Source of the DNA: a virus
Lineage: Duplodnaviria > Heunggongvirae > Uroviricota > Caudoviricetes
Reading direction: 5' to 3' (one strand)
DNA length: 64,000 bases
IMG/VR virus record: IMGVR_UViG_3300010370_000025
Each line of letters starts with the position of its first letter. Position 1 is the first letter of the stretch. Below are positions 1 to 64,000 of the stretch, in pieces. The position numbers and the translations under genes were made by a program. The notes beneath the pieces are model-generated. The model saw nothing but the letters and a program-made list of their open reading frames with translations. It had not been told where the DNA came from and made no database searches.

Positions 1-1
1 T

Positions 2-97
2 AATTGTGTTCTCAAAGTAAAAAATTCAGTTGATTTATTTCCTATTATAGATTATCTTGAGAAAAGAATTAAAGAGATTAATGATCTCTACAAGTAA
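2..97 (+). CDS. 3' end of a CDS entering from the left (NCVLKVKNSVDLFPIIDYLEKRIKEINDLYK*)
   Basis: Open frame from the window edge to TAA at 95-97, ending just before the tRNA. Confidence 0.5.
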   Translation, partial: NCVLKVKNSVDLFPIIDYLEKRIKEINDLYK

Positions 98-99
98 TT

Positions 100-191
100 C
101 GAAGTGGGTGTTGGTACACAGGGAGGCCTTATAAACCTTTCAGCGCCGGATTAGCGTTCTCGACTCGGTTCGAATCCGAGCACTTCGACCA
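100..191 (+). tRNA. Atypical tRNA with UAU anticodon (nominally Ile) and a long variable arm
   Basis: Acceptor stem CGAAGTG(100-106)/CACTTCG(181-187), A73, encoded CCA 189-191; T-arm CTCGG-TTCGAAT-CCGAG (164-180); anticodon TAT at 130-132; variable-arm hairpin at about 142-158. Confidence 0.85.
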
Positions 192-206
192 TTTTAGGTT
201 TTGTTA

Positions 207-392
207 ATGAAGAAAAAAATAGAAGTTCAAGATCATTGGCGAGATGAATTGACAAAACTTCGTTGTTGGTTGTCAGGGTTTAGTGAAGGAAGACATGTCC
301 CTGGCCAACTACAATATATGGTTCCAGGGGAGCTTGTTCTTAAGCAAATTATATTGGCTATTGATGACTCTAAAAATAAGTCTAACAAATAA
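207..392 (+). CDS. Small hypothetical protein
   Basis: ORF track 201..392, first ATG at 207; same strand as neighbours. Confidence 0.55.
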   Translation: MKKKIEVQDHWRDELTKLRCWLSGFSEGRHVPGQLQYMVPGELVLKQIILAIDDSKNKSNK

Positions 393-478
393 TAAATATA
401 AGATATCTTCTTTAGAAGAAGCAAAACAAGACTTTAATATTATTCCCGGTGGCATTTATTACAGTAAGAGATAATAAT

Positions 479-691
479 ATGGCTTATAAGACTGTAGAAG
501 TTGAAGTAGATTGCGATCTTGATGACTTTGATGATAGTGAATTAATTTATGAGCTAGAATCTAGAGGTGCTACTTTTAAACCTGATTCTATATATAAGCT
601 TTACAGAAATTACATTACACTTTCTCCTGAAGCTTTTAATAAAGAATTGAAAGCTTTTTTTAGAGAAGAACTAGGTGTTTTTGAGTATTAA
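479..691 (+). CDS. Small acidic hypothetical protein
   Basis: ORF track 449..691; ATG at 479 follows a GAGA purine tract; overlaps the next ORF. Confidence 0.7.
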   Translation: MAYKTVEVEVDCDLDDFDDSELIYELESRGATFKPDSIYKLYRNYITLSPEAFNKELKAFFREELGVFEY

Positions 692-920
692 TATGAGTAA
701 TAAAAATATATTAGATCCTTCTCTTAAAGAAGAAATATTTACATATTGGTCAGAAGACAAAAGAAAAAAAGCAGTTCTAATGAACAATTATGGCGAACCA
801 GAAATTCATTTTTTTAATAATGGTGAGCTTGAAGCTATAGAAAATTATGAAAATAACTCTATGCGCTTTTATGAAGATGCTGCTGAAAACTATGTAATAG
901 GTGTTAAAACATTTTCTTAA
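675..920 (+). CDS. Hypothetical protein
   Basis: 81-aa ORF in a tightly packed run. Confidence 0.7.
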   Translation: MFLSINMSNKNILDPSLKEEIFTYWSEDKRKKAVLMNNYGEPEIHFFNNGELEAIENYENNSMRFYEDAAENYVIGVKTFS

Positions 921-927
921 TTCAATA

Positions 928-1004
928 GGTCCCATAGCTCAACTGGATAGAGCACCAGCCTTCTAAGCTGTAGGTTCGTGGTTCGAGTCCACGTGGGATC
1001 GCCA
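928..1004 (+). tRNA. tRNA-Arg(UCU)
   Basis: Acceptor GGTCCCA/TGGGATC, discriminator G, CCA at 1002-1004; D-arm TAGCTCAACTGGATAGAGC; anticodon loop CTTCTAA (TCT 962-964); T-loop GTTCGAGTC. Confidence 0.97.
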
Positions 1005-1018
1005 TTTTTAGGTGTTAT

Positions 1019-1273
1019 ATGATTGTTAATATAGTAGATCATAGATCTAACAAATACAATGTGCATATAGATGCAGTATTTGAACCATCACAACACGACA
1101 ACTCTATTGAAGGTTCTACAAAATTTACATGGGGTGCAAAAGAATTTTGCTATGATGATCTATGTAACACAACAATAGTTGAAGCAATAGAATACGCTAA
1201 TAATAGATATGAATGCCCCACAACTCTCTTCATGTATGATGTAGATGTTATGAGTACAGAAAAATTACGCTAA
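1019..1273 (+). CDS. Hypothetical protein
   Basis: 84-aa ORF with AGGTG SD-like sequence upstream. Confidence 0.7.
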   Translation: MIVNIVDHRSNKYNVHIDAVFEPSQHDNSIEGSTKFTWGAKEFCYDDLCNTTIVEAIEYANNRYECPTTLFMYDVDVMSTEKLR

Positions 1274-2008
1274 AGTAATTTTTTGTTTAACAATTTCCCA
1301 AGTAAAGTTTAATACTTTTTTTTGACTAAAATCATTACGATCATACCTATCTTGTACTATAGATATAAGACCAGGTAAAGTTTTATATCTCTCTGCAGGT
1401 TGGAAAAAGATTTTTTCTTCCTTATCGTCATAGTCAGTCTTTAAATGATCATTGCTTAGTATTACTTTTCTTGCTAACCTATAATGTTTTGCTCTTACTA
1501 TTGGACTTAAATCTTTAGCAGGATATATTCTTTCTAAATTACTAAAAAATATTTTATCACCATAATGTATATTAACAAAATCTTCATCGTATCCTTTGAC
1601 AGACCAAAAAGCGTTTTTATGTATTAATGGCGAGTTCATATCAAATTTATAAATAGTATTAGGATCTAAAGGTAAAGCAAGATCCAAGTCTATAGATGAA
1701 AGGTCTATATCAAGATCTATTAAAAAATTCCATTCAGATTTACTAATATGCATTCCCAGATTTCTCGCACCATGAGAATTAAATCCTAGATCTTCTTTTA
1801 TTTTTACAAGTATTATTCCTGTTAAATCTAAATTTTCTAAAGCTTTTTCAACAGGTATACATTGTGAGCCATCATCTACTAAAATCATTTTTAGTTTAGG
1901 ATATTTTTCTTTTAATTTAAAATAATGATTAACTCGCCACCTTACAAAGAGAGTTTCTCTCGGCGACTTATCAAAATATGAACTTATAATAGTGAGATCC
2001 ATATGCAC
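1265..2008 (-). CDS. Glycosyltransferase, GT-A fold (family 2-like, galactosyltransferase-like C-terminus)
   Basis: Motifs ILVDDGS, GFNSHGARNLG, FLIDLD (DxD) and WSVKGYDEDF..HYGDK. Confidence 0.85.
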   Translation of the reverse strand: MHMDLTIISSYFDKSPRETLFVRWRVNHYFKLKEKYPKLKMILVDDGSQCIPVEKALENLDLTGIILVKIKEDLGFNSHGARNLGMHISKSEWNFLIDLDIDLSSIDLDLALPLDPNTIYKFDMNSPLIHKNAFWSVKGYDEDFVNIHYGDKIFFSNLERIYPAKDLSPIVRAKHYRLARKVILSNDHLKTDYDDKEEKIFFQPAERYKTLPGLISIVQDRYDRNDFSQKKVLNFTWEIVKQKITLA

Positions 2009-2668
2009 AGCGTAAAAATAAAAGGTATTACAAAACCTATCGATGATGATATTAAGACTACAGAAGACCTAGTAGCGTATTGTGCAAGAGTATCGAATCC
2101 TAGCAATCAACATAATACTTTAACTGCAGACCGTCTTCTTAAATATTTAGTAAAACATAAACATTGGTCGCCTTTCGAGATGGTTAATATTCTTATTGAG
2201 ATAGAAACCACTCGAGATATTGCTCGTCAAATTCTTCGACATCGTTCATTTTCATTTCAAGAGTTTTCTCAACGTTATGCAGATCCTACAAAAGATCTAG
2301 GATTCGTGTTGCGTGACGCAAGATTGCAAGATACTAATAATCGTCAAAATAGTATTGAAACTGACGATCAGGATCTTAGTAAACTTTGGCAAGTTAAACA
2401 ATCTCAGCTTACTCATGAAGCTAGGCTTGCATATAAGTGGGCTATTGATAATGGGATCGCAAAAGAACAAGCTCGTTCAGTACTGCCTGAGGGTTTAACT
2501 GTTTCTCGAATGTATATGAATGGCACGCTTCGCTCATGGATTCATTACTGTGATTTACGCATGTCAAATGGCACTCAAAAAGAGCATCGAGAAATCGCTA
2601 TAGACTGTTGGAATCTTATTGTAGAGCAAATGCCTTCTCTTTATGAACTCTTTGAAAATATTGAGTAA
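2003..2668 (+). CDS. thyX: FAD-dependent thymidylate synthase
   Basis: Signature RQILRHRSFSFQEFSQRY, plus HWSPFEM, KEQARSVLP and TQKEHR. Confidence 0.97.
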   Translation: MHSVKIKGITKPIDDDIKTTEDLVAYCARVSNPSNQHNTLTADRLLKYLVKHKHWSPFEMVNILIEIETTRDIARQILRHRSFSFQEFSQRYADPTKDLGFVLRDARLQDTNNRQNSIETDDQDLSKLWQVKQSQLTHEARLAYKWAIDNGIAKEQARSVLPEGLTVSRMYMNGTLRSWIHYCDLRMSNGTQKEHREIAIDCWNLIVEQMPSLYELFENIE

Positions 2669-2676
2669 TTTTTAGG

Positions 2677-2718
2677 AAAAAAACAGTGGATTTTATTACT
2701 TCTCTATCATATATTAAT
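2677..2718 (+). promoter_or_regulatory. Putative early (sigma70-like) phage promoter
   Basis: AAAAAAACAGTGGATTTT...TATATTAAT ahead of a strong SD (GGAGAGG); resembles the elements at 16915, 24893 and 26485. Confidence 0.55.
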
Positions 2719-2744
2719 AATATGGAAACGGAGAGGAAATAAAT

Positions 2745-2999
2745 ATGATTGCTGAAGATATTCGTGTTGGCGATCGCGTCCGCTGGAATTCTAGCGCTGG
2801 TTGGGTTCGTGGAGAAATCAAGGACTTTTACATGGCTAAAGATTCCCTTGGTCGCCCGCAGCCTCGTATGATTATCTCTATTTTTGAAGATAATAGGGAG
2901 CATACTATGAGTTTGTGCGCTCATCGTGATTATCTTTCTATGATGAAATTTCGCGTAATCTTCCGAGACAATCATAACGAGATTAGGGGAGCGGCATGA
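2745..2999 (+). CDS. Hypothetical early protein
   Basis: Strong SD; ATGA overlap with the next gene. Confidence 0.8.
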   Translation: MIAEDIRVGDRVRWNSSAGWVRGEIKDFYMAKDSLGRPQPRMIISIFEDNREHTMSLCAHRDYLSMMKFRVIFRDNHNEIRGAA

Positions 3000-3478
3000 T
3001 ACAGTTTAGAAATACGAAACTTATTAAGCCTAAGCAATTAGAATATCTTAAAAGTCTAGGATCTTTTGTCCTTGAAAAATTCTTTAATGAAGATAAACGC
3101 GATTCTTTAAATATTAAAGTGACCTTTAAGAAAGGTCTTTTTAAAGAGCAAAACATGTACGGTAATTGTATCTGGGAAGATAGTCATCATCGCCCGGAGG
3201 AATTTACTATGGAGATTGAGCCTGATCAAAAAACAGGTTTGCTGCTAAATACCTTTGCGCATGAATTAGTTCATGTCAAGCAGTGGGCTAAGGGTGAATA
3301 CTACCAGCTCATTAGGGAGACTAACGTATATAAATTTAATGGTCAACGTGTTGATGTAGATAAGGTTGACTATTGGGACACTCCGTGGGAGATTGAAGCT
3401 CACGGCCGCGCTATCGGGCTAGTAGTTCAGTGGGCCCGTAAAAATAACCTCAAAGGAAAGTTCGATCTTGAGGTTTAA
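2996..3478 (+). CDS. Putative HExxH zinc metallopeptidase-like phage protein
   Basis: AHELVHVKQ and Y.D.PWEIEAH motifs. Confidence 0.75.
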   Translation: MIQFRNTKLIKPKQLEYLKSLGSFVLEKFFNEDKRDSLNIKVTFKKGLFKEQNMYGNCIWEDSHHRPEEFTMEIEPDQKTGLLLNTFAHELVHVKQWAKGEYYQLIRETNVYKFNGQRVDVDKVDYWDTPWEIEAHGRAIGLVVQWARKNNLKGKFDLEV

Positions 3479-3500
3479 AGTAATCACAAAGGAGTAATTT

Positions 3501-4136
3501 ATGAAGAATCTAATTATCGCTGCTTTTGCAGCCGCTGTTGTTTCTACTGTTGCCTATGCAGCAGATCTTCCTAGGAAGGATATTGCACCAGCACTACCTG
3601 CAGCTCCAGTAGAAGCACAACTGCAGCATGTAGTTTCTAGCGGTGTAACAACCAATTTTGAAGCTGGAGAATATGGAGATATCTCTAGCCTAGAATACAC
3701 ACTTGGTTATCACTATCTCGGTATTGGTAATGGTGTTTCTGTTGGTGGTAATATTATTGCTTCTTCAAGCACAGATATTAGTGATATTGAAGCTAAGCGA
3801 GTTGAAGCTGATATCCTATGGTCTCAACCAGTAGGTTTCGGTATTACGACTAATATCGGAGGCGGGCTTGGTTATCGTCTAGCTGAAGAGGAGCCATATT
3901 TCAAGCTTAATTCAGGGTTTGACTACGCACTTAATGATATTGTAACATTGAATGCAGTAAGCTATCAGTTCCGTGATACATTTGAAAATAACTGGCAGTC
4001 TCATGAAGTAGGTACTGGTGTTACTGTAAAGGTTGTAGATAATGTTAGCGTAACAGGGCGCGTTGCTCGTTCATTTGATGAAGATTTGAATTCAGATGAA
4101 GATAAGATTACAGTCGGAGCTAATTTTAGTTTCTAA
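3501..4136 (+). CDS. Outer-membrane beta-barrel protein, Omp25/RopB-like
   Basis: Signal peptide ending AYA-ADLP, Pro/Ala linker, alternating amphipathic strands, C-terminal Phe (VGANFSF); SD GGAG. Confidence 0.8.
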   Translation: MKNLIIAAFAAAVVSTVAYAADLPRKDIAPALPAAPVEAQLQHVVSSGVTTNFEAGEYGDISSLEYTLGYHYLGIGNGVSVGGNIIASSSTDISDIEAKRVEADILWSQPVGFGITTNIGGGLGYRLAEEEPYFKLNSGFDYALNDIVTLNAVSYQFRDTFENNWQSHEVGTGVTVKVVDNVSVTGRVARSFDEDLNSDEDKITVGANFSF

Positions 4137-4139
4137 TCT

Positions 4140-4162
4140 AGGGGGCTTCGGCCCCCTTTTTT
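4140..4162 (+). terminator. Intrinsic terminator
   Basis: AGGGGGC-TTCG-GCCCCCT hairpin followed by a T-run. Confidence 0.9.
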
Positions 4163-4163
4163 A

Positions 4164-4198
4164 TTGCCTTTTTACCTCTGATATACTATTATTATAAT
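4164..4198 (+). promoter_or_regulatory. Putative sigma70-like early promoter
   Basis: TTGCCT-17 nt-TATTAT, with TATAAT at 4193-4198, ahead of SD GGAGG. Confidence 0.6.
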
Positions 4199-4216
4199 GT
4201 AAATGGAGGATATATT

Positions 4217-4432
4217 ATGAATCAACGTGCTGGTAAAACTCATGCTGCAGGACCCCGCGATAATGACTATATTACGCTTCGTGCTCTAGTTAATTTCTGT
4301 GAAGCGGCTCAAAAGGATCTTCAAAAAGAAGGTGACGAAGATGCAGCTCTTCGTTTTGAGATTCTCGCAGACTATCTTCGTAATGAGTATAAAGGTGGGT
4401 TCAATTACAAGCCTACTATGATTGGTCTATAA
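4217..4432 (+). CDS. Hypothetical protein
   Basis: GGAGG SD; has its own promoter and terminator. Confidence 0.85.
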   Translation: MNQRAGKTHAAGPRDNDYITLRALVNFCEAAQKDLQKEGDEDAALRFEILADYLRNEYKGGFNYKPTMIGL

Positions 4433-4454
4433 CTTAACATACATCATTTATATC

Positions 4455-4482
4455 AGGGGGTAGAATTCTACCCCCTTTTTTT
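4455..4482 (+). terminator. Intrinsic terminator
   Basis: Perfect 22-bp palindrome AGGGGGTAGAATTCTACCCCCT followed by a T-run. Confidence 0.85.
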
Positions 4483-4486
4483 ATAT

Positions 4487-4494
4487 TATAAATA
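4487..4494 (+). promoter_or_regulatory. T4-type late promoter
   Basis: TATAAATA directly after the terminator and before SD AGGAG of ORF 4519. Confidence 0.8.
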
Positions 4495-4518
4495 ATGTAT
4501 TAGCTTAGGAGCGGATAC

Positions 4519-5508
4519 ATGAAAACCTTTTTTCAATTTATTATTGAACGTGCACCAGATGCACTAGAAACAACTAGAAAGCCTACAGTTATGGCTAATT
4601 ATGGTGTGAATGCAGAAAGACATATAAGACAATATGCATCTCCTGACAAAATTGCATCTACTCATTATACATTAGATAGAAATGCTGGTAATTTAGAATC
4701 AGGTTCTAAAGTTAAAATACATAGTATTGAAAAGCATGAATCAGGTAAGTATCATGCTATGGTATCTAGTCCTGATAACCCGTCAGAAAAACATGTAGTA
4801 CCTCTTAGTCACATACAGAAGCCAGTACAAAGAGGTGACATTCGTAAAAAAGAAAGTCACTTCGTAGATGACTTACATAAGCAAATTACAAGTAGCAAAC
4901 AGCCTGTTCATATGTATGATCGAAATGGTGTGAAGCATCATATTGTAGGAGCACATCAAGTTCCTGGAAACCCTAAGGCAGATATTGCATTGGTAAACGA
5001 TAAAGGCGAACATGTTATTCACATTTCACATAAAGAAAGTGAAGAAAGCCATCAAGGATATGGTGGTATGAACGCTAAAGCAAACGCTTCTCATCCAGTT
5101 ATGAAAGAGTTTGCAGATAAGTTAAAAAGCAAAATTGAAAATACACACATGGGGTTAAAGGGTAAGTCTAGAACTATGGCTCTCAATCATACTAACCCTC
5201 AGCATTCTGATATGATTAAGTCTGCGCTCTTCGGTAAGAGTCATGATTCTAATAAATCAGGAGTAGAAAATGTTGATTTTATTTCACATGGTAAAATGAA
5301 TCTTAAGTTTAACAATCATGGTGTAGCTTCTATTCATTCTGAAAAAGATATATCTAGAAAAAATTATAAAGATCAAAAATACGAAATAACCGCTAAACAT
5401 GCTACTGATAGAACTATCCCAGGTACTAATATTGGCGGTATAGTTGGTGTAACACATGCAGGTCATCGTAAGGGTAGAGATGTTACTTCAGTGGAGGATA
5501 ATAACTAA
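4519..5508 (+). CDS. His-rich probable internal head protein with a PD-(D/E)XK-like nuclease segment
   Basis: N-terminus MKTFFQFIIE resembles the T4 capsid-targeting sequence; PKADIALV...ISHK motif. Confidence 0.6.
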   Translation: MKTFFQFIIERAPDALETTRKPTVMANYGVNAERHIRQYASPDKIASTHYTLDRNAGNLESGSKVKIHSIEKHESGKYHAMVSSPDNPSEKHVVPLSHIQKPVQRGDIRKKESHFVDDLHKQITSSKQPVHMYDRNGVKHHIVGAHQVPGNPKADIALVNDKGEHVIHISHKESEESHQGYGGMNAKANASHPVMKEFADKLKSKIENTHMGLKGKSRTMALNHTNPQHSDMIKSALFGKSHDSNKSGVENVDFISHGKMNLKFNNHGVASIHSEKDISRKNYKDQKYEITAKHATDRTIPGTNIGGIVGVTHAGHRKGRDVTSVEDNN

Positions 5509-6164
5509 TGAGAGGTTTTCTTAATTTTATTATTGAAGAAGCTGAAGCTGGCGCTAAACTAAAACATCTAGATCACCCAGAAGATAATGCTATTACTCAT
5601 GGTAAAGAAGGCTTTGAGCATGCATTTAATGCGCTTAAGCATGTACATAAAGCATTAACTGGTAAACAGCATGATACTAAAATATCAACTAAACTAGATG
5701 GCTCACCATCAGTAGTTTTTGGACATCATCCTGAAACTAAACAGTTCTTTGTTGCATCTAAATCAGCATTTGGTAAGACACCTAAGATTAACTATACCCA
5801 TGAAGATGTAGATCGCAATCATGGTCACTCTCCAGGTCTTGCTAAAAAACTTCATCAAGCATTAAACCATCTTCCAAAGGTTACTCCGCGTACTGGAGTT
5901 TATCAAGGTGACTTTATGCACTCACATGATGAAGTTGAGCATTCAGATCATAAGATCTCATTTAAACCAAACACAATTACATATTCTTTAAATAAAAGAT
6001 CACCTGAAGGACGTAAAGCAGCTAACTCTAAAATGGGTATCGCAATTCACACTAAATATAAAGGTGATACATTCGACTCTATGCACGCTACACCAGATGT
6101 AGATCATGAGAATTTTAGAAAGCATCGTGACGTTCATAATATTTCTACTGAGGCTAAACTATGA
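5508..6164 (+). CDS. N-terminal part of a conserved T4-like protein with ligase-type nucleotidyltransferase motifs
   Basis: N-terminus MRGFLNFIIEE; KHLDHPED; TKLDGSPS (KxDG); YQGDF. Confidence 0.65.
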   Translation: MRGFLNFIIEEAEAGAKLKHLDHPEDNAITHGKEGFEHAFNALKHVHKALTGKQHDTKISTKLDGSPSVVFGHHPETKQFFVASKSAFGKTPKINYTHEDVDRNHGHSPGLAKKLHQALNHLPKVTPRTGVYQGDFMHSHDEVEHSDHKISFKPNTITYSLNKRSPEGRKAANSKMGIAIHTKYKGDTFDSMHATPDVDHENFRKHRDVHNISTEAKL

Positions 6165-6694
6165 GTAATTTAACAAAAGATCAAAGTGATGCTTTCGAGC
6201 AGCATATGAATGCTGCTAAAACACTTCATGATTCACAGCCAGAAGATTTTCATAGCACTGTAGGCAAGCATGCTGAGCATATTACTACATATGTAAATAG
6301 TACTATTAGAACCAATACTACTCCTACAATAGCCGGGTTGCACGGGCATATTGCAGCTAGACATCAAAAGTTAATAGATAGTGTTTCTACGAAAGCTGCC
6401 AAAGATAAAAAACTAGAAGCTATGAATAGTGATCTTTCTCATTTAGATAATAATAAAAAACACTTTATTAATGCTCTAAAAATTCATCACCATATGCAAG
6501 AAGCGAAAAATATTCTTGTACAAGGATTAAATAATGCTTCTAAAAAGTCTGGTGAAATGGAACATCATATTGATGGTAAAGAAACACACCCAGAAGGATA
6601 TGTCGCTCACTATCAAGGCAAACCAATTAAATTAGTAAATAGAGGCGAGTTCTCTCGAGCAAACTTCCTAGCTGCTAAGTCATGGAAGAAATAA
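6161..6694 (+). CDS. Probable C-terminal part of the preceding protein
   Basis: ATGA overlap; PEGYV and IKLVNRGEFSRANF motifs. Confidence 0.65.
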   Translation: MSNLTKDQSDAFEQHMNAAKTLHDSQPEDFHSTVGKHAEHITTYVNSTIRTNTTPTIAGLHGHIAARHQKLIDSVSTKAAKDKKLEAMNSDLSHLDNNKKHFINALKIHHHMQEAKNILVQGLNNASKKSGEMEHHIDGKETHPEGYVAHYQGKPIKLVNRGEFSRANFLAAKSWKK

Positions 6695-6698
6695 AAAA

Positions 6699-8006
6699 AT
6701 GGCACAGTTTAGAACCGACTCGTCAAAATTTTTACCTGATGGTAAAACTATATTTGAAGTAGGTATGCTTGGTAGCAGATTTACAGCATCTGGTACTGCT
6801 ACAGATGCTTTTGGTCGTTTAAGAGTTTCAGAACCTCTTACATTATTTGATTCGTTTCATCGCTATCAAGACAATGGAAAGTTTGTAACAAGTACTAGCG
6901 GAACAGCAAACACCGAGTATCAAGTTAATGAATCAGTTGTTGATATGAATGTTAACACTGCTTCTGGTGATAAGTGTTACCGTGAATCTAAAAGAGTGTT
7001 TGCGTATCAGCCAGGTAAATCATTGCTTATAATGAATACATTTGTAATGAACGCTCAAAAGACTAACTTAAGACAGCGTGTGGGTTATTTTAACTCACAA
7101 AATGGAATATTTTTTGAAAATGATGGAGCTAGTAATTATATTGTTTTAAGAAAATATACAACAGGATCAGTTGTTGAAACACGCGTTGCGCAAGCAAATT
7201 GGAATATAGATAAGTTTGATGGGACAGGATACTCATCACAATCAGGTCATCCAGATCGCGGAAATTTAGATATATCAAAAGCAAATATATTTTGGATTGA
7301 TATCGAGTGGTTAGGTGTTGGTGATGTTCGTTGTGGTTTCGTAGTTGACGGGCTGATGTTACCGGCTCATATATTCCATAATGATAATCTAAGCACTACT
7401 ACGTATATGACTACAGCTATTCTGCCTGTTCGTTACGAAATAGAAAACACAGGTACAACAGCATCTTCCTCAAAAATGAAACAAATATGTTCTACTGTAG
7501 TTTCAGAGGGAGGATATACTTTAGAAGGTAAAGCAAGAAGCATTAGTATTCCTATTACTTCACCTATTGACTTGCCCACTGCAGGCACATTTACTCCTAT
7601 TATGTCAATTAGATTAAAAGACTCATTTAAAGATGCACTAGCTGTATTAAAAGATGTAGAATTTTTTGGTATAACAAATAATACAAGCTATCGTTATAAA
7701 ATTATAATAGGCGGTACACTAACTGGCGCGTCGTGGGTTTCTGCAGGAACAGATTCTCCTATAGAGTATGATATAACTGCAACAGCTGTTACTAATGGAC
7801 GTGACGCACAAGTAGGATATGTTAACGTATCTGCTGGTGCAGGCGGTGCAGCAGTTAATTTAGATAGATCACAAATATTTGCTTATCAGCTTGAGCGTGA
7901 CGGGTTTGCTGCAAGCAATAACGGTATTATAATTACATTAGCAGGAACTGGTGCTGCTAACGGTAATGATGCTGTTGGTGCTATGACTTGGGAAGAAATT
8001 ACATAA
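6699..8006 (+). CDS. Probable virion structural protein
   Basis: DAFGRLRVSEP motif seen in T4-like structural proteins; beta-rich composition; lies in the late cluster. Confidence 0.6.
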   Translation: MAQFRTDSSKFLPDGKTIFEVGMLGSRFTASGTATDAFGRLRVSEPLTLFDSFHRYQDNGKFVTSTSGTANTEYQVNESVVDMNVNTASGDKCYRESKRVFAYQPGKSLLIMNTFVMNAQKTNLRQRVGYFNSQNGIFFENDGASNYIVLRKYTTGSVVETRVAQANWNIDKFDGTGYSSQSGHPDRGNLDISKANIFWIDIEWLGVGDVRCGFVVDGLMLPAHIFHNDNLSTTTYMTTAILPVRYEIENTGTTASSSKMKQICSTVVSEGGYTLEGKARSISIPITSPIDLPTAGTFTPIMSIRLKDSFKDALAVLKDVEFFGITNNTSYRYKIIIGGTLTGASWVSAGTDSPIEYDITATAVTNGRDAQVGYVNVSAGAGGAAVNLDRSQIFAYQLERDGFAASNNGIIITLAGTGAANGNDAVGAMTWEEIT

Positions 8007-8019
8007 TATTTTTTATATA

Positions 8020-8664
8020 ATGAAAATAATATATTTAAGTGAAAAAGTCAATGTAGAAATTATTGACGGTCCAATTGGTATATTTGCATCTGGTGGTACT
8101 GATAGCTCGTTACTTCTTTATTTTGTAATGAAGTATACAAACTACCCGCTTCATATTTTTACGTGCTCATCAACTTTAAAAGGTAGAACAAATTCTACTA
8201 TTATTTCTAAAGTAATTGAGAAGTGTATTCAACTAACCGGTAACATGAATATATTTCAACACAATTATTATGTTGACGAGCAAACTAAAGATAATATATG
8301 GGAATACCCATATTCATTTTTAAATGAAAATAAAATATCAGCAATTTATTCAGGTTCAACTGCTAATCCTCCAGATGAAATAGCATATAGTTTTTTTGAA
8401 CCTAACACAGAAAATGGTGAGAGGGATCCTAAGGTAGAACGACCTTATTGGAGATATAATAATACACTTTATAGTCCGTTTACAAATATAGATAAAAAAA
8501 ATATTGCAAATATATACAAACAATATAATTTGATCGATACACTATTTGCTTATACAAGATCTTGTGAAAAAATTTGTGAATCTGCAGATGATTTAGAATA
8601 CTACGATCATTGTGGTAAATGCTGGTGGTGTGAAGAAAGACAGTGGGGATTTGGTAAATTATAA
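8020..8664 (+). CDS. QueC-like PP-loop ATPase with a C-terminal Cys cluster
   Basis: SGGTDS PP-loop; TRSC...HCGKCWWCEER zinc motif. Confidence 0.75.
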   Translation: MKIIYLSEKVNVEIIDGPIGIFASGGTDSSLLLYFVMKYTNYPLHIFTCSSTLKGRTNSTIISKVIEKCIQLTGNMNIFQHNYYVDEQTKDNIWEYPYSFLNENKISAIYSGSTANPPDEIAYSFFEPNTENGERDPKVERPYWRYNNTLYSPFTNIDKKNIANIYKQYNLIDTLFAYTRSCEKICESADDLEYYDHCGKCWWCEERQWGFGKL

Positions 8665-8669
8665 GTTTT

Positions 8670-8688
8670 TATAAATATAGTATAAATA
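8670..8688 (+). promoter_or_regulatory. Tandem T4-type late promoters
   Basis: TATAAATA at 8670-8677 and 8681-8688, upstream of SD GAGG. Confidence 0.75.
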
Positions 8689-8719
8689 GAGTTAGGCTAA
8701 GGCAATCCTCGAGGATAAT

Positions 8720-11305
8720 ATGGCAGATAATAATAAAGAGCAGCAAACTGCTCAATCTTCAAATAATGGTAAGTCATTAAAGAACACGGTTATTGATAGT
8801 GTAAAAAAGAAGAGTAGTAATAAAACACTTCTTGGCACACCTGTAGATCAAATAGAAATTAACCCTGTTTTAAATAAACCTAATCTTACTAATAGCGTAG
8901 AACGCTCAGGTAACGTTTTAAAAGAAGCTAAAGAATCAACAGCTGTAATGGCATTCGGTCGTTACAATCCGCCTACTATTGGCCATGAAAAACTTATAAA
9001 CAAAGTAAAAGAAGTAGCAGCTAAAGAAAACGGCTCTGCACATATTATTGCCTCTCATTCAGAAAATTCCGCTAAAAATCCGCTACCTAAAGATAAAAAA
9101 GTAGAATACTTAAAGAAAGTCGCAGGTAAAGATGTTAATGTTAGTAGTTCTTCTGGACAAGCTCCGTCCGTATTACATGCAGCAGTAAAACTGCACAATG
9201 CAGGACATAAGCACCTAGTTATGGTTGCTGGTTCAGATAGAGTGCCGGAATATCATGAATTACTTCACAAGTATAACGGTGTAGAATCAAAACACGGACT
9301 TTACAATTTTAAATCTATTAAAGTAGTTTCAGCAGGTAATAGAGACCCAGATGCTGAAGGTGCATCTGGTATGTCAGGTACAAAGCTTAGAAGTGTAGCT
9401 AGAGCTGGTGGAGACATCAAGCCCGGTCTCCCTAAAGCACTTCATCCTCATGCAGATGAGATTGCAAACCATATTAAATCTATTAAAGAAGATATTAATA
9501 ACTTTTTTGAAGATTATTTAGATGAAAAGACAGAAGTACCTCAAGATAAACAAATTAGTCACTTACCTGGAACTCAGCCTGCAAAGTATTATGCTGGGTT
9601 AAGTAGAGATGAAAAGCAAGATAGATACAACCAATTTAAAAAACAAGCTTCAATGGATTCAAGAGACCCTGATGCATACAAATTAGCACCAGGTGATGAA
9701 AAAGAATCAAATAAATTATCTAAGCACACTCTTAGATATAGAAAACTTTATGGTGAAGATCTAGCATCATTAGTATTAACTGCAAATGCTTTATTTAATC
9801 ATATTGCAGAAGAATTAGAAGAATTAACAGAAGAAGAAGTCTCTGCTTTAAGAAAGAAAGCTGAAAAATCAGGTATTTCTTATAGCACTTTAAAGAAAGT
9901 TTACAATAGAGGATTAGCTGCTTGGAGAACCGGTCACCGTCCAGGTACAACTCCTCAGCAATGGGCTTTTGCAAGAGTTAATTCATATATCACTAAAGGT
10001 AAAGGAACTTACCATGGTGCAGATAAAGACTTGCATGAAGAACAATTAAATGAGTTTTTAAAAACAATAATAGGTGGTGTACTTAAATACGGAGATGATG
10101 CATTAAAGTATGGTGATGATGCTTTAAAGTGGCTTAAACCATCAGATGAGGTATTACCTAAAGTACGACCAGCACCAGCTAGACCAGTAACACCAACTCC
10201 TAAACCAATTGAGCCAGTTCCTGTTCCTAGAGAGCCAGCTCCAGTAATACCGTTCAAGCCTAGACCTAAGCCAGAGCCAGAGGTAATTCCAGTAAAACCA
10301 GAGGTAGAACCACCTCCAGGTGCTCCAGTTGTTGTTCCTCCAAAACCAGTTCCTAGTAAACCAAAACCAGCGGAGCCTGCACCTAAACCTGGTGATTTAC
10401 CCACACCTATAGAAATTCCTACACCTAAGCAAGTTCCTGCACCTAAGCCAGAAACTAAGCCTAGACCAGGTGTTAAACCTAAGCCTGGACCAAAACCAGC
10501 TCCTAAGCCAGGTGAAGATCCTTCTCCTAATCCAGCTCCAGCTCCGGCTCCTAAGCCGGGTCCAGCACCGGAACCAGCACCAGGACCTAAGCCAAAAGAG
10601 TTAGAGAAGCCCCAGCCTTTACCTGAACCAGGTCCTGCTCCAAAACCAGCACCAGCTCCAGAACCAGCTCCTGCTCCTGCTCCTAGAGCTAGACCTCAGC
10701 CAGCTACTCCTCCACGCTTAAACGTGCCTCCAAGAATTATACCTCCTATTGTTCCTCCAGTTCCTCCTTTACCAGTAGTTCCGCCAGGTTCTTCTGAAAC
10801 AAGAAGTATGAGACCTATTTTATTTGGCGTCCCTGGAGAAAGAGATTCTCGTCAGCATACTCAAAAATGGAGTAATGCAATGAATAGAATGGTTCAACCG
10901 AGCGAAGCAGGATATGCTAGAGCGGGCAGACAAGAAGAGACAGATATTAATAGTAAATTTACATCATTGTTTAATGAAGCAGAAAATGATGAAAACGATA
11001 CTCCAAGAAATAGAGAAGCAATCTCACGCTCTAATCAAGATCCTAAAAAGAAACAATTAGTTCCCAGAGAAGGTGATAGAAAAGATTGTGATAGACCTTA
11101 CCGTGAACAATCTATTCAAAAGAAAATAATAGATGAAGCTAAAAAGACTCCCTGGGAAAAAATTGTAAAAGTTATGAAATCAAAGGGTGTTGATCTAGAA
11201 GCTTCTGATAAAAGAGCTAAAGAAGCTATTAGGGGACTAAAACAAGCTGGAGCTGATTATCAAGCAATTTTGGATAGAGAAAAAAATGCCAAAAAGTCAG
11301 ATTGA
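8720..11305 (+). CDS. Multidomain protein: cytidylyltransferase-family (HIGH-type) nucleotidyltransferase, conserved small phage domains and a long Pro-rich tract
   Basis: FGRYNPPTIGHEKL, VMVAGSDR, VVSAGNRDPDAEG.SGMSGTKLR; KSGISYSTLKKVYNRG..AW.TGHRPG..PQQWAFARVNS; PAPKP repeats. Confidence 0.8.
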   Translation: MADNNKEQQTAQSSNNGKSLKNTVIDSVKKKSSNKTLLGTPVDQIEINPVLNKPNLTNSVERSGNVLKEAKESTAVMAFGRYNPPTIGHEKLINKVKEVAAKENGSAHIIASHSENSAKNPLPKDKKVEYLKKVAGKDVNVSSSSGQAPSVLHAAVKLHNAGHKHLVMVAGSDRVPEYHELLHKYNGVESKHGLYNFKSIKVVSAGNRDPDAEGASGMSGTKLRSVARAGGDIKPGLPKALHPHADEIANHIKSIKEDINNFFEDYLDEKTEVPQDKQISHLPGTQPAKYYAGLSRDEKQDRYNQFKKQASMDSRDPDAYKLAPGDEKESNKLSKHTLRYRKLYGEDLASLVLTANALFNHIAEELEELTEEEVSALRKKAEKSGISYSTLKKVYNRGLAAWRTGHRPGTTPQQWAFARVNSYITKGKGTYHGADKDLHEEQLNEFLKTIIGGVLKYGDDALKYGDDALKWLKPSDEVLPKVRPAPARPVTPTPKPIEPVPVPREPAPVIPFKPRPKPEPEVIPVKPEVEPPPGAPVVVPPKPVPSKPKPAEPAPKPGDLPTPIEIPTPKQVPAPKPETKPRPGVKPKPGPKPAPKPGEDPSPNPAPAPAPKPGPAPEPAPGPKPKELEKPQPLPEPGPAPKPAPAPEPAPAPAPRARPQPATPPRLNVPPRIIPPIVPPVPPLPVVPPGSSETRSMRPILFGVPGERDSRQHTQKWSNAMNRMVQPSEAGYARAGRQEETDINSKFTSLFNEAENDENDTPRNREAISRSNQDPKKKQLVPREGDRKDCDRPYREQSIQKKIIDEAKKTPWEKIVKVMKSKGVDLEASDKRAKEAIRGLKQAGADYQAILDREKNAKKSD
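10165..10790 (+). repeat. Proline-rich low-complexity coding tract (PAPKP/PEPAP/PKP units)
   Basis: Many degenerate ccagc(t/a)cc(t/a)aa units read directly; translation is about 200 aa dominated by P, A, K, E and V. Confidence 0.85.
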
Positions 11306-11786
11306 TCGCTCAAATACATATAAAAGAGAATGGGGGACCGCTTCCTTGACAAACACATATAAGAATGATACTCCTGGAGAAACTCCAGTCGAAGATAATG
11401 TACAGGAAAACACATTAAAAACTTTTAGTGATTTTCTTCAAGGTTGTTCTCTTATAGAAGAAGAGATTCATGAATTAATAGAAGAAGAATTTCTTATTAG
11501 CGGTGATGAGCTTTACGAAGATTGGGGTGAACCTTTAGAAGAAGCTGAAAAAAGCGGGCGTAAAGTTTCATTAGGTAAGCCATTTTTAACACCAGGCGGT
11601 CCTAAGAAAAGAGCTGTATATGTTAAGAATGAAAAAGGTAATGTAATTAAAGTTAACTTTGGCGACCCTAATATGAGAATTAAAAAGAACATTCCAGCAC
11701 GTAGAAGATCATTTCGCGCTAGACATAATTGTGATAATCCAGGCCCAAGAACAAAAGCTAGATACTGGAGTTGTAAAGCATGGTAA
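11286..11786 (+). CDS. Conserved T4-like hypothetical protein (basic Cys/His C-terminal domain)
   Basis: KRAVYVKN..GNVIKVNFGDPN...RRRSFRARHNCD...ARYWSC. Confidence 0.75.
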   Translation: MPKSQIDRSNTYKREWGTASLTNTYKNDTPGETPVEDNVQENTLKTFSDFLQGCSLIEEEIHELIEEEFLISGDELYEDWGEPLEEAEKSGRKVSLGKPFLTPGGPKKRAVYVKNEKGNVIKVNFGDPNMRIKKNIPARRRSFRARHNCDNPGPRTKARYWSCKAW

Positions 11787-11968
11787 AAACTTACAAGCAG
11801 CTAGTTACAGAACTATCAGTTGCACAGGGTACTACAGGTAAAAGAATAGAATGGAATCCGCCTTTACAAGGTATTAGAATGGCTGATGGTACTATTAAAA
11901 AATTGCCTCCTGGAAAAAGTGGTAGTTCTGGCGGAGGTGGACCTGCAGGTGATGGTGGCGATAGTTAA
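11780..11968 (+). CDS. Small protein, possible internal head protein
   Basis: N-terminus MVKTYKQLVTE; Gly-rich C-terminus. Confidence 0.6.
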   Translation: MVKTYKQLVTELSVAQGTTGKRIEWNPPLQGIRMADGTIKKLPPGKSGSSGGGGPAGDGGDS

Positions 11969-11995
11969 TAAATAGATAAAACAAAGGAATTAGAC

Positions 11996-12583
11996 ATGGA
12001 AGAATTAATTAATAATATGAAAGTAGTATTGGCTGATTCTTTTGCATTCTATTTGAAACTTCATAACTTTCATTGGAATGTAGAAGGGCCCAACTTTCCT
12101 CAGTATCATGAGTTGTTTGGTAATCTTTATGAAGAAGTGTTTGGCGCAATAGATTCTATTGCTGAACATATCAGAGCAGCAGGTGGGTATGCACCTGGTT
12201 CTCTTTCTAGATATTCAGATCTCACTTCAATTGAAGATCAAAATATTGTAATTAATGCAGATGAAATGATTAGAATTGCTTTAATGGATAATGCTAAAGT
12301 TATTACAAGTTTAACTATAGCATATAAATCTGCAGAAGCAGCTAATGAATTAGGTCTTGCTAATTTTTTACAAGACCGCATTGATATTCATAAAAAGCAT
12401 GGTTGGATGTTGAGAGCATCTTCTAAGACGCCGATTATTGCAGTTGTTACAACAGAGGCTTTAGATCCAGTAGGTAAAGAAGACGCTGATGTTAACAATG
12501 ACGGTAAAAATGATAAAACAGACGATTATATTGCTAAGAGAAGAGCTGCAATCACTAATGCTATTAAAAGTTCAAGAAAATGA
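11996..12583 (+). CDS. dps: Dps/ferritin-like protein with an extra C-terminal tail
   Basis: LADSFAFYLKLHNFHWNVEGPNF..YHELFG.LYEE..AID.IAE.IR and D.H.KHGWMLR. Confidence 0.92.
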   Translation: MEELINNMKVVLADSFAFYLKLHNFHWNVEGPNFPQYHELFGNLYEEVFGAIDSIAEHIRAAGGYAPGSLSRYSDLTSIEDQNIVINADEMIRIALMDNAKVITSLTIAYKSAEAANELGLANFLQDRIDIHKKHGWMLRASSKTPIIAVVTTEALDPVGKEDADVNNDGKNDKTDDYIAKRRAAITNAIKSSRK

Positions 12584-12729
12584 GCAAGAAACAAGTAGCT
12601 AATAACAGCTCTAATAATGTGACGTCTAATAATACCGCAGGTCTTATAAAACCTAAATATATTAAAGATAAATCTGTTTTTTATAAAGAATCAACTTACA
12701 TCAAAGATTTATTAGGAGAAGGAAAATAA
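12580..12729 (+). CDS. 49-aa hypothetical protein not in the ORF track (MSKKQVANNSSNN...DLLGEGK)
   Basis: ATGA overlap with the dps stop; fills the gap and ends 3 nt before the next ATG. Confidence 0.5.
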   Translation: MSKKQVANNSSNNVTSNNTAGLIKPKYIKDKSVFYKESTYIKDLLGEGK

Positions 12730-12732
12730 ACA

Positions 12733-13740
12733 ATGTCTCTATGGGGAAATAAAGATACTAAGACTGGAAGCGGTACTGTTACTATTGCTGCTAACGGTCT
12801 CGTAACTGGTTCTGGTACTGCTTTCGATACAGAAGCAGTTATCGGTAACTATATTAAAGTAACTGCAGGCGCAACTGCAAACTTAAACTATGCAATAGTT
12901 TCAATTACTAACTCAACCTCACTTCAGGTTGTTTCAGGTATTAACCAGGGTAACGGTTCAGTAACTGCTACCTCAGCAGGTAATGCTTATTCATTTAGCG
13001 AAAAGCCATCTTATGTTGCTCTTACAGATGCAACTGGTGTAAACGCTAATCAAGTGTATGGTGTTGATACAACTGAAATGGGTGTATCAAACGGTAGTAT
13101 CGTAGAATATATTATCACTTCACCGGGTTCCGGATATGGCGCAAACGCTGCAGTTACTCTTACAGTAACTAATGGTGGCTCTGGTGCATCTGCAAATGCT
13201 ACTGCTAACTCATCAGGTAGAATTGAAGCTGTAAATGCTAACCAAGTTGGTCAAGGGTTCCTAACTTCACCAACAGTAGCTATCGCAGCACCTTCTGCAG
13301 TAACTTTTAACGGATTATCTGCAGTTTCAAACACAAGTGATACAATTGCAATTTCTACTGCAAACAGTCTCTTCCTAGCTGGTGACAGAGTTCGCTATCT
13401 AGTTGCTGCTGGTAATACTGCAGTTGGTGGTCTCTCAAACGGATCATACTACTACATCCAGTCATCAAATACAACTACAGTTAAGCTCGCTGCTACTTCA
13501 AGTGGTTCTGCAATTGATCTTACTGCAGGTGTAGACGAAACAGGTCACTCACTTACTGGTGAAACTGCAACTGCAGAAGCAGTAATCAGCGGTGCAGCCA
13601 ACAAGGGTGGATTCCATGCTGGTTGGGTAAGAAGAATTAGAGGTACAGGTGGTCGTGCTGGCCGTATTCAGTACGAAACTCTTGTAGCAGCTGGTTCAGT
13701 AACCAATGACGCAGAAGATACAATCTTTAAAGATTCTTAA
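12733..13740 (+). CDS. Virion structural protein
   Basis: MSLWGNKD start and HAGWVRR..GTGGRAGRIQYETLVA end; G/S/T/A/N-rich; carries a module shared with gp7 and gp8. Confidence 0.7.
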   Translation: MSLWGNKDTKTGSGTVTIAANGLVTGSGTAFDTEAVIGNYIKVTAGATANLNYAIVSITNSTSLQVVSGINQGNGSVTATSAGNAYSFSEKPSYVALTDATGVNANQVYGVDTTEMGVSNGSIVEYIITSPGSGYGANAAVTLTVTNGGSGASANATANSSGRIEAVNANQVGQGFLTSPTVAIAAPSAVTFNGLSAVSNTSDTIAISTANSLFLAGDRVRYLVAAGNTAVGGLSNGSYYYIQSSNTTTVKLAATSSGSAIDLTAGVDETGHSLTGETATAEAVISGAANKGGFHAGWVRRIRGTGGRAGRIQYETLVAAGSVTNDAEDTIFKDS

Positions 13741-13762
13741 TACTTAATTTAGGTGAACCAGG

Positions 13763-14629
13763 ATGGCAACGACTAAAATAACTGAGTTAACAGCTGCTAC
13801 TACTATTGCTAATACCGATATATTAGTAGTTGTTACTGATCCTTCTGGTTCACCTACAACTAAAAAAATAACTGCAAATAACTTAGTTAACTCTTTAGCT
13901 AATGCTACGTTAAGACAATTACCTTATGCTAATAGTTCTTCAAATGGTACTATTAAAGTAGGTACCAACTTAACTGTTAACGCTACAGGCCACCTAAGCG
14001 TTAACTCAGATATTTCAGTAAATGCTATTACTGCTACTTCAAAAATACAAGTGGGTAATGCAGCAGGGTTTGCTTTTAATAATTCACTTATTGAGATTGA
14101 TGGCTCAACAAATAGCTATCTACAAAGTGTTATTCAAAATGCTAATAGCGGTACAAACGCTTCCGGCGATTTAGTCATTACCGCTGACACTGGTAATGAT
14201 ACTGTTGATTATGTTGACTTTGGTATTAACAGCTCTACATATAATAATCCTGATTACAATATAGGTGGGGGTGGAGATGGCTATATCTATGCAAGTAATG
14301 GGAACTTTACAGTAGGTGTTTTAGGAGCCGCTAAAGAGCTTAAACTTCACGCTGGAAGTGCTAATACACAATCTATCAAGCTTACAATTAACGCTAGCTC
14401 AGTGTATGTAAATACAAGTACAGATTTTAAAGTTGGTACTACTTTTATAGCTAATTCTACTACATTAACTATTGGTAATAGTACTGTTAATACTACATTT
14501 TCAGCTACTGGCACAACATACGTCGCAAACTCTAGTAACTGGACAGGCTCTCCTCCATCAACTATAGAAGATGCTATTGATAGAATAGCAGCAGTTGTTA
14601 AATCATTAAATGGTGGTACAGGCGCTTAA
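13763..14629 (+). CDS. Tail-fibre-like structural protein
   Basis: TTKITELTAA N-terminus; beta-rich N/S/T composition; TIEDAIDRIAA C-terminus. Confidence 0.6.
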   Translation: MATTKITELTAATTIANTDILVVVTDPSGSPTTKKITANNLVNSLANATLRQLPYANSSSNGTIKVGTNLTVNATGHLSVNSDISVNAITATSKIQVGNAAGFAFNNSLIEIDGSTNSYLQSVIQNANSGTNASGDLVITADTGNDTVDYVDFGINSSTYNNPDYNIGGGGDGYIYASNGNFTVGVLGAAKELKLHAGSANTQSIKLTINASSVYVNTSTDFKVGTTFIANSTTLTIGNSTVNTTFSATGTTYVANSSNWTGSPPSTIEDAIDRIAAVVKSLNGGTGA

Positions 14630-14637
14630 ACAATATT

Positions 14638-15030
14638 ATGGTTGATAGACTTGATGAATCCAATTTTTTACTTTATGCAGCTAAAAACTATGAAAACGCG
14701 CAATGTTTTGATACAATAGAATTTTATGAAGATTTAAAAAGATTTAAATATATAAAAAGACTTTTTAATAGATATCTTGAAGAGGGTGATTTAAAAGAAC
14801 GATTAATATTAAATCATATTATAGTAATATATAATGTATTTCAACCTATTGCTGCTACTAGATTATTGTTTTTTAAATTAAAAGGTATGGAAAGTTTATT
14901 ATTACCCTTTTTAGAACTATTAAGTTATTTACCTACTCGAATTGACGGTATTGGTATTGAAAATAAAACTGTTATAATAGAAAACATAACCCCCGATCAA
15001 TCTATTAGAAATGCATTAAAGAAGATTTAA
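14638..15030 (+). CDS. Conserved T4-like hypothetical protein
   Basis: FLLYAAKNY...EFYEDLKRFKYIKRLF.RY...ERLILNHII. Confidence 0.75.
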   Translation: MVDRLDESNFLLYAAKNYENAQCFDTIEFYEDLKRFKYIKRLFNRYLEEGDLKERLILNHIIVIYNVFQPIAATRLLFFKLKGMESLLLPFLELLSYLPTRIDGIGIENKTVIIENITPDQSIRNALKKI

Positions 15031-15031
15031 A

Positions 15032-16237
15032 ATGTTTGTAGATACTTTTATTTTATACGAATTTTTAAAAAGACTTACAACACCATTTACTCAAATGGAT
15101 GCATATAGATTAGGTCTTATAGATGCAAACGGCAACGTGTTAAAACGTAGAGAACTTTTTAATTATGAAGAGTCAAGAGCTTTAAGTAAATTTGACATAT
15201 TAATAATTAATCTTAAAAAACTTATAGGTATGATTCCAGGCGGGCAATCTCAACTTGCATCAATTGCTGCTGCTATCTATTTGATGAGAGAAGAAAAAAA
15301 CATTAATGAGAATAATTTAGAAAATTCTCTTTTTGAATTAGAAGAAAATTTTAATAAAATATTTAACGAAGTAAAACAAGTCTATGAAGACGCGCCAGTT
15401 AATTCTACTGCTGGAATTGCAGGATTAGGACCTTCTGATCTTAAAATACCCCCTAAATCAAGACGTAAATATATCAAAAATAATGAAAAAACTACCAATC
15501 TTTTAATGGGGCTAATTCGTCGTAGAATGCCTGCTATGGTAGGTGAAGATACATCTTTAGAGTATCATAAAGAATTAAATAGTAAATTATGGGACGGTAA
15601 TATTTTAAAAGATGAAGTGAGAGGCAAGTTACTTCAAATAGCTGATGCGTGGAAAAATTTTGCAAAAATTCCTGATGATAAAATTCAAGATATAATTATT
15701 ACTGGTGGTAACGTTAATTATAATTACACACCACAATCAGATATTGATTTACATTTAATTGTTAATAGAGATTCACTTAATCCTAATAGAGAATTTGTAG
15801 ATGAGTATCTACAAGATAAAAAGATTTTATGGACTCTCACTCACCCAGATATTCACATATATGGTTATCCTGTAGAGTTATACGCTCAAGATCCAGAAGA
15901 ACATGCGCATTACGGTCAAGGTGTGTACTCTGTAATGAAACAATCATGGCTTCAAGCACCCGAATATCTAGGTTTAGATTTTGGCAGCAATGCTAGTTTG
16001 CAAAATAAAGTACAATTTTATAAAGACATGATTGATAAGCTTATTGATCAACAAGCAGATACTGATGCTATTGATTCTCTTAAAAAGAAAATAAGAACTA
16101 TGCGTGGTGATTCTATTGCTAAAAGCGGTGAGTTTGCGTTTGGTAATTTAATTTTCAAAGATCTCCGCAATCAAGGTTATTTAGATAAGATAAATGATTA
16201 TGAAAGATCAAAAATGGATAAAGGACTTTCTCTATAA
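15032..16237 (+). CDS. Fusion of a conserved T4-like head-associated N-terminal domain and a Pol-beta-superfamily nucleotidyltransferase-like domain
   Basis: FLKRLTTPF....AYRLGLIDANGNVLK; then ITGGNVNYNYTPQSDIDLHL and YPVELYAQD. Confidence 0.7.
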   Translation: MFVDTFILYEFLKRLTTPFTQMDAYRLGLIDANGNVLKRRELFNYEESRALSKFDILIINLKKLIGMIPGGQSQLASIAAAIYLMREEKNINENNLENSLFELEENFNKIFNEVKQVYEDAPVNSTAGIAGLGPSDLKIPPKSRRKYIKNNEKTTNLLMGLIRRRMPAMVGEDTSLEYHKELNSKLWDGNILKDEVRGKLLQIADAWKNFAKIPDDKIQDIIITGGNVNYNYTPQSDIDLHLIVNRDSLNPNREFVDEYLQDKKILWTLTHPDIHIYGYPVELYAQDPEEHAHYGQGVYSVMKQSWLQAPEYLGLDFGSNASLQNKVQFYKDMIDKLIDQQADTDAIDSLKKKIRTMRGDSIAKSGEFAFGNLIFKDLRNQGYLDKINDYERSKMDKGLSL

Positions 16238-16634
16238 TGCCATTACTAGGATTAATGTTCGGAAGTAAATAGGTACTATTATTACACTAGTAATTTTAGG
16301 ATCAGGATTATTTTTTGGATGGCTTACATGGCATGATAGTGAAGTATGGAATAAAGCGACTGAAGCTTTTAATAAAGCTCAAGAAGAATTAGTTGCTAAA
16401 AAAGAAGAAGAATTTAAGCAGCAAACAGTAGTAATTGATGATAATGCTCAACGTATTCGAGACGCTATTGCTGAGAGAGAACGAGAATTAGATAATTTTG
16501 AAAGAAGAATGGAAACAACTAAAGTTATAACTACAGAAAGTGGTACAACAACTACTAATGATGGCAATAATCAAGTATCACCATATCTTAAAGAAGTTGT
16601 CAAAGAATTAGACTCTACATACGGTGTAAAATGA
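16237..16634 (+). pseudogene. Probable i-spanin (Rz-like), apparently frameshifted near 16269
   Basis: ATG at 16237 gives MPLLGLMFGSK then TAG (16270-16272); the -1 frame is open from 16269 to 16634 with a TM helix then a coiled coil, and overlaps the lipoprotein gene by ATGA. Confidence 0.65.
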
Positions 16635-16918
16635 AATATTTAATAATTATTCCTTTAGCATTAATTTTATCTGCGTGTGCTACTAAAGAAGTAAAATTAG
16701 TTGCTCCTGAATACAAAGTTATTAAAGCACCAGACGACTTTTACAAATGCCCTACAGTTACAAAGTTTCCTAATCCTAGCACACTTACAGAAAAAGAGCT
16801 CGGCCAGCTATTAGTAAAACAGCAACGCTACAATGTAACTTGTAAAAACAATATTGAAGCAATTCGTAAGTTTTACGAAGATGCAGAAAAAACACTAGCA
16901 GCAAATAAAAAGAGTTGA
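16631..16918 (+). CDS. Lipoprotein, probable o-spanin (Rz1-like)
   Basis: Lipobox LSA-C; Pro-rich segment CPTVTKFPNP; follows the i-spanin-like frame. Confidence 0.75.
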   Translation: MKYLIIIPLALILSACATKEVKLVAPEYKVIKAPDDFYKCPTVTKFPNPSTLTEKELGQLLVKQQRYNVTCKNNIEAIRKFYEDAEKTLAANKKS

Positions 16919-16942
16919 TTTTCTTTCTAGCTACTATATAAT
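16915..16942 (+). promoter_or_regulatory. Putative sigma70-like promoter
   Basis: TTGATT-16 nt-TATAAT upstream of the primase gene. Confidence 0.6.
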
Positions 16943-16970
16943 AACTCTGTTCGAATAAGGATAGAGTAAT

Positions 16971-18008
16971 ATGAATTTGTTATGGTTAGAACAGAAATAT
17001 GCATCACTTGCTGGTTCAACACTTGAACAGTTTAAGATAGTAAAAACTAAGCCTTATATTGCTAAGTTTAGATGTCCTATATGTGGTGATTCACAGAGCA
17101 ATAAATTTAAAACTCGCGGTCATTTCTATGAAAATGAAGGGCGTATTAACTACAAGTGTTTCAACTGTAGTTACAGCACATCTCTAAGTAAGTTTATTAA
17201 GACTACTAACCCACTTCTATATTCTGAATATCGTATAGAATCGTTAAAAGAACAAGGACAGCCTGAAGAAGAGCAGTTTGTACCCGCTATAGATAAGTTT
17301 GCTACGAGACGTATAGATCATTTTGATCCGTTCAAAGATCTTAAAAAAATATCTCAACTTAAACATGAACACCCAGCAAAAAAATATATTTTAGAGCGTA
17401 AAATACCCTCAAATACGCATTTTAGAATTTATTATTCGCCTACATATTATCACTGGGTTAATACAGTACTACCAGACAAGTTTAATGAAAAAGCGCTCGC
17501 TCTCGATGAGCCGCGCATCGTATTCCCTTTTATTGATAGTAGGGGATACGTTTTTGGATTTACTGGACGAGCTGTAAGTAAGAAATCCGGGCTACGATAT
17601 TCAACTGTAATTCTCGACGACACAAAGGAAAAGGTATTCGGTTTAGATTCAATTGATAAGACTAAAAAAGTCTATATTGTTGAAGGACCGATCGATAGCC
17701 TATTCCTTACTAATTGTATTGCAATGGCAGGTTCTGATATTAATTTAAACTTAATAGCAGAAAGAGATAAAATTGTTGTTGTTTATGATAATGAGCCTCG
17801 TAATAAAGAAATAGTTAAGAAAATATCTAAAGCTATCGACAATGGGTATAATGTTTGTATTTGGCCTGATTGGATTGAGCAGAAAGATATTAATGATATG
17901 GTACTTAAACAAGATTTAGACGGGGCTTCAATTCAAGCTGTTATTGATCAAAATACATTTAACGGGTTAGCTGCAAAGATGAGATTGCAGCAATGGAGTC
18001 GAGTATGA
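16971..18008 (+). CDS. gp61: DNA primase (T4 gp61-like)
   Basis: Zn finger FRCPICGDS...KTRG...YKCFNC; TOPRIM motifs IVEGPIDSLF, YDNEPRN, KDINDM. Confidence 0.95.
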   Translation: MNLLWLEQKYASLAGSTLEQFKIVKTKPYIAKFRCPICGDSQSNKFKTRGHFYENEGRINYKCFNCSYSTSLSKFIKTTNPLLYSEYRIESLKEQGQPEEEQFVPAIDKFATRRIDHFDPFKDLKKISQLKHEHPAKKYILERKIPSNTHFRIYYSPTYYHWVNTVLPDKFNEKALALDEPRIVFPFIDSRGYVFGFTGRAVSKKSGLRYSTVILDDTKEKVFGLDSIDKTKKVYIVEGPIDSLFLTNCIAMAGSDINLNLIAERDKIVVVYDNEPRNKEIVKKISKAIDNGYNVCIWPDWIEQKDINDMVLKQDLDGASIQAVIDQNTFNGLAAKMRLQQWSRV

Positions 18009-18175
18009 AGCGTACAACAAATATTATTTACGACGAAAAGCTTGATGAATACTTTATTGATCTTTCTGATATAGCTGATGAGCTTGGATGGAAAGAGAAT
18101 GATATAGTTGAATGGATTGATAATAAAGACGGTACTTTCACGGTAAGAAAAAAAGAAGAAAAGAAAGAGGACTAA
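17993..18175 (+). CDS. Small AbrB/MazE-like hypothetical protein
   Basis: DEYFIDL....DELGWKENDIVEWIDNKDGTF. Confidence 0.6.
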   Translation: MESSMKRTTNIIYDEKLDEYFIDLSDIADELGWKENDIVEWIDNKDGTFTVRKKEEKKED

Positions 18176-18176
18176 T

Positions 18177-20390
18177 ATGACTGCTTTATATAAAGATACG
18201 AAAAAACTTCTCTCTGATGCGAAGTTTTATGAAGGATATGCTCGATTTGTAGAAGGTGAAAGTCGATACGAAACTTGGTCAGAAGCAGTTAATCGTGTAA
18301 TGCATATGCATACAGGATTCTACGCTGACAAAATGTCATCAAAGTTAATGGCATTAATGGATGAAGCAGCTACTGCTTATAAGCAGAAATTAGTTCTTGG
18401 TGCACAACGCGCACTACAGTTTGGTGGAGATCAGCTTATTCGTCATCAAATGAAAATGTATAATTGCACTTCTTCATATGCAGATCGCCCTGAATTTTTT
18501 GGTGAAGTATTCTATATTCTTCTTTGTGGGGCTGGCGCAGGGTTCTCAGTACAGAAGCATCATATTGACAAGCTTCCTAAGATTGCGCCGCGTACTAAGC
18601 AGCCAAAGACTCACGTAGTTGAAGATTCCATTGAGGGGTGGGCAACCGCGCTTGATGTTCTTATGTCTTCTTATTTTGAAAATGGTGGTAAGTACTCTGA
18701 ATATGCAGGTAGAAAAATTTATTTTGATCTTTCTCAAATTCGTCCTAAGGGTGCTAAGATTTCTGGAGGGTTTAAAGCTCCAGGCCCTGAGCCTCTTCGT
18801 CGCTCGCTGGACCGTATCGAGTATATTTTAACAGGTCTTACTATCCAGGATAAGACTGTTTCATTGAGGCCAATCCATGTATACGATATTGTTATGCACG
18901 CTGCTGATGCTGTGCTTTCTGGTGGTGTACGACGTTCTGCGACAATCTGTCTCTTCTCCCCTGAGGATGACGAAATGGCTACAGCAAAGACCGGGTCTTG
19001 GTATATTGATAATCCACAGCGTGGCCGTTCTAATAATAGCGCTGTTATTGTACGTGACACAATAACTAGAGAACAATTTAATAAACTTATGACTTCTATT
19101 AAAGAGTTTGGTGAGCCTGGATTCTTTTTCGTTGATGATAAGGATATTACTACTAATCCTTGCGTAGAGATTGGTATGTATCCTCAAATTAACGGTAAGT
19201 CAGGCTGGCAGGGGTGCAACCTAACAGAGATTAATGGTGGTATGTGTGATAGTGAGGAAGTATTTTATCGCGCATGTCGTGCAGGTTCTATCCTTGGAAC
19301 TCTTCAAGCAGGTTATACAGATTTTAAATTTTTATCTTCAACTTCTAAAGAAATCTTTGATAGAGAAGCTCTACTCGGCGTTTCAATTACCGGGTGGATG
19401 AATAACCCTAGTATTCTTTTTGATGAAAAGATTCTAGAGAAAGGTGCACAAATTGTTAGAGAAACTAATGCTGAGGTTGCAGCGCTTCTTGGAATCAACC
19501 CCGCCGCCAGAACAACTTGCGTCAAGCCTTCTGGTAATGCATCTGTACTATTAATGACCGCTTCTGGTATTCACGCAGAACATGCACCAATGTATATTCG
19601 TACTATTCAGCTTAATAAGGATACAGAAGTAGCTAAGCTTATTAAGAGAATGAATCCAAATATGGTAGAAGAGTCTGCTTGGTCTTCAGGTAAGACTGAT
19701 TATGCAATTTCATTCCCAGTTATTTCTAAATCTGGATCTATATTTAAAAATGACCTTATTGGTGTTAAACACCTCGATTTAATTAAGAAAGCACAGGAGC
19801 ACTGGGTAAATGCTGGCACTAATATCGATAGATGCGCTCATCCTGGTATTCGCCACAACGTATCTAATACTGTCATTGTTGACGACTACGATGCTATTGA
19901 GGATTATGTATTTAATAACCGCAATCACTTTGCTGGCATATCATTTCTTCCAATGACTGGTGATAAAGATTATTTCCAAGCACCTAATGCACAAGTACTC
20001 ACATCACAAGAGATTGTAGATAAGTATGGTGCAGGGGCTATTATGGCATCTGGTCTTATCGTAGAAGCATTAAAGTCATTTGATAATCTTTGGCTTGCAT
20101 GCATGACTGCAAATGGTTACGGAGAAGATCTCACCGCGGATAATCATGAAAATACTATGAAGAAAGATTGGATTCGTAGATTTAAAAAATTCTCTTCAAA
20201 CTACTTTAATGGTGATCTTAAGAAAACTGAGTATTGCTTTAAGGATGTTTATCTACTTCATAAATGGGAGAAGATTCAACAAACTATTTCTGATATTAAG
20301 TGGGATGAAGAGCTTAAAGAAGTTAAATATGTAGATGTTGATACTATAGGTTCTGCTGCTTGTGTTGGTGGCGGATGCGAACTGTTCTAA
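18177..20390 (+). CDS. nrdJ: Class II (adenosylcobalamin-dependent) ribonucleotide reductase, monomeric RTPR type
   Basis: MYNC, TNPCVEI, GCNLTEIN, TTCVKPSGN, C-terminal ACVGGGC; no nrdB next to it. Confidence 0.9.
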   Translation: MTALYKDTKKLLSDAKFYEGYARFVEGESRYETWSEAVNRVMHMHTGFYADKMSSKLMALMDEAATAYKQKLVLGAQRALQFGGDQLIRHQMKMYNCTSSYADRPEFFGEVFYILLCGAGAGFSVQKHHIDKLPKIAPRTKQPKTHVVEDSIEGWATALDVLMSSYFENGGKYSEYAGRKIYFDLSQIRPKGAKISGGFKAPGPEPLRRSLDRIEYILTGLTIQDKTVSLRPIHVYDIVMHAADAVLSGGVRRSATICLFSPEDDEMATAKTGSWYIDNPQRGRSNNSAVIVRDTITREQFNKLMTSIKEFGEPGFFFVDDKDITTNPCVEIGMYPQINGKSGWQGCNLTEINGGMCDSEEVFYRACRAGSILGTLQAGYTDFKFLSSTSKEIFDREALLGVSITGWMNNPSILFDEKILEKGAQIVRETNAEVAALLGINPAARTTCVKPSGNASVLLMTASGIHAEHAPMYIRTIQLNKDTEVAKLIKRMNPNMVEESAWSSGKTDYAISFPVISKSGSIFKNDLIGVKHLDLIKKAQEHWVNAGTNIDRCAHPGIRHNVSNTVIVDDYDAIEDYVFNNRNHFAGISFLPMTGDKDYFQAPNAQVLTSQEIVDKYGAGAIMASGLIVEALKSFDNLWLACMTANGYGEDLTADNHENTMKKDWIRRFKKFSSNYFNGDLKKTEYCFKDVYLLHKWEKIQQTISDIKWDEELKEVKYVDVDTIGSAACVGGGCELF

Positions 20391-20545
20391 GTCCATGTCT
20401 AAAAATTTGTGAACTAGATCCTACCACACAGTTTTGTATAGTGTGTGGTAGGACAACTATACATATTCAAAATTGGATGATATATACTGATAATGAAAGA
20501 AAGCAAATAATAAAAGAATCTAAAGCTAGAAGGATCAAAAAATAA
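20360..20545 (+). CDS. DUF1289-like small Cys-rich protein
   Basis: SPCLKICELD....CIVCGRT...IQNW. Confidence 0.8.
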   Translation: MCWWRMRTVLSPCLKICELDPTTQFCIVCGRTTIHIQNWMIYTDNERKQIIKESKARRIKK

Positions 20546-20778
20546 TGGATTGGGATTTACTAATTAGTATCATTTCGGATTTAGTGAAAGATGATAATAC
20601 AAAAGCTGAAATTTATAAAAGATTTATTGAATCTTCAGAATATTCTGAAAAAGAGTTAATTAGCGAAAGTGTCGGTCAGGACGAAATCTTTGATGATGTA
20701 TTTAATGAGTATTTTGAAGATGAAGAGGTAGTTGATTTTTTATCTAACGAAGATGAAGACTACGAATTTGATAGATAA
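20545..20778 (+). CDS. Acidic hypothetical protein
   Basis: 77-aa ORF coupled to both neighbours. Confidence 0.75.
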   Translation: MDWDLLISIISDLVKDDNTKAEIYKRFIESSEYSEKELISESVGQDEIFDDVFNEYFEDEEVVDFLSNEDEDYEFDR

Positions 20779-21338
20779 TGAATATAGTAGGTATTGATTA
20801 TAGTTTAACATCGCCGTGCGTTTGCATCTTTGATACTAAAAAACAATTTAGTTTTTATAATTGTGTTTTTTACTATTTAACAGATAATAAAAAATTTGAT
20901 ATAGATGTTGATAATATAAAAGGTGATCTCCATAGAGAATGGTATACTAATGAAGGTCGTTATATGAACATAACGCAATGGGCATTAGATAAAATTAATG
21001 ATGGAGATATAGTATATCTAGAAGGGTATTCAATGGGCTCTACAGGTATGGTGTTTAATATTGCAGAAAATGCAGGCCTTCTTAAGCACTATCTTTGGAA
21101 AAGCAACTACGATGTTACAATAGTTCCCCCAACTGTTATTAAGAAGTTTGCGACAGGTAAGGGTAATGCAAACAAGCAACTTCTACAAGATTGTTTTGAA
21201 GAAAGTACTGGATTTTATATCAAGAAGAAGCTATCAATGACAGATAAGCAATGGAATCCTTCTTCTGACATAATAGACAGTTATTTCATTTGTAAATATG
21301 GATATGAACAGGAGAAAAAAAATGTTCAGATGGATTAA
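20778..21338 (+). CDS. RuvC-like Holliday junction resolvase
   Basis: IVGIDYSLTSP, YLEGYS, KKFATGKGNANK, DIIDSYFI. Confidence 0.85.
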   Translation: MNIVGIDYSLTSPCVCIFDTKKQFSFYNCVFYYLTDNKKFDIDVDNIKGDLHREWYTNEGRYMNITQWALDKINDGDIVYLEGYSMGSTGMVFNIAENAGLLKHYLWKSNYDVTIVPPTVIKKFATGKGNANKQLLQDCFEESTGFYIKKKLSMTDKQWNPSSDIIDSYFICKYGYEQEKKNVQMD

Positions 21339-21540
21339 AGAGTTTTTTGGTATTGGTTTAAATAATGTTGAGCCAACTGTATCAAAAGTTGTTAATGAAG
21401 TTAAAGCTGAAGTAAAAGAAGTAGTACAAGAAGTAAAGACAGAAATTACTAAAGTAGAAGCTGCAGTAGAAAAGACTATTGATAAAGTGAAGAAAAAGCG
21501 TGGCCCAGCAAAAAAGCCAAAGAAGAGTGATTCAAAGTAA
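21322..21540 (+). CDS. Hypothetical protein (Lys/Glu/Val-rich)
   Basis: ATG at 21322 after AGGAG; VK.EV repeats. Confidence 0.7.
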   Translation: MFRWIKEFFGIGLNNVEPTVSKVVNEVKAEVKEVVQEVKTEITKVEAAVEKTIDKVKKKRGPAKKPKKSDSK

Positions 21541-21739
21541 TAACATCTATATAGTTGATGATAGAGGGGTACCCTCAGTCGTAGGCAATTGCCCTTCCTG
21601 TAAGAAGGGTGATAGGTCTATGATACTTATTGACTTTGTTCCTAATAGAAGCAGGTATGAATTTAGTACAGTATATCTAAGATGTATATGCTGTAATACA
21701 GTTCATCAAAAACAAATTAGAGAAGTAACAGAGGATTAA
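21500..21739 (+). CDS. Small zinc-ribbon-like protein
   Basis: CPSC and CICC pairs; start uncertain (possibly GTG near 21527). Confidence 0.6.
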   Translation: MAQQKSQRRVIQSNNIYIVDDRGVPSVVGNCPSCKKGDRSMILIDFVPNRSRYEFSTVYLRCICCNTVHQKQIREVTED

Positions 21740-21741
21740 TT

Positions 21742-22005
21742 ATGAATTCGTTTAGTGAAATTGTACAAGCGTGCAACCTCAAGTCAGAATATGATGAGAT
21801 TTATAATAAAAATCGATTCAGGGGTATGCCCCGTCATCTAACGCCTACTAATGCTAAAATTGTTTTGAAGGCTAAAAAAACTGAAGACGCTAGTGAAAAC
21901 CCTTTCGTTATCAGGGTTAATAATATTGCTAGTGAATTTGACTCTTTGGTAAAGTCAGCTAAAAAGTCAAGAGATGCACTTTACGTAGAAAAGCTAGAGG
22001 TATAA
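21742..22005 (+). CDS. Hypothetical protein
   Basis: SD GAGG; tightly packed. Confidence 0.7.
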   Translation: MNSFSEIVQACNLKSEYDEIYNKNRFRGMPRHLTPTNAKIVLKAKKTEDASENPFVIRVNNIASEFDSLVKSAKKSRDALYVEKLEV

Positions 22006-22257
22006 ATGAATATTAAAATTTACGGTAAAGAAAATTGTTCTTATTGCACTCAAGCAAAATCTTTACTAGAATCATATAACCTAGACTATCAATACTTTAG
22101 TCTTGGTACAGATCTAACAGTAGAAGAGCTTATTGAATCTTTTCCTACAGCTAAAACTGTACCTATTGTAGTAGTCAACAATAAATGGATTGGTGGCTAT
22201 AATGAACTTGAAACATATATTGAAGAGACGATGAATAATTATGGCCATCCCATCTAA
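22006..22257 (+). CDS. Glutaredoxin
   Basis: CSYC active site; KTVPIVVV; WIGGYNEL. Confidence 0.93.
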   Translation: MNIKIYGKENCSYCTQAKSLLESYNLDYQYFSLGTDLTVEELIESFPTAKTVPIVVVNNKWIGGYNELETYIEETMNNYGHPI

Positions 22258-22489
22258 AGAAGAACTAATCAACACACTTAAAGAACATAATGTTACTGTT
22301 AAATTTACTAAAATTGACGGTACGGAACGCTCTATGAAATGCACTCTTAGAGAAGATACGGTAATACCGTATGATAAGAAAACAGAAGTATCAAAAGCTA
22401 AGAACGATAATATCGTTTCTGTGTGGGATCTTGAAAAATCAGCTTGGCGCTCCTTTAGATATGACTCAGTCTTAGAAGTTTATAAATAG
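22241..22489 (+). CDS. Sm-like/WYL_2-type small protein conserved in T4-like phages
   Basis: VKFTKIDGTERSMKCTL...VWDLEKSAWRSFR. Confidence 0.8.
   Translation: MAIPSKEELINTLKEHNVTVKFTKIDGTERSMKCTLREDTVIPYDKKTEVSKAKNDNIVSVWDLEKSAWRSFRYDSVLEVYK
22481..22488 (+). promoter_or_regulatory. T4-type late promoter
   Basis: TATAAATA 27 nt upstream of the holin-like ATG (SD AGGAG). Confidence 0.7.
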
Positions 22490-22515
22490 ATATAATTAAA
22501 CTTCTAGGAGCTATT

Positions 22516-22845
22516 ATGACTGAGCCAATAACACCTATTATGATAAAGCTTATAGCCGGGATAGGTGGTCTTGTAGGAGGAGCATCTTTTATGGCGTTTT
22601 ATAGACCTAAAAATGTTTGGGATGCAGCTATAAGAGCTGGTCTTAGTGTTACAACAGCTATTGTATTTTCACCTATTGTGCTAGAATGGTTTAAATTTAT
22701 GCAATCTATGAATAATACACTAGGAGCATCAGTTGTAATAGGTTTCTGTTCTTGGAGCCTTCTCTCGCTTTTAGCGAGATTTTTAATAGATATTCAAGAC
22801 GAAAAAGTTAAAATAAAATTACCGGATTATTTAGAACGCAAATAA
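22516..22845 (+). CDS. Small membrane protein, probable holin
   Basis: Three hydrophobic segments, charged C-terminus, late promoter upstream. Confidence 0.55.
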   Translation: MTEPITPIMIKLIAGIGGLVGGASFMAFYRPKNVWDAAIRAGLSVTTAIVFSPIVLEWFKFMQSMNNTLGASVVIGFCSWSLLSLLARFLIDIQDEKVKIKLPDYLERK

Positions 22846-22856
22846 AATAGTATATT

Positions 22857-23723
22857 ATGAATGATGTGAAAAAGAAAATACTAGTTACCGGCGGTCTCGG
22901 CTTTATTGGTAGTCATTTAGTAGATAGATTAGTAAAGAGCTACACAGTAGATGTGGTTGATGATTTATCTACAGGCTCAGCAGATAATATAAATCAAGAA
23001 GCTAATTATTATATAACAGATGTTGTAAGCTTCTGTAAAAATAATAATATTAAATACGATAAAATCTTTCATCTAGCAAACAATGCTCGTATTGCTAGAT
23101 CTTTTGAATATGTTGAAGAAACACTTCTCAACAATTATACCAGCACAGTAGCACTTTGTGAGTATATTAGAAGAACTGACTCAGGTCATATGTTCTTTGC
23201 ATCATCTTCAACAACAGAATTCACAGATCAATATAATAACCCATACACATTTTCAAAGTTTGTATGTGACGATCTTTTAGAAATGTATAGACGTTTATTT
23301 AACGTACAGAGCAGTCTTATTAAATTTTATAACGTATATGGTTCAATGAGAGAAAAAGATCTCGGAGAACACACTACAGTTATACGTAAATTTAAACAAC
23401 AATATCTTCAAAATAAACCTCTTACAATTGTAGGAAACGGATTGCGTAAAAGAGATTTTACCTCTGTTAATGATACTATAGAAGGTCTAGAGTTACTTTT
23501 GTATAAGAATGAACATGAAACTGACTACCACTTAGGTACAGGTAAAAATGTTGCTATTATAGATATTGCAAAAGCTTTCGATCATCCTTATATTCAGATA
23601 GAAGATAGAAAATACGAACTACAAGACACATTATGCACAAAGCAAAATATTTCTGGCTGGCAGCCTAAAGATAGTGTGATTGAGCATATTAAATTATGGA
23701 GAAAAGAAAATGCCGTTAGCTAA
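22857..23723 (+). CDS. NAD-dependent sugar epimerase/dehydratase
   Basis: ILVTGGLGFIGSHLVD, FASSS, PYTFSK (YxxxK), FYNVYG, RDFT. Confidence 0.93.
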   Translation: MNDVKKKILVTGGLGFIGSHLVDRLVKSYTVDVVDDLSTGSADNINQEANYYITDVVSFCKNNNIKYDKIFHLANNARIARSFEYVEETLLNNYTSTVALCEYIRRTDSGHMFFASSSTTEFTDQYNNPYTFSKFVCDDLLEMYRRLFNVQSSLIKFYNVYGSMREKDLGEHTTVIRKFKQQYLQNKPLTIVGNGLRKRDFTSVNDTIEGLELLLYKNEHETDYHLGTGKNVAIIDIAKAFDHPYIQIEDRKYELQDTLCTKQNISGWQPKDSVIEHIKLWRKENAVS

Positions 23724-24696
23724 AGACACACTTTCATCTAAAGCAATGGGTGGTTCAGAGCTTATGAAATTTAGGCTAGTGCAAGAACTCGGAGAAGATT
23801 ATCTTAGTGATTTTCAAATTTTTGTTTCAAGAGTAGAGGAAGAACTTGATCCTAATAAGATTAAGATCTACTGGCACCAAGATCTACCTTGGGATCCCGC
23901 ATGCGACCATCTAAAAAATAACGGATGGAAGAAGTTTGATTATTTTGTATTTAATTCTAATTGGCAGATGAATATCTTTAATATGGTATTAGGTATTCCA
24001 TATTTTAAATCAATCGTGCTTAATAATGCTATTGAACCTATTGAGCCTTTAGAGAAGCCATCAGATAAAATTAAGCTTATATACCACCCAACACCTCATA
24101 GAGGTCTAGAACTTCTAGTTCCTGTTTTTGAAGCATTATGCCAAGAGCATGATGATATCGAGCTTGATGTATATTCTAGTTTTAAGATTTATGGGTGGGA
24201 GCAGCGTGATGAGCAGTATAAAGCTCTCTTTGACCGCTGCAAATCTAATCCAAAAATTAACTATTATGGATCCGTGCCTAATGAGCAAATAAAGAAAGCT
24301 TTAGCAGAAGCGCATATTTTTGCTTACCCTAATATATGGGTAGAGAGCTCATGTATTGCTCTTATGGAAGCAATGAGCGCTAAATGTGTATGTGTGCATC
24401 CTAATCTTGGTGCTCTGTATGATACAGGTGGTGGTATTACTAGAATGTATCAGTGGGATGAAGATAAGAATATTCACGCTAGCAAATTTGCTGGAGTTCT
24501 ATCTCAAACTATCAACGATGTTCGCGAAAAAAGACACCTCAATGAAATTGAATTCATCAAGGTGTATGCAGATGCTAAATTTAATTGGCACAAACGTCTC
24601 ATCGAATGGAAGACTCTTTTAGAGTCTCTCAAAAAGATGAAAGATAGTAATCTTCTTAATAACAGAGAAGAAGTTCTAATTTATAGAACTTCGTAA
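23710..24696 (+). CDS. Glycosyltransferase, GT-B fold (family 4-like)
   Basis: MGGSEL, WHQD, LNNAI, PHRGLE, FAYP...ESSCIALMEAMS; track start 23680, likely start 23710. Confidence 0.9.
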   Translation: MPLAKDTLSSKAMGGSELMKFRLVQELGEDYLSDFQIFVSRVEEELDPNKIKIYWHQDLPWDPACDHLKNNGWKKFDYFVFNSNWQMNIFNMVLGIPYFKSIVLNNAIEPIEPLEKPSDKIKLIYHPTPHRGLELLVPVFEALCQEHDDIELDVYSSFKIYGWEQRDEQYKALFDRCKSNPKINYYGSVPNEQIKKALAEAHIFAYPNIWVESSCIALMEAMSAKCVCVHPNLGALYDTGGGITRMYQWDEDKNIHASKFAGVLSQTINDVREKRHLNEIEFIKVYADAKFNWHKRLIEWKTLLESLKKMKDSNLLNNREEVLIYRTS

Positions 24697-24798
24697 CCTG
24701 AGCAGATAGTCTATATAAGCTAGACCAATAGGTACTGCAGGCATAAGACCTGTAGTAAAACAAAACAGCGCAGATATGAATATCGTTGTTCTCATCAT
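24676..24798 (-). CDS. 40-aa hydrophobic peptide not in the ORF track (MMRTTIFISALFCFTTGLMPAVPIGLAYIDYLLRLRSSIN)
   Basis: Manual translation; promoter-like element immediately upstream on the minus strand. Confidence 0.5.
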   Translation of the reverse strand: MMRTTIFISALFCFTTGLMPAVPIGLAYIDYLLRLRSSIN

Positions 24799-24804
24799 AT
24801 TATT

Positions 24805-24846
24805 ATTATCGCATATTCTGTATAAAATAGCCACTGTTTTTTTAAG
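24805..24846 (-). promoter_or_regulatory. Putative early promoter driving the 40-aa peptide
   Basis: Minus strand reads AAAAAAACAGTGGCTATTTTA...GATAAT, matching the element at 2677. Confidence 0.5.
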
Positions 24847-24892
24847 AAAAACACGGATTCTAACTCATTGAAATCATTAGCTTTTTTTCCAG

Positions 24893-24923
24893 TTGATTTT
24901 TTAACGAAAGCAGCTATTATAAT
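24893..24923 (+). promoter_or_regulatory. Putative sigma70-like early promoter
   Basis: TTGATT...TATTATAAT ahead of SD GGAG. Confidence 0.6.
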
Positions 24924-24944
24924 GATAGATATAGTGGAGAAAGC

Positions 24945-26078
24945 ATGATGGCGCGAAAAGCTGTTATTCGTGCGAAGCGAGCCCCTAAAGCTCCTCGCCG
25001 TACTAAAAACGAGAACTATCTCGTTAACGTTAAGTATCTAGGTCAAGAGCCTGCGTTCAAAGGCAAGGTGCCTAACGCTGAGCTTTGCCGAGCTTTTAAC
25101 TGGTATAACGTTATGTCAGAAGAGTCTGATGTGCGTGAGTATCTTTCTGACTTCTATAAAATGATGAAAGATGAGGCTACGCTTAAGAAGATTAAGCGTG
25201 TACCTTATATGCGTCTTCCGTTGACGTCTGCATGGATTTTCCGCTTGCATATGCGTGGAGCAGAGCTTGATATCGATATGGTCAAGCGTGCTCATGAGCG
25301 TGTTAAGGAAAGCTTTGCTTACGTCGAAGCAGAGAAGAAAGAGGATGCTGAAGTGAAGGTAGAAAAGCCTTCTATTCAAGATCGTATCAAGGATCGCGTT
25401 AGCGATATTATTGGCTCTGTCGAGGAAATGCTCGATGAGGGTAAAGATATCGAGATGTATGAGTGGCTGCAGAAGAATCAAATTCCTGCAGCTCATGCTA
25501 AGAAGATAGCCGAGTATTATCTTCCTATTCGTGATGAGATCGCTGATGCAATCGAAGGCTCTGATCCCGATCTTAAGGAAGGGTATCGTCGATACTCTAA
25601 GTCAGAGCTCAATAAACTTCTGGCTAAGTATTCTGAGTTGGTAGATGATGCTCAGCGGTATTCTGGTAACGTTAAGAAGGCGCGCTCTCCTCGCAAGAAG
25701 AAGGCGCCTTCTACCGAGAAGCTGCTCAAGTACTTCAAGTATCAGCTCGAGTCTAATGAGCATAAGCTTAAATCTATTGTTCCTGCTACCATTATAGGTT
25801 CACAGGAACTCTGGACGTTTAATACTAAGTACAATGTGCTGACTGTGTTCCGTGCTCGCGGGCCGGCTGGTCTCACTATTAACCGTACTTCTATTAATGG
25901 ATATGATGATACTACTTCAGTATCAAAGCGTATCGGCCGTAAGACTGAGCATTATCTCAAGCAAGTACTTACTGGTGGTAAGATTGTGCTTCGACGTCTC
26001 ATGGAAGATATTAACTCCGATCCTGCTAAGTTTGCAGATCGGATTAACGAAAACACTGTGCTGCTCAGGGTGACTTGA
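24945..26078 (+). CDS. Conserved hypothetical early protein (basic)
   Basis: 377-aa ORF; visibly GC-richer than its surroundings and uses CGN Arg codons. Confidence 0.85.
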   Translation: MMARKAVIRAKRAPKAPRRTKNENYLVNVKYLGQEPAFKGKVPNAELCRAFNWYNVMSEESDVREYLSDFYKMMKDEATLKKIKRVPYMRLPLTSAWIFRLHMRGAELDIDMVKRAHERVKESFAYVEAEKKEDAEVKVEKPSIQDRIKDRVSDIIGSVEEMLDEGKDIEMYEWLQKNQIPAAHAKKIAEYYLPIRDEIADAIEGSDPDLKEGYRRYSKSELNKLLAKYSELVDDAQRYSGNVKKARSPRKKKAPSTEKLLKYFKYQLESNEHKLKSIVPATIIGSQELWTFNTKYNVLTVFRARGPAGLTINRTSINGYDDTTSVSKRIGRKTEHYLKQVLTGGKIVLRRLMEDINSDPAKFADRINENTVLLRVT

Positions 26079-26141
26079 GCAGCATTTCTAATTATCAGAA
26101 ACAATAAATAGTATTGACCTCTGATAATTAAGAAGGTACAG

Positions 26142-26492
26142 ATGACAGATAATGTAGTAAATTTTCCAAACAATACTAGTGAACTTTATCCGTCTACAAT
26201 AGAAGAATCAAAAGAACATATTAATGCAGTTAGACAACACTTTTGTGATGAAGTGTGTCAAGATGTTACAGATGCAGTGATAGGTGTATTAGGCTCTTAT
26301 AATATACATATAAAAGCAGAAGAAGCACACGTTAAAGATTTTGTTTTTCTAGAAGAGACGTTAAAGGCTTTAGTCTATAGATACAAAAAACTTCCACACC
26401 AGTTTCAAGAAATAACTGAGAGTGTTATTACACTCACAGATGAAGCAATGGAAGATCTTGAAAAGAAGAAAGCCTTAAATACAGTTGATTAA
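26142..26492 (+). CDS. Hypothetical protein
   Basis: 116-aa ORF starting MTDNVVNFP. Confidence 0.8.
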   Translation: MTDNVVNFPNNTSELYPSTIEESKEHINAVRQHFCDEVCQDVTDAVIGVLGSYNIHIKAEEAHVKDFVFLEETLKALVYRYKKLPHQFQEITESVITLTDEAMEDLEKKKALNTVD

Positions 26493-26513
26493 TTATTAAT
26501 TTGACTATATATT
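26485..26513 (+). promoter_or_regulatory. Putative sigma70-like promoter
   Basis: TTGATT-17 nt-TATATT upstream of rnh. Confidence 0.55.
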
Positions 26514-26542
26514 AATAGTGCAAATTAATGTGGAACTTAAAA

Positions 26543-27382
26543 ATGATAATTGTTGATTTTAATCAAGTAATGATATCTAATCTCATGATGCAGATTGGTA
26601 ATCACACAAACATCCCTATAGAAGAGGGCTTGTTTCGTCACATGGTTATTAACTCGCTTCGCACATACAAACAAAAGTTTGGTAATGACTTTGGCGATTT
26701 GATAATTGCTTGTGATGATAAAAATTACTGGCGTAAGCAAGTTTTTCCTTATTATAAAGCTAACCGTAAAAAGAATCGAGAGGCGTCTGAGATTAACTGG
26801 ACGCATGTATATGATATCTTTAATAAGGTTAAGCAAGAGATCAAAGAAAATTTTCCTTACAGAGTTATTCAAGTAGATACAGCAGAAGCAGATGATGTTA
26901 TTGCTACTCTCACACAATCAAGCGCTGAAGATGTATTAATTTTATCTGGCGATAAAGATTTTGTCCAGCTACAATCTAATCATAACGTAAAGCAGTATGA
27001 TCCAGTTCGTAAGAAGTGGATTGCACATAATGATCCAAAGAGATATCTTTTTGAACATATTCTAAAAGGAGACCAGGGTGATGGTATTCCTAATGTTCTC
27101 TCTGATGATGATACTTTTGTTACTGAAAAGAGACAAAAGCCCTTGACTCAAAAGAAGATAGATACTATCTATAATGACGGTGTAATGATGCTTGATAAAG
27201 CTATTGATCGTAATTATATGCGTAATAAACAGCTAGTTGATCTTAACATGATACCTGATGCTATTAGAAAAGAAGTAATTAATAAATATCAGGAAGAATC
27301 AGGTAAGGATAAAAGCAAGCTGTTTAATTACTTTATTGCCTACAAGCTTAAAAATTTGATGGAAAATATTGGTGACTTTTAA
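26543..27382 (+). CDS. rnh: T4-type RNase H (5'-3' exonuclease/flap nuclease)
   Basis: IIVDFNQ, YWRK..FPYYKANRK, EADDVIA, ILSGDKDF, GDQGDGIPNVLS. Confidence 0.95.
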   Translation: MIIVDFNQVMISNLMMQIGNHTNIPIEEGLFRHMVINSLRTYKQKFGNDFGDLIIACDDKNYWRKQVFPYYKANRKKNREASEINWTHVYDIFNKVKQEIKENFPYRVIQVDTAEADDVIATLTQSSAEDVLILSGDKDFVQLQSNHNVKQYDPVRKKWIAHNDPKRYLFEHILKGDQGDGIPNVLSDDDTFVTEKRQKPLTQKKIDTIYNDGVMMLDKAIDRNYMRNKQLVDLNMIPDAIRKEVINKYQEESGKDKSKLFNYFIAYKLKNLMENIGDF

Positions 27383-27799
27383 ATGATTAGACAGTCTATT
27401 GCTCAGACTCTTAAAGAGATCTCTGAGCTTCCTACTAAGCAAGAGCGAGTAAAGGCTCTAGCACAAAACAATCACGGCGCTATTAAAGTTTTACTTCAAT
27501 ATATGTTTGATAAACGCGCTAAATTTATTCTACCTAAAGGTGATCCACCTTTTAAGGTATCAAAATTTAAAGATCATACTCGATTATATCCAGAAGTTCG
27601 TAAACTCTATCTCTTTATTGAAGGTGGGCATCCAGGATTAACTCCTTTAAAAAGAGAAACACTTTTCCTCGACATCTTAGAAAACGTAGATGAAGATGAA
27701 GCTAGGTTGCTCCTTGCTATTAAGGATAGAAAGAATCCATTCAAAGGACTGACCCCAGATATTGTATTAGCAGTATACCCAGGATTGTTTCCGAAATGA
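27383..27799 (+). CDS. Conserved T4-like hypothetical protein
   Basis: LPKGDPPFK...LYPEVRKLYLF...KRETLFLDILE. Confidence 0.8.
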   Translation: MIRQSIAQTLKEISELPTKQERVKALAQNNHGAIKVLLQYMFDKRAKFILPKGDPPFKVSKFKDHTRLYPEVRKLYLFIEGGHPGLTPLKRETLFLDILENVDEDEARLLLAIKDRKNPFKGLTPDIVLAVYPGLFPK

Positions 27800-27996
27800 T
27801 TAACAATAAGCATACAAAGTTTGATAATAAGCCAGTTAAAAAGACCTTTAATAACAAAAATTATCAATATTTTGAAGAAGAGAAAACTACTCTTCGTGAT
27901 GTAAAGCGCAACTTTGAACAAAAGAAGTATCGCAATTTTAACAACGTATTGCGTTCAAAAGATATTGACGCATTAATGGATTACGAAGATGATTGA
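27796..27996 (+). CDS. Hypothetical protein
   Basis: ATGA coupling with the previous gene. Confidence 0.7.
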   Translation: MINNKHTKFDNKPVKKTFNNKNYQYFEEEKTTLRDVKRNFEQKKYRNFNNVLRSKDIDALMDYEDD

Positions 27997-28207
27997 GATG
28001 CTAGAATTAAACTTATATCAAGCAATTGCTTGGACCGCTCTTACGTTTTTAGTAAGCATGTTATACAAGCATTTTGGTTATGTTAGTGGGATGAAAGAAG
28101 GCATTCAAGAAATGCTTATTATTTTTAATCACCATGAGCGCGAAGCTACACAAAGAGTATTAAAAAAACTTAAACAAGAAAGAACTACTAATGCAGAAGC
28201 AAATTGA
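27989..28207 (+). CDS. Small membrane-anchored hypothetical protein
   Basis: N-terminal hydrophobic helix followed by G...G.KEG. Confidence 0.7.
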   Translation: MIEMLELNLYQAIAWTALTFLVSMLYKHFGYVSGMKEGIQEMLIIFNHHEREATQRVLKKLKQERTTNAEAN

Positions 28208-28388
28208 TAGTAATAGTGATAGTCTTAATGTTGGACATCTTATTGACGAACAATTTAGACCAAATAAGCTTGAAGAAAATAAAAATTTACAAGAATTAGT
28301 TGAGCGAGATATGCGTGCTGAGGGGTATGATCCCCTAAATAGTAATGACGTCAAAGCATACTGGGCGTCTAAAGGTATCGTTAATTAA
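28191..28388 (+). CDS. Hypothetical protein
   Basis: Overlaps both neighbours in the operon. Confidence 0.65.
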   Translation: MQKQIDSNSDSLNVGHLIDEQFRPNKLEENKNLQELVERDMRAEGYDPLNSNDVKAYWASKGIVN

Positions 28389-28621
28389 TGGCTAATTATA
28401 CGTTTTTAGATACTAATACTAATGAAGAGTTTGACATTTCAATGTCAATTTCTGAACTAGATAATTACAAAAAAGCCAATCCACATCTCATTCAACAACT
28501 TAGAGCAACCGCTATTGCAGACCCAACCCGCTTAGGCCTTAAAAAGCCTGATAGCGGGTTTCGTGATTTAATGAAAGATATGAAAAGCAAGCATAGAAGG
28601 AGCTCTATCAATACATGGTAA
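28388..28621 (+). CDS. Conserved small T4-like protein (FmdB-like regulatory family)
   Basis: MANYTFLDTNTNEEF..SMSISELDNY...NPHL; PDSGFRDLM. Confidence 0.7.
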   Translation: MANYTFLDTNTNEEFDISMSISELDNYKKANPHLIQQLRATAIADPTRLGLKKPDSGFRDLMKDMKSKHRRSSINTW

Positions 28622-28635
28622 CATAGAGGTATCAT

Positions 28636-29439
28636 ATGGAAAGACTAACCCGCGCTGAAAAAAGACTTTTAAGAGAACAAAAGCGTCAGGAGGCAAAAGA
28701 GCAAAAAAACTATCTTTCATTAAGATCCATTTCTCCAAAAACAAAAAATCAGGAGCAAGTATTTAGAGACTTTACAAATGGTAAAAATCTTTTCATCCAC
28801 GGACTACCAGGCACAGGTAAATCTTTCATATCACTTTATCTCGCACTAAATGAGCTTATAGAATACCATGAATATAAAAATATAGTAATTATTAGATCAG
28901 TAGTACCTACAAGAGACATGGGCTTCCTTCCAGGCTCAGTTAAAGACAAAGCTAAAGTTTATGAAGCTCCATATCAATCAATATGTACTGAGCTCTATGG
29001 AAGAAAAGACGCGTATGATATTTTAAAAGGTAAAGGTTTAGTAACTTTTGAGACATCATCATTCCTACGCGGTGTAACTTTTGATAATAGTATTGTTATT
29101 GTTGATGAATGTCAAAATATGACCTATCATGAACTAACAACAATTATTACTCGCGTAGGTAAAAATACCAAAATAGTTTTTAGTGGCGATTATAGACAAA
29201 CTGATCTATCATACGATGATGATAAGTCAGGGCTTAAAAACTTTATGAAAATTATCAACAAGATGCCAAAATATTTCTCTTGTATCGAATTTACAGAAGA
29301 TGATATCGTAAGATCAGGTCTTGTTAAAGAGTTTATTATTAAGAAAACACAACTTGAAGCAACAAATTTTAGAACACCAATCTTTACTTCAGGGCATTTT
29401 GCAGGAGCGGAAGCACTTCACGCTGCTCAAAAAGAATGA
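28636..29439 (+). CDS. phoH: PhoH-family ATPase
   Basis: GLPGTGKS, MGFLPGS, SFLRGVTF, IVDECQN, GDYRQTDL, DIVRSGLVK. Confidence 0.95.
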   Translation: MERLTRAEKRLLREQKRQEAKEQKNYLSLRSISPKTKNQEQVFRDFTNGKNLFIHGLPGTGKSFISLYLALNELIEYHEYKNIVIIRSVVPTRDMGFLPGSVKDKAKVYEAPYQSICTELYGRKDAYDILKGKGLVTFETSSFLRGVTFDNSIVIVDECQNMTYHELTTIITRVGKNTKIVFSGDYRQTDLSYDDDKSGLKNFMKIINKMPKYFSCIEFTEDDIVRSGLVKEFIIKKTQLEATNFRTPIFTSGHFAGAEALHAAQKE

Positions 29440-30085
29440 GCAGTACAAAGACGTATTGGAACAAGTAAATACAGATACCGGCAGGTATTACAAAACGCCT
29501 GCCGGTAAACTCTACCCTTCTGTAACAACGGTAACCGGTCTTTTAGGTGCTGATGCAATTAAAGAGTGGAGACTGCGCGTAGGTGAGGAAGAAGCTAATA
29601 GGATTAGTTCAACAGCTGCAAGACGTGGTACACGTATACACCAGTTGTGTGAAGATTATATTAACGGCAGTATTATAGATACTGCGAAGTATAACTTTAA
29701 TGATGCGTTTAATTTTAAACTTTTAAAACAAGTTATTGATAGTAATATCGACAACGTACATCTTCAAGAAGAAAGATTATATTCAGATTATCTTGAGATG
29801 GCAGGTACTGTAGACTGTGTAGCTGAGTATAATGGTAAATTAGCTATTGTTGATTTTAAAACAGCTCGCAAACTAAAAGATAAGAATTATATTACTAATT
29901 ATTTTTGCCAAGCAGCCGCTTATGCAATTATGTATGAAGAGCGTTTTAATATACCAGTATCGAGAATAGTTATTCTCATATCAGTCGATGATGAGCAACC
30001 ACAAATATTTGAAGAGCGCAGAGACAATTTTGTAAATAAACTGCTAGAAGTACGCAAAGAATACAAAATTAAATATGGCATTTAA
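29321..30085 (+). CDS. PD-(D/E)XK (Cas4-like) exonuclease
   Basis: YPSVTTV, RGTRIH, AGTVDCVAEY...IVDFKT, YFCQAAAYA; true start probably later (e.g. TTG at 29399). Confidence 0.9.
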   Translation: MLKSLLLRKHNLKQQILEHQSLLQGILQERKHFTLLKKNEQYKDVLEQVNTDTGRYYKTPAGKLYPSVTTVTGLLGADAIKEWRLRVGEEEANRISSTAARRGTRIHQLCEDYINGSIIDTAKYNFNDAFNFKLLKQVIDSNIDNVHLQEERLYSDYLEMAGTVDCVAEYNGKLAIVDFKTARKLKDKNYITNYFCQAAAYAIMYEERFNIPVSRIVILISVDDEQPQIFEERRDNFVNKLLEVRKEYKIKYGI

Positions 30086-30098
30086 TCAAAATATATAT

Positions 30099-30106
30099 TA
30101 TAAATA
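30099..30106 (+). promoter_or_regulatory. T4-type late promoter upstream of the tmRNA gene
   Basis: TATAAATA in the intergenic region. Confidence 0.7.
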
Positions 30107-30111
30107 AGATA

Positions 30112-30416
30112 CTATCGTTGACGGAAATCGAAAGACGATCTGGACCGGGGGGCGGTACCCCGCGCCTCCACCAAAGGTACACCGCGATAACTCGTTATAT
30201 CCGCACTAAGCGCTTAGTGACGCTAAAGGATGAACTCGGTGTATCTTTGATGGGGGCGAAACAGGATCGACAGGCGTGTAATAGGTAACTTGAGATAGTC
30301 GATTGGTCGCGTTATAGACCATTAATCTAAATGCAAACGATAATGTTGCATCTCGTTACGCCTTAGCGGCCTAACATGAGCTCGGTGGGAGCTTGGAAAC
30401 AGAATCCCACCACCTC
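30112..30416 (+). ncRNA. ssrA: Circularly permuted two-piece tmRNA; tag (A)NDNVASRYALAA
   Basis: Acceptor piece ends GGGGGCGGTACCCCGCGCCTCCA-CCA (30173); coding piece starts GGGGGCGAAACAGGATCGAC (30252); G3-U70 pair; tag frame 30333-30374 GCAAACGATAAT...GCGGCCTAA. Outer ends are approximate. Confidence 0.92.
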
Positions 30417-30437
30417 CCTTTTTAAAGTGCAGCATAA

Positions 30438-30674
30438 ATGAATATTCCTAAATTTAAAACCTCTGCGGATTTTGCTAAAGAGATAGAAAAAATATCGTCT
30501 TCAAAAAGTATTAGCTTTTTTGAAGCAGTTGTATTATATTGTGAAGTAAATAATATTGAAGTTGAAACAGCGGCTTCTATTATTAAACAAAGCACGTTCT
30601 TAAAGACAAAGATTCAACATGAGGCTGAAGATCTTAGATTAATGAAGAAGACAGGTGCAAGACTTCCAATATGA
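30438..30674 (+). CDS. gp33: Late-transcription coactivator (T4 gp33-like)
   Basis: EIEKI...ISFFEAVVLYCE.NNIEVETAA...LK.KI..EA..L; lies in the 33-59-32 synteny. Confidence 0.85.
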   Translation: MNIPKFKTSADFAKEIEKISSSKSISFFEAVVLYCEVNNIEVETAASIIKQSTFLKTKIQHEAEDLRLMKKTGARLPI

Positions 30675-31243
30675 CACCATTTGAAGCATATAAACTTTAT
30701 AATGCTATTAAGAACCACTTTACTACAGAATCTTACGACTACTTCAAATATAATGGTAAAGTGAGAGCATCAGAAAACACTTTTGAGACTCGTAAAGACA
30801 AATATCAATTTTATAAACTATCTAAGCATGAAGACCCTTTAACTTTTTTAGTTGCAAATTTATCAGAAAATCCTAAAATATGGGTAGGTGATTTGTTTAA
30901 TAGTGAGTATGAGTTAGTCTATAGTAAATACTTAAAACGTAAACAATCACTCTCGTATAACTTTCAAAATGATATCGGTAATATGTTAGAGAACTTTGAT
31001 AGTAATTTTGAAGTTCAATCTGGCAACTATCCTCACCTTCTTAATTTGCTTGTTCGTAATAAAATTACTAAAGAAACATTTATTATTATTAACGACTGTG
31101 TACGCTTCTTTGGTAAATGGAATAAACAAATTAACGATCCAGTTTTGTGGCCTACAATAGCACTTAACTGTAGAAAGCTTTATCCCTTCATGGATTATGA
31201 TAAAGCTAAATATTGTAGTATCTTGAGAGAAAAGTTCTCATGA
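30671..31243 (+). CDS. gp59: Helicase loader (T4 gp59-like)
   Basis: FEAYKLYNAIKNHFT...YDYFKYNGK...F..RKDKY.F.KL. Confidence 0.9.
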   Translation: MTPFEAYKLYNAIKNHFTTESYDYFKYNGKVRASENTFETRKDKYQFYKLSKHEDPLTFLVANLSENPKIWVGDLFNSEYELVYSKYLKRKQSLSYNFQNDIGNMLENFDSNFEVQSGNYPHLLNLLVRNKITKETFIIINDCVRFFGKWNKQINDPVLWPTIALNCRKLYPFMDYDKAKYCSILREKFS

Positions 31244-31249
31244 TATTAT

Positions 31250-31284
31250 ATACAACGTATACACTTATACATCGTCATACAACG
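31250..31284 (+). repeat. Four ATACA units in the gp32 leader
   Basis: ATACA at 31250, 31259, 31267 and 31277; the first and last extend to ATACAACG and abut SD GGAG. Confidence 0.8.
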
Positions 31285-31294
31285 GAGATTAGAT

Positions 31295-32221
31295 ATGGCA
31301 AGTAATTTTGAAGCCCTTAAGCAGAATCGTAAATCCTCTTTCGATAAGCTTACCTCTGAGCTTACCAAGCTCAAGTCAAATAATAACAATCAAGATAATT
31401 CTTCTGATGATCGTTTTTGGAAGCCTGATGTAGATAAGGCAGGTAACGGTTATGCAGTTATTCGTTTTCTTTCTGCACCAAAGAATGAAGATGTACCTTT
31501 CGTACGCATTTGGGATCATGGCTTTCAGGGCCCCGGCGGCTGGTATATTGAGAAGTCACTGACAACTCTCGGTAAGCCAGATCCACTGTCTGAGTATAAT
31601 ACTAAGCTTTGGAACTCTGGTATTGAGTCTAATAAAGATCTTGTACGTAAGCAGAAGCGTCGTCTTAGCTACTACTCTAATATTTACGTAGTTAAGGATC
31701 CTACTCGACCAGAAAATGACGGTAAGGTATTCCTATTCAAGTATGGTAAGAAGATCTTTGATAAGATCAACGAAGCTATGCACCCTCAGTATGAAGATGA
31801 GGCTGCTCTTAACCCGTTTGATCCTTGGGAGGGAGCCAACTTCAAGCTTAAGATTCGTAATGTAGAGGGCTATCGTAACTATGATAAGTCTGAATTTGAC
31901 TCACCTTCAGCTCTCTTTGATGATGATAGCGCTATTGAAAAGGTGTGGGAACAGCAGCACTCATTGCAAGAGCTTGTTGATCCAAAGCACTTTAAGTCAT
32001 ATGAAGAACTTAAGATGCGCCTTGAGAAAGCAATCGATCTTGCAGGTGCATCTGGATCTAACCGTAGTCATGCAGATCAAATGCTTGAGCAAGAAGAGGA
32101 GGCATTCCCGGTTCCTTCAAAGTCAGCTCCTATTAAGGAAGCACCTAAGCAGAGTGCTCCATGGGAAGAAGATGATGACGATGAACTTAGCTTCTTTAAG
32201 AAGCTTGCACAAGACAGCTAA
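31295..32221 (+). CDS. gp32: Single-stranded DNA-binding protein (T4 gp32-like)
   Basis: DDRFWKP..DKAGNGYAVIRFL, HGFQGPGGWYIEKSLTT, FKYGKKIFDKI, acidic tail. Confidence 0.97.
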   Translation: MASNFEALKQNRKSSFDKLTSELTKLKSNNNNQDNSSDDRFWKPDVDKAGNGYAVIRFLSAPKNEDVPFVRIWDHGFQGPGGWYIEKSLTTLGKPDPLSEYNTKLWNSGIESNKDLVRKQKRRLSYYSNIYVVKDPTRPENDGKVFLFKYGKKIFDKINEAMHPQYEDEAALNPFDPWEGANFKLKIRNVEGYRNYDKSEFDSPSALFDDDSAIEKVWEQQHSLQELVDPKHFKSYEELKMRLEKAIDLAGASGSNRSHADQMLEQEEEAFPVPSKSAPIKEAPKQSAPWEEDDDDELSFFKKLAQDS

Positions 32222-32224
32222 AAG

Positions 32225-32252
32225 AAACGGGGCGCAAGCCCCGTTTTTATTT
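32225..32252. terminator. Bidirectional intrinsic terminator between convergent blocks
   Basis: AAACGGGGC-GCAA-GCCCCGTTT with A-run and T-run flanks. Confidence 0.9.
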
Positions 32253-33622
32253 TATACAGATGCAAAATTATCTTGCGAGTATGTTCGAGAATCTGCAGGT
32301 GTTTTATACGCTACAGTTAACGTAGCACCTCTACCTCTGCCATCAGATGCAACTTGTGGCATAACTTGCTGAGCAGGTGCTTGTGGACCATTAATTACAA
32401 CAGGAGCTACTACAGTTTTAGTATTAGTAGCAGTTTCGAAAGATCTATCTCTTATAGACTGTGTAGAGGGTAATATATTGCCTGCACCTGGTTCTTGTAG
32501 TGTATCTCGAAGTGAGGATTGTTGTTCTATACCTCTCATCTCATCTTCTTGAGTTTCACCCTCGATAGGTTGCTCTATAGTTGCATCTTCATTAGCTGGT
32601 GAAGAAGCAGGAGGAGCAATAGTAGTAGGAGCCGCTGTACTGTTTTCTAACGTAGTTTCTTCTTGCCCTGGTTGAGGTGTTATATTAGGTGTAGCTGCAG
32701 GTGGTGTTGATGCTTCTGGCTGTGGTTGCTCAGTACCAGGAGCAGGAGGTGTTGCAGGTTGTCCGGGTTCTTGAGTAGTAGCAGGGGCTATACTTTTAAC
32801 TATTTCAGGTAGTGAATACAGTGTAGCGTTAGGATCAACTTCAACACCATTACTTCTAAGCCCTTCAACGAAAGTTTTTATGTTTTCGTTTTCTTCCATT
32901 GCTTTTTCTATTGGAGTCTCTAAGCTTACCGGCAGCCCGTAAGATTGATCAAATCTAGTTACTAAACTCTCAGCTGTTTTATATAAGTTAGATTCTTCTG
33001 GTTTAACTTGACCACTTTTTATCTCAGCTATAGAAGGGGTTATATTTTCTAAAGTTGCGTCAATATTTTCAACATCTTCTACATTATTGCTCAATAATCC
33101 AGCAGCAGCTCCAATACCTAAAGCAAGAGCTGTACCTAGACCAGCTGCTTTTAGTGCACCGCCTACAGTAGTTCTTATAAATCCTTGTCTTTGAGGTCTT
33201 TCAGCAGTAGCTGCAACATTACGATTTACTGTTGCTTGTCCGATAGCTAAACTTCTTATAGAAGATACTAGCGTACTTATAGTTCTTCTCATACTATCTA
33301 CTGAACTTACAATATAATCTAATTTTTCATCTGGTGTTCCACCTGATACCATAGGTGATATAACACCAGAAGCTCCCATGTTTAATTGCTGGATAGGAGT
33401 TACATTAGGGCTTACTTCTGGCTCTTCAATATTTAATTGTTGCTCTTCTTCACCATCTTGACCTTGCTGGTTTTGCTGGCCATTCAATGCATTAGCTAAC
33501 AGCCCACCGCCAGTAGCAGCCCCTCCTAAACCAAACATCCTCTTGAGATTCTGCCAGCCTCCTTTAAGCATTCTGCCGCCAGCCCCAAATAATCTAGCCC
33601 CTAATCCAGCTAATCCTTGCAT
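32252..33622 (-). CDS. Probable tail tape-measure/baseplate hub subunit (T4 gp29 position)
   Basis: Follows gp26-gp51; Gly/Ala-rich helices, a hydrophobic segment and low-complexity linkers; no catalytic motif seen. Confidence 0.5.
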   Translation of the reverse strand: MQGLAGLGARLFGAGGRMLKGGWQNLKRMFGLGGAATGGGLLANALNGQQNQQGQDGEEEQQLNIEEPEVSPNVTPIQQLNMGASGVISPMVSGGTPDEKLDYIVSSVDSMRRTISTLVSSIRSLAIGQATVNRNVAATAERPQRQGFIRTTVGGALKAAGLGTALALGIGAAAGLLSNNVEDVENIDATLENITPSIAEIKSGQVKPEESNLYKTAESLVTRFDQSYGLPVSLETPIEKAMEENENIKTFVEGLRSNGVEVDPNATLYSLPEIVKSIAPATTQEPGQPATPPAPGTEQPQPEASTPPAATPNITPQPGQEETTLENSTAAPTTIAPPASSPANEDATIEQPIEGETQEDEMRGIEQQSSLRDTLQEPGAGNILPSTQSIRDRSFETATNTKTVVAPVVINGPQAPAQQVMPQVASDGRGRGATLTVAYKTPADSRTYSQDNFASV

Positions 33623-33631
33623 TTATATCTC

Positions 33632-33799
33632 TTATTCTTTATTTGCTTCTTTTTGTTTTTGCAATTCAGTTTCTAGTAACCCTATATAAATGTCTCTTTC
33701 AAAGGGTATCATTCTTTCTATATCACTTAATGAATATTTATGATAATACGTGAGCAAAAAATTAATATTATAGTAATTAGCTATCGTATTATGAGACAT
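33632..33799 (-). CDS. gp51: Baseplate hub assembly catalyst (gp51-like), 55 aa, not in the ORF track
   Basis: MSHNTIANYYNINFLL..YHKYSLSDIERMIPFERDIYIGLL; directly after gp26. Confidence 0.8.
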   Translation of the reverse strand: MSHNTIANYYNINFLLTYYHKYSLSDIERMIPFERDIYIGLLETELQKQKEANKE

Positions 33800-33804
33800 G
33801 CTTA

Positions 33805-34503
33805 CTAAAAAAAATTCTTTAAATTGTTTACCTCATAATCAACTTTTTTACCATTTGAATTTACATACGATACTTTATGAGATACTGTAGGCATGCTTTC
33901 GAGAAAATCATTAAATTTGCCTACCATCTCGCTAGGCATTCCCTCAAAAAAATCATCAAGTTCTTTTCTAGGGGTTTCAGATGCTTTGTAAATAGAATCG
34001 CCGCTATAGACATAATCTACACAATCTTTTACTAATTCAAATGTAGCTAATGGATCTTTTTTAAAGTCTTTACCTTTAAGCATATCAACCGTTGGATACT
34101 TCATAACAATACCAGTATCATCATTTATTTTAACTGTATTAGTGTGATTTTCTGGTTTAGTATATTTTACATCATCTAAATTAACTTCTACTTTATAGAG
34201 TTTCTTATCTTCTGTGTCTCTTAAACTTAATTCAACAATATTACCGATAGATTTACTTCTTAATTGAATAAACAAATATTGAATATCAAAAATAGGAAGT
34301 TTATTAACATCTATTTTAGTAATAAGGCAATTATTGATAATTTGTTTTACTGCTTCTAAAAGAATATAATCATCTTCAGAGCTCTCTTTTGCAATAAGAA
34401 GAATCTTTTCTTCTTTAACTGTAAATGGTTTAAATTGTACCGGCTCTTTATGTGAAACTATTTGACAGCTAAAAACAGGTAGTTTTATTTTAGGTAAAGG
34501 CAT
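33805..34503 (-). CDS. gp26: Baseplate hub subunit (gp26-like)
   Basis: MPLPKI...FKPFTVKEEKILLIA, FDIQYLFIQLRSKSIG, MKYPT. Confidence 0.9.
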   Translation of the reverse strand: MPLPKIKLPVFSCQIVSHKEPVQFKPFTVKEEKILLIAKESSEDDYILLEAVKQIINNCLITKIDVNKLPIFDIQYLFIQLRSKSIGNIVELSLRDTEDKKLYKVEVNLDDVKYTKPENHTNTVKINDDTGIVMKYPTVDMLKGKDFKKDPLATFELVKDCVDYVYSGDSIYKASETPRKELDDFFEGMPSEMVGKFNDFLESMPTVSHKVSYVNSNGKKVDYEVNNLKNFF

Positions 34504-34524
34504 AATATACTCCAATTAATCATT

Positions 34525-35421
34525 TTAAATTGCATTTCTATTTCTAAATCTATTTAAAGGTGAGCGTGCCGCAAATGTAGATAATACCAGCGAATCTCTC
34601 TGTACTTGTCTATTATAACCAGGATCATTAGAATATCCAGCAAACCCAGAAGGGAATAAACTGTTAAAATAGTTAATACCAGGGCTATAATTATCATATT
34701 GGGTAGATGGTTTAATAAAATTAGAAGTCCAATAATCATAGTTAATAGTTACAGGCATTGACATAATTTCATTATTGTATTCCCAAGACAGTTCAATATC
34801 ACCTAATGCAGTTGGAAAAGCATTATAAAATTTATATTCAATTAACGATTCAGAAACATTATTATACACGTAGATATCGATAATAGTTGAATAGTCATCT
34901 TTATAAGACACATCAAACATCTGAGCACCATTAACTGTTGAAGGTGCATTTATAGCTTTATTACCACCAAAATTAATTACGCTCTGTGCCCATTTAGTAA
35001 AAAAATTATGAGCTGATAAATTTTGATCTACAAAAAAGTTTGGCATTAGAGGGCCAAAACTTTGTGAGTATGGCATTTTTGTTGAAACACCAAAACCGTT
35101 AGGTAAAACGTCTCTATTGTTAATTGTAACACCAGGCAAGTTAACTTTATAACATAAAAATGGTAATATATTACCGCTTGCTGCAGCAATACTACTACCA
35201 ATAAAATCTTCTTCTTCTGAGTCTGGAGCTCCTAGATTATATCTTAAGCTAGCAGGTGCAGTAATAAACATTAAGAAACGGTTGTTTTGCAACACACCAT
35301 TATTGTAGCTAGCTACTGCTGATTTAATTCTTGAAATACCAGATACAGTTGATGATGTTGGCTGTAATTCAGGTCTTTGAAATAAGAAATAATCTATAAA
35401 CGGGTTACCTAGAGTTGCCAT
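34525..35421 (-). CDS. Tail-tube initiator/baseplate protein (gp54-like, tube fold)
   Basis: CYKVNLPG, F.KW...I, YKFYNAFPT.LGDIELSW, MPVTINYDYW; track start 35478. Confidence 0.7.
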   Translation of the reverse strand: MATLGNPFIDYFLFQRPELQPTSSTVSGISRIKSAVASYNNGVLQNNRFLMFITAPASLRYNLGAPDSEEEDFIGSSIAAASGNILPFLCYKVNLPGVTINNRDVLPNGFGVSTKMPYSQSFGPLMPNFFVDQNLSAHNFFTKWAQSVINFGGNKAINAPSTVNGAQMFDVSYKDDYSTIIDIYVYNNVSESLIEYKFYNAFPTALGDIELSWEYNNEIMSMPVTINYDYWTSNFIKPSTQYDNYSPGINYFNSLFPSGFAGYSNDPGYNRQVQRDSLVLSTFAARSPLNRFRNRNAI

Positions 35422-35429
35422 GTGATACC

Positions 35430-35915
35430 TTATTTTGTAACAAATTCTGCTAGTGGTAAACTCATAGCATAGTTCCATTCTTTAGGAGGAATTAAAAGAA
35501 ATCGAGATCTCACATGACCATACAAATATCTATGCAATGTTTTATCAAAATATTTATACTTAGCAGAACCATTTAATATTTGATATGATAAAGCTATTTT
35601 AGTAGTTTCATCATATTGTGAATTTGTTCTTAAATCTCTTAAAGAATTCATTAATGACATTCTTTGTAAAGGATTTAAATAATGCATATTCATTCCTAGA
35701 AAAGAAGATCCGTCTGAATTTATAGGAAAAACTAGAGGATACTTGTCATAGATAGGTAGAATATTTTTAAATTTAGGATCGTAAACAAACAAATATAAAC
35801 TGCCAGGAACAATACTAGAAACAGTATTATTACTAGCGCCAGAAATTAATGCAGGAGCAGATGCTGCTTCTATTACTTTTTCTCTAAACCAATTTTTTGT
35901 GTTTTCATCAGCCAT
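35430..35915 (-). CDS. gp2: DNA end protector (gp2-like)
   Basis: YDPKFKNILPIYDKYPL, FLGMNMHYL, RYLYGHVRSRF..IP..EW. Confidence 0.9.
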   Translation of the reverse strand: MADENTKNWFREKVIEAASAPALISGASNNTVSSIVPGSLYLFVYDPKFKNILPIYDKYPLVFPINSDGSSFLGMNMHYLNPLQRMSLMNSLRDLRTNSQYDETTKIALSYQILNGSAKYKYFDKTLHRYLYGHVRSRFLLIPPKEWNYAMSLPLAEFVTK

Positions 35916-36358
35916 TAATTTTTAATACCTAGTTCTTTTTCTGTCAACACTTTAAAAATCCATTTTCTATCTTTACAAAATTCTTCTGCTGCCTTCCATT
36001 TGGCTTGGTTTATACCATAAGTAAAAACTTCTTTAATGTAGCGTCTAGAAACTTTATCTTGTTTAACAGGCTCTTTAGTTTGACCTGATGGTTTTACTTC
36101 TAAAATCATAGTTTCTAAAGTGCCTGTTCTATTTCTCATTTTAACATAAAAATCTGGAAAATATCTATGAATTTTATTATCAACTGGTGAAATATAAGGT
36201 ATAATTATTTCTTCAGATCCCCACTCAATTACCCCTGGATGCTGGTCAAAATACCTCATAACTCTCAATTCCCACAGACTTCTATAAATAATATTAGTAG
36301 GGTTACCCTTGTATTTTTCAGGATACTTCGGTTTAAATCTTCCTTTGTAACTAGCCAT
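35915..36358 (-). CDS. gp4: Head completion nuclease (gp4-like)
   Basis: SYKGRFKPKYPEKYKGNPTNIIYRSLWE, RYFPDF, EVKP, NQAKW.AA. Confidence 0.93.
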   Translation of the reverse strand: MASYKGRFKPKYPEKYKGNPTNIIYRSLWELRVMRYFDQHPGVIEWGSEEIIIPYISPVDNKIHRYFPDFYVKMRNRTGTLETMILEVKPSGQTKEPVKQDKVSRRYIKEVFTYGINQAKWKAAEEFCKDRKWIFKVLTEKELGIKN

Positions 36359-36370
36359 TATTAAATCTTC

Positions 36371-36398
36371 TATAAATATAACAGTATAAGTATTTATC
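36371..36398. promoter_or_regulatory. Divergent late-promoter pair
   Basis: TATAAATA (+, 36371-36378) toward gp48; GATAAATA (-, 36391-36398) toward gp4. Confidence 0.6.
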
Positions 36399-36413
36399 AA
36401 CAATGAGAGAATT

Positions 36414-37337
36414 ATGGCTAGCCCTGCACAACAAATGATAGAAGCAAATAGAGCTCTTACATCACAGACCTCTATACCGTCCTCTTATTCAACTTTTCCT
36501 AGTACACTACCTAATAAGTTTATTAGATTATCATTTTTTAAATATAATAGACCTGCAACGTCAGGTGCTAGTAGCAATGAGCAAATTCAAGCTACTATTA
36601 ATATGCCACTACCTATCAGTTTATTAGATCAATATGTTGCTAGATTTACAGGTGTCGATCTTGGTATTTTAGGTGGGCTTTTAATGGATGCAGGCTCTGC
36701 TACAAAAGAAATTTTTTCTGATTTCTCTATAGACAAAGTATCATCTAAAGTTCAAGAGATGTATAAATCTCTTACACCATCAGTTGCTAATGATATTGCA
36801 ACTTTATTATTAGTTAGATTTGCGGGTTATACTGCAGGCGTCGCTGGGTCACTTGGTCTAGGCGGCGGCGGTATACAAACAGCTACAGAGCAGCTTTTAG
36901 GTAGAATTGTTAACCCTAGAACTGTTTCTGCTTTTCATGGAATGAATTTAAGAACACATAATTTTCAATGGTTTTTAGCTCCTAAAAATGAAGCTGAAAG
37001 CAGATCATTAGAAAACATTTTTAGTATTATTAGATTTCATATGCATCCACCTAAAGGTGCAACTGAATATGTTATTGAATATCCTTCTGAAGTAGAAATT
37101 GACGTTATAGGTGTTGAGCAACATCTATTTTATTTTAAAAGATGTGTTATTACAGGATTTAGTGTAGATAGAACAGCCTCTGGGCAGCCTGCGTTCTTTA
37201 AAGATTCACAAATGCCAGTTATGTACAGATGTTCATTAAGTCTAAGTGAGGTAGAGACTATTCTTAGAGACGATCTACCTAATACGAGCAACGGACTTCA
37301 AGGTAATGATAACACTGCTACCGAAAATAGAAGATAA
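36414..37337 (+). CDS. gp48: Baseplate tail-tube cap (gp48-like)
   Basis: IVNPR....F.GMNLRTHNF.W.LAPKN..E, EYPSE, CVITGFSVD, LSLSEVE. Confidence 0.8.
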   Translation: MASPAQQMIEANRALTSQTSIPSSYSTFPSTLPNKFIRLSFFKYNRPATSGASSNEQIQATINMPLPISLLDQYVARFTGVDLGILGGLLMDAGSATKEIFSDFSIDKVSSKVQEMYKSLTPSVANDIATLLLVRFAGYTAGVAGSLGLGGGGIQTATEQLLGRIVNPRTVSAFHGMNLRTHNFQWFLAPKNEAESRSLENIFSIIRFHMHPPKGATEYVIEYPSEVEIDVIGVEQHLFYFKRCVITGFSVDRTASGQPAFFKDSQMPVMYRCSLSLSEVETILRDDLPNTSNGLQGNDNTATENRR

Positions 37338-37352
37338 GTTAAAGGCTATTAA

Positions 37353-37901
37353 ATGTCATATTTTAACAATTTTAATAAAGTTATGTATAATAATAAGCTC
37401 GCTGTTAATCTTTTAAACAGGGGTAAAATTAATATAGAAGCTCTTAAATCTTCTACTGCATTTTTTCCTTACGAAATGCGCGAAGGTGATAGAATGGATA
37501 ATATTGCACAATTTGCATTTCAAGATTCATTTAAAGACTGGGTAATCGCTTTTAGTAATGATGTAGTTGATCCTTATTATGATTGGTATTTAACTGACGA
37601 TCAGCTTAATGAGCATATGAAAAAGAAATATGGATCTCTAGAAGCAGCACAGGAGAATATTGAATATTGTGAAGTAACAAAATTAGATGGTAACAGCACT
37701 GATATAGATCACTATAATGCTAGAGTTACTGAACTTACTAAGACTTTAGAGGGCGCCAATAATTCATATACCTACACCGAAGTAAATTCTTTTAATATTG
37801 AGATAGAAAATAACTTAGAAAAAAGATTTGTTAAAGTTCTATTACCAGAATTTGCAGAAAGAGCTGAAAAAGAATTGCAAGTTTTATTTAAAGAAGATTA
37901 A
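37353..37901 (+). CDS. gp53: Baseplate wedge protein (gp53-like)
   Basis: MSYF..F, EGDRMDNIA, DWVIAFSNDVVDPYYDW. Confidence 0.85.
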   Translation: MSYFNNFNKVMYNNKLAVNLLNRGKINIEALKSSTAFFPYEMREGDRMDNIAQFAFQDSFKDWVIAFSNDVVDPYYDWYLTDDQLNEHMKKKYGSLEAAQENIEYCEVTKLDGNSTDIDHYNARVTELTKTLEGANNSYTYTEVNSFNIEIENNLEKRFVKVLLPEFAERAEKELQVLFKED

Positions 37902-37903
37902 TT

Positions 37904-39340
37904 ATGGCAGGTTATAATTCTACGAAAGATACTAGAAAACCTGGTGATGTCGATGTAAAGAAAGCTACAATCTTTACTCATGATAGAAAAAGAAGATTTG
38001 ATATTTCATTTCAGTTAGTATCTCTTAAAATATATGAAGACATATTTAAAAATACTATGTACGGTACCGTAACGTTCATAGATAGAATGAATTCACTACA
38101 AGAGCTGCCAATTTTAGGTGAAGAATTTTTTGAAGTTGAATTTGAAAATCCAAATATAATTGGAAAAAAATTCTCTGCTAATTTTTTTATATATGCTGTA
38201 TCTGATGTAGTGCCTGCAGAAGATAGAAAAAGTCAATTAGTTACTCTACATTTTATTAGTGCTGAGCATTTAGAGAACGCTAAAAAGCTAGTCAGTTATG
38301 CTTTTAAAAATGATAGTTTTTCTAATCACGTAAAAAGATTATTAACAGATAGTGTATTTTTAGGATCTAAAATACCTGTAGCAAGATGGACCGATTCAAC
38401 TGGGTCAAAAGGAACGTTTACTTTTCCATACCAATCATGTTTTGAAATAATAGAATATTTTAGATTGAATGCTTATAAATTTGATGATCCATCTAGTGCA
38501 TATGTATTTTTTCAAAATCAAAATGGTTTCAACTTTACAACAATAGACGACTTAATTAGAAATCCAGTTAACAAAGATGATGTTGTTGTTTTACGTCACT
38601 ATTCTGTATCACAAGTAAACCCTAGAGAACAAAGTGCAGAAGATGTTATTAACACAGCTCAAGCAGTAGTATATAATAATATTAATGATACCCTAGAAAG
38701 TATGAAGAGAGGTGTATTTACATCTCAGACTACCATATTTGATTTTCCGTATAAAAGCACATCTACTAGAGATTATAAAATAGCTTCTGACTTTAATACT
38801 TTTGCTCATTTAGATGACGGGTTAGGTTTAGATCCTAGATTTAGAACTGCAAATAGAAAACAAGCAGGCCCTAAAAATTCAAATTATTTTATAGAAGAGA
38901 TTAGTAAAGCTACATCAGGTATAGGTTCAGGAGCCGACCCTGCAATTTATGTAGGTAGAAACTTTCTTTTTCCAGAAAATTCTGATAGAGGTGTAACTGG
39001 TATTTTAGATTTTGCTGCTAGAAGATCAGCATATAATGAAATGCTTCAACAATTGCCTTTAACTATTCAAATGTTTGGAAACCCAAAACTTACTGCAGGA
39101 GCAGTAGTAGAATTATTAATTCCTACAGTTACGCATAATACCGTTGAAATGCATAAAGATGAAATGTCAAAATACATTTCCGGCAGATTTTTAATTGGTA
39201 GAGTATGCCACACTATTGAAGTAGATACTTATAAAATGACTCTAAATATATTTAAAGAAAGCTACAAAGAAAGAATTAATCCTACCGATCCGTTCTATAA
39301 TGTTGGTGGGGTTGGTCCTAGATTTGGAGGGCCTATTTAA
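37904..39340 (+). CDS. Baseplate hub protein (gp27/gpD-like)
   Basis: IYEDIF...MYG, LPILGEE, YVFFQNQNGFNF, GNPKLTAG, SGRFLI..VCH. Confidence 0.75.
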   Translation: MAGYNSTKDTRKPGDVDVKKATIFTHDRKRRFDISFQLVSLKIYEDIFKNTMYGTVTFIDRMNSLQELPILGEEFFEVEFENPNIIGKKFSANFFIYAVSDVVPAEDRKSQLVTLHFISAEHLENAKKLVSYAFKNDSFSNHVKRLLTDSVFLGSKIPVARWTDSTGSKGTFTFPYQSCFEIIEYFRLNAYKFDDPSSAYVFFQNQNGFNFTTIDDLIRNPVNKDDVVVLRHYSVSQVNPREQSAEDVINTAQAVVYNNINDTLESMKRGVFTSQTTIFDFPYKSTSTRDYKIASDFNTFAHLDDGLGLDPRFRTANRKQAGPKNSNYFIEEISKATSGIGSGADPAIYVGRNFLFPENSDRGVTGILDFAARRSAYNEMLQQLPLTIQMFGNPKLTAGAVVELLIPTVTHNTVEMHKDEMSKYISGRFLIGRVCHTIEVDTYKMTLNIFKESYKERINPTDPFYNVGGVGPRFGGPI

Positions 39341-40281
39341 TGTCTTATAGTTATATGGGTTTAGGCGGTAAAACATTTTGGTTTACAGGTGTAGTAGAAG
39401 ATGTTAATGATCCGTTGCAAATAGGTCGAGCTAAAGTAAGAGCTCATGGGTTACATGCACCTTCTAGTGTAATAACTACAGAAGATTTGCCTTGGTCTAC
39501 AGTTCTACTTCCTACTACTGCTGGTGGCGGGCAAGGTGTTAGACATACACCTGGTTTAGATGTTGGTGCTACTGTTATGGGATTTTTTATTGATGGTGCA
39601 AGCGGTCAATATCCTATTATAGTTGGTATTATACCAGGGATTAACGGAGAAACTGATTTAACAGCACCAGATTCTGGAACACTCAGTCAAGGCCGTCCTG
39701 GTGATGGGTCACCAAGTAGTGTTCCGGTAGATAACTCTCCACTACCAGTACCACCTCCTGGAGCTACTGGTGAAAGTCTTGATGCTATAAAGTCTAGATT
39801 GCCATTAAGTAATTCTGCTAAAAATAAATTAAAAGCTGATCCATGCTATATGATGAATTACTTTGAAAAAGAATTGGGGCTTTCACGTCTTCAATCTGCT
39901 GCATTAGTTGGTAACTTTGCGCATGAATCTGCTGGATTTAGTCCTACAGTAGAAAATATTGGGGATGCAAAAGATGGCACTAACAGTGTTGGTTTAGCAC
40001 AATGGAATCAAGATAGATTGACTAATCTTTATAAGTTTGCAAATAGACTACAAAAGCCATGGCAAAGCTTAGAAGTTCAAATGGCGTTTGTGGTTTGGGA
40101 AATGAATAATACACACACAGGTGCATATAATGCTCTTAAATCAGTAAATGGTAATACTGTGGGGGATCTTTATAGAGCTGTAGATGTAGTAAGAAACAAG
40201 TATGAAGTAGCTGTTGATCACCCGGATAGAAGAAGCTTTGCATATGGTTTCTTCTCAGGTTGCCCAGTAAGCAGTTCATAA
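39340..40281 (+). CDS. gp5: gp5 N-terminal part: OB fold plus tail lysozyme (Phage_lysozyme2-like)
   Basis: GVVEDVNDPLQIGRAKVR.HG.H, DLPWS, GFFIDG...QYPII.G; then QSAALVGNFAHES and GLAQWNQDRL. Confidence 0.85.
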   Translation: MSYSYMGLGGKTFWFTGVVEDVNDPLQIGRAKVRAHGLHAPSSVITTEDLPWSTVLLPTTAGGGQGVRHTPGLDVGATVMGFFIDGASGQYPIIVGIIPGINGETDLTAPDSGTLSQGRPGDGSPSSVPVDNSPLPVPPPGATGESLDAIKSRLPLSNSAKNKLKADPCYMMNYFEKELGLSRLQSAALVGNFAHESAGFSPTVENIGDAKDGTNSVGLAQWNQDRLTNLYKFANRLQKPWQSLEVQMAFVVWEMNNTHTGAYNALKSVNGNTVGDLYRAVDVVRNKYEVAVDHPDRRSFAYGFFSGCPVSSS

Positions 40282-40299
40282 TTTAGTTAGAGGAATAAT

Positions 40300-43200
40300 A
40301 TGGCATTAGATCCAGCAGCAATTTCTGGCGGTGAAGAACAGATTTATAAAACCGGTCAGTCAAAATTTATAAGTGCTTTAGCAGATATACGTAGCGCTAA
40401 AGCGCAGCTTCCTGGTGGACAATTAGAACAAGTAAGATCGCTTGCTGGTAATACTTTACAAAACTTAAATTTAATTGATCTTATTAACGTTACTGCAGGT
40501 CTTACTAATATAACTAGTGCTATTGCTAAATCATTCCCCGCTGTACCACAAGCACTACAACTTGCTGGTTCTATTGCGGGTATGACCCCTCTTACACTTA
40601 TAAATGCATTTACTGCTTTTGAAGCATTTAATAACGTAGCAGTTAATGATATTACTCTCACTCCACTTAAGAATGATATAAAAACTGTAGAAAGTATTAC
40701 TTCAAGAATTACTGGGTTTACTAACGCTAGATCATTATTTGATGGCACCACGTATGATAACTTTCTTTCTCAAGTAGCTATTTTTGATGATAATAAAAAA
40801 CCAATAGTAGTTGAGATAGATAAAGCGTTAATTAACAATATTAATCAACTAGATAAAACAACTGAAAATGTTGCAATTATTGCGGATGCTATTAAAGCAA
40901 TGGCAGATATCATTACTGCTAATTATACTTTTATGAAGCAGAAACAAAATGGTAAAACTGTAATAGATTTTAGTATTACTCTAAACTCAATTGAAAAGCG
41001 AGTAAGAAAATATAGTAAAAATGGATCTGAAAGTGTAACTACTAATTATACATCACCTATAGATTTACATTTTAGTATGGCAGGCCTTCTTTCAGGTAGT
41101 TTATTAGGTGGTTCTGGATCACTTCTAGGAGGTATTCAAGGATTAACTTCTCCAGGTACTGGTACAAATATTAGTACAGAAGCTCTAGTTAAAATGGGAT
41201 TTGGTAACAAAAATGTGTGGGAAAAATATGATAGATCTCCTTCTGCAGTAAGTGATCCTCTTTTCTGGACCGGTAAAAGACCATACGATAATCCTAAAGA
41301 AAAAGCAATTACTACATTGGCAGAATTCTTAGGCTCTAATCTAGCTAAGCAAGAAGTTCAATTAAGAAATAATAGATCTAACTTTAATGTATTTGCTTCA
41401 GCGGGACTTATAAGTGCTGCAAATAACCCTCAAGTAGTATTAGGGTATTTAAATACAGGATTTTACAGTATATTAGATGCATTTGCTATGAAGGGTGGTA
41501 GTGCTGGTGGTACTAACCTTTATGGGTTTGGGTTTAATTCAATGATGGCTGCTGGTACTACGTTAGTAAGTTCATTATTAAATGGATTACAAACACAAAA
41601 TACTAACGCTCCTGGATCACAACAAAGCGCAATTACTGTAGGCAATTTACTTAACAGCCCGCATCTTGTATCAGATTCTAATTATAGATCCGAACCTGAT
41701 ACTAATAGATTAGGTAGAGGTATCGCATATTATCCAAGCACTGTATCAAATAGAATTGATAGTACGGTAGACACACAGATTACTACAGCTACCGGTAAAG
41801 TGGTTGCCATGCCTACAAGCAAACATGGAGCACAATATCCTTTTAACGCAGTAACTTCAGGACAAGCAGGTGTTCTTCAAGAAATAGATAACACCCCTGG
41901 TAATCCTCGTTACCACATTTTCCACCCATCAGGTACTAGAATAGAAATTGATAAAGACGGGGTGCTGGTTACTCAAGTTAACTCTGATAGTTATATTCAG
42001 GTAATTGGTGATTCTACTGTAAATGTGAGAGGAAATTATCACTTAACTGTCGAAAGTGCTGCAGAAGTTTTATTTAAAAATAAAGCAAATATAGTTGTAC
42101 AAGGTGATGCAAATATTGAAGCACGTAATGATCTTAACATAGTATCATCTGGCGGCCTTAATATTAACGCTAAAGAATCTATTAGAATGAAAGCACCAAA
42201 TATTGATATTCAGTCTAATGACATGTCAATCAATGTTGCTAGAATATATTCAGAAAAAATGAAAGAGAGATATTCTGATTCTGAAAATAGAAATGATAAA
42301 GTAAAAGAAAATCATAACGAAGAATCTACAAAGAGAAGTATTACAGCTAAATCTATGGCTACTAAAACTTCAGGTGAGACCAGTATAAAAGGTACTAATG
42401 TACATGTTAACAGTGGTGGAGAAAATCCAAACCCTGTATCAACTAGTGATATACTTGATCTTAAAGATATAGATTCAGAGACATTTAAAGATGCAGGTGA
42501 TATTGAAAAAAGAGCTAACCCATCTGAAGTAGCAAGAGATTTACACCCTAATGCTCCTGATAAGCCAATGAGAGATAGCTTAGACGAGCAATCACCAAGT
42601 GCTAACCCTTCTGGATCTGGTAACCAGCAAGGTAATCAATCAGATGCAGGAAATGAAGTAGGTGAGAATACTGGTAATGTAAACCCCGGTCAAATGCCTG
42701 GGGGATCTAATCCTGGCAATTATAAGAATGTTACTATACCTAGTACTACTGGCGTACCAAACGACGGTATTCTCAATATTGTAGATAGATCTGCTGGTTC
42801 TATGGGCTGTACATTTAGAGTTACACCTCATGGGGGACTAGACAGTAGAGGTTCAGGAACTCAAAACCACCCAACTGGTAATGCGTTAGACGGATATTTA
42901 GATTGTGGTGGTGGACAAGCTACTCTAGCTCAAAAAAGTCAGTTTATTAGCAATGCAGTTCAAAATGGTGCAACTGGTATCGGTACATATAGTGAAGGGT
43001 TTATACACGTAGATAATTATCATCAAAATCTAACAGTATGGGGCAACAATGGTCGTTCTGCAACCGCAGAGCCATGGGCTAAAAATGCAGCATATGGTGC
43101 AAGCAATAAAGCTACAAATGTTGGATGTGAAGAATTTGCTAAGTTTAAAACTGGTGCAGAAGAGGGTGATAAAGTTTATTCATATAGATTATCTAATAAC

Positions 43201-43599
43201 TTCTATGTAAGACATTTTACACGAGATATTGCAGGGGGATTAGGACATTATCTTTCACCAGCATCTACTCAATCAGGAAGTACTTTATATGTAGGTGATA
43301 TACTCTGTAATCTTAAAAAAGTAGCAGAAAATATTGCAGAACCTCTATACGGTAAATATGCGCAAGACATGGTTATTCTTAGTGCGTATAGATCTCAAAG
43401 TCAAGTAAATAATTCTTATGGTGCGCACGTTTATGGATTAGCTATGGACGTGCAAAGAAAAACTATAGATAAAAAGAATAAAGAAGATAATGAAAAGTGG
43501 TTTAAAGAAGTTCAAGGCCTTGTAAAAGGAGCTACCTGTGAGCTTAAAAATAATGATGCAGGTGAGTATTGGATTCAATGCGTTCTGAATAGTAAGTAA
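40300..43599 (+). CDS. gp5 C-terminal part: beta-helix spike region plus two M15-like peptidase domains
   Basis: EPD.NRL, QYPFN, EIDNTPG..R.HIFHPSGTRIEI, beta-helix repeats; NHPTGNALD...FIHVD; SAYRS...AHVYGLAMDV. Confidence 0.8.
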   Translation: MALDPAAISGGEEQIYKTGQSKFISALADIRSAKAQLPGGQLEQVRSLAGNTLQNLNLIDLINVTAGLTNITSAIAKSFPAVPQALQLAGSIAGMTPLTLINAFTAFEAFNNVAVNDITLTPLKNDIKTVESITSRITGFTNARSLFDGTTYDNFLSQVAIFDDNKKPIVVEIDKALINNINQLDKTTENVAIIADAIKAMADIITANYTFMKQKQNGKTVIDFSITLNSIEKRVRKYSKNGSESVTTNYTSPIDLHFSMAGLLSGSLLGGSGSLLGGIQGLTSPGTGTNISTEALVKMGFGNKNVWEKYDRSPSAVSDPLFWTGKRPYDNPKEKAITTLAEFLGSNLAKQEVQLRNNRSNFNVFASAGLISAANNPQVVLGYLNTGFYSILDAFAMKGGSAGGTNLYGFGFNSMMAAGTTLVSSLLNGLQTQNTNAPGSQQSAITVGNLLNSPHLVSDSNYRSEPDTNRLGRGIAYYPSTVSNRIDSTVDTQITTATGKVVAMPTSKHGAQYPFNAVTSGQAGVLQEIDNTPGNPRYHIFHPSGTRIEIDKDGVLVTQVNSDSYIQVIGDSTVNVRGNYHLTVESAAEVLFKNKANIVVQGDANIEARNDLNIVSSGGLNINAKESIRMKAPNIDIQSNDMSINVARIYSEKMKERYSDSENRNDKVKENHNEESTKRSITAKSMATKTSGETSIKGTNVHVNSGGENPNPVSTSDILDLKDIDSETFKDAGDIEKRANPSEVARDLHPNAPDKPMRDSLDEQSPSANPSGSGNQQGNQSDAGNEVGENTGNVNPGQMPGGSNPGNYKNVTIPSTTGVPNDGILNIVDRSAGSMGCTFRVTPHGGLDSRGSGTQNHPTGNALDGYLDCGGGQATLAQKSQFISNAVQNGATGIGTYSEGFIHVDNYHQNLTVWGNNGRSATAEPWAKNAAYGASNKATNVGCEEFAKFKTGAEEGDKVYSYRLSNNFYVRHFTRDIAGGLGHYLSPASTQSGSTLYVGDILCNLKKVAENIAEPLYGKYAQDMVILSAYRSQSQVNNSYGAHVYGLAMDVQRKTIDKKNKEDNEKWFKEVQGLVKGATCELKNNDAGEYWIQCVLNSK

Positions 43600-43618
43600 T
43601 TTTTAAAAGATAAATATT

Positions 43619-44026
43619 TTGATGGAAAACATACTCAATAAAGCACCAGTAGTTTATAAAGATTTCTCAAACGATTTGGATTTACATCCAATTCGTAAAG
43701 ATATTGCAGTTCTAGAAAACGAAGAAGCAGTTAAAAGAGCATTAAAAAATTTACTTTTAACTAACTATAATGAAAGATTTTTTAATCCTTTATTTGGTTC
43801 TAACGTAAGATCGCATTTATTTGAAAACTTTACACAAACTACAGAATTAGATATAAGAGACAGTATAAAGACTGCTATAAAAAACTTTGAACCTAGAGTA
43901 AATTTACTTAACGTTAAAGTTACTCCTTCTATTGATAATAATAACATGAATGTCACAATTATTTTTAACTGTCTTAATAATATTAATGACACAGTTTTAG
44001 AGTTTATTTTAGAGAGAGTACGCTAA
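43619..44026 (+). CDS. gp25: Baseplate wedge subunit (gp25-like)
   Basis: YKDFS, NEEAVKRALKNLLLT...ERFFNP.FGS, NFEPRV. Confidence 0.93.
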   Translation: MMENILNKAPVVYKDFSNDLDLHPIRKDIAVLENEEAVKRALKNLLLTNYNERFFNPLFGSNVRSHLFENFTQTTELDIRDSIKTAIKNFEPRVNLLNVKVTPSIDNNNMNVTIIFNCLNNINDTVLEFILERVR

Positions 44027-45796
44027 GTGGCTAACACAAATTTTCTTACAGTAGATGAATTAGACTTTGTTAGTTTAAAAAATAGTTTAAAATCATTTTT
44101 AAGAAACGACCCACGTTTCTCAGATATTGATTTTGATGCTTCTAACATCTCTATGCTACTTGACATTTTATCATATAACACATATCAAAATGCTTTTTAC
44201 CTTAATATGATAGGTAATGAATCATTTTTAGATACTGCATTATTGAGAGACTCAGTAGTTTCGCATGCTAAAGAACTTAACTACACTCCTAGATCAAAAA
44301 CTTCTTCTAGAGCACAAGTTTATGTTGAATTAAGTGTATCTAATAATCAAATTCAATCAGTAGAGATTCCTCAGTTTACTAAATTTACCTCTCAAGGTAA
44401 TAATGTAACATACGTTTTCAGTAATTATGATCCTATTGTAGTAGTAAGAGCAGCAGACGGTACATTTGTTTCTGATACTTTTGAAATCAAAGAAGGTGTA
44501 GTAATTACTGAATATTTTGAAGTAAACACCTCATTAGATAATCAAAGATTTATACTTTCTAATAAAGATGTAGATACTTCCGAGATGAGAGTGTACGTTC
44601 ATAATTCAGCTAATGACTTAGAAACTAAAACACTATTCTCTCAAGCAGAAAATGTATTTGGTTTAAATACCGAATCTAAAGTATATTTTGTACAAGCCTC
44701 ATCAGGGGGAAAATTTGAATTAGTATTTGGTGATGGTGTCTTAGGATTTAAACCGCTTAACGGAAATATTATTTCTGTAACATATAGAGTATCTAAAGGC
44801 AAAGAAGCAAACGGACTTAGAGCCTTTAGCGCACAATCTATTAGCGGGTATCCAGCTGCAGTTGGTGTAGTTGCTTCTTCTAGTGATGGTGACGATGAAG
44901 AATCAATTTCATCTATTAAGTATCTTGCTCCTAGACACTATGCTACTCAAGAACGAGCTATAACTCCTAGCGATTATCAGACTCTTATTTTAGAACAGTT
45001 TCCGCAGATTAAATCAGTATATGTTTATGGTGGTGAAGAAGTAACTGATACACCACAGTATGGTAAAGTATACATAGCAGTAAGTACTCAAGATGGTACA
45101 GCTGCTTCACTACTAGTTAAAGATGAAATCTATAGTTATATTAATAGACGCAACCCTATTAGTATTGAACCAGTAATTGTTGATCCTGAGTTTGTTTATA
45201 TTAACGTAAATAGCACAATTAGAGTTGATAATGTAAATTATCAATATACTCTTAACGAAGTTAAAAATTCAGTTATAGAAAATATTAAAACATTCAATGA
45301 TGAAAACCTTGAAGGGTTTGATACTATTTTTAGATATTCAAAGCTAGTTAAATCAATAGATGATACTGTAGTTTCTATTATTAGTAATGATACTGTTATT
45401 ACTTTAATGAAAAAATATATACCTGCTATTAATACTCTACAAACTATTACTTTAAATTTTGGCAATTCTTTAGAATCTAGAAACCAAGATTACGTAGTTA
45501 CATCTACAAACTTTACATATAATGGATTATCATGTTTTATTAGAGATGATAGTCGCGGCAAATTAAAAATTTATAATATTACTTCTAGAGGTAATATTGT
45601 TGTAAAAGATAATGCAGGTACAGTAGATTATGAAAAAGGTATTGTTAAAATTGTCGATTTAAGCATCAGTGATTATGAGGGCGATTCAATAAGATTCACT
45701 ACCTTCCCTAAATCTAAAGATGTTGTTCCAGCAAGAAATAGTATATTATTAATAAACGTGAATGACGGTATTAAAGTTTACACTAGCGCAGTATAA
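44027..45796 (+). CDS. gp6: Baseplate wedge subunit (gp6-like)
   Basis: LDF..LK.SL..FL, LLDILSYNTYQNAFY.NM..NESFLDTA..RDSVVSHAK.L.YTPRS, QERAIT..DY; GTG start. Confidence 0.95.
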   Translation: MANTNFLTVDELDFVSLKNSLKSFLRNDPRFSDIDFDASNISMLLDILSYNTYQNAFYLNMIGNESFLDTALLRDSVVSHAKELNYTPRSKTSSRAQVYVELSVSNNQIQSVEIPQFTKFTSQGNNVTYVFSNYDPIVVVRAADGTFVSDTFEIKEGVVITEYFEVNTSLDNQRFILSNKDVDTSEMRVYVHNSANDLETKTLFSQAENVFGLNTESKVYFVQASSGGKFELVFGDGVLGFKPLNGNIISVTYRVSKGKEANGLRAFSAQSISGYPAAVGVVASSSDGDDEESISSIKYLAPRHYATQERAITPSDYQTLILEQFPQIKSVYVYGGEEVTDTPQYGKVYIAVSTQDGTAASLLVKDEIYSYINRRNPISIEPVIVDPEFVYINVNSTIRVDNVNYQYTLNEVKNSVIENIKTFNDENLEGFDTIFRYSKLVKSIDDTVVSIISNDTVITLMKKYIPAINTLQTITLNFGNSLESRNQDYVVTSTNFTYNGLSCFIRDDSRGKLKIYNITSRGNIVVKDNAGTVDYEKGIVKIVDLSISDYEGDSIRFTTFPKSKDVVPARNSILLINVNDGIKVYTSAV

Positions 45797-45802
45797 TAGA
45801 CA

Positions 45803-48800
45803 ATGTCTACAAAACCAATAGAAAAATATATTTCACCGTTAATAGAATCACAATTTCCTTCTTTTTACAGGGATGAAGGATCAAGATTTATTACTTTCTT
45901 AAAAGCTTATTATGAGTGGATGGAAACTCAAGAAGCTTATTCTGTAGAAGTAGATTTTCCTACTATAGATTTTATAATAGGTTCAAAAATATTTAAATTA
46001 GATAACAGTTCAATTTTTGGTACTGTAACTAGTTATGCTTCTAAACCATTACCAATTGTAAAAGTATTAGGAGATATTTCTACCTTTACTAAAAATGATA
46101 GATTTTATCAAGTTATTTCTGAGAATAGTTACACTGGCGACTTAGATTTAAAAGTAAGATTATCATCTAGAGATCGTTATAAAGTAGAACTAATACCATC
46201 ATCAAATAAGTCATTTACTGATATTTTTTCTATTGGAGATTATGTTAGAGTAGCAAATCAAACAAGACTCATAACCTCAGTTACTAGTAATACACTAACT
46301 GTAAAAACTAGATTTACTATTCAACAAAAAGATTATGAATCTAATTTAATTAAATATGTTCTCTCTTCTCCTGTAAAAGTAAGAAATAACTATAAATCAC
46401 CTTTACCTCTAGCGAAAGCTAGAAATTTATTTAATATTCTTAGTATAGATGATACAATGGAAAATTTCATTGATCATTTTAGAACAAAATATTTTTATGA
46501 TTTACCTAAAGATATTTTAGCAGATAAAAGACTTGTAGCTAAGCATATTCAAGATCTTTATAAAACTAAAGGCACTAAAAGAGCTTATGAATTACTTTTT
46601 AGAATTCTCTATAACGAGGATATAGAAGTTTATGTACCAGGATCTGATTTATTAAGAGCATCAGATGGACAGTATACTATACCAAAGTATCTAGAAATAA
46701 CTAAAGTAGATGGAATAGAACAATTAATTGGTGAAACTGTAACTACTTCTTCTCGAAGCGGCTCTGCAATTATTGAAAACGTTTCAACTAAAGTTATTAG
46801 TGGTAAAGTAATTACAATTCTTGAATTATCTAATATTCAAGGTGGGTTTATTTACGGAGACTATATTCTTCATCCTGAATTTTTTCCTACTACAGAAACT
46901 GCTCCTAGAATTATAGGTTCATTAAACGCTATCGGTATTAAAAATGGTGGTGCAAACTTTAATGTTGGTGATATATTAAGAATTAATGGTCAAGGAACTG
47001 AAGGTTTAGCTCGAGTAGCTGCTATTAAAAACGAAAACGGTAAAGTGCTCTTTACGTTAGAAAACGGCGGATCAGGCTATTCGCTCAATGCTATTGTTAC
47101 GGTGGCAGGTGGTGGTGGTTCTGGTGCTACATTTAAAGTAGGTGGTATTATTGATAAAGAATTTATTCTTATTAATACTGATATTATCGATGATTATGAT
47201 ATGCTTACTTTACAGGACGGTACAGCCGGAACAAGACTTTTCTATAATTCTAACTCAGGATTCTTCTCCAACCAATCATATGCTACTAGAACATTTAATG
47301 CTAATACAGGCGTAGATTCAACTGATGATTTTATATTCTTTGCGACTAATCCATTTGTAAATAATGATTTAGTTGTATATACTACTGATACTGGTAATAC
47401 AGTTATATCTGGGTTAACAAATACTGGTTCTTATTATGTAGTGAGTGCAAACTCAACTACTATAAAGCTATCAACTACTAGAGGCGGCTCTCCTATTGAT
47501 ATTACTGCTAGTTCTACATCTGAGACCGGGCATAATATTACTAAACAAACAGAATATGTTTCAGTTACTTCTGCTAATACCATACCCTTAGATATTTCTA
47601 CTATCTCAGGTACATTTACGCTCGGTGAAAAAATAAAAAATAAAACTAGAAAAACTTTTAACGCTAGTACAGGCGTGGATGCAAATGGCAGAATAGCGAT
47701 TGCTTCTAATCCATTTGCAAACAACGATCAGGTAACTTATAGAGTTGATACATCAAATACAAGTTTAGCTGAGCTTGCTAATAATACAACATACTATGTG
47801 GTTGATGCTAATTCAACACATCTATATCTTTCAACTTCATCAGGCGGTTCTAAGATAACATTAACAGCAGGCTCTTCTGAAACTGGTCACGAATTAATAA
47901 GAACTACTCTATCTAACAATGGTATTGTGGTTTATAAAGATTTAAGTTTAATTGAAATTCAAGGTAACACCTATCCATTTCAAAGCTTCAATTATAATGC
48001 TAACTACTTTGAAATTACAGGTGAAACAATTGAAGGGGACTCATCTGGTGCTACCGCACTTATTAAGACTGTTCATCCTGCTAAAGTTTATGCAGGTAAT
48101 GCTCAAGTATTACAAGTAAACACTACATCAGATTTTATTTTAGTAGGTGATATAAATGGTATAGGTAACCAATACCTTGCAGTAACTTCAGTTCAAGTAC
48201 CTAATACTATACCGGCTACTAATAGCCCCGCAGGCGGCAATAGTTATTCCAACGGCATACAAATATCATTTAGTTCTGGTAACGCAACTGCTTTTGCATA
48301 TACTAATGCCAACGGTAAAATTACTACAATACAAATGAGAGATAACGGAAGTAATTATACTTCTACTCCTAGTGCAGTTATAGCAAACAATGATATAGTA
48401 AGTAGAGTAGTAGTTTACAACGGTGGTTCATTATACGCTAACGGTGAGACTGTAGCATTTAACGGGGGTAATGCTGATGGTACCGGAGCTATAGTTACCG
48501 ATTCTAATGGCACTATTACAAGTGTAACAATTACTACTCCTGGTACTAACTATGATAAAAAATCATTTAATGCTTCATCTGCGGTAGCAGCTAACGGTAG
48601 AATTGCTGTTACTTCAAATCAATTTGTTAATAATGATATAGTTGCTTATTTAATTGCGCCTGGTAATACAGTAATAACAGAATTGATTCATGGTAGAGAA
48701 TATTACGTTGTTGATGCTAATTCAACACATCTATATCTCTCTACTACCTCAGGCGGTTCTAAAATAACACTAACTGCTGGCTCTTCTGAAACTGGGCATT

Positions 48801-49636
48801 ATTTAACTAGAGTATCTGGTATACCAACTACAATTACAACTTCTGCTGGTATTAACGCTAACCTAAGAGCATATGCAGCTACTGGCGCTTATCTTTCTCC
48901 TACAGTTTCTAGCCTTGGTAGTGGATTTATGATTAATACCACTATTACAGGGAGTGCTACTACAACTACAGCAAACATTACATCTGTAGTTGAGAGAACT
49001 AACTGGGGATTCCCTGAAATTTCTATTAATGACTTCGATAATCTTCAACAAGTTATAGATGAAGCATTAAATATTGATGAATTAGAAGTAGGAACTATTC
49101 AATTCTTATCTGAAATTAATACAGGTTCTGGTTATTCTAGCAATCCAACAGTAACAGTAGTTGAACCTCTGGTTGCTGCTCTTGGTAGACCAGACCTAGT
49201 TAAAGGTGGTACTAAGGGTAATAACGCTATTATTACTGCACAAGCTACAAACGCTAATGGTATTGTAACCGCTGTTGAAATTATCAAATCTGGATATGGA
49301 TATATCCCAGAAGAACAAGTAACTCTAGCTAATACTGTAATTAACCCTATCTCTATTACTGGTGCAGCAGTAGTTGATGAATACGGTAAAGGTACCGGGT
49401 TCTGGACAGACACAAGAGGGCAATTATCTTCAGACAAGTATTTAACAGATAGTTATTATTATCAAGAATACTCATATGAGATTAGATCTACTAAATTGTT
49501 TGATAAATATAAAGATATAGTAAAACAATTAGTTCACCCAGCAGGTATCGCGTTGTTTGGTAAGTTTGCTCTACTTTCAGAAGTATCAGATAATGAATCC
49601 AGTTCTTCAGTTCAATCAAGTTTAACTCAAGTGTAA
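45803..49636 (+). CDS. gp7: Baseplate wedge subunit (gp7-like), enlarged
   Basis: SQFPSFY....F..FLKAYYEW, LYKTKGTKRAYELLFRILYNE, DSYYYQEYSYEI, LVHPAG. Confidence 0.88.
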   Translation: MSTKPIEKYISPLIESQFPSFYRDEGSRFITFLKAYYEWMETQEAYSVEVDFPTIDFIIGSKIFKLDNSSIFGTVTSYASKPLPIVKVLGDISTFTKNDRFYQVISENSYTGDLDLKVRLSSRDRYKVELIPSSNKSFTDIFSIGDYVRVANQTRLITSVTSNTLTVKTRFTIQQKDYESNLIKYVLSSPVKVRNNYKSPLPLAKARNLFNILSIDDTMENFIDHFRTKYFYDLPKDILADKRLVAKHIQDLYKTKGTKRAYELLFRILYNEDIEVYVPGSDLLRASDGQYTIPKYLEITKVDGIEQLIGETVTTSSRSGSAIIENVSTKVISGKVITILELSNIQGGFIYGDYILHPEFFPTTETAPRIIGSLNAIGIKNGGANFNVGDILRINGQGTEGLARVAAIKNENGKVLFTLENGGSGYSLNAIVTVAGGGGSGATFKVGGIIDKEFILINTDIIDDYDMLTLQDGTAGTRLFYNSNSGFFSNQSYATRTFNANTGVDSTDDFIFFATNPFVNNDLVVYTTDTGNTVISGLTNTGSYYVVSANSTTIKLSTTRGGSPIDITASSTSETGHNITKQTEYVSVTSANTIPLDISTISGTFTLGEKIKNKTRKTFNASTGVDANGRIAIASNPFANNDQVTYRVDTSNTSLAELANNTTYYVVDANSTHLYLSTSSGGSKITLTAGSSETGHELIRTTLSNNGIVVYKDLSLIEIQGNTYPFQSFNYNANYFEITGETIEGDSSGATALIKTVHPAKVYAGNAQVLQVNTTSDFILVGDINGIGNQYLAVTSVQVPNTIPATNSPAGGNSYSNGIQISFSSGNATAFAYTNANGKITTIQMRDNGSNYTSTPSAVIANNDIVSRVVVYNGGSLYANGETVAFNGGNADGTGAIVTDSNGTITSVTITTPGTNYDKKSFNASSAVAANGRIAVTSNQFVNNDIVAYLIAPGNTVITELIHGREYYVVDANSTHLYLSTTSGGSKITLTAGSSETGHYLTRVSGIPTTITTSAGINANLRAYAATGAYLSPTVSSLGSGFMINTTITGSATTTTANITSVVERTNWGFPEISINDFDNLQQVIDEALNIDELEVGTIQFLSEINTGSGYSSNPTVTVVEPLVAALGRPDLVKGGTKGNNAIITAQATNANGIVTAVEIIKSGYGYIPEEQVTLANTVINPISITGAAVVDEYGKGTGFWTDTRGQLSSDKYLTDSYYYQEYSYEIRSTKLFDKYKDIVKQLVHPAGIALFGKFALLSEVSDNESSSSVQSSLTQV

Positions 49637-49638
49637 TA

Positions 49639-52600
49639 ATGACTACAGTAACAACAATTAAACATAATATTGATACAACAAATAATTTTATAACTCACTC
49701 TATTTCTGAGTTAATATCGTCTTTTGTTTTTGTTTCTAGACATATTCCTTGGGATGATGATAACTCACCTCCTCAAGCATCTTCTTCTTTTAATGAGTTA
49801 GAGCTTGAACTGTACAAGCATCTTATTTACGGTAAAAGAATAAGACCGCAAGATATTGCATTTGGCATTGAAAAAATCCTGTGGGTTTCTGGTACAATTT
49901 ACGAACAATACGATCAAAACGACGGTGATTTATTTACTAAAAGTTTTTATGCTATAAATTCATCAAATGATGTATATAAATGTATCTATAATAATAAAGG
50001 TAGTTATTCTATCTACGAGCCTACATTAAAAGATTTAGATATTTTTGAAACTCCGGATGGTTATAAGTGGAAGTATATGTTTACTATAACATCTTCTAAT
50101 ATAACTAAATTTGCTACTCAAAATTATGTGCCGGTTACTGCTAACGCTACTATTACTTCAGCTGCTACGCCAGGTTCAATAGATGCTATTGAAATTTCTA
50201 GTTCAGGTTCAAATTATAGAACTTATATAGAAGGGTTTATTACTTCTGTTGCTAACAGCACTCTAGTAATTTTACCTCCTACAGCTAGCTCTAATTCTAA
50301 TTTTTATGTAGGTTCTTCTATCTATTTTACTACTGGGTTAGGTTCTGGACAAAAGAGAACTATAGTAGCATATGATGGCGATACAAAAGCAGCAGCATTA
50401 GATGAGCCGCTCACCTTTTACGTTAATATCGGGCTATCAAACGTATCATCTAACACCACTTCATTCCAGCTTGGGCAATCAGCTAAGCAAACTACGGATA
50501 CCGTAATTTATACTGCTAAAAACGGATACTTTCAAACAGGTGATAGTATAATTCAGAGTGATACACTAGCTACTTCTGAAATTATGTCTGCTAACGCTTC
50601 AGTTATTAGAGCAAGACCTACAAGCACTACAGAAATTAGTGCGAATTATCCTATTACGAAGATAAGTGATTCAGGTACTATTAAAACTGGCACTGTATCT
50701 GTTACTACTGGACAGTCAAATGTTACTGGTGTAGGTACATCATTTAACACAGAATATGCTTTAGGTGATTACATAAAAATAGGCACTGTATCGGGCACAA
50801 ATATACGAAGAATTACAAGTATTACAAACTCAACGTTGCTAACAGTGTCAACTTCTTGGGGTGCTACATTAGCTGGTAATACTCATTATATAATGGGTAA
50901 TGCATTAACTCCTACTTCTATTTCTAGAAAAAATGCTAACGGTTCTATCGTTTATTCCAATCTTACCGGTGTAAGATTAGATTTTGATCAAGCATCTACT
51001 TCAGGTGTGTTTAAGCTTGGTGAGAAGATAACTCAAGTTGACGCTAATAATAGCGCACAAGGTGCTAACGGTATTGTATCATTTGCTAATAATACTACCC
51101 TAATAGTTTCTTCTGTAGGCGGGTCATGGGCCGCTAATACTACTACATCTTCTAGTTTTAACGCCTCATCTAACGTTGCAGCTAACGGTAGAATTAGCAT
51201 ATCTTCTAACCCTTTCGTTAATAATGATATAGTAAACTATTCTACCTCAGTTGGTAATACTGTTATCACTGGTCTTGCAAATAATACTAATTATTATGTT
51301 GTGCAGTCAAATAGTACTGGATTATATCTTTCAACCGTTTCAAATGGATCAGTTATTACTTTAACTGCTGGGTCAAGTGAGTCTGGTCATACATTAACAA
51401 GAACTAATCAGCTTTATATACTAGGTGCTAGTTCTAACACTAGAGCAACCACACAGACAGTTACTAGCAATCCTAATATTACAATTCAAGCAAATACAAA
51501 TGAATTTTTCGTAGGCTTTACTGTAAATTCATTTAGCGGCTCAACATCTACAGGTAACGGTACAATAACATATCTTTCAACAATACCATCTTCTGAATCT
51601 CAATTTATTGTTAGCCCTACTATAACTATTACCGGTGATGGTAACGGTGCAGTAGCTTACTTAACTGTAAATGCTACTTCTAATACTATTAGTGATGCAA
51701 TTATTATTAATAAAGGTAATAATTATACTTTCGCTAACATATCTATTACTGCTAACAGTTTGTATGGTACAGGAGCAGAAGCCAATGCGCTTATTGGACC
51801 TATTAAAGGTCATGGCTCAGATCCAGTTACAGAATTAGGTGCAAAGCATGCAATTATAAGTGTAGAGTTTTCAAACACTACATCAGAAAGTTATGACTTC
51901 CCTACCGTAGGCTCTTATAGAACTATCGGTGTAATTAAAGAACCTCTTTATAAAGAATTTTATCTAACATTAAGCGGCAATTCAAGCTCGTTAAATTCTA
52001 TCTATGAAAGACAAAAATTTACTCTTCAAAATACTACTAACCCGTTTACTGTAGGTGAAATTGTTTTTCAGGATAGTTCCAATTCAGCAGGTATTGTAAC
52101 ATTTAGTAATTCTACATTGCTCGAACTAAAAGATATTTCCGGTACATTTGTTGCTAACCAAGCAGGGGATAATATATTAGGTTTAGCATCCGGGTATACT
52201 TCTAATGTTAAATCACAAAACGTAATTAACTTTACTATAGCAAGCAACTCTACTCAAATTATTCAAGATACAACTGGTGCTTCCGCAATTCTTTATCAGA
52301 TTACTTCTAATAACACAATTAGAGTTACTAATGCAACCGGTACCTTTGCAAACACATATGCTATAAGATATTCAAATACTTCAGCCGCTAATGCTGCTGC
52401 TGAGATACAATATATTAAAATTAATAATAATAGTAAAGATATAACTGCAAATGTAGGGTTAAAGTTTATTAACACTGGTAGATTATCATTATTTACTAAT
52501 ACTCTACCATATGCTGAACATGAAACAGTCACACAAGCAGTTAGCGATGCTTCAGGTATGGTATTATCAGAAGAAAATGATATAGATCTATCAATAAATA

Positions 52601-52998
52601 GTCCTACAGATGATTATGTAGTAGGAGATGTTGTAATTGATACAGTATCAAATGCTAATGGTATAGTAATTTTTGCTAATACAACTTATCTTAAATTGTC
52701 TTCTGTACAAGGAACTTTTGGACTAAATAATATAACGTGTGTAAGAAATGCTAACGCTGTGGTGGATGCAATTTATCCAGTGCTAGTTCTTTCTGATGTT
52801 AGAGGTACATTCCAGCAAGGTGATTATGCAATTATCGGTGATACTTCAGGTGCGGTTGGATATAACTCTCTAGCAAATACATTCACACCACCTGATTTAG
52901 TAAGAAACTCTGGATCTGTACTATTTCTTGAAAACTTAGAACCGTTTACAAGAACACCGACATCTAAAGAGACATTCAAGCTAGTTATAAAATTCTAA
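49639..52998 (+). CDS. gp8: Baseplate wedge subunit (gp8-like), enlarged
   Basis: VYKCIYNN, DGYKWKYMFTI, GHGSDPVTELGA, SGSVLFLEN..P..R. Confidence 0.88.
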   Translation: MTTVTTIKHNIDTTNNFITHSISELISSFVFVSRHIPWDDDNSPPQASSSFNELELELYKHLIYGKRIRPQDIAFGIEKILWVSGTIYEQYDQNDGDLFTKSFYAINSSNDVYKCIYNNKGSYSIYEPTLKDLDIFETPDGYKWKYMFTITSSNITKFATQNYVPVTANATITSAATPGSIDAIEISSSGSNYRTYIEGFITSVANSTLVILPPTASSNSNFYVGSSIYFTTGLGSGQKRTIVAYDGDTKAAALDEPLTFYVNIGLSNVSSNTTSFQLGQSAKQTTDTVIYTAKNGYFQTGDSIIQSDTLATSEIMSANASVIRARPTSTTEISANYPITKISDSGTIKTGTVSVTTGQSNVTGVGTSFNTEYALGDYIKIGTVSGTNIRRITSITNSTLLTVSTSWGATLAGNTHYIMGNALTPTSISRKNANGSIVYSNLTGVRLDFDQASTSGVFKLGEKITQVDANNSAQGANGIVSFANNTTLIVSSVGGSWAANTTTSSSFNASSNVAANGRISISSNPFVNNDIVNYSTSVGNTVITGLANNTNYYVVQSNSTGLYLSTVSNGSVITLTAGSSESGHTLTRTNQLYILGASSNTRATTQTVTSNPNITIQANTNEFFVGFTVNSFSGSTSTGNGTITYLSTIPSSESQFIVSPTITITGDGNGAVAYLTVNATSNTISDAIIINKGNNYTFANISITANSLYGTGAEANALIGPIKGHGSDPVTELGAKHAIISVEFSNTTSESYDFPTVGSYRTIGVIKEPLYKEFYLTLSGNSSSLNSIYERQKFTLQNTTNPFTVGEIVFQDSSNSAGIVTFSNSTLLELKDISGTFVANQAGDNILGLASGYTSNVKSQNVINFTIASNSTQIIQDTTGASAILYQITSNNTIRVTNATGTFANTYAIRYSNTSAANAAAEIQYIKINNNSKDITANVGLKFINTGRLSLFTNTLPYAEHETVTQAVSDASGMVLSEENDIDLSINSPTDDYVVGDVVIDTVSNANGIVIFANTTYLKLSSVQGTFGLNNITCVRNANAVVDAIYPVLVLSDVRGTFQQGDYAIIGDTSGAVGYNSLANTFTPPDLVRNSGSVLFLENLEPFTRTPTSKETFKLVIKF

Positions 52999-53010
52999 TA
53001 GAGGAATCTG

Positions 53011-56000
53011 ATGTCTAATTTAACTACAAATTTTAACATATCACCATATTTTGATGACTATGATAATACAAAGAATTTTCATAGAATATTATTTAGACCA
53101 TCTGTTCCTGTTCAGGCTAGAGAGTTAACTCAGCTTCAAACTATTTTACAAGAACAAATTCGTAGATTTGGTGATCATATTTTTAAAGATGGATCTGTAG
53201 TAGCAGGCTGTGCTTTTACGTTTGATCCTAACTATACATTTGTTCGTCTTAAAGATACATACGCTAATAATTCTGCATATACTATTAGTGATTTTCAAGA
53301 TCTTTATATTGAAAATGCTAACGGTCTAAAAGCTAGAATTATTAATACAGTAGAAGGACTTGAATCTGCTTATCCAGATACTCCTACTATCTATGTTAAG
53401 TATGAAAACACTAGCGACACTAATGAAAAAGTTTTCCAAGCTAGCCAAGAGTTAAGAGTATTTACATCTGCTAACGTGTCTGTAGGTAACGTAACAGTTA
53501 TGTCTACAAACGCTACTGTAACTGCAGTTACAGGTACAGGTTATGGGTTCTCAACTACAGATGGTGTTATCTATCAAAAAGGTAATTTTATTAGAGTTGA
53601 GCCTCAAGTTATTATTGTATCTAAGTATACCAATACACCAGATGACCTTTCGATTGGTTTCGTTACTGATGAAAATATTGTTACGCCAGAAATTGACTCA
53701 AGCTTGCTAGACAATGCTTCTGGAGCACCTAATTATGCTGCGCCAGGCGCGCATAGACTTAAATTAGTATCTACTCTTGATGTAAGAACTACTTCTAATA
53801 TAGCAACCTCAGATGCATTCTTTTCACTTGCTGATTTTAAAGGTGGCTTACCAGTTTCTATTAAATTTGATGCACAATATGCAGCACTCAGTCGTGAATT
53901 TGCTAGAAGAACTTATGAAGAAAGCGGCAACTATGTTGTTACTCCTTTCTTACTTTCTGCTGAAAGCATTCCTAGCAACACAACACATTTTAGCGTTGGT
54001 ATTTCTAAAGGCGTAGGTTATATTGAAGGTTATCGTGTTGAGGTAATTAATAAATTTTTAACACCTACTAGAAAAGCAACGGATAAAAAAACAGTAACTA
54101 ATAATATTACTTCTGCTAATTTTGGTAGTTATTTAAACATTAAAGAATATGCAGGCGATTTCAATACTGAAAATCTAATTCAAATTGAACTTCATAACAC
54201 TGCTTATACTGCATTAACAAGCAGAACATTCTTAGGCACTTCTACCAGTACAGGTAATAGAATTGGTTATGCATATGCCAAAGCAATTAAATATGGCTCT
54301 GGTACACCTGGTACTCCATCTGCTATTTACCAACTCTACTTATTTAATATTGATATGGATGATGGATATGATTTTGCAGATATTCGCAGCATTCGTTATT
54401 ATAGTGGAAGTTTACTAGCAGTAGCTGACGTAGTCCTTGAAAACGGATTAGCAGTTTTACAAGAACCTGCAGGTGGTGGTTTAATATACCCGCTTGGACA
54501 GAGAGCAGTTTCTATTAACGATTTTACAGAAACTCAATATGAGTATACTAATAGAATTTCATTCCAGTTTGGAGTAGGTGGTGCTAACTCAGGTATTACT
54601 TTACCAGCGGTTGTAGGTACAGGTACTGAGAATTTTGCTTATTCAGGAAACCTTTCAGATGCTTCTGACGAAGACTTTATTATCATTACTACCGCATCTG
54701 CTAACTCAACAGCTAAAACCGGTACTGCTAATACTAATAATAACACTACTATTACTGGTGCATCAACTACTTATACAACAGATTATAAGATAGGCGATTA
54801 TATTTACGTAAACACTGATCTTAGAAGAATTACTAATATTGCTAATAATACTTTAATGACAGTTGATTCAGCAATATCAGGATCTTCTACCGGGTTAACT
54901 CATAGAAAACATTTCCCTAATGGCTACTTAGTACCTATTGCAACTAGAACAGATAGAACAATTTCTATTGCAGGCACTACTGCTACTATTAATTTAGGTG
55001 AATCATTAGCTACTTCACTAGGTGCTGTTCTTTATCATAGAATAGTAAGATCAGATACTGTTCCTATTAAAAAAGAAATAAAGAAAAATACTATAGTAAA
55101 AATTAACTGTTCAACTCACCCGGCTAGAAATATCGGACCTTGGACTTTAGGTCTACCTGACGTATTAAAAGTTAATGCTATTTACATAGGTTCTGATGGT
55201 ACGTATAGTACATCAGGTACTGATTATTCAAGTAAATTTGATATTGATCTTGGTCAGCAAGAATCTCATTATGGTTTAGCGTCAATTAGTCTAACAGCAG
55301 GGCTCTCACTTAAACCAAACGATACCATTTTAGTAAGTTTAGACTGCTTTACTCAAGATGCATCACAGGGTGTCGGTTTCTTTAATGCTAACTCTTACCC
55401 GGTAGATGATGCAAATACTGCTAATACTACCGCTATAGTTACTGCGCAAATACCGTCAATTGTATTTGATGATTTCTCATATAATTTAAGAGACTGTGTT
55501 GACTTTAGACCGTATGCTTCAAACACAGCATTACCTGCAGCTAATTCTTCTACTGCAACTGTAAACCCATCTAATACAGTAAGCTTCTCAGTATCTGGTG
55601 CAGGTAGCTATATGCCTGCCCCGGATTCACAATATAAAACTGATTTAAAGTTCTATATGTCTAGAGTTGATAAAGTATTAATTTCTACAGTAGGTGAAGT
55701 ATTCATTAACGAAGGTAAACCAGCTCTTAATCCAGTTGAACCAAAAGATCTACCAGGATCAATGGCATTAGGTACAATTGTAATTCCACCTTATCCTTCA
55801 ATATCACCTGCTGAAAATCTTACATATAAGCTTCCAGAGTATACTATTAGTACTAAGCTTACTCAACAGCGTAGATACACAATGCGCGATATTGGTGGTA
55901 TAGATGATAGACTTAAAAATGTAGAATACCTAACAAGCTTAAATCTTTTAGAAAAGAAAACTACTGATCTTCAAGTTAAAAACGATCAGGGCTTAGACAG

Positions 56001-57516
56001 GTTTAAGAGTGGATTCTTAGTAGATCCATTTGCTGGACATGATATCGGTGCTACTACTGATAAGCAATATTTTATTTCTATTGATCGCTCTGCTACTGAA
56101 ATGAGACCTGCTATTAGTAGACTTTCTATGAATTTAGACGGAGCATACTATAATAATGCAAACATTTATGGTAAAGTTGCTGCATTAGATTATACTGAAG
56201 TTTCATATGTAAACCAAAGATTAGCATCAAAGCTTAGAAATTGTATTGAAGGTAATCTTTATGAGCATATTGGACAGCTTAAATTAACTCCAGATACCGA
56301 TACTACACCTGATTTTACTAGAGCACCTGATGTTAAGAGTAACTTAGATCTTTATTCTAATTTTGCTGAAATGGCTGATCTATCATTCTTTACTGAATGG
56401 GGTGATTGGACTAACGTTGGTAAAGCTGTAGTTACTAAAACAGATGAAAAGACAGTTAGAGCAACTAGAAATGGTAGAAGAGGTGATCTTACTACTTGGA
56501 ATGAAGTAACAAAACAAGAGCAGCAAAGACGCGGTGAGAATCTTAATACTAGAAGAGATTCTGAAACTGTTAATATTGGCGAATTTGTTACTGATATTAG
56601 TGTACAAACATATATTCAACCTAAAGTTATAAGATTTAGTGCTACAGGTATGAAGCCTAATACTAGAATATATGCGTATTTTAATAACATTCCAGTTAAC
56701 GCCTCTTGCCAGCCTTTAGCGGGGTATAGCAGATCCGGAGGTGTTGTAACTTCTACTATAGGAGGTTACGGTGACCCGCTTTATACTAATGCTAGTGGCA
56801 AACTCGAAGGTAACTTTAGCATTCAAGGCAACACATTTAAATCAGATGAGATTAAATTAAGACTGTTAGATATTGATGATTTAGTAACCGGTGCAGATGT
56901 TATTACTACATCAGCAGAAGCTACTTATTTTGGTAATAAATTATCATACCATACTGCACGTGCAAAAATGCAAGTTCAAATTCCTGAATTTTTTGTATCT
57001 ACTGTAAAAGACTCTAACACTGTTGTTACTACTGTTCCTAAAGAAATTTGGGATCCAGATCCTCCACCTCCACCACCTCCACCTCCTCCTTCAACTGGTG
57101 GTGGGAATACCGGTGGTGGTACCGGGTATGATAGCTCAGGTGAAATGACTTCTACAGGTAGTAGTACAGGTGGTAGCTGTAAAATAGTATGTACTGCTAT
57201 GAATGAAGCATATGGTTTTGGTTCATATAGAAATGCAGTGTGGTTAAAATACTCAGCAGATCATATGACTAAATATCATGAAGCTGGTTATCATGCTATA
57301 TTTTTACCATTAGTTGATAAAGCATATAAGCGCGGCGATAAGAACATACTTTGGTTAAGAAAAGTATTAGAACATATTGCACGTCATAGAACTTCTGATA
57401 TTAGACAAGAGTTACGTAAAGGTAAGCGAGATAATATTGGTAGATCATACAGAATGGTATTAGAGCCAATTTGCTATGCTGTAGGCTGGATTAAGTGTAA
57501 TTTATTTAATAAATAA
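53011..57516 (+). CDS. Large tail/baseplate protein (DUF4815/VrlC-like), first part, ending in a small helical domain
   Basis: NISPYFDDY, RILFRP...QARELTQLQTILQ.Q, FARRTYEESGNYVV, RFKSGFLVDPF; C-terminal GGSCKIVCT domain. Confidence 0.85.
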   Translation: MSNLTTNFNISPYFDDYDNTKNFHRILFRPSVPVQARELTQLQTILQEQIRRFGDHIFKDGSVVAGCAFTFDPNYTFVRLKDTYANNSAYTISDFQDLYIENANGLKARIINTVEGLESAYPDTPTIYVKYENTSDTNEKVFQASQELRVFTSANVSVGNVTVMSTNATVTAVTGTGYGFSTTDGVIYQKGNFIRVEPQVIIVSKYTNTPDDLSIGFVTDENIVTPEIDSSLLDNASGAPNYAAPGAHRLKLVSTLDVRTTSNIATSDAFFSLADFKGGLPVSIKFDAQYAALSREFARRTYEESGNYVVTPFLLSAESIPSNTTHFSVGISKGVGYIEGYRVEVINKFLTPTRKATDKKTVTNNITSANFGSYLNIKEYAGDFNTENLIQIELHNTAYTALTSRTFLGTSTSTGNRIGYAYAKAIKYGSGTPGTPSAIYQLYLFNIDMDDGYDFADIRSIRYYSGSLLAVADVVLENGLAVLQEPAGGGLIYPLGQRAVSINDFTETQYEYTNRISFQFGVGGANSGITLPAVVGTGTENFAYSGNLSDASDEDFIIITTASANSTAKTGTANTNNNTTITGASTTYTTDYKIGDYIYVNTDLRRITNIANNTLMTVDSAISGSSTGLTHRKHFPNGYLVPIATRTDRTISIAGTTATINLGESLATSLGAVLYHRIVRSDTVPIKKEIKKNTIVKINCSTHPARNIGPWTLGLPDVLKVNAIYIGSDGTYSTSGTDYSSKFDIDLGQQESHYGLASISLTAGLSLKPNDTILVSLDCFTQDASQGVGFFNANSYPVDDANTANTTAIVTAQIPSIVFDDFSYNLRDCVDFRPYASNTALPAANSSTATVNPSNTVSFSVSGAGSYMPAPDSQYKTDLKFYMSRVDKVLISTVGEVFINEGKPALNPVEPKDLPGSMALGTIVIPPYPSISPAENLTYKLPEYTISTKLTQQRRYTMRDIGGIDDRLKNVEYLTSLNLLEKKTTDLQVKNDQGLDRFKSGFLVDPFAGHDIGATTDKQYFISIDRSATEMRPAISRLSMNLDGAYYNNANIYGKVAALDYTEVSYVNQRLASKLRNCIEGNLYEHIGQLKLTPDTDTTPDFTRAPDVKSNLDLYSNFAEMADLSFFTEWGDWTNVGKAVVTKTDEKTVRATRNGRRGDLTTWNEVTKQEQQRRGENLNTRRDSETVNIGEFVTDISVQTYIQPKVIRFSATGMKPNTRIYAYFNNIPVNASCQPLAGYSRSGGVVTSTIGGYGDPLYTNASGKLEGNFSIQGNTFKSDEIKLRLLDIDDLVTGADVITTSAEATYFGNKLSYHTARAKMQVQIPEFFVSTVKDSNTVVTTVPKEIWDPDPPPPPPPPPPSTGGGNTGGGTGYDSSGEMTSTGSSTGGSCKIVCTAMNEAYGFGSYRNAVWLKYSADHMTKYHEAGYHAIFLPLVDKAYKRGDKNILWLRKVLEHIARHRTSDIRQELRKGKRDNIGRSYRMVLEPICYAVGWIKCNLFNK

Positions 57517-57540
57517 TGAGAACATATTAGGAACGATTAA

Positions 57541-60267
57541 ATGGCTAAACCAATTGGACAAACATTTTCTATAAATGATCTAGAAGTAGAAGGTATTTTT
57601 CTAACTAAGATAAGACTATATTTTAAATCTAAAGATACTAATAAAGGTATAGCGCTTCAGCTTAGAGAATGTGATAATGGTGAACCTACTAGAAGGATTG
57701 TCCCGTTTAGTAAAGTACAAAAAGAAGCAGCTGATATAAATGTCAGTTCTGACGCTAGTGCATATACTGATTTTTCTTTTGACTCACCTGTTTTTGTTAA
57801 ATCTGGTGAGGTGTACGCGTTTGTACTTATTCCTGATAACGGTAGCCCTGAATACGAGATATGGACAGCTAAGCTAGGTGAGAAAGATATATCTACTGAT
57901 GCTGCAAAACCTATTCAAAAAAATAATGAAATAGGAACTCTCTTTATTTCTTCTAATGATATTTCATGGACAGCAGTTCAAGAAGAAGATATTAAATTTG
58001 AAATTTTTAGAGCGCAATTTGAAGGCTCTGGTACTATTATAGTTAGAGAACCTAATATTGAATACCTTTTAGTAAAAAATCCTTCTGCTACTTTTGAGGG
58101 GGCTGAATTCGTAGTAGCTGGTAACGGTGATATTAAAGCAGCAAAAATTTCGTTCTCATCAGCTACTGGTACCTGGTCCAACGGTGAGCTAGTTTATCAA
58201 TCAAACGGTTCTGCTAATACTGCTACCGGTATTCTTTATTTCTCTAATTCTACCATGGTAAAAGTGCAGAACACTACCGGGGAATTTATTGTAAGTAATA
58301 CTATTACCGGTGCTACTTCATCAGCATATGCTACTATTACATCTGTGTCGCAAAACGTTATTACATACGGAACTAACTCTACTCCTAATAATACTATTTT
58401 AGTACCAGATACTAGTTTATTCTCTAATGGATCAACAAATAACCTAATTTATATTATTCATAGTAATACAGCCGCAACACCATATGGGTTTGTTGCAAAC
58501 GTAGTTTCTATTAATTCTGCAGCAAGTACACTTACACTAGCTCGCTCATTTAACTTTTCTACTAACGCAGGTACCATAGGTCAAGTTAAAGGTGGTAGCA
58601 TGCCTACCGCTTTAAGAATAAGACTTAACAATGTTGATAATAATAGAGTAGATGCTACTAGCGGTGATAAATTACTTTTTGGTTCCGCATCATCTGCTAA
58701 TTCTACACAAAACTTTAACGATACTATTGGAAATAGACTTATTGGGTTAAGAACTGGTATTCACTATGTACTAAAAAAAGTAATAGACTTACCTTATGAT
58801 GCTATAAGTGCTGACTTTAAACCTATTGTACCATCAAAAACTTCTTTCGATTTAGCATTCAAAGGATTTAAAGCAGATAACTCATTTACTGCTGATGCTA
58901 CTTATATTGATATTACCCCAGGTCAAACTTTTGAGTTTAATGATTACTCAAGAATAATGCAAAGTAGATCTAACTCATTTGATCTAGCAGTTGGAAGACA
59001 AGGTAACTCTTCTTTTATGATGGAAGTAAGTCTAGCAACAGATGATCCTAAAATTTCTCCATACTTTGCAAAAGAAAGTATGGATTTAATTGCTATTAGA
59101 AACATTACTGCTAATAGTGCATCTTTAAGAGGATACTGGTTAACGCTTGCTAACTCTTCAAATACTTTCACATATAATGAAGGTGTTGAACTAGATAGCA
59201 ATACATCAATCTACGGATATGCTATTCACAACTCTAGTGATACCGCGCTAGCATTATATGGCACAACAGCTGATATTATATTAAAAGCAAACGTATCTAT
59301 AACTGCTAATACAGGCGCATTCACTAATGGTGAGCTTGTGTATCAATCAGTAGCATCAGTAAATACTGCAACCGGTGTAGTTCTTGCAAGCAACTCAACA
59401 GTAGTTCAATTAGTAAATACTTTTGGCACATTTGTTACTACAGCTAACATAGTAGGTGCTACTTCTACTTCATCTGCAAATATTTCAAGTATTGCGCAAG
59501 GTGAATCAATCACTGGACAGACTTCTGGTACAACCGCTAACATTGTATCTATACAAGAGTTTAATGAAAATAAAGGTAATGGTATTAAAGTATCTAGATA
59601 TATTACTAGACCAGTTAAGCTAGCTGATGGCCAAGACGCAGAAGATCATCAAGTTTATATTACAGCGTATAGACCGCCAGGCACTGATTTTTATGTTTAT
59701 GGTAGATTCTTAAGCGCTATTGATACTCAAAGTATTAATAAAAAAGCTTGGTCGAGACTTAATAGAATATCTTCAAATACATTCTATTCAAGTGCTACTG
59801 ATTCTAGCAACTTTATTGAATTGGAATATAAAGTTCCTGTAAGCAACAATATAATTGCTAATACTGCTGGTTCTTCAATTTCAGGTAATACAATTACAAC
59901 ACCTTCAGTAGCCGGATTTACGGCTAACACTTACATTTATATCTATGATGGTGATAAAGCAGCTCTAAATGTTAGAAAGCTTACTAGTATTCCCAACGGT
60001 ACTCAACTGCAATTAGATTCTACAACTTCATTTGCGTTTTCATCTAACGTATGGATTGGAACTTTAGATAATGTTGAAAGTAAAGATAGTGCGTTTGTTT
60101 TCGTAAATCCAGACCCTGCAGTTGCTAATTCGCTTACTTATTCAACTAATAATGATAAGATTTATTCAACATATAAGACTTTTGCAATCAAGATTGTACC
60201 AGTTACAGAAAATATGTATGTTGTACCAAGAGCAGATGATATGAGAGCATTATGTCTCCAGACATAA
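57541..60267 (+). CDS. DUF4815/VrlC-like tail protein, second part
   Basis: PIGQTF...GIFLTKIRLYF.SKD, YAFVL, QEEDIKF.IFRAQF, RYITRPVKL, FAIKIV. Confidence 0.8.
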   Translation: MAKPIGQTFSINDLEVEGIFLTKIRLYFKSKDTNKGIALQLRECDNGEPTRRIVPFSKVQKEAADINVSSDASAYTDFSFDSPVFVKSGEVYAFVLIPDNGSPEYEIWTAKLGEKDISTDAAKPIQKNNEIGTLFISSNDISWTAVQEEDIKFEIFRAQFEGSGTIIVREPNIEYLLVKNPSATFEGAEFVVAGNGDIKAAKISFSSATGTWSNGELVYQSNGSANTATGILYFSNSTMVKVQNTTGEFIVSNTITGATSSAYATITSVSQNVITYGTNSTPNNTILVPDTSLFSNGSTNNLIYIIHSNTAATPYGFVANVVSINSAASTLTLARSFNFSTNAGTIGQVKGGSMPTALRIRLNNVDNNRVDATSGDKLLFGSASSANSTQNFNDTIGNRLIGLRTGIHYVLKKVIDLPYDAISADFKPIVPSKTSFDLAFKGFKADNSFTADATYIDITPGQTFEFNDYSRIMQSRSNSFDLAVGRQGNSSFMMEVSLATDDPKISPYFAKESMDLIAIRNITANSASLRGYWLTLANSSNTFTYNEGVELDSNTSIYGYAIHNSSDTALALYGTTADIILKANVSITANTGAFTNGELVYQSVASVNTATGVVLASNSTVVQLVNTFGTFVTTANIVGATSTSSANISSIAQGESITGQTSGTTANIVSIQEFNENKGNGIKVSRYITRPVKLADGQDAEDHQVYITAYRPPGTDFYVYGRFLSAIDTQSINKKAWSRLNRISSNTFYSSATDSSNFIELEYKVPVSNNIIANTAGSSISGNTITTPSVAGFTANTYIYIYDGDKAALNVRKLTSIPNGTQLQLDSTTSFAFSSNVWIGTLDNVESKDSAFVFVNPDPAVANSLTYSTNNDKIYSTYKTFAIKIVPVTENMYVVPRADDMRALCLQT

Positions 60268-60503
60268 AATTAAAAAGAGTAGAAGATCACAGTTATCTTT
60301 ACCGTGATACATATTCTAAGGGTATAATTAATAGTGATAGTGATGCGCTTAATAAATATAAAGAAGCGCGAAAAAACCTTAATAATATTAGATTATTGTC
60401 CACAGAACAAGAAAATATAAAAATAGAGCAAAAACAAGTAAGGCAAGATTTAGAGGAAATCAAATCATTGCTTTACAAATTGCTGGAGAATACTAGTAAA
60501 TGA
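60252..60503 (+). CDS. Small coiled-coil protein
   Basis: LYRD..SKGIIN followed by heptad repeats. Confidence 0.7.
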   Translation: MSPDIKLKRVEDHSYLYRDTYSKGIINSDSDALNKYKEARKNLNNIRLLSTEQENIKIEQKQVRQDLEEIKSLLYKLLENTSK

Positions 60504-63500
60504 CTATTTCACTATCGCAAGTTAGTAATACCCAAACATTTGGTACTTGGTTAGAGCGTACTAATCAAATAGCTAATATTATATCTTCTAATGCAGTTAC
60601 TGCGGATTTTACTACCGGTGGTTCTTTAACTACCGGTAACGTAGCTGTTAACGGTTATTTTACTACAAATACGCTCTCCTTATCAGTAGGTCTTCGAGGT
60701 GGTAATAATACCACAGAAGCTAACTTAGCTCTACTTTCTAATACATATGTTGATCCATTATCTGGAAACGTTCTAGTAATAACTGCTAACGGGTCTGCTG
60801 CATCATATACGGCTACCATGACTGGTAACGTAGTAATTATCAACCCTACTTCAAATACTAGAGTTTCTGGACCGTTAATGTCAGTTAATACAACTACATT
60901 AGCTGTTAACTCAACATCTACATTTACTGGTAATACTGCATTCAATGGAAATGCAACTAGCACTACAGTAACTATAGTAGGTAATACTACAACTACAAAC
61001 GTTAATGTGACTGCAACAAAAACAACAGTAACTAGTAACGTTGCAATTATAGGTAATACTAATATTGGTTCTAATGCTACCTTCACTAATATAACCGTGC
61101 AAGGTAACACTACTCACTCAAATGTTACATTTGATGCTAACGTAGTTACAATTCAACCAAGCGCTAACACAATAGTAGCCTCTCACCTATATGTTTCAAA
61201 TACTATTTTAGCATTCGAGGTTGATGTAGGCAACTCTACAATAACCAATACTAATATTACTGTTGGTAATTCTATATCAAATGCTGCATCTAATAGCACA
61301 GCGTTCAGAGTGGGTAATACTGTTGTTAATACTCAAATCACTAGTGCCTCTATTTCAGTAGGTTCAAATACTAGCGTTAATACATCCGCTTATTTTGTAG
61401 GAAACTCTACAGTTAACTCTATAGTACAAGCAGAATCAATTACTATAGGTGCTAATACATCTGCTAATACTTCTGCGATTAGAATAGGTGCTACAGCAGC
61501 TAACGTTACAGTACAATCTGGCTCAGTAGCAGTAGGTGCTAATGTAAGCGCTAATACTACTGCGTTGTTTGTAGGTAACACAACTATTAATTCTATAGTA
61601 ACATCTGCATTGCTAACAATTGGTTCAAATACTAGCGTTAATGCATCAGCTTACTTTGTAGGTAACTCTACTCTAAATTCAGTAATGCAACAAGCTGGAC
61701 TAACAGTAGGAGCTAATACCTCAGTAAATGCATCAGCATATTTTGTGGGTAACACAACTGTAAACTCTATTATTCAATCAGAGTCAATTACGGTAGGCGC
61801 TAACACCTCGGTAAACACTTCTGTAATTAGAGTGGGTGCAACTGCCGCTAACGTAACAGTTCAATCAGGATCTGTTGCAGTAGGTGCAAACGTAATTGCA
61901 AATAATACTTCCTACTTTGTAGGTAATACAACTTCTAATACAATAGTTGCACAAGGCTCAATCACTGTAGGTGCAAATACCTCAGTTAATACCTCAGCAA
62001 TTCAAGTTGGTGCAACAGCTGCTAACGTTAATATTCAGAGCGGTGTTATAACAATAGGTGCTAACGTAACAGCTAACACCACTACATTGTTTATAGGTAA
62101 CGGTACAGTAAACTCAGTTCTTACTGCCGGTAATCTAGCACTTAATGGTTCCAGATTACATGTAGGCAATTCTTCTGCTAATTCAGTACTTGATAGTGGT
62201 ATATTTACTCAAACTGGTAATGCTACATTTGGTACTGATGGTTTCGTAGTTGATGCATTAAACAAGAGAATCGGTGTAAACGTAGCTATCGCGTCTGTTA
62301 ACACCAGCGTCGCAATCGACGTTGGCGGTATTGTTAAGATGGACAGTTTAAGATTAGGTACCACTACTCTATCTAATCTAGACTTCGTAGCACAGATTGG
62401 TTCTAACGGTACACTTATTCAGATTAAAAATAGTAACACCTATGTAGAAACAAGCGCTAACGTAGCAGGAGTAGCTAATGGTTACGTTACATTTAATTTA
62501 CCGCGTTCTACTGGTGTAAACGATATCTATACATTAGCACCAGAAGGTCTAGAAATAGGCAATGCTCAAGTAAACGCTGTAGCATATAAAGCAGGTAACT
62601 CAACTTTTGGATTCTATGCTAACTCTACTGTACTTACATTTACAGGCAACTCATCAGTTGCTTCTGTAAACGTAACATCTGGTGGTTTCAAAGCAGGTAA
62701 CACCACGTCAACTAACGTACCTCAGTTAATTCTAGCAAATACTACAGGTAATGCAGTTGTTAATGTTACATCTTTAGCGTTAAGTAACGCTTCTGCAAAC
62801 TTTTTACTTGCAAATAATTTAGGATTATATCATACTGGTACTATTAATGCAGCATCAGTAAACGCTACTTCAATAAATGCCACTTCCTACACAGTAGGTA
62901 CTTACGGTTCTGCTACACAAGGTGCAGTTACTAACGCTACTACAATAGGCACAGGTAACTCTATTGTTAACGCAGCGCTTACTAGCTCTGTTCTTACAAT
63001 ATCAAATGCTACTGTAAACTCCGTTCTAGCAACAGGTAGCTTATACGTAGGTAATACTGTAGCAAATGCTGTAGTTAATACAACTGCACTCTTTGTAGGT
63101 AACTCATCTGTAAATGCTACACAGACAAGCTCAGTACTTACAATATCTAATGCTACTACTAATTCTGTTCTTGCAACTGGTAGCTTATACGTAGGTAATA
63201 CAACAGCTAATGCTGTAGTAAATACATCAACAGTATTCGTTGGTAATTCTACAGTTAATACAGCTGTAACACCTACAACATATGCAGTATCAAATTCTAC
63301 TGCGAACGTTAATATAACCAGCTCTACATTAAGTATAGCAAATGCTACTGTTAACGTTTCAGCTACCAGCTCATCATTAGCTGTACAGAATACAACAATT
63401 GCTTCAGTAACTGGTATAGGTACCTTCTACGTAGGCAACACTTCAGCAAATGCAGTCGTTAATACAACAGTGCATTTCATTGGTAATTCTTCAGTTAACG

Positions 63501-63991
63501 CAGATCTATCTGCAACTACATTAGAAATACAGAATAGTACTTCAAACGCTATTTTAACATCATCAAGTTTGTATGTTGGAACAACTACAGTTAATGCGGT
63601 AGTAAATACAACAACATTCTTTGTAGGCTCTTCTACTCAGAATGCAGTAGTAAATAACTCAGTTATTAGGGTTGCAAACGCTACAGTTAACACACAGATA
63701 AATATTGGGTCTATGTACTTTGGTACTACTACCGCTAACGTTGCTGCTAATGCTACTACAATTACATTAGCAAACTCAACAGTAAATACATTTATCGGTG
63801 TAGGCAGTTTTTATCTAGGTAACACATCTGTAAATACATCTGCTAATAGTACATCGATGTTTACAGGTAACTCTTCAGTGTTCTCTACTATAAACGCAAG
63901 TGGATTCTCATATACTACAGGTGGTACAACATATACAGTAGGTGTTCCTCTTAGAGTGTTTAGCTCTGCAGGTGCGCAATTATTCCCATAA
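60500..63991 (+). CDS. Long tail-fibre/adhesin-like protein with N/T/S/V/A/G repeats
   Basis: TFGTWLERTNQ N-terminus; repeated VGN(S/T)(T/S)xN units; almost no charged residues. Confidence 0.75.
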   Translation: MTISLSQVSNTQTFGTWLERTNQIANIISSNAVTADFTTGGSLTTGNVAVNGYFTTNTLSLSVGLRGGNNTTEANLALLSNTYVDPLSGNVLVITANGSAASYTATMTGNVVIINPTSNTRVSGPLMSVNTTTLAVNSTSTFTGNTAFNGNATSTTVTIVGNTTTTNVNVTATKTTVTSNVAIIGNTNIGSNATFTNITVQGNTTHSNVTFDANVVTIQPSANTIVASHLYVSNTILAFEVDVGNSTITNTNITVGNSISNAASNSTAFRVGNTVVNTQITSASISVGSNTSVNTSAYFVGNSTVNSIVQAESITIGANTSANTSAIRIGATAANVTVQSGSVAVGANVSANTTALFVGNTTINSIVTSALLTIGSNTSVNASAYFVGNSTLNSVMQQAGLTVGANTSVNASAYFVGNTTVNSIIQSESITVGANTSVNTSVIRVGATAANVTVQSGSVAVGANVIANNTSYFVGNTTSNTIVAQGSITVGANTSVNTSAIQVGATAANVNIQSGVITIGANVTANTTTLFIGNGTVNSVLTAGNLALNGSRLHVGNSSANSVLDSGIFTQTGNATFGTDGFVVDALNKRIGVNVAIASVNTSVAIDVGGIVKMDSLRLGTTTLSNLDFVAQIGSNGTLIQIKNSNTYVETSANVAGVANGYVTFNLPRSTGVNDIYTLAPEGLEIGNAQVNAVAYKAGNSTFGFYANSTVLTFTGNSSVASVNVTSGGFKAGNTTSTNVPQLILANTTGNAVVNVTSLALSNASANFLLANNLGLYHTGTINAASVNATSINATSYTVGTYGSATQGAVTNATTIGTGNSIVNAALTSSVLTISNATVNSVLATGSLYVGNTVANAVVNTTALFVGNSSVNATQTSSVLTISNATTNSVLATGSLYVGNTTANAVVNTSTVFVGNSTVNTAVTPTTYAVSNSTANVNITSSTLSIANATVNVSATSSSLAVQNTTIASVTGIGTFYVGNTSANAVVNTTVHFIGNSSVNADLSATTLEIQNSTSNAILTSSSLYVGTTTVNAVVNTTTFFVGSSTQNAVVNNSVIRVANATVNTQINIGSMYFGTTTANVAANATTITLANSTVNTFIGVGSFYLGNTSVNTSANSTSMFTGNSSVFSTINASGFSYTTGGTTYTVGVPLRVFSSAGAQLFP
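61225..63900 (+). repeat. Degenerate tandem coding repeats within the fibre gene
   Basis: e.g. GGTTCAAATACTAGCGTTAAT at about 61360 and 61622; GGTAGCTTATACGTAGGTAATAC at about 63035 and 63179. Confidence 0.8.
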
Positions 63992-64000
63992 TGAGATAGT

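What the first reader, a model, noticed from the sequence alone, without database searches (positions are those of the whole stretch)
30099..30416. Phage-encoded circularly permuted two-piece tmRNA under a late promoter
Seen: the 3' (acceptor) piece with CCA comes first, then a 78-nt intervening segment, then the 5' piece GGGGGCG pairing with CGCCTCC including the G3-U70 alanine determinant, and the tag ANDNVASRYALAA-stop. TATAAATA sits just upstream. Established: this permuted architecture and the GGCGGTAC T-loop variant are the alphaproteobacterial form; tmRNA needs SmpB, RNase P and ClpXP, and in Caulobacter it affects replication timing. Inference: the phage supplies its own ribosome rescue late in infection, countering mRNA/tRNA-cleaving defences or stalling on its rare codons, possibly with altered tag proteolysis.
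Basis: partly seen in the sequence, partly recalled or inferred. Interest (0 to 1): 0.8.

Follow-up and report, generated by a model that had tools for sequence, protein, structure and literature searches.

The report
Phage-encoded two-piece tmRNA gene
An uncultured T4-like aquatic phage carries a complete, rearranged ("two-piece") gene for tmRNA, the RNA that frees stalled ribosomes; the gene is real, but the same gene at the same spot is already published for related phages, so it is a new example of a known thing.

Summary
Window 30111-30415 (+) holds a complete circularly permuted alpha-type tmRNA gene (Rfam alpha_tmRNA 126.5 bits, E 4e-34; tmRNA_permuted 115.7 bits).

It lies between a PDDEXK nuclease gene and gp33-gp59-gp32 of a T4-like myovirus. 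This is the locus where OM43 phage Melnitz (annotated SsrA; PMC9004378) and Pelagibacter phage HTVC008M carry theirs. Of 69 related viral contigs with enough upstream DNA, 42 have a tmRNA call beside gp33/gp59.

The late-promoter reading is plausible. In this window TATAAATA marks late genes and lacks a -35 element. In 18 of 21 related lineages, though, the same octamer also has a TTGAY -35, so expression is probably not late-only.

The tag ends in the canonical YALAA, so altered proteolysis is not supported. No smpB is present, so host SmpB is needed. Between near-identical strains the spacer is swapped wholesale while both RNA pieces stay about 99% identical.

Earlier agents of this scan found phage two-piece tmRNAs on other DNA. 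Verdict: new member of a known kind, with modest interest.

The parts
30099..30106 (+). TATAAATA, the T4-type late-promoter octamer (also a sigma-70 -10-like TATAAA); no convincing -35 in this strain (best ATGGCA, 4 of 6, at 18 nt)
   Evidence: The octamer is conserved at -36 to -50 from TCTGGAC in 21 of 40 distinct upstream sequences. The block conserved with L036 starts just upstream of it.
30111..30173 (+). Acceptor piece (the 3' part of a standard tmRNA): 5' strand of the long P2 helix, T arm 30146-30162 (loop GGCGGTA), acceptor 3' strand 30163-30169, discriminator A 30170, encoded CCA 30171-30173
   Evidence: Rfam alignments; sequence; fold. The 5' end is predicted from the model start and the promoter distance, not measured.
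30174..30251 (+). 78-nt intervening segment (spacer), predicted to be cut out. It folds into a hairpin that extends the acceptor stem and ends in TGAT before G1. It holds no ORF.
   Evidence: Fold -22.8 kcal/mol, z -2.75; with T arm and acceptor stem z -4.43. It is replaced by unrelated sequence in L036 and in metagenome contigs.
30252..30415 (+). Coding piece (the 5' part of a standard tmRNA): acceptor 5' strand GGGGGCG 30252-30258, P2 3' strand, tag frame, terminal hairpin 30378-30415
30333..30374 (+). Tag reading frame: resume codon GCA, peptide ANDNVASRYALAA, stop TAA
   Evidence: ARAGORN -ps90; sequence
30418..30422 (+). U-run two bases after the terminal hairpin: a weak, terminator-like end, 16 nt before the gp33 start codon
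   Evidence: The consensus terminator scan did not call it.
28636..29439 (+). PhoH-like gene, upstream neighbour in the conserved locus
   Evidence: phrog_170, E 1e-82
29321..30085 (+). PDDEXK/Cas4-like exonuclease gene (start codon uncertain); its stop lies 13 nt before TATAAATA
   Evidence: phrog_298, E 8e-70
30438..30674 (+). gp33 late-transcription coactivator gene, directly downstream
   Evidence: phrog_254, E 4.5e-17
30671..31243 (+). gp59 helicase-loader gene
   Evidence: phrog_269, E 2e-52
31295..32221 (+). gp32 single-strand DNA-binding protein gene
   Evidence: phrog_224, E 1e-116

Best explanation
This is a functional, phage-encoded, circularly permuted (two-piece) tmRNA gene of the alphaproteobacterial type. 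It is an ortholog of the ssrA genes already described in OM43 phage Melnitz and Pelagibacter phage HTVC008M. Shown here: the gene is complete and fits the family model. It sits at a conserved locus (PhoH, PDDEXK nuclease, tmRNA, gp33, gp59, gp32) of an aquatic T4-like myovirus. Both RNA pieces are conserved while the spacer is not. Inferred from established tmRNA biology: a precursor starts a few bases after TATAAATA, or arises by read-through from the nuclease gene. It folds so that the spacer hairpin extends the acceptor stem. Host RNase P cuts before G1 (30252) and other host nucleases remove the spacer, leaving the encoded CCA end. The two pieces stay joined by the 7-bp acceptor stem and the long P2 helix. 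Host AlaRS charges it through G3-U70. Host SmpB and EF-Tu deliver it to ribosomes stalled on broken mRNAs. Translation resumes at GCA and adds ANDNVASRYALAA, whose YALAA end marks the product for host ClpXP-type proteolysis. The likely benefit is to keep ribosomes free during infection, when mRNA breakage is heavy. My odds: real complete tmRNA gene 0.97; acts in trans-translation 0.75; transcribed from the TATAAATA site 0.7; late-only 0.3.
For: Rfam RF01849 126.5 bits and RF04321 115.7 bits, both full length. ARAGORN -ps90 gives the same tag. All determinants are present in the sequence: acceptor stem with G3-U70, discriminator A, CCA, T arm, Ala resume codon, in-frame stop, YALAA end. The precursor fold has z -4.43. 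Phage context is T4-like on both sides. The locus is the same in Melnitz, where it is annotated SsrA, and in HTVC008M, where it is unannotated, 83.8 bits. Of 84 loci with the acceptor motif, 65 carry at least one of the five flanking genes. All 20 lineage representatives tested pass both Rfam models at 92-175 bits. Of 69 gp59-homolog loci with enough upstream DNA, 42 have a tmRNA call. Against L036, both pieces are about 99% identical while the spacer cannot be aligned. The outer P2 helix changes sequence but keeps pairing between lineages: ACTATC/GATAGT here, ACAATT/AATTGT in Melnitz, ACCGTC/GACGGT in L007. No SmpB was found in three complete tmRNA-bearing phage genomes or in this window. For the promoter, 4 of 9 TATAAATA sites lie in the 5% non-coding DNA and 6 of 9 lie 25-73 nt before a same-strand ORF start, including baseplate and tail genes. 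Published precedent: PMC9004378.
Against: There is no expression, processing, charging or tagging evidence for this RNA or for any phage two-piece tmRNA. My statistical covariation tests were weak (p 0.01-0.04). Acceptor-stem conservation across the fetched loci follows from the search pattern, so it is not independent evidence. The host is unknown, and the Melnitz precedent shows the host need not be an alphaproteobacterium, so compatibility with host SmpB and AlaRS is assumed. TATAAATA is not enriched overall in this AT-rich window (9 found against 15 expected). Only its placement and conservation argue for function.
Confidence: 0.78

Rival explanations
1. On timing: the tmRNA is not a late-only RNA. 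It is made early or throughout infection, from a host sigma-70 promoter in most relatives, and here by read-through from the nuclease gene as well as from TATAAATA.
For: Of 21 related lineages with TATAAATA, 18 also carry TTGAY at 16-18 nt, often with TG before the -10. The Melnitz authors call it an early promoter. gp33 starts 23 nt after the tmRNA hairpin with no evident promoter of its own (no strong sigma-70 consensus), yet late transcription needs gp33, so some non-late transcription probably crosses the tmRNA gene. The terminal hairpin is only weakly terminator-like.
Against: This strain lacks a -35 (best 4 of 6 at 18 nt) and looks like the window's other late promoters, none of which has a -35. 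The conserved octamer is TATAAATA rather than TATAAT, with A in place of the T at -7 that sigma-70 promoters usually have.
Confidence: 0.45
2. The RNA acts as a decoy or re-director. It either titrates host SmpB to shut down host trans-translation, or it preferentially tags host proteins so that their amino acids are recycled.
For: A tRNA-like-domain-only tmRNA in mycobacteriophage DS6A, and the reported inhibition of tmRNA by such molecules, are noted in PMC4131195. The Melnitz authors propose selective tagging of host proteins. The phage supplies no SmpB of its own.
Against: The gene keeps every part needed for full trans-translation, not only the tRNA-like domain. Tag frame, resume context and LAA/IAA ends are kept in nearly all lineages. 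tmRNA has no known means of choosing host over phage nascent chains.
Confidence: 0.1
3. It is a passive remnant: a host ssrA captured by accident, or an attP-like integration target, with no role in infection.
For: ssrA is a common integration site, and fragments of it occur in prophages (PMC9004378; PMC4131195).
Against: The gene is full length. It sits in a lytic-type T4-like genome at a fixed locus in many lineages with G+C from 0.32 to 0.57. The pieces are conserved while the spacer is free to change. In 401 sampled alphaproteobacterial genomes only 30-50 nt conserved cores match, so there is no sign of recent capture. PHROG searches of 40 larger ORFs in the window gave no integrase annotation.
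Confidence: 0.04
4. It is host DNA joined to phage DNA by misassembly.
For: The window comes from a metagenome assembly.
Against: The same junctions occur in cultured isolates Melnitz and HTVC008M, in L036 and dozens of independent IMG/VR contigs, and in contigs of other runs that bridge the tmRNA and its flanks.
Confidence: 0.01

Closest known systems
ssrA (two-piece tmRNA) of Methylophilales (OM43) phage Melnitz, MZ577097 (Buchholz et al. 2022, PMC9004378)
   Same: Alpha-type permuted tmRNA. Same locus: PhoH, PDDEXK nuclease, tmRNA, gp33, gp59, then gp32. TATAAATA sits at the same distance upstream. The tag starts ANDN and ends YALAA.
   Different: About 72% identity over 65% of the gene. 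Melnitz has a 142-nt spacer, a consensus TTGACA -35, two small genes between the nuclease gene and the tmRNA, and a glutamine riboswitch (RF01739, 52.8 bits) at the 3' end. This window lacks that riboswitch.
tmRNA of Pelagibacter phage HTVC008M, NC_020484 (listed as permuted, no riboswitch, in Suppl. Table 1 of PMC9004378)
   Same: Same phage family (Kyanoviridae-like T4-like) and same locus upstream of gp33. Permuted, no riboswitch, tag ends YALAA.
   Different: More divergent: 83.8 bits, a different T loop, tag ANFNEYALAA, no TATAAATA upstream. It is unannotated in RefSeq and overlapped by a 'hypothetical protein'.
Bacterial two-piece tmRNA of Alphaproteobacteria (Caulobacter; Rfam RF01849; Keiler, Shapiro and Williams 2000, as cited in PMC9004378)
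   Same: Permuted order, T-loop variant GGCgGUA, acceptor stem with G3-U70, ANDN...AA tag, P2 helix joining the two pieces.
   Different: Carried by a virus with no smpB beside it. In 401 sampled alphaproteobacterial genomes only the 30-50 nt conserved cores match at the DNA level.
Other phage tmRNAs: one-piece in mycobacteriophages of the Bxz1 group and Bacillus phage G (PMC4131195); permuted in phiCbK-like Caulobacter phages and roseophage DSS3_MAL1 (PMC9004378 Table S1)
   Same: A large lytic phage carrying its own tmRNA without SmpB.
   Different: Different phage families and loci. In DSS3_MAL1 the gene lies in a tRNA cluster. The mycobacteriophage and Bacillus examples are one-piece.

Membership tests
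Alpha-type circularly permuted tmRNA (Rfam RF01849 / RF04321) | Score at or above the curated gathering threshold over the full model | tested here: met
   126.5 bits against 50, and 115.7 bits against 47, both spanning model first to last position
Alpha-type circularly permuted tmRNA (Rfam RF01849 / RF04321) | Gene order: acceptor (3') piece with CCA, then intervening segment, then coding (5') piece | tested here: met
   CCA 30171-30173, spacer 30174-30251, G1 at 30252
Alpha-type circularly permuted tmRNA (Rfam RF01849 / RF04321) | tRNA-Ala-like domain: 7-bp acceptor stem with G3-U70, discriminator A, T arm of 5 bp with a 7-nt loop | tested here: met
   GGGGGCG pairs with CGCCTCC; T arm CGGGG/CCCCG with loop GGCGGTA
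Alpha-type circularly permuted tmRNA (Rfam RF01849 / RF04321) | Tag frame with alanine resume codon, in-frame stop and hydrophobic (L/V/I)AA end | tested here: met
   GCA ... TAA encoding ANDNVASRYALAA
Alpha-type circularly permuted tmRNA (Rfam RF01849 / RF04321) | P2 helix joining the 5' end of the acceptor piece to the coding piece, kept by compensatory change | tested here: inconclusive
   The inner helix is recovered by RNAalifold. The outer helix differs in sequence but pairs in each lineage. My cognate-versus-non-cognate tests gave only p 0.01-0.04.
Alpha-type circularly permuted tmRNA (Rfam RF01849 / RF04321) | Precursor is processed into two RNAs; charged with alanine; binds SmpB | not testable with these tools
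   No usable RNA data; needs bench work
ssrA locus of Melnitz-like phages and pelagimyophages (T4-like) | Lies between the PDDEXK nuclease gene and gp33-gp59 of a T4-like myovirus | tested here: met
ssrA locus of Melnitz-like phages and pelagimyophages (T4-like) | Glutamine riboswitch at the 3' end (present in Melnitz and Mosig only, so not defining) | tested here: not met
   No RF01739 match at E up to 10 in 29000-31500. Among 20 relatives it was found only in Melnitz.
T4-type late promoter | TATAAATA at -10 without a -35 element, used before late genes of the same phage | tested here: met
   Octamer at 30099-30106. The other eight sites have no -35 (scores 1-3 of 6), and most precede late or structural genes.
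T4-type late promoter | Transcription start depends on gp55/gp33/clamp, late in infection | not testable with these tools
   Relatives add a sigma-70 -35, so the timing remains open

The most novel reading that the evidence does not exclude
The tmRNA gene may be a fixed, ancient part of the gp33-gp59-gp32 control module of aquatic T4-like phages. On this reading it is driven by a hybrid promoter that both host sigma-70 and the phage late sigma can read. Its spacer is a freely swappable cassette.
Probability: 0.3. Interest if true: 0.5.

Novelty: new member of a known kind. Interest (0 to 1): 0.27.

Why it matters
Phage tmRNAs are common in aquatic T4-like phages, yet none has been tested for function. 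It is not known whether they rescue ribosomes, redirect proteolysis or block the host system. This copy adds a clean, riboswitch-free example with a late-type promoter, and a natural pair of strains that differ only in the spacer. Because ARAGORN misses it at default settings, surveys that rely on ARAGORN probably undercount these genes. It does not open a new question, and its phage is uncultured.

Tried and rejected
1. The window's own assembly is not held, and the nearest held virus record (G001, 21.9 kb, 13% complete) has no tmRNA match. This is uninformative.

2. RNA evidence. No RNA holder was listed for the tmRNA itself. One metatranscriptomic library (X24) has contigs identical to the flanking genes but none over 29660-30514. 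A part without cover is no evidence either way.

3. Covariation by duplex energies and by longest-pairing counts, cognate against non-cognate, gave only weak signals (p 0.02, 0.04, 0.013).

4. Host tmRNA. A BLAST over 401 sampled alphaproteobacterial genomes gave only 30-50 nt core matches. No host or donor was identified. One sampled genome (G044) is flagged unpublished, and only the aggregate tally touches it.

5. The megablast search of the 18-kb neighbourhood against GenBank phages gave only short cyanophage hits.

6. PMC16621 and PMC516066, the primary two-piece tmRNA papers, are not held. Statements on processing rest on established knowledge and on their citation in PMC9004378.

7. 'Altered tag proteolysis' is rejected because the tag ends in YALAA.

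8. The spurious 56-aa ORF at 30118-30288 inside the gene was ignored.

Full report
**Observation.** Rfam (cmscan, gathering thresholds) reports alpha_tmRNA RF01849 at 30065-30414 (+), 126.5 bits against a cut-off of 50, E 4.2e-34, over the full model. It also reports tmRNA_permuted RF04321 at 30111-30374, 115.7 bits against 47.
- TATAAATA at 30099-30106
- T arm at 30146-30162 with loop GGCGGTA
- acceptor 3' strand CGCCTCC at 30163-30169, discriminator A at 30170, encoded CCA at 30171-30173
- a spacer of exactly 78 nt at 30174-30251
- GGGGGCG at 30252-30258, giving a 7-bp acceptor stem with G3-U70
- a tag frame from GCA at 30333 to TAA at 30372-30374, encoding ANDNVASRYALAA

ARAGORN misses the gene at default settings. 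With the threshold lowered to 90% it calls a permuted tmRNA with the same tag.

**Precursor shape.** The spacer alone folds into a long hairpin (-22.8 kcal/mol, z -2.75). Together with the T arm and acceptor stem, the fold has z -4.43, and none of 200 shuffles folds as well. So the spacer hairpin stacks on the acceptor stem, as expected for a permuted pre-tmRNA.

**Context.** The window is a T4-like myovirus with about 34% G+C. Upstream lie a PhoH-like gene and a PDDEXK/Cas4-like exonuclease gene. Directly downstream lie gp33 (late-transcription coactivator), gp59 and gp32. The rest of the window holds replication genes and a baseplate/tail module. The tmRNA gene fills the 352-nt gap between the nuclease stop (30085) and the gp33 start (30438).

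**It is already known.**
[quoted passage not shown] It reports permuted tmRNAs in 17 of 47 related contigs. It lists HTVC008M, Mosig, phiCbK-like phages and DSS3_MAL1 among 53 phages with permuted tmRNAs.
- The Melnitz GenBank record annotates SsrA between the PDDEXK nuclease gene and the late-transcription coactivator gene.
- HTVC008M has an unannotated copy (RF01849, 83.8 bits) at the same locus.
- One-piece tmRNAs in mycobacteriophages and Bacillus phage G were catalogued in 2014 (PMC4131195).
- Earlier agents of this scan also reported phage two-piece tmRNAs on other DNA.

**How widespread.**
- A scan of IMG/VR for the alpha-type acceptor motif found 83 stretches. Together with the Melnitz locus these give 84 loci, of which 65 carry at least one of the five flanking genes, mostly in the same order. 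Contig G+C ranges from 0.32 to 0.57.
- All 20 lineage representatives pass both Rfam models at 92-175 bits.
- Starting instead from gp59 homologs, 42 of the 69 loci with at least 1200 nt of upstream DNA have a tmRNA call there.
- L036 is a near-identical strain of this phage (gp33 100%, gp32 99%).

**Promoter.** TATAAATA is not enriched in this AT-rich window overall (9 sites against 15 expected), but its placement is far from random. The window is 95% coding, yet 4 of 9 sites are intergenic. Six of 9 lie 25-73 nt before a same-strand ORF start, including the gp48-like baseplate gene and a tail-tube-like gene. None of these sites has a -35 element. The tmRNA site looks like them and lies 5 nt before the Rfam model start.

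Across 40 distinct upstream sequences of relatives, 21 keep TATAAATA at the same distance. Of those 21, 18 also carry TTGAY at 16-18 nt, often with TG before the -10. That is a strong sigma-70 promoter whose -10 doubles as the late octamer. The Melnitz authors call it early. The window's strain has lost or never had the -35: against L036, sequence identity starts just upstream of the octamer.

gp33 begins 23 nt after the tmRNA hairpin with no evident promoter of its own (no strong sigma-70 consensus), and late transcription needs gp33. So some non-late transcription probably crosses the tmRNA gene. I therefore rate 'transcribed from this site' at about 0.7 and 'late only' at about 0.3.

**Spacer.** Between the window and L036, both RNA pieces are about 99% identical (three changes), while the spacer (78 nt against 86 nt) cannot be aligned. 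Each spacer still closes with a basal stem of about 10 bp. Contigs from a reservoir run and a 'marine' run carry the L036-type spacer (70 letters replaced by 78). In the marine run's contig, 196 letters also stand in place of 41 upstream of the promoter. Spacer length across lineages runs from about 30 to 190 nt. This agrees with earlier notes of this scan that the spacer is swapped as a unit. Here it is too short to hold a gene.

**Tag.** Tags in the relatives vary in the middle, but nearly all start ANDN and end LAA or IAA. This one ends YALAA, the same end as the E. coli tag (established knowledge). Nothing suggests altered proteolysis.

**Host factors.** No SmpB (PF01668) was found in the complete genomes of HTVC008M, Melnitz and DSS3_MAL1. 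Three alphaproteobacterial SmpB proteins gave no tblastn hit in this window. The RNA must therefore use host SmpB, AlaRS, EF-Tu, RNase P and proteases.

In one complete relative that also has a tmRNA (G406), I found a 42-codon ORF with the ArfA-like KGKGSY motif (23.6 bits, below the Pfam cut-off of 25.5). HTVC008M and Melnitz have none.

**Origin and host.** In 401 sampled alphaproteobacterial genomes only the 30-50 nt conserved cores match, so there is no sign of recent capture from a sampled host. The stretch, or close variants of it, occurs in reservoir, lake, groundwater, estuary and 'marine' metagenomes. That points to a fresh-to-brackish distribution. The host is unknown, and Melnitz shows that an alpha-type tmRNA does not prove an alphaproteobacterial host.

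**Verdict.** The finding is a new member of a published kind. The modest additions here are these:
- the late-type, -35-less promoter in this strain, against hybrid promoters in relatives
- the wholesale spacer swap between near-identical strains
- the high prevalence at this locus
- the default ARAGORN miss

Noticed in passing
window 100-191: ARAGORN calls a 92-nt tRNA-Ile(tat) here. Rfam's tRNA model gives no match even at E up to 1. It is probably a false call or a very odd tRNA-like RNA. The tRNA-Arg(TCT) at 928-1004 is solid (64.3 bits).
   Followed up: partly
window 30174-30243 and 30053-30093; L036:4229-4314: Other strains of this phage in reservoir and 'marine' metagenomes carry an unrelated 78-letter replacement of the spacer. 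One marine contig also has 196 letters in place of 41 just upstream of the promoter, and a reservoir contig's loose end there reads the L036-type TTGATT -35.
   Followed up: partly
window 4450-4494, 8670-8688, 22481-22488, 35551-35558 (-), 36371-36378: TATAAATA sites lie 25-73 nt before same-strand ORF starts, and none has a -35. The one at 4487 directly follows a G+C-rich hairpin with a T-run, so a terminator is followed by a late promoter. No TTGAC[AT]-N16-18-TAWAAT sigma-70 consensus occurs anywhere in the 64 kb.
   Followed up: partly
L224:1459-1587 (virus record G406, 167,756 bp, terminal repeats): A 42-codon ORF with an ArfA-like KGKGSY motif (PF03889, 23.6 bits, just under the cut-off) occurs in a complete relative that also carries a tmRNA (L055). 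HTVC008M and Melnitz have none.
   Followed up: partly
L305:2604-2915 (HTVC008M 145103-145414): The HTVC008M tmRNA is not annotated in the RefSeq record, and its start is overlapped by 'hypothetical protein' I899_gp194. Its tag reads ANFNEYALAA.
   Followed up: yes
L001:4358-4406 (Melnitz): The glutamine riboswitch aptamer (RF01739, 52.8 bits) lies directly 3' of the Melnitz tmRNA, as published. It is absent from the other 19 lineage representatives and from this window.
   Followed up: yes
window 32252-33622 (-): A 456-aa ORF between gp32 and the baseplate-hub gene has no PHROG match at E up to 0.001.
   Followed up: no
window 29900-30700: Runs holding this stretch or close variants are mostly reservoir, lake, groundwater and estuary metagenomes, plus two labelled marine. 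Laid contigs from a reservoir, a lake and a marine run match at 90-100%.
   Followed up: partly
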